Notes under the pieces: model-generated
Databases searched by the model: none
Told to the model about the DNA's origin: nothing
What the model saw: the letters and a program-made list of their open reading frames with translations, nothing else
Shown: positions 1 through 20,000 of the stretch, in pieces
How the letters are laid out: the number at the start of each line of letters is the position of its first letter
How positions within the stretch are numbered: position 1 is the first letter of the stretch
Source: Cirrosporium novae-zelandiae
Lineage: Eukaryota
Length of the DNA: 20,000 bases
Assembly (NCBI GenBank): GCA_026023565.1
Contig: JAPETS010000007.1
Span: forward strand, 915,974 to 935,973
Direction of reading: 5' to 3'
Program-made: the position numbers and the translations under genes

Positions 1-1873
1 TTACTCCGTCCAGAAAGTCGATTAAATCCACTTATGGGGACTCGAGGTAGATTGGTTTGAGGTCTTGGGGGAAGGTTCGTATGTCGACAAAATATCAACC
101 ATCGGCTATCTCCGCCTAATGCCACAGCCGCCATGAACACATTGCAGGTCGTTTTCCTTTGAGAAATTTCTAGGAGAGACATGGTAATTTTCGGGTATTT
201 CTGATTCATTCAGATGTATTATCGTATGGATGGGTGAATTTGTGGAATTTTTCAATTGATTTTATTCCATCTTTAATCCCTTTCGCCTTGATGTTCTGTG
301 ACGCAGACCTGTTCCCTTCTGGTTCCCTTCTGGTTCCCAAGAGCTTATTCCACAGTTTGCGGACCAACGGGTTACGTCGTAGTGCAAATGCTAGCCAACC
401 TCGGTTAATGCTATCAGCATTACATCCCACGTCCGTAAAACACTTCCATCATGGTGGCATCTGATTCAAGGATATTCGTTGAGCAAAATGAGAAATAATA
501 GTTTCCCTTAGCTTCAATCCAGTCCGAATATCGAAGAAATGTAGAATATTCCGCAGCCCCCGTGACAATTTTCCTGAATCCTATTTAGCTACCTAGCTAT
601 CTCACCATCCTCCCAGCTTCATCGGATTTATCTTGGAGCTTGTTGCCATGGCTCTAGCAATAGCAAAGATTCCAGGAACTGCAATGATAGGAATTCTGCT
701 GGTCAAAGAGTCCTGGGTTGGAAAATGGTGGTACCTCCTTGTAAAGCTCATAGCTCATAGCTCGCAGCACACCCCATGGCACCCCACTCCATACCCCAAC
801 TTTCTACCTTTCCCGTCACACTGTTTCGGTGATGCCATCAATCAGAGAGCGGCCGTATACGCGGTTCGGTGCAAAACATGGCTATTTCGGTGCAACCTCC
901 GCTCTCTGCCACCCTAGCATATTGCTGGGTTACCATTCCTCGGCATAGTCTGTAGTCAGATCCATTTCCCCATTTCTGCTCCAGATGCTTGCCAATGGCC
1001 TTCCCCGGAAGGGTCATAATTGATCAAGTTTTTCCAATTGGCTTCGTGCCATTTGTATTCCCCTCACCGTTCCATGCCAGCTATTGTATATTGTATGCAC
1101 ATGGTACATGGTGTTTAGTTGACGGGATGGACAAGCCAGTTATATACCGCCAAGAGCCAACATGCTCACAATAGTGGAGAAAAGTTTCACTGGGTCTTGG
1201 AAATACTGAGTGCTGGGTTGTTGGTTAGTTAAAGATTCATCATGGCATTGCTAGCTGGATAAAAGGAATGATCCAACCCTGAAAAGATTTTTCATAATTT
1301 CGTCGCTCCAAGGATCGACCCGCCACCTTTAAAGGTTCCATGCTGCGGATCAGACAATTATAATTTACATGAATGTTTGAAAGGGTTAAAGTTTAAGAGT
1401 AACAGAATGACAGTGAAGAGAAGGGTAATGAGTTCGGTTATTGTATGCCTGAGGCTCCATATATTTGGCACATATCCCGACGTGACCGAAGTGGCCGAAT
1501 CCGATGGTTCTGTGGACCCCCCCCAAACCTTTTCTCAACGACAACCCTGTCTACCTGTATGATAAAAATGGACAGTTTTCCGGACAAGTTGCCAGCATAT
1601 ATTTACTCTAGCTACAGTCTTCTAGATCAACATAGCAGGATAACTTTCATCTTTTCTCCAGACCAACAGTCGTTCGATCCTTGGTACAAGTCCCAAGGGC
1701 CTAGTCGACTTCCTTCCAGCTTCTACGTTTGCTCCACTTGTTACCTTTTGCTATGGAGTTTTTACTATGGCCGTCTGCTCTTACCCTTTTCAGGGTTTAC
1801 GTATTGGCAGTCTCTTCGTCTTCTTAAATGGAGTTTAAGAGTTCTAATATTAGATACTATTTCATAGTCATCG

Positions 1874-1909
1874 AATTAACTATCTAATTAACTATCAAAT
1901 TAACCATCC
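1874..1909. repeat. Imperfect 12-bp tandem repeat x3 (AATTAACTATCT / AATTAACTATCA / AATTAACCATCC) in the leader of the orphan gene
   Basis: Read directly from the sequence, about 20 bp upstream of the ATG at 1929. Confidence 0.75.
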
Positions 1910-1928
1910 ACCCAAAAGGACTATCAAA

Positions 1929-2629
1929 ATGACGACCGAAGTTGAGGCTAAAATGGAGGCTCAATTTGAATGTCCGATATTCCAAGAAGCCGACCTGCTC
2001 CCTTGGCACCTCCACCTGACCGTCACCGTATCACCATTCAGTTTTCCGCACTCGGGATTTGTCAGATTTCTTCCTGGTTCTAAACTACCGAGTTTTTGAC
2101 CGATCCCCTATTAATTTGCACTAACAGCTAACCGGTATATTAGATATTCCAATTCTACCTATCTACTCAGTATCCGGAGGGCAAAATCGGGTATCTAAAG
2201 ATCTTACCTGAATGCACCTGCTTCCAGGACTGTGGTCCAACAAGGTTCTGGCCCCCTCCCTGGGCGGAACCTAACTGGATCTGCATGTACGAAATATCAG
2301 GGTTCGTCAATGCCAAGCAGTGGGAAAAAATGACTTTAGCTATGCATAACTCCGCCGTTCCACTCAAGCGAATGAAGAAGGTAGGCATGTCTTCGATAGT
2401 ATGGGCTGCGGATGCCCTAAAGAAGTTCGCGGCCCTAGGTTGCGTTGACCTCCGCGGGGTGGAACCTGAAGAGTACATTATGGAGCTGAAGGGATTCACG
2501 GAGAAAGAGATTTTGGCACCCCTTCGCTTAGGACAGAAGCCGGCCAGGGTTATACGCTATGATCTAACGACTTGGCTGATGGAGTGCAAGAAATCTCGTG
2601 CTGCACGTAACGTCCCTTTGAATTACTAG
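1929..2629 (+). CDS. Hypothetical protein of about 194 or 205 aa, 2 exons (1929-2027 or 1929-2060, then 2144-2629)
   Basis: ATG in good fungal context (TCAAAATG). Doubled branch-point motif CTAACAGCTAAC precedes acceptor TAG at 2141-2143. The frame is open from 2144 (IFQFYLSTQYPEG...) through ORF 2285-2629. Two phase-0 donor candidates: GTATCA at 2028 and GTCAGA at 2061. No family recognised with certainty. Confidence 0.6.
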
Positions 2630-3471
2630 ATGCTGTCGTTGCTGTTGTTGTTTGTCACCGTCACCGTTATGTTTATGGCTCTATTTCACGGGAGTCCTAT
2701 TAAACCAAGTCAGTCCCTTGATTCTTTCTAGATCAGGCATCATCTGCTTTTGCACAAAAACATTATCATGTTAGAAATTATAATTGAATAAAACCTCGTT
2801 TAAATTTGCTTTTCTAGGATACTTGAATCCAACCCAGTCGTGGGTAATTTGCTATCCCGAGAGAGAGGGAGGGATAGTTTTATATTAACGGGCATAGATA
2901 AATAAATTAGAAAATTAGATACAGAATAAATATTGATGCAATTAATGAATGATTAGAACTACGACATAGAGGGGAAAATATTGTGTATGGTAGATGACTG
3001 CTTGTTTAATATTGCTGTTGTCATGAGGCACTACTGGATGAATAGCATCTGGTGATATATCCTATCCGTTCTAAATACCTAGATATATAGCATCACCAAT
3101 CCTTATCTCCATTTCCATCTTCACCTCCATCCTCCGTACAAACCAATACAAGCAAACTACCACTACCACCACCATCTTACCTACCTCAATACTTGGTTAA
3201 AAAAGGACAATCGAAATCCAACCACAAATCCAACATGAAGAGAAGAAAAAGAAATAAGTACCAAGTCAAAAAAAAAATTTCTTATTATTTATTTTTCTAT
3301 CTTTCTGAAAAAAAAAAAAAAGAGGAATTGTGAGTAACTTTTTCCTTTCTCCCCCTTTTTTCTTCTTCTTTGATTAGAGAGATATTTATGAGGCGAAATA
3401 CGGAGGAGGAAACTTTGGAGGTTTGAAGAAGGGTTATACGGGTTTATACTGTTAAGGATATTTATGAGAGG

Positions 3472-3501
3472 TGTATAATATGTATAATGTATAATGTATA
3501 A
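3472..3501. repeat. (TGTATAA)x4 short tandem repeat in an AT-rich, homopolymer-rich intergenic region
   Basis: Seen directly, with a 2-bp interruption after the first copy. Confidence 0.8.
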
Positions 3502-4100
3502 CCCTCTCTCCTAACCTCTCCTTCCCTTTTTCCTTAGCTCACAAAATCACAACAAAATAACATAACATAGCATAACCCTACTCCCTCACTTATTTATACT
3601 ACTCTACTCTTCCACAACAACAAAATCACACAAACAAAACTTCCCAAAAACCAAAAAAAAAAAAAATAAGAATTAAATAATCAAACTATCAACAACGCCT
3701 TTACTTCGATTAATTAATTAATATCGCATCTACGTGTGTGGATAGAGAAGAAGAAGGGAGGAGCACTCTATAGAGCTATTGAGAATGGAGCATGGAGGAT
3801 AGAGAACGGAATATGATATGAGTATAGAGAGACTGGGAGAGAGTTGTTGGATATATACGTAGATGGGGATGGGAATAGGAATGAAAATTGAAATTGATAA
3901 CTCCCCTAATCCCCCTTACCATCCTATCCTATCCCCTCTCCCCACGCCCCAGCCCCAACCCCAATCTCAACCCCACCCAATAACAACAACCATAACAATC
4001 ATAACCATCATAACCCTCCCTCCTCCCTCCTTTATTACAATAGTCTCTCAAAGTCCTAGCTACTTCCTTTCCTTCCTCCCTACCCTTCCCCCCCTTCCCA

Positions 4101-4334
4101 TCAACAAGAGGTCGCATCAAGCGGGGCACAACAACAAAGTCCGGTATTCGAGTCTTCGATAATTTTATCCGTAGCTATGCAGATTAGATCGTCGCAGGGG
4201 TATTCCGGGTATGTCGTCGATGTCGTTGTCGTTGTCGAAGAGGCAGAGGTGGTGGTGTTAGCGGGGAGGGCGAGAGCGATTGTTGGTAAGGAGAGGATGA
4301 GGGGGAGAATGAAAGTGGGAGTGGAGAATTTCAT
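4101..4334 (-). CDS. Small secreted cysteine-rich protein, 77 aa, single exon
   Basis: Signal-peptide-like start MKFSTPTFILPLILSLPTIALA|LP, an N-glycosylation sequon NTT, a Ser/Thr-rich stalk, then six Cys spaced C-x4-C-x14-CCC-x7-C. AAAAAATG start context and a TATAAAA about 210 bp upstream. Confidence 0.75.
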   Translation of the reverse strand: MKFSTPTFILPLILSLPTIALALPANTTTSASSTTTTTSTTYPEYPCDDLICIATDKIIEDSNTGLCCCAPLDATSC

Positions 4335-4543
4335 TTTTTAGGGGGCTTTGTTTTTTTTTGTTTCGGTTTTTTTTTGTTTGGGAGACGTAGGTGGAAGTGG
4401 AGGTGGATTATATGGTTAGAAATTTGATTTGAAGGCGGAGTTGCACTTGTTGTACTTTGTTGGTTGTGGTGGTGGTAGTAGTAGTAGTAATATCCGATAA
4501 TCACCTTCGTATGTATGGGGAACAGTGAAGAAGAGAGGACCCT

Positions 4544-4550
4544 TTTTATA
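4544..4550 (-). promoter_or_regulatory. Putative TATA box (TATAAAA) for the small secreted protein gene
   Basis: Minus strand reads TATAAAAAGG, followed by a C/A-rich leader up to the ATG at 4334. Confidence 0.45.
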
Positions 4551-5325
4551 TTCCCTTCCCTTCCTCTCAAGTAACGTTAGAGCTGAGATTTCCAGTGGCT
4601 TAAAGATTTGTCTTGGAATATACTACACCGCTTGACACATTACGGGGTTAATATTATGGGTGAGAAATTGTCTCTGTCACGAGGTCAATTAGAGAGAAGT
4701 TGCACAAGAATAAGCCATGTGACTTTTGTTTTGTGGCTTTGGTTCTGGCTTACCCGCTTAGCATTCGAACATGCAGACAATAAAAGTGAATCATCATCAT
4801 AACCCGCTCGGCATTCGTTACTTCCCAAGTGTACTGTACCCTAAGTCAGTTAAGAAGTTGTCGGGAAGGAATATTCGTTTGAGAACGTCTCAGCCTTTTT
4901 TTGCTGCAAGGGAAATCAAATGAAAAGAAAGGATGACGTTCCCTGATGCTGGATAATATGCCAAGGGCCAAGAAGCTTGGAGGGCTTTCAGCTCGGAAAT
5001 CCAATCCTGTTGCCTGAACTTGTGTTTGTGTTCGTGTTTGGAGACATTTTTTAAAAAAGACCTTGGTTCTAGATATATAAGGGACAAAAGAAAGTAGAGA
5101 AAATTAGGGGGAGGGAATCAAGTAATAATGCGACGGGATGAAATATTTTATGTTTCGTCTTCTTTTCGTTGAAGTTGTCGTATTGATCGGATCAGATTGG
5201 TAATACCTATTCACACACACACAACATTGCAATCATCATCATCATTCACAAGTTTCTATCTTATTTCTGCTAATCTTTCATAACCTAGCGAATTGCCCAT
5301 TTGCTTTTATTTTTCCTTGGTTCAT

Positions 5326-7222
5326 TTACCGTCTTGGCATACCCCTTCCCCTGCCCCTTCCAAGCGCCCTCTGAGCGGCCCCCGGCGGCAATGGCTTATT
5401 GGGCGCCTCCGGCTGCTTACTCTCCTGGTTTCGGATTGTCTCGTCAACGCTAAGGATCAGGCACGCAGCCTCGGTGGCGCTGCTGACAGCGTTAACCTTG
5501 ACTAGGCTGGGTTCCCACACAAAGGACTTGAAGCAATCAACTACGGTCTCGTGCGCGAGATCGACGCCAGCCCATGTGTTGCCGCGCTTATGCTCGACGC
5601 GCAGTTTGTTGAGAATAGCGATGGAGTCGATTCCAGCATTTTCGCAGAGCTGGCGGGGGATTACTTCAAGGGCTTTGGCAAAGGATTTTATGAGGGGTTG
5701 AAGTTTCGTGCGAATGTGTGTATCGGCATAGGTGTGGAGATAGGAGGAGAGTTCCATCTAGGTTGGGGTCTTTGGTTAGTTTGCATCTGGGAAGATGGGA
5801 TCCAGGTAGAATTTACCTCGACGGCACCACCTCCAGCCACAATGCTGTGGTTTTGAATGGCACGCTTGACAATCATAATGGCATCATGAAGACTTCGTTC
5901 TACTTCGGCAATAAATTGTTCTGCACCTCCTCTTAGAACAAGAGTGCATGTCGTCGCGTTATGACATCCCTCAAAAAAGTTGAACCGCTCGCCACCAATT
6001 TGGCGCTCGTCGAAACGTTCACAGGTTCCTAAATGTTCAGGGAGAATATCCGAGCATGTTGATTGAATACTTGCACCAGTAGCTTCGCAGACACGATCGA
6101 GATCATCCGCAGCAACTCGCCCAGCACAGAAAATATCACGGTCAGCGAAATATTGGGTTGCAAGATCACCAATGGGTAGTTTGCTCAAGACAACTTTTGC
6201 ACCTGTCTTATACAGCGCCTCCATTTTATTGTAGATAATCTGCCATTCTGCATCCACGATAGCTTGATATTCCGAGACCTGCTCAACGCGAACCTCGGCA
6301 TTGTCTTTCTCACTCTTGAGTTCGAGCTCGACGTTCAGGCAAACAATTTTAGGATCGGTGAAACTTTTAGGCTGTTGTTCAAAACCAGCGTAAGAAAAGG
6401 TCTTCTTGAAGGCAACGCCATTAACAAAGAGGGAATCCTGAAGAGCACCACCAGTAATCTTTTTTATGCCAATCAATTTTTCGTTTAGGTCAGATTGGTC
6501 CAAGGAGAGGACAGCGTCAACGACCACTAGATTTAAATATGTTAATGGTGAACTCTTTATCAAAAGGTTATGGGAGATACAAACTTTTCGTAAAAAAATC
6601 AGAATTTCTTGATATCAGCTTGCTATTCATAGCCGTAGCAGCCAGCTTTCTTAGTGTGTCATATTTATTTCCTTCGTTCGTAGTGACTGCTATCTCGTTG
6701 ATCTTTTCAATGGCCATTGTAGATGCCTTTCTCAAACCCTTGATGATTGTTTGGACGCTGACACCTTGTTCTACGTGATCCTTCATCTCTTTGAGTATTT
6801 CACCCGCAAGGACTACGACAGAGGTGGTTCCATCTCCAACTTCTGCATCTTGTGATCGGGCGATGTCTGTGAGAACTCGAGCGGCGGGGTGGACAATATC
6901 AAGTAACTAAAGAAATGTTCAGCCTTCTAATCCACATGATGTACTCGAGAGATATACCTTCATAACAGTGGCTCCGTCATTCGTTATAGTTTGTTTTCCC
7001 TTGTCATCTACCAGAAGTAAATCTCCTCCATAAGGGCCCAAGGTTCCTCGAATAGTATCTTGAATGGCTATACAAGCATTGATGTTTGTAATAACCTGAC
7101 CTCTGCCTTGAGAAGCGTCGGTGCCTAGTAGCAGTTTAGCAATCTGGCCATGAGAAAGATGAGGACATATATTCACCCTCTTTGAGGACAATGATTGTGG
7201 GGGTTTGTCCTCCGAAGGACAT
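5326..7222 (-). CDS. CCT7: T-complex protein 1 subunit eta (CCT/TRiC chaperonin), 558 aa, 5 exons: 7222-7177, 7124-6958, 6906-6585, 6526-5817, 5757-5326
   Basis: Spliced start [22 protein letters not shown]. Chaperonin motifs [16 protein letters not shown] and VGDGTTS. Eta-type signatures [33 protein letters not shown] and [14 protein letters not shown], with a C-terminal [11 protein letters not shown]. Four GT-AG introns of 52, 51, 58 and 59 nt keep the frame (1677 nt total). Confidence 0.97.
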
Positions 7223-7653
7223 GATTGCGGCGGTGGACTGCGCTCAGAAATATTTTTCAAGGCAAAGTTTGTATGATTTCCAGATTACAAGAGTCTTTTT
7301 GAACAGTCTTCTGCCAGGAGGTGAGGAGGGGAGGGTGGTTGGCAGGTTATTGAAGTTATTGCGACTGATTATCCAAATCTCAAGTTTCCATCTCAAAAAT
7401 GATGGAGCTCCGCCTTCGGTAAAGATTGCCGGACCTCCAAGCTCCGCTCAACTCAACCCTATCACTATCATCGTCAATACATCACTCCCCTCCATTAATT
7501 TACAACAAGTCGAAATAAACAAGTTGCAACGACATGGATTGAATTCTGATAGAGGCTTTAAAGAATTGATGAACTCCCACCTCCTAAAAAACAAATATTA
7601 CAGATGAGATACTGAAAAAGGCTCCAAGTAGCATCTTGGCTTATCCTGTTGCA
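7223..7653. promoter_or_regulatory. Compact divergent (likely bidirectional) promoter region between CCT7 and the hydratase gene
   Basis: The start codons at 7222 (-) and 7654 (+) point away from each other with 431 bp between them. Confidence 0.6.
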
Positions 7654-8686
7654 ATGCGCCCACGGCCGTCATCATTCTTACCACAATGGCGATCCTTTCA
7701 GCAGCTACGTTCTAATGCGACGCAAGCAGCTCCCTCCCTAATAAACGTCAAGAATATCCCCGCTCCTCATCTAGGCATTATACGTATCCTGTCATTAAAC
7801 CGACCAAAAGCCCGCAATGCGATATCCAAGCAACTGCTTGCCGAATTGAACTACCATGTTGATTCTATATACGAGGAGAAGGGAGTTGGGACTACAAGAG
7901 CGCTGATATTGGCTAGTGAAGTGGACTCCTGCTTCTGCGCCGGTGCGGATTTGAAAGAGAGAGCTGGGTTTACGCAGCAAGAGTAAGCCGTTTTTGCTTC
8001 ATTGTCATATCAGATATCCCATACCATCTACCACCTTATGATGATTATTCATTTCATCTACCACTTCATAACCAAGACCCGAACCCCCCAATTAACGACA
8101 CCCACCAAGAACAACCCAATTCCTAACCTCCCTCCGCCAAACCTTCACAAACATCTCCAACCTCCCCATCCCCACCATCACGGCCCTCTCCTCCGTGGCC
8201 TTCGGCGGCGGGCTCGAACTAGCCCTAACAACCCACCTCCGCGTCTTCGCCTCCACCACCATCGTCGCCCTCCCAGAAACCCGTCTCGCAATCATCCCTG
8301 GTGCAGGAGGGACATACCGACTTCCCGCCCTCATCGGCATAAACCGAGCCCGCGATCTCATCCTCACCGGACGGAGGGTCTCCGGACCGGAAGCATATTT
8401 CCTAGGACTGTGTGATCGGCTGGTGGAGGTTCTGCCAGAAGAGGAGCTAGAAAAAAATAGGGGGAAGGCGAGGGAGAAGGTGTTGGAGGAGGCTGTGAGA
8501 CTTGCCAAGGAGATTTGTCAGGGCGGGCCAGTGGCGACGGGAGCGGCTTTGAGGGCCGTGGATCAGTGTGCCCGTGGCCAGGAGGCTGAAAATGAGGCTT
8601 ATGGTTCTGTGGTTGATACGGAGGATAAGCATGAGGCGTTGAGGGCGTTTGCGGAGAAGAGGTTGCCGGTCTTTAAGGGGAAATGA
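7654..8686 (+). CDS. Mitochondrial enoyl-CoA hydratase/crotonase family protein, probably methylglutaconyl-CoA hydratase (AUH-like, leucine catabolism), 301 aa, 2 exons: 7654-7982, 8110-8686
   Basis: Arg/Ser-rich, acid-free N-terminus resembling a mitochondrial presequence. Crotonase motifs LNRPKARNAIS, FCAGADLKER, AFGGGLELAL and LPETRLAIIPGAGGT (both catalytic Glu present), with a C-terminal AFAEKRLPVFKGK. Intron GTAAGC...ATTAAC...AAG (7983-8109) restores the frame. Confidence 0.92.
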
Positions 8687-9561
8687 AATAGTATTTGGTT
8701 TTGTAAGATAGGCAAGTTACTCTATGTAAGCTTCATTATGGATATAAAATATGTGGGTGAAGCACGGAATGAAATCGACGCCCTGCGATCTAGCGATCCA
8801 TCGGCCTATCAAATCGGCTTCATACATCCATCCCTCTTCCTTTCCATCAACTAAACCGCATCTATCCTCACATCCCACATCTCACATCTCCCATTTCCAC
8901 CCCCCCCCCCGCCCCAAAGCCCTAAAACACCACACTACACCTCTAGACCATAACCCCAATCACAATTATACCGTCAACCGAATAAACAAAAGAAGAGAGA
9001 ATAAAAAAAAGAAAATCGAGAGTTTCATTGATCTTTTTTTTTTGCCGTAGTTATTATTATTGTTATCGTTATTTTACTGTGGTACTGTATACTTTGAATA
9101 TGATATGGATATAGAGAATGAAAGGAACGTAGATGTTAGAACCTAACCCAACCCAACATTCTTTCTTACCCAACCTAATCAAAGGGGACATGCAGATATC
9201 TATGTATCCCCTAATTACTTTGAGCGGGATACCATACCCCAGTTGTTAGCTACACTGTCACAGCCCAGGGAAACAAGAAAAGGTAATTTAGGAAAAGGAA
9301 AGGGGAAAAAAAGGGGGGGGAGGGAATTGGTGAAGGTGAGTGAATGAGTGAGTGAGTTATTATAGAGACGGGATGGAAAATGTGTGATATATTAGGGCGG
9401 GGGGTTAGTCGAGTCGAGTCAGCACTGGTTAGGAATATAGAGAGAGATATAGACTAAAAGCTTCTAATTAAATTCTTTTTGAGGGCTATCCAAGTGCGGT
9501 ATTTACTTACTTTATTATAGGATGATAGGTAGGTTTATCCCCTTAACATCGAATTCAAATA

Positions 9562-9764
9562 CTCCTGAGCTGTCCCCGGGTGGCTACCACTAGGAGGGGA
9601 GATAAAACTGAAAGGTCAACGATAAGATTTTGAGGCTCAATATGATTGATTCAGCAAAAAAATTAATACCTAACTCTTGCCTGAAAATAGTAATCTGATC
9701 TATCATAATCCTTTGCATGACATCGCCCTACTAGCGGTAGCCATCCGGGGGACAGTTCAGGGGG
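9562..9764. mobile_element. Non-autonomous MITE-like DNA element (about 203 bp) with imperfect 42-43 bp terminal inverted repeats and TA flanks (Tc1/mariner-type)
   Basis: Left arm 9562-9603 is CTCCTGAGCTGTCCCCGGGTGGCTACCACTAGGAGGGGAGAT. The reverse complement of right arm 9722-9764 is CCCCCTGAACTGTCCCCCGGATGGCTACCGCTAGTAGGGCGAT. About 35 of 44 aligned columns match by hand. TA lies at 9560-9561 and 9765-9766, and the interior is AT-rich and non-coding. Confidence 0.72.
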
Positions 9765-12145
9765 TATAATATTTTTTCCTTTCCTTTTCTGTGGCAAGTC
9801 TGGTCTAGGGCCCTCGGCCCATGGGGTTGTTGGATTGGCTGGGTGAGAAACTCTTCGTTCTGATCCGAGGTGGCGACGTGCAGGACGCTTTTGTTAACTA
9901 GCAACTTGAATTTTTCTCTCTCCGGCGATCTTCGTGCTCAAGCCGAGGATCTAGTAGGATTAGTGATATTCTATATCTATATCATGATTAATATCTATTT
10001 TATTTCACCCTGGAAAAAGTGTTGATTCATGTTATCGGTTTATGCGATTTCTAGCTAAGGGCTTCGTTTGATAAGTAGGATGAACTTTAACCAACAACCA
10101 TCTAGATGACTGTAGTCACCTTGAGGCCTGCGAGGCAGCAGACCTACGGGTAGGCACTTGATAGATGAATCAGAGAGTCCACCTAGCGGGGCTGGACGAG
10201 CCCGGTGATTATATGCGTTAGATGCTATGCATTTATGACGTAGATTAAGGTGATTTATCCAGTAACTCGAGAGGTCTGGGAGTTCTGGAGGTTGTGTAAC
10301 ATACAGGGAATGCACCATGTATGTATAGCGTTTCTGGGTGGTTGTTATATGGGACCAGAATAATAACCGACAATTGCAACAGGAGAGCAATGTAGCCAAG
10401 GTTAGAGAGAAGAGATTGTAATCGAAAAGCTTTTCCGTCATTAGTACTGGAGCTCAGGGGTATTTTGGTGTAGCGTATCTAATGATCGCAAGCTCGTCGT
10501 ACAGTACATTGGATCCCGAAAGATTAGCCCCTGAAGCCTCGCTCATCTACTCAACTACCCCCGTTTTTGTCAATTATATAGATGCTAGTCCAGCTCAGAG
10601 AAGAAGAAATGTGAAGCTAGACCGTTGCGTCATTTCTATCTTCATAACTTCTCTTGTACAGTGTAGCGTAGATGACAGAAGCCTGATCCCATCGGGTGGC
10701 TTGGGCAACTACCTGAGGTGAAGGTCAGATATATGCTCAAGAAGATTCAAACCAGAGCATTATCCTTAGGGAGTTAATTCCTGGACGGCACGGGCTAAGC
10801 ATCATGGCAGGTTTGTTATACAACATATTATATTGTCTTAGCAGGTTCAAATTGTGTTTTGGCGGTTGAAAGTCTGATAACTGCAAGACGTCGTATCCTT
10901 GCTTATAGGATCGATAGGCAGACAAAGCTGAAAGAAATGGACGACTCTCATGGTGTTAAACTTGCAATATTGAAAAATGATAGCTTGTCATTGGGAACAA
11001 GCAGGAAGTGGTTATTTTTTTTCATTTCTTGGTGCTTCGGGAGATTAGCAGAGTACATTGATACTGTCTGGTGAAAACTCTACTATTTGAGAACTTGAGA
11101 GTAAGCCAAAGACGATAGACAAAGAAACCAAAAACACCGTGATTCAAATTCACGAGTCATAAGGAGAGCTAGAGATGCGAGAACATATTGAAACAAGACT
11201 GCATCTCTCAGGAATAGATGTTGGCAAAAGCAAGACAATTGCTATATCTAGCCATATCACTCTAGAACCTGTGGCACTGCTAATTCTGCAGGACTTGAAA
11301 GCATCCTCGTTAGTTAAACTATTTCAAAAAAGGAGAAGGATTAGGTTAAATGTGCTTGACTTGACCATGGGCGTTGGATGGCGAGGTTTGGTCTAAAAAT
11401 AAGAATCGGGAGTGGCTGTAAGGTTAAGCGAGGGTAAGCCATAGCGGATAAATGCAGGGATCTCGATACCATATTAGGTAAGAATTCATTCCTTAGGCAT
11501 CAAATTCTCCGTTTAACTGGTCTGTCCTCTGATGATCTTGCCCCGTGATGTACCCTAAACACACTTAACACCAACCTAACACAACTTAGCTACCTAGTAA
11601 CTACCCAGGTACTAGCTTTTCATTGTCACAATGCCCACCCAAAACTTTCTGAAGATCCTAACTATCAGTTTAGCACCCCAGACCACCCAGTCTCGCACTT
11701 CTAGTACCTCCCGTTAACCCTCGTCAACCCCAATCATGCGGGTCATATCTCAATCCCCAACTTTCGGGCCTTTCCCCCTTCTTTCACTGCTCATCTGCAC
11801 AATCAGGACGTACGCCCTGACAGCCCTTTTCATTTGCCCTTAAATCAAATCCATTCCACCCGGCGCGTGGCGCAGGCAGAAAAGCTTTAATAGGCAGACT
11901 ATATTCGTAGGTTGAGACATACAATGTGACTGCCTGGCAGCTCCTATTAAACCCAGCTTGCTAATACGTTTTTTCTCGAATCAGAAGACATAGACCGTTG
12001 ATAGATCTACTGTATCATCTTTATTACTCCTCTTCTTCAAAACCACATTTCTTTAATATATATGGAGGGCGCCCATATTATATTTTTCATGATCCACTGA
12101 TGTATATGACCATTATACGGCCCAAAAATTCCACTTTCGACCGAG

Positions 12146-13542
12146 ATGTCCAGATCTTCGCCAGCTAGTGGACTCAATATCAAACAATTTGGATTAAGCG
12201 AAGTTTATCGCCCGGAGCATCCGCTTGTCGAGTATGTCCATTCTATTATCCATTTTTTACTACATATTTCGGAGAGAGCATAAAGCATGTGTCTATCATT
12301 TCATTCGTAACTTAAAGATTTATGACCGGAAATTTGCATCTAAATACTTGAACTCTTGCGCTTTGACTATGCGATGCCTAAAAATCATAAGGCATGATCC
12401 TTGAAGACATTGCTAACGGTTGCCTGGTTTTATAGTGTTGTCTTCGTCCATGGCCTCAACGGACATCCCGAGAAGACCTGGTCAACGAAAGATACCTTCT
12501 GGCCTAAAGATTTACTGCCGATAGCTGTTGAGGATACAAGAGCAAGAGTTTTAATGTATGGATATGATGCGAATGTAACAGCTTTTACAGATGGAACCTC
12601 GAAAGATCGAATCCACAATCATGCAGAACATCTTGTTGCTTCGTTATATGCCAATCGCTCTCTGCGAGAGAGACCAAAGGCTACTGAAAGACCAATTATA
12701 TTTGTGTGTCATTCCCTAGGAGGATTGGTAGTCAAAAGAGCTTTGATATACTCCAGTGGTCTCCATGTCAAGACGGCGCATTTGCGCTCTATTTATCTCT
12801 CGACATATGGCATCTTGTTCCTGGGCACTCCACACAAGGGTTCCGATATGGCGAAATGGGGTGCCATGTTGGAATCTATTTGCAGAGTTTCAATGCCGAC
12901 AAGTCTTGTCCATTCTCAACCACAGTTGCTTGAAGCATTGAAATCGAATAACGAGACCCTTCAGAACATTGATCGCCTTTTTGTAGACATGATGAGCAGA
13001 TATCACATATTTTTCTTTCACGAGGCTAAACCAAGCAGTTTAAAGATTGGCAAGAAATTCATCGTGGAAGAGGACTCCGCCGCTCCAACTCTCGAAGGCG
13101 TGGAGCGAATGGGAATCGAAGCAGATCACAGTCATATGTGTAAATTCGATGATGTCGATTCTCCTGGATATGAAGCTGTTGCAGAAGCCATCGTTCGTTA
13201 TGCCGAAGCAGCACCAAGCGTCATAGCACGTAGATGGAGGGAAGAACAAAAGCGTCGTTCAGACATGGCAAAGGCTGCGGCAATGGAAGCACTAGGAAGT
13301 ATGTTATCCCAAGTTCTGATTTGTGGTATTTGCAGGAGGTCTTCGTTATCACTAACAATCTTTTAGTTGATGTGACGGATCACCAATCTGCTTCCGAAGC
13401 TGCGCCCACGCCTTGGAATATATCTGAACCTGGCACTACTGGTAAGAAAAGAAGACCAACTCTACCTGCCCCTGACCACAGGAATGATCTGGATCAGTAT
13501 GAAGTTGAAGAACCTGAACCTGAATTTGTACGACGAACGTGA
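12146..13542 (+). CDS. Predicted short isoform of the same gene: hydrolase-only protein, 374 aa (exons 12146-12231, 12436-13298, 13367-13542)
   Basis: If the donor at 13442 is not used, exon 3 continues in frame as GKKRRPTLPAPDHRNDLDQYEVEEPEPEFVRRT to TGA at 13540-13542, followed by T/A-rich 3'-UTR-like sequence. Existence of this transcript is inferred, not shown. Confidence 0.5.
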
Positions 13543-16500
13543 TGGTTGTTCTAAATTGCCTACTTGCTTTACATACTTGATCTAGATCAGCCTATTTGTT
13601 CAGTTTTGCATTAAGCATACTAAAATTTTTACTTTACTATTGATATGTTAGGAGGTCAGTGTGCTGACCGGAATTCATGTTCGTAGGTAAAATAAAATAT
13701 TCTCCGAGCCCCGGCTCTACGCCTTCCTTGATTACTTCCAATATTCAGACCATTGCTTCAATTGAGCCTGATCCTTTGACGAGTGCCCCTCTGCTAGTCG
13801 CTCCCGATGGATTTCGTCCAAATGATGTATTCTTTGGAATGAATAGAGAGCTTGCGAAACTTCATAAGAAAATTTTTACATTAAGGAAAAGAGAAGTTGG
13901 AACATGCGCTGTCCTCATATGGTCAAGAACTGGAGCAGGCTCGGGAAAGACTCATTTGGCTAGACAATATGTCTTCACTCATCGCATGGATTTTCCCACT
14001 GGTACTTTCTGGGTTAACGCAAGGACGCGCGAATCCCTCTATAAATCTTATTGGGATATTGCACAACAGACTACGTTTCAGGACCTCCGCTCTTCGCCCA
14101 GTGGAACCAACCAGCAGATCGCTACAAATTTTATCGAAACTACCAAGAAGTGGTTTGAAAGCCGCGATAACTGGCTTCTTGTAATTGATGGTATTAGTCT
14201 TGAGACTGACAAAGATGTAGCCTTGCTACAAAGATTCCTGCCTGACAGCAAAAATAGCAGCCTTATCTACACTTCGCGTGACCGAAGCCTAGCTGGTATG
14301 CACCGTCTCCTTAATCCACTGGCTGTTAATGTAAAACCACTGGGAATAGAAGATGCTCGTGCACTCTTATTTCATGGTCTAGGCTTAAAACACCCGAATC
14401 AAGAGCATATCAAAAAGGCGACCGAAATCGTCCAGTACGTGGAATGTCTGCCACTAGCAATTCATGCAATCGCACATCGCCTCAACGCAACACGAAGACC
14501 GCTTGAAAAGTTTAATATCCTTTCTTATTCAACTGATGCAAGACTTGCCGTACTTTACCAGGGAATAATGCAAGATCTTTGGTCGTCCGGACACTATGAA
14601 GCACAGAGTCTAATTCATCTTCTCAGCTTTTACGACCACGAGGTTCCAGTAGCAATGCTGCAATTAGGAAAAAGGGCGTTGAAAGATTTGGAAATAGACA
14701 TACGATCCACCGAACATGGTGGGCTTCACAAGGACATGGAAACAACATTTGCAATTTTGATTAAATATGGCCTGATAGATCGCACGGCGATGAAGTATGA
14801 AACACCAGACCGCAGTGCGACAGGAAGTAGTCTGCACCAAAGCCTCGACAACTCCTCTACAGCGTCTGTTACCAGAACAATCGATATCCTCAAAACGCAT
14901 TCTGTTGTGCAAGGTTTCTTTCTCGACTCGCTGAAAGCTTCAGGCAATTTCTATGAATGGCTGAAAATTGCTACAAGAGTATTTTGCAGATCCTTTCAAA
15001 AGGCTACTTTGGATATTGAAGAAAGAGGAGGATCAGGACTGGTCAAAGATTATCGCGAATACGAGATCCATGGTGGCCGTTTGATGAGTCATTATCCAAA
15101 ATCTGCCAAAGTTATTCTGAAAGAGGACCTCCGCGAATACCAAACCCGGCTAGAAGCAGTCATGCACAAGATTAGCGAAGAGATCTCACGAGAAACCCCA
15201 CATTCGTCTCAAGAGAATGTACGTAGCCAGACATCCGTCTTTGATCGAACAAGCAGCATCTCTACGGGAGGACCTGATACCCCTGATAACATCAAGCATC
15301 TTTGGGACTCCACCCCTATCTTCGATGCAGATATGGTCCAAGTCGATTCACCTGGAAGTACTATTGACTTGGAGCACAGTATCAATCGAGGCAAGTTTCT
15401 GACAGCTCCTGTTAATGAAGATAAGGGGTACGAGTCCGAATGGGATGTTCCATCCGAAAAGGGAGGCAAGGAAAGTTTGTCAAATAGCATATCCGAGGAT
15501 TTAAAACGCTATTGGTTGCAACGATCCCGTCAGCCCAAGGACCTTGGCAGCTTCAGACCATCTCCTCTAAATACTCAAGTTACGAAGACCGTTGCATCTG
15601 GGGTACTAAACCGGTCACAGTCAGAACCAACCCAAGGGGTATCAGGAATATCACCTGCCGAAACTGTCCTTGCTGCGATGCGTCATGCAAGTCCTCCACC
15701 GACACGAGGTGGTCGCAAGGTCTCGCCTGGTAGCCATGGAGCTATGGGTTCCATTCGGCCGCTTGGGATCTCATCGCCTTTGAAAGAAGAACTTGAAGCT
15801 AGTGACCCGGCCTTACGCAATGCTAGGAATAAGTCCTCGCCAGCACTCACTCAAATAGCTCCGACCCATCACTCTTCTCCTAACTTCAGACCTTTGGATA
15901 TATACCCTACTTCAGCTCTCCCGGAAGTTTTGATTTCCGATGACCAACCCCACTACTTTCACCACATTCGTCACGCCTCTCACCCCCCACAACCACCACT
16001 TCCCATTGAAACAAACATTTCTATAAGTCGCCGACCGCGATCGTTTTCAAATTTTAATAGTCAACAATATCCTTACCCACCCGTCACTACCGCCGGGGTA
16101 CCAATTCAAAATCTGAATCAAACTGTTATGAATACGCATCCACTACCGTTTGTCATGCCAAGCGGATATACATCACAACCAATGAGCCGTGATCCATCTG
16201 GCGATCAAGCTCGCTTTTCACTTCCACAGTCGGAGCCCTATCCATTTCCACAAAACTTAGGAAGCCCACCAAATCTCAGCATTCCTCACGTGATGAATAG
16301 CAGGGAATCAAGCCACCTTACATTTGCTATTGGGGATTGGACCGATACACCTTCTTCTGGGGGTGTTGCGATGTCTCGCGACAATTCCGGCTCCGGGTCT
16401 GGGTACAGTAACGCAGAACTAGACCAACGTGGACGAGTTGGACGTCCAACACGTCACAGCATTATTGAAGCTCAGGAGCGACAGCAGAGAGATGCATTTA

Positions 16501-16682
16501 GACAACAGCACTCACAAGGCACCATTGGAATAGCAGGACAAGCGCCATATCCTAATATAAACATGATACCGACAGAAACAGATCCATTAGCCCTAGAAGC
16601 ATTACAAAGAGAGCTTTCACCAGAAGGAGAGAGGAACGGATTAGGAATTAACATCAGTGATAGCAGACTTGGCTCAGCATGA
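12146..16682 (+). CDS. NLR-like protein: N-terminal alpha/beta hydrolase (SesB/PGAP1/DUF676-like) + NB-ARC STAND NTPase + long disordered C-terminus ('LipA and NB-ARC domain' type), 1339 aa, 4 exons: 12146-12231, 12436-13298, 13367-13441, 13687-16682
   Basis: Hydrolase motifs DVVFVHGLNG, IIFVCHSLGG, FLGTPHKGS and ADHSHMCKF. NB-ARC motifs FFGMNREL, GAGSGKT, WLLVIDG, LIYTSRD, CLPLAI and KTHSVVQ. Introns GTATGT..GCTAAC..TAG (12232-12435), GTATGT..ACTAAC..TAG (13299-13366) and GTAAGA..GCTGAC..TAG (13442-13686) all preserve the frame (4020 nt). Confidence 0.88.
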
Positions 16683-17332
16683 CTGAAATCGCAACTAATG
16701 ATTTGATGGTTCAGAAAAGCATTTACGAGGGGGTCTGTATCATACCAGGAGTCTTGGAACTGACAGGCGCAATGAGGATTCGTTGAGCTGGCTCAACCAT
16801 TATATATTTGCATTTTGGATGGATGGTGCAATCAAAATATTCAGCATTTACGACGGCGTTTTTGGGGGGGGATAAGCAGACGAATCATCAACCCACAACT
16901 CCGAGGAAGATGTAATGTGTGTGCGTATGTGTATAACGCCTGAAGAATAATGTTGATGTTGGGGGGGAGATGATCATCATGTACATGTACAATATCTATT
17001 CATCAAAGATTCTCATCTCTGGGATGGTTTTATTTAATAATATTACCTTTTTTTTGTTAGAAAGACAAGCCGACACTCACTCACTCACTCTTACCTACTT
17101 ACCTACTTACCTAACTAAACTCATAAACCAAAAAGGGACGTGGGAGGGATATCCTATTCCTATCCGCCACTTTGAATGGATGAATGGATTAACCCACCCC
17201 CAGTGTTAGGTTAGGATATAAACTATAGTCTAACAGAATCTCAAAACAGTAAGGAGACCCCCCCCCCCCCATCAAAACTTTTTTTCATTTATAATTATTA
17301 ACAAACTTACAAACTTACAAAAATTACAAAAC

Positions 17333-18294
17333 CTATAAACTCGCTTTCCCCCTCCCCCTTACCCCTTCCTCCTCCTCCCCTTTATCCTCATCCACATCAT
17401 CATAATCGGGCACCTCCCCCACTTCCACCAAATCCACAACCATTATCCCCCCATATCCATTCAACCTCCTCCTCAACCTCCCACTAACCCCATAAACCCC
17501 CCTCCTAACCCGATTACTGCCCCCCAACGGTCTCAACCCCTCCAACCCCAACCAGGGATCAACCCTGATGCGATCCTCCCAAAACGCTTTTCTGGAAAAT
17601 AGGAAACTGTTTTGGGGGGGGATGTGGAGGGTTGCGACGGGTTGGAAGGGGTGGAAGGTTGGGGACCAGACTTTGCTAGCGGTTTCGGTTGGTTGGGTTG
17701 TGGGTTGGGTGGAAGGGGATTGGGGGGGTGGGGATTCTAGGAGTTGGAAGGAGAGGGTGTAAGTGGCTGGGTGGGTGGTGTGGAAGGTACGGAGGTGGGT
17801 GGAGAGGATGTTGGTTGGGGTTGTGGTTGTGGTTGAGTCGTTTGGGGATGGGGGGGGTACAGTTTCAGAAGCGAGGGATTTCTGAATTGGGGATTCGGGG
17901 GAGAGACGGTATTTAGCAACATAGTCACCAAAGCGGTATGGAGTCTGGCTGTAGTATGTCGTAGCTTCCAGCCACATATTTCTAACCTCATCGCGTGCCT
18001 TTTGGAGTGCTGTGTCTGTGCGCTCCTCCAGTGCTTTGTAGAGCGCGGGTTTGTCGGAGCCGTGTTTTAGACGGAGGGAGAGGATCTCGCGGGTTGTTTT
18101 TGCGTCCGAGAGCTCTAGGGCGGGCGTGCTGTTGAATTCTAGATCTTGCGTTGGGAGGGTTGGACTCGAGGGTGAGGGGGGAGAGAGTTTGGGGCCGTGG
18201 ACGTTGAAGATTTTCATGGCGAAGCCGCGGGGTTGGGGGATTCGGTCCTAGAGGGGCGGTGGGTGGGAGGGTTAGATTGGTGGGAGGTTTTTTT

Positions 18295-18330
<36 letters not shown>

Positions 18331-18842
18331 GCTGGGGAGGGGGGAGGGGTGGAAAGTGGGGAGATGAGCTGGGAAGAGGGGATGGATGGATAAGGATGTG
18401 ATGTCCATACATCAAGACCCGGGTCGCCTGGCTCGCTGCTGTAGCGACACACGACGGGATACTCGCCCCCGTGAGCGAACATGGTTTGCTTCAGGTGTTT
18501 GGGCAGGTCATCCGGGACGACAAGCGTGCCTTTCACGATGCCGTGAGTTCGTGCATGTGTTCCTGTGGCGATTAACGTCAGTCATATACAATTCATCAGC
18601 CATGTAATTGCTCCTGCTTGTAATAACAATGTTCAGTTTCGGTCAAGGTCTGTCTCACCGGTGTAACAATGCCGGTGGGTGTTGTATTGGACTTTCTGGA
18701 GCTTGTTTATTAGCTCCCCGATGGCTTTGATGTCTTCGGTCTCGTTTGGAGGGATCTTCTCGACGCCTTCGTCATCCCATCGCATGTAATGTCTATCTGC
18801 GAGGGGGGCGGGGTCATGGGTTTCCTTGTTGGTGTTATCCAT
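17333..18842 (-). CDS. Small catalase-like heme protein (catalase-related, y4iL-like subgroup), 416 aa, 3 exons: 18842-18659, 18562-18411, 18247-17333
   Basis: The spliced product has distal-His motif GTHARTHGIVKG, VCRYSSEPG, DDRIPQPRGFAMK, TQDLEFNS, YSQTPYRFGDYVAKY and the proximal-Tyr motif RPLGGSNRVRRGVY. Introns GTGAGA..ACTGAC..CAG (96 nt) and GTATGG..TCTAAC..TAG (163 nt) keep the frame. Confidence 0.88.
18297..18329. repeat. G33 homopolymer (C33 on the coding strand) inside intron 2 of the catalase-like gene
   Basis: Counted directly. It is preceded by a T9 run and surrounded by further G-runs. Confidence 0.9.
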
Positions 18843-18936
18843 TTTTTGATATGTTGATTATTCTGGAATATTCAAGGGGCACCGAGGATAATTATTGTAA
18901 TGCGCCTCTGGACCTGTAGTCTATCTGCTTGGCCCA

Positions 18937-18943
18937 TTTTATA
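18937..18943 (-). promoter_or_regulatory. Putative TATA box (TATAAAA) for the catalase-like gene
   Basis: TATAAAA on the minus strand about 95 bp upstream of the ATG at 18842 (context CAAAAAATG). Confidence 0.45.
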
Positions 18944-19958
18944 CAGCTGCCATAACCTGGGGTAAAAGTTACGAAGGCGGGGAAGCTCCAAGCTGCTTGC
19001 GGAGTATATCCAACAGTTCCCACCCCCCTCCCAAGGTTATCGCTACAAATATAAAGGGATAAGCATGAGATACCTCATCGTCTTGAACCTAGAATGGATC
19101 GAGCCCCCAGAAACCCAGCTCCAGAACACAAACATGTGGTGGATGAAGCGTAACTCGGTCGAGGGAGCATTAATTGCCGATGATGCCGTGTGAGATATTT
19201 GCTTTCAAACCTTGCGGACCCTCGACGATGAAAGTTGGGGAGCTGAGGCGATTGGCCGTTGGAACCTACTTCAACCAAGGTATTTTTTCAGTTTTACCCA
19301 TGAGAAGCCGTTAATATATCAGACTGGGCGGCTCTGTGAAGGTTCCTTCGATCTTGTTGCAGCCGTTGAGAAGTTTCGTAACATAGGTATTTCGTATATT
19401 TTCAATCCCGTCTCCGGGTCAATCCAAGGAAATTATATCATGAGGCTGATGCTATAGCATTAATATCGCTAACAACGTGAATTATTTAATACCACCTCAT
19501 AGTGAGAGTGGAATGCTGATATTGGCGGGGACAAGAAGGTGTTATATCACTTATAAAGTCACTGCTGGAAATGGCATTATTAACTAAACAGTTATCAGTC
19601 ATAGCTAAGTCGACCCCTTCCCCCTATAGAAACAGTCGAGAAAAATATCACGATAACACAAAAATCCAAGGCACTAATTACCTAGGTATTCTAACTTGCT
19701 TTGCTTGAAATGAAAAAAGAAAAGAGAAAGGGATTATCTACGTTAGACTAAACATATCTATTATCATTAGCTTTTAAGTCGCTGTTTTTTATTCATTCAT
19801 TATTTTGGTGGAGATATTCTGTAATATTTTTCAACTCAAAGTAAGAGGGGGGGGGGGGGGTTATATAAATATCTACCTAGGTAGGTAGTTAAACGGAACA
19901 TATATCTGCGAAGCCCTCACCCAGACACTGCCGCCCTAGCAGGGTGAGTTGGATAGTG

Positions 19959-20000
19959 CACGTGACCTCTCGCGCGACCCTCACCCTCTTCTTTTCCCAT
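19959..20000 (+). promoter_or_regulatory. Possible promoter of a gene beyond the window: E-box CACGTGAC, palindrome TCGCGCGA, pyrimidine tract
   Basis: Motifs seen directly. GTCACGTG (minus strand) is the known Cbf1/bHLH-type site and CT-rich tracts often precede fungal transcription starts. The downstream gene is not visible. Confidence 0.3.

Follow-up and report, generated by a model that had tools for sequence, protein, structure and literature searches.

A conserved intron-encoded peptide in a fungal hydrolase/NB-ARC gene, and the proposal of two protein architectures from one locus

Closest described systems

Fungal NLRs have been described either as all-in-one proteins or as an NLR accompanied by a separate effector gene. 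In an example of the second arrangement, reportedly from work by Daskalov in 2012, a SesB lipase with a sigma motif lies adjacent to an NLR. Likewise, HET-S/NWD2 combines a free effector bearing a short C-terminal motif with an NLR (accessible text of PMC9815663), whereas sesB-like/NB-ARC/TPR proteins, for example, Podospora Pa_2_10340, are all-in-one receptors in which the hydrolase precedes NB-ARC (accessible text of PMC4986451). In plants, the TIR-NLR genes RPS4, tobacco N and RCT1 produce a full-length receptor together with truncated isoforms arising by intron retention, and RPS4 needs both, according to the accessible text of PMC4100160. A role for splicing in fungal NLRs is not mentioned in the accessible text of the literature searched (PMC4986451, PMC13449251 and PMC9815663), the Tuber micro-exon case excepted. 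Additionally, no report of a conserved intron-encoded tail was found in the literature searched on fungal NLR/SesB/alternative splicing and on intron retention/NB-ARC/Aspergillus/hydrolase, and 'LipA and NB-ARC' occurred there in gene lists only.

The gene described here is a DUF676 hydrolase/NB-ARC fusion located in a 20,000-nt stretch of Cirrosporium novae-zelandiae DNA (JAPETS010000007.1, hereafter the window), and its third intron lies in the linker between both parts. As in RPS4, N and RCT1, one NLR gene would give a full-length and a truncated product, which is proposed here from comparison alone and was established there from transcripts. The cases differ in kingdom and in the N-terminal domain, which is TIR in the plant proteins and a hydrolase here. 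Moreover, the retained intron itself encodes the conserved peptide that would end the short protein, and the cut precedes NB-ARC. A free effector with a short C-terminal motif beside an NLR is also what HET-S/NWD2 and the SesB/sigma pair present, but those are separate genes, whereas both products are proposed to come from one gene here. In addition, the motif of those pairs is amyloid-forming and matched at the N-terminus of the NLR, whereas the tail found here is acidic, had no Pfam match at E<=0.1 and was modelled by AlphaFold2 with low confidence, and the spliced NLR lacks the motif. Compared with Podospora Pa_2_10340, the order of hydrolase and NB-ARC is the same, but no TPR, ANK or WD repeat was detected. 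Finally, the locus resembles exitrons and alternative 5' splice sites in coding sequence, in that splice signals flank a potentially coding stretch, which becomes exon or intron according to how it is spliced. An exitron is a stop-free multiple of three, whereas this intron has 245 nt and a stop at 13540, and the same holds for 10 other sequences. In most relatives, as in the window, a stop closes the stretch and ordinary intron sequence follows, so that retention would truncate the protein rather than insert into it.

Gene layout and the read-through frame of intron 3

The features of the gene are listed in Table 1. Pfam placed DUF676 on exon 2 (24.4 bits; cut-off 20.3) and NB-ARC (PF00931) on exon 4 (30.2 bits; cut-off 23.5; match at approximately 13935-14486), with the P-loop GAGSGKT at 13932-13952. 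Through the DUF676 match, the N-terminal effector domain belongs to the sesB-like or alpha/beta-hydrolase class of fungal NLRs; Dyrka 2014 pools sesB with alpha/beta-hydrolase Pfam matches (accessible text of PMC4986451). Among database proteins, 738 short homologs of the hydrolase were found at E<=0.001. No TPR, ANK, WD40 or other repeat family was detected by Pfam on the 997-aa exon 4 product at E<=0.1, and the C-terminal half of the full-length protein is S/P-rich low-complexity sequence; Pfam annotation covers just 52% of fungal NLR C-termini (Dyrka 2014, accessible text of PMC4986451). The family appears in the sources as 'LipA and NB-ARC domain protein', and its members in Eurotiomycetes, Lecanoromycetes and Xylobotryomycetes look like conserved orthologs rather than fast-varying repertoire genes.

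Table 1 Features of the hydrolase/NB-ARC gene, in window coordinates (a slash marks the splice position)
Feature	Coordinates	Strand	Remarks
Exon 1	12146..12231	+	Start codon 12146; frame search; matches N-terminus of deposited protein P0001
Intron 1	12232..12435	+	204 nt, GTATGT ... TAG; junction as in P0001
Exon 2	12436..13298	+	Alpha/beta hydrolase domain, DUF676 / SesB-like class; Pfam PF05057
Intron 2	13299..13366	+	68 nt; junction as in P0001
Exon 3	13367..13441	+	75 nt, weakly conserved linker; last base is the first base of the GGT codon
Intron 3	13442..13686	+	245 nt, phase 1; donor G/GTAAGA, branch CTGAC 13664-13668, acceptor TAG 13684-13686
In-frame coding extension within intron 3	13442..13542	+	33 codons counted from 13441; TGA 13540-13542
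LPAP element of the tail	13462..13473	+	Conserved as LP[AS]P in relatives
Acidic motif YEVEEP of the tail	13498..13515	+	Conserved as [YF]E[VI]EE[VP] in relatives
A/T-rich non-coding rest of intron 3	13543..13686	+	G+C 0.35
Exon 4	13687..16682	+	Linker remainder, NB-ARC, helical region, long S/P-rich tail; stop codon 16680-16682
Intron of the deposited gene model	13528..13748	+	GTACGA ... CAG; deduced from P0001; 13442-13527 kept as exon

When intron 3 is spliced, the frame continues (G+GT) into a protein of 1339 aa. Unspliced, it reads through 33 sense codons (GKKRRPTLPAPDHRNDLDQYEVEEPEPEFVRRT) to the TGA, giving 374 aa. The intron coordinates, donor, branch (within GCTGAC, 13663-13668), acceptor and both product lengths given in the initial annotation were all reproduced. 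The G+C content is 0.45 in the coding extension, close to the 0.46 of the CDS, and falls in the rest of the intron, which may serve a short mRNA as its 3' UTR or poly(A) region. Intron 3 is longer than introns 1 and 2 of the same gene (245 nt versus 204 and 68 nt), and its length and its 33-codon frame had both been put forward as special features. By themselves, they are not special: a read-through of at least 33 codons was open in 2670 of 20,000 shuffles of intron 3 and in 2961 of 20,000 random sequences with the composition of its 3' part, so the open frame is within chance (13-15%). Intron 2 is likewise open, over 22 of its 23 codons. It is the conservation of the peptide in relatives, described below, that lends the read-through its significance.

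In the AlphaFold2 model of the short homolog P0205 (39 aligned sequences), the hydrolase was well folded, whereas pLDDT was below 50 over nearly all of the tail (residues 324-364), which suggests that the tail is disordered. No contact between tail and hydrolase was seen in this model, and docking of the tail on the hydrolase is accordingly unsupported. A low-confidence tail is, however, no argument against binding in trans.

Conservation of the tail, its stop and the splice sites

The same layout was found in metagenome loci and in database proteins from three fungal classes. It begins with a GGT-ARG donor aligned to the codons, continues with an in-frame peptide (LP[AS]P ... [YF]E[VI]EE[VP]), a stop 2-19 codons further on and an unconserved rest, and ends at a phase-1 acceptor. 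Among the 30 metagenome loci holding both the hydrolase and the P-loop anchors, 12 carried the strict motif (with L034 left out as an off-target match to the hydrolase RW helix), and in all 12 the motif frame ended in a stop 2-14 codons downstream. Tail ORFs with a degenerate motif and a stop were also present in L002, L004, L008/9/22, L023, L028, L032, L041 and L060. LP[AS]P was encoded with synonymous codon variation in L001, L003, L005, L007, L012, L013 and L042, and G+C was lower past the stop than in the coding part in 11/11 sequences. The basic KKRR patch, which the initial annotation had likened to a nuclear localisation signal, did not hold up as a conserved element, and the corresponding residues in relatives are GKEQLA, GRFQQA, GKMRA or GRASHL; what is conserved is LP[AS]P together with the acidic motif [YF]E[VI]EE[VP].

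Among the matches listed, 39 of 120 short homologs (354-423 aa) terminated 3-19 aa past the motif. These included NCBI gene models of Cladophialophora, Penicillium, Aspergillus and Talaromyces. Six Penicillium-like short proteins all ended 3 residues past EE, and the ending ...EKEMA was common to the short models of lichen fungi. ORF calling on genomic DNA alone may account for many of the short database proteins, which attest the stop and not expression.

A pattern of protein-level constraint was found in two pairs of loci. From donor to stop, nucleotide identity was 77% (L001/L005) and 76% (L003/L007) with no indels, and it dropped to 55% and 48%, with indels, in the remainder of the intron past the stop. 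The last 60 nt of the exon equivalent to exon 3 were 52% and 72% identical, respectively. Between donor and stop, the differences at codon positions one, two and three numbered 3, 8 and 14 in L001/L005 and 2, 5 and 16 in L003/L007, and dN/dS of the peptide was 0.38 and 0.09. The other two frames held stops in most sequences, frame +1 being open in L003/L007 and in the window. Judged from these codon alignments, the peptide is under protein-level purifying selection in relatives; the comparison that the initial annotation had called for, of intron position, read-through peptide and stop together with dN/dS<1, was thus positive there. As the set holds no close relative of the window's lineage, selection on the window's own copy is inferred from motif conservation alone.

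The splice signals were conserved as well. A codon-aligned GGT-AAG or GGT-AGG lay 47-65 nt upstream of the Y codon in the window and seven loci and was absent in L006 and L046. Just 70 of 321 Gly codons in these genes are GGT. In the NB-ARC frame, the first acceptor preceded by a CTRAY branch was in phase 1 in 32 of 34 loci, and introns measured 192-392 nt. The donor/acceptor pair of intron 3, also in phase 1, recurred in 10 further distinct sequences of relatives. We also considered the motif itself as a splice donor (GAG/GTA inside YEVEE) and rejected this, as the Val codon differs in its third base among sequences (GTA, GTT or GTC, with ATT for Ile).

The arrangement is not uniform in the family. 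Of 54 annotated full-length homologs, 15 have a linker motif homologous to the tail peptide; one from Penicillium, for example, reads LPAPEDSVTLKDYEIEEP there. Some annotated full-length proteins from Chaetothyriales and from Aspergillus sections Flavi and Usti carry the motif, and L010 and L019 had a continuous ORF from hydrolase to NB-ARC with the motif or its remnant in the linker. Comparison of the proteins suggests a second phase-1 donor downstream of the motif in section Flavi, and the stretch seems to be open through to the next exon in sections Flavi and Usti. Because some lineages carry the motif within full-length ORFs or proteins, truncation is not universal, and the motif is not everywhere tied to a free C-terminus.

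A probable two-product gene, and competing readings

We consider it probable, on comparative grounds, that the gene yields both a 374-aa free hydrolase with the tail and the 1339-aa full-length receptor. Splicing from G/GTAAGA (13442) to the TAG ending at 13686 would give the long protein without the peptide. If intron 3 were retained, or if the transcript ended in its A/T-rich 3' part, the ribosome would read 33 further codons, add the tail (LPAP ... YEVEEP ...) and stop at 13540, releasing the free hydrolase. This supposes that the unspliced or short mRNA is made and translated; the tail might then bind a partner in trans as a short linear motif, and the balance between both products might be regulated. 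An intron-retaining mRNA would have a 3' UTR of about 3 kb and might be subject to nonsense-mediated decay if no polyadenylation occurs within the intron. The initial annotation had proposed a hydrolase-only and a hydrolase-NB-ARC protein from this one locus, and comparison with relatives has made this the best-supported reading, although L010, L019 and some annotated proteins show that it does not extend to every lineage.

If the two-product reading is correct, one widely conserved NLR-like gene makes both of the architectures described for fungi, in parallel to the RPS4 and N isoforms of plants, and the 'LipA and NB-ARC' family gains a concrete, testable regulatory step. It would also mean that the gene models of the family, the deposited one included, are inconsistent, with the same region spliced out, kept as an exon or split into two genes; conserved coding potential within introns can mislead gene predictors. 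A more speculative extension, to which we give limited credence, is a self-contained two-component system in one gene, in which splicing would select either an all-in-one NLR or a free hydrolase, and the conserved acidic tail (LPxP ... YEVEEP) would serve as a handle for recruiting, inhibiting or activating the free hydrolase, possibly via the NLR of the same gene, and would have been kept since before the split of Xylobotryomycetes, Eurotiomycetes and Lecanoromycetes.

Alternatively, the peptide could be an ordinary constitutive exon, with the true intron beginning past the motif (13528-13748) and the short form an occasional unspliced transcript. The deposited 1347-aa protein P0001 was built in this way, and the donor used there, GTACGA at 13528, keeps the conserved G at +5 and matches the CAG/13749 acceptor in phase. 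That acceptor, however, has no CTRAY branch within 5-50 nt upstream and lies within what relatives use as coding sequence, their exon 4 beginning at the equivalent of 13687; in L003, L007 and L012, exon 4 opens (G-N-S-T) right at the strong acceptor equivalent to 13687. Nor is a post-motif donor conserved. In 11 distinct sequences all GTs downstream of the motif are out of phase 1, most of them without G at +5, and in L042 that part lacks GT altogether; inspection by eye of the window and L042 revealed no phase-1 GC-AG donor past the motif either. Without a phase-compatible donor, the motif cannot join the conserved acceptor and reach the full-length mRNA through it. The sister loci L001 and L005 have possible phase-0 paths that share no homology, and relatives have no path equivalent to the deposited intron. 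The motif-bearing full-length homologs and the continuous ORFs of L010 and L019 fit a constitutive exon, but the upstream GGT-ARG codon pair is left unexplained by it. We regard this reading as unlikely for the window, and the deposited 13528-13748 intron is probably an artefact of gene prediction and otherwise no more than a minor alternative.

It is also rather improbable, in our estimate, that the peptide is a relic, with a motif that works in the full-length protein of other fungi, an intron that is simply removed here, and retained transcripts that are noise cleared by nonsense-mediated decay. The chance-level open frame would agree with this, as would the lack of a close relative for gauging selection on the window's own copy and the low-confidence AlphaFold2 tail of the homolog with no hydrolase contact. 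Against it, LPAP and YEVEEP are still present in the window copy, its frame is intact and its G+C steps down at the stop. Moreover, strong purifying selection acts on the peptide in those stop-type lineages for which pairs could be tested, despite their having no route for it into the full-length mRNA.

Two adjacent genes without a fused mRNA, namely a hydrolase gene ending at 13540 followed by a separately promoted NB-ARC gene that starts from the in-frame ATG at 13677, are very unlikely: several annotations do split the locus (in Talaromyces marneffei, consecutive tags cover a 362-aa tail-ending hydrolase, P0170, and a 1167-aa NB-ARC protein, P0091) and at least six further NCBI genome models are hydrolase-only, but the gap from stop to ATG is just 134 nt, L003, L007 and L042 have no in-frame Met ahead of the NB-ARC anchor, NB-ARC-only annotated proteins begin at non-homologous Met residues, L010 and L019 are continuous fusions, and no purpose would be left for a donor and acceptor that match in phase, come with a branch point and are conserved in 32/34 loci.

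Gene structure and the two readings of intron 3

One four-exon gene was found on the plus strand of the window, encoding a hydrolase joined to an NB-ARC domain. The domain search of exon 4 detected no repeat family downstream of NB-ARC. The C-terminal 500-odd residues (window about 15060-16679) were S/P-rich, of low complexity and free of Pfam repeats, which is unusual for an NLR; a few islands are conserved there in the family alignment, for example, the nearly invariant residues 1184-1200 and 1268-1281 of P0001, the deposited protein of this gene. On the minus strand, overlapping long ORFs with proline-rich low-complexity runs (17333-18581) point to a neighbouring gene.

Exons of the hydrolase/NB-ARC gene and their domain matches
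Feature	Position	Strand	Basis
Exon 1	12146-12231	+	gene model
Exon 2, DUF676-type alpha/beta hydrolase	12436-13298	+	24.4 bits, cut-off 20.3
Exon 3	13367-13441	+	gene model
Exon 4, NB-ARC domain	13687-16682	+	30.2 bits, cut-off 23.5

The initial annotation placed intron 3, in the hydrolase/NB-ARC linker, at 13442-13686 (245 nt; G|GTAAGA, GCTGAC at 13663-13668, TAG|GT) and proposed that the locus yields either a full NLR or a free hydrolase; both the intron's coordinates and signals and the predicted product lengths (1339 aa spliced, 374 aa unspliced) were borne out. Left unspliced, intron 3 appends GKKRRPTLPAPDHRNDLDQYEVEEPEPEFVRRT to the hydrolase, with a stop at 13540. The G+C content was 0.45 in this open part and 0.35 in the remainder of the intron; the CDS has 0.46. 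The open frame by itself is unremarkable, because equally long frames occurred in 2670/20000 shuffles of intron 3 and in 2961/20000 random sequences matched in composition to its 3' part. Intron 2 (13299-13366) is likewise open in frame over 22 of 23 codons, and short open introns are common here. An AATAAA, a possible poly(A) signal of a short transcript, lies just within exon 4 (13691-13696), 5 bases past the acceptor.

Conservation of the peptide and its stop, and divergence of its codons

Among 120 listed homologs, 54 carried the hydrolase, and 15 of these, including P0001, had [YFW][ETDQ][VIL][ED]E in the linker. The alignment clearly relates the window peptide to, for example, LLPAPEDSVTLKDYEIEEP (Penicillium) and SYEIEEPPEPAFVRQ (Aspergillus nanangensis). 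Annotations of sister species contradict one another: a stretch running from a G-R/G-K pair to a few residues past the acidic motif ([YF]E[VI]EE[VP]; YEVEEP in the window) is kept in one protein and spliced out in another (for instance, P0061 vs P0083, P0077 and P0071; P0052 vs P0045).

Scanning of metagenome contigs yielded 67 loci from relatives (prefix L), 30 of which contained both the hydrolase anchor and the P-loop. The strict motif was located between both anchors in 12 of the 30 (9 distinct sequences), and in all 12 the frame ended in a stop 2-14 codons past it. A thirteenth match, L034, was dropped because it sits in the RW helix at the hydrolase end. Looser inspection revealed similar tail ORFs, each with a stop, in L002, L004, L008/9/22, L023, L028, L032, L041 and L060. 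Conservation of the peptide, which the initial annotation had named as a test, was seen in the alignment and in the metagenome loci, and a nearby stop was seen in the loci. The KKRR patch that it read as NLS-like was not conserved in relatives.

A search with the hydrolase exon, limited to proteins of 157-503 aa, listed 120 entries. The C-terminus lay 3-19 residues past the motif in 39 of them (354-423 aa), including NCBI models of Cladophialophora carrionii, Penicillium oxalicum, P. ochrochloron, Aspergillus tamarii and Talaromyces marneffei and many lichen-fungus MAG models; the other 81, mostly shorter, had no motif. Most Teloschistales-type models had the C-terminus …N[ED]K[ED]MA with little or no variation, and six Penicillium-like proteins and locus L042 all stopped three residues past EE. 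Since many of the unnamed entries could be mere ORF predictions, they prove the stop and not expression.

Two pairs of loci were compared for selection; a third, L012/L013, was too close to be informative. The dN/dS<1 over the read-through part that had been anticipated was obtained in both pairs.

Divergence of the intronic ORF and its surroundings in two pairs of relatives
Measure	L001/L005	L003/L007
Donor-to-stop identity (equal lengths in both)	85/110 (77%)	77/101 (76%)
Remaining intron identity (indels in both)	47/85 (55%)	105/218 (48%)
Exon 3 identity (final 60 nt)	52%	72%
Differences by codon position	[3,8,14]	[2,5,16]
dN/dS	0.38	0.09

The remaining two frames contained stops in most of these sequences, with frame +1 open in L003/L007 and the window. 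The codons of Y-E-V/I-E-E and of LP[AS]P, a second conserved tail element upstream of the acidic motif, varied synonymously across lineages, and the ORF part was richer in G+C than the rest of the intron in 11/11 sequences. These selection, codon and G+C patterns have the look of a translated C-terminal extension. The compared loci are not close relatives of the window lineage, so purifying selection on the window copy is putative; it is indicated by the intact motif and open frame and by the drop in G+C at the stop.

Splice signals and competing gene models

A codon-aligned GGT-AAG/GGT-AGG pair, forming a phase-1 donor (G|GTAAGA, GTAAGG, GTAGGT or GTAGGG), was present 47-65 nt upstream of the Y codon in the window, L001, L003, L005, L007, L012, L013 and L042; only 70/321 Gly codons in the same genes are GGT. 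L006 and L046 were without this donor and had other upstream candidates. The acceptor scored was the first in the NB-ARC frame with a CTRAY branch (8-45 nt upstream scanned), and branch distances in the matches were 13-37 nt. One upstream-exon base was needed in 32 of the 34 loci with such an acceptor (exceptions L023 and L054); outside the 34 were eight loci without a nearby intron or ending too early, and one without an acceptor. Introns using the GGT-ARG donor were 192-392 nt long. In 11 distinct sequences, no phase-1 GT was found downstream of the motif, and L042 had no GT whatsoever from motif to stop; on these predicted sites, no splice can join the motif to the conserved acceptor. Upstream of the motif, 4 of the 11 had a phase-1 GT, in each case lacking G at +5.

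A search with the exon 4 product retrieved P0001 (100% identity, 1347 aa, hypothetical protein, MAG-derived) from Cirrosporium novae-zelandiae, class Xylobotryomycetes. It retains 13442-13527 as an exon (…GKKRRPTLPAPDHRNDLDQYEVEEPEPEF) joined to TIASIEPD, so the implied intron is 13528-13748 (GTACGA…CAG), and the competing models differ precisely in the coding status of the read-through peptide. No branch consensus was found 5-50 nt upstream of the 13749 acceptor, and possible post-motif splice paths were non-homologous between the sister loci L001 and L005. Exon 4 of L003, L007 and L012/13 has G-N-S-T exactly at the conserved acceptor, where conservation begins, and its start corresponds to window 13687, not 13749. 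Since the relatives' donor and acceptor signals and exon 4 start fit 13442-13686, we take this intron to be the one productively spliced; the deposited model is likely an artefact of coding potential within it. The 13528-13748 path had no support in relatives. Exon 4 opens with GTAA right behind TAG| (13684-13692, TAG|GTAAAA), as GTAATT or GTAACT does at the L003, L007, L012 and L013 acceptors; this junction resembles a 3'/5' splice site, its +5 base is not G, and the GTAA is likely simply G-K or G-N codons.

A conserved, separate NB-ARC-only gene behind the hydrolase gene would agree with the consecutive locus tags P0170 (hydrolase ending in the tail) and P0091 (NB-ARC-only) of T. marneffei, and an NB-ARC-only product could begin at an in-frame ATG at 13677-13679, 10 nt upstream of the acceptor; however, the Met starts of NB-ARC-only models from different genomes are non-homologous, and L003, L007 and L042 have no in-frame Met upstream of the NB-ARC anchor, which speaks against such a gene. 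Other genomes fuse the hydrolase and NB-ARC, with or without the motif, and databases disagree in how they model the genes of this family.

Predicted products and lineage differences

The putative phase-1 linker intron is conserved in relatives, and its 5' end holds a conserved peptide, in frame with the hydrolase, under purifying selection in relatives and soon followed by a stop; by predicted splice sites, this peptide has no route into spliced mRNA via the conserved acceptor. Unspliced or intronically polyadenylated mRNA would give a free hydrolase with the tail, and spliced mRNA the hydrolase-NB-ARC protein; we hold this two-product reading with moderate confidence. AlphaFold2 gave pLDDT below 50 over nearly all of residues 324-364 in the tail of a homolog with a well-folded hydrolase, and we therefore take the tail as a putative short linear motif acting on another protein.

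The plant parallel drawn initially, truncated TIR-NLR forms such as those of N and RPS4, is supported by the review PMC4100160, according to which truncation through intron retention is established for RPS4, N and RCT1; the proposed free hydrolase would be a parallel to these forms. In the accessible text of fungal NLR papers (PMC4986451, PMC13449251, PMC9815663), splicing is mentioned only for Tuber micro-exons, and the name 'LipA and NB-ARC' turns up once in each of two papers from a single study. Intron-retention NLR isoforms are thus already known in plants, and an effector-only fungal isoform appears new, no report of one or of an LPxP/YEVEEP-type tail having been found in a search mostly without subscription journals.

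The motif also occurs inside full-length proteins, which counts against the two-product reading. L010 (7709-8329) and L019 (1139-1660) have no linker intron and run from hydrolase to NB-ARC as one continuous ORF containing the motif or a remnant (WEIEEQ, or LLPAPGESPVEV), and the motif is also part of certain annotated full-length proteins from Aspergillus and Chaetothyriales. In section Flavi, comparison at the protein level of A. parasiticus (…EEPPEHLYAS|NTVPP) with A. pseudonomiae (…RIG|NIVPP) and with the short model of A. tamarii, which reads …LYASKRF and then stops, suggests a second phase-1 donor past the motif. Given these carriers and this putative donor, the conserved feature may be that the motif can be switched in or out, and truncation would then be one outcome that depends on the lineage.
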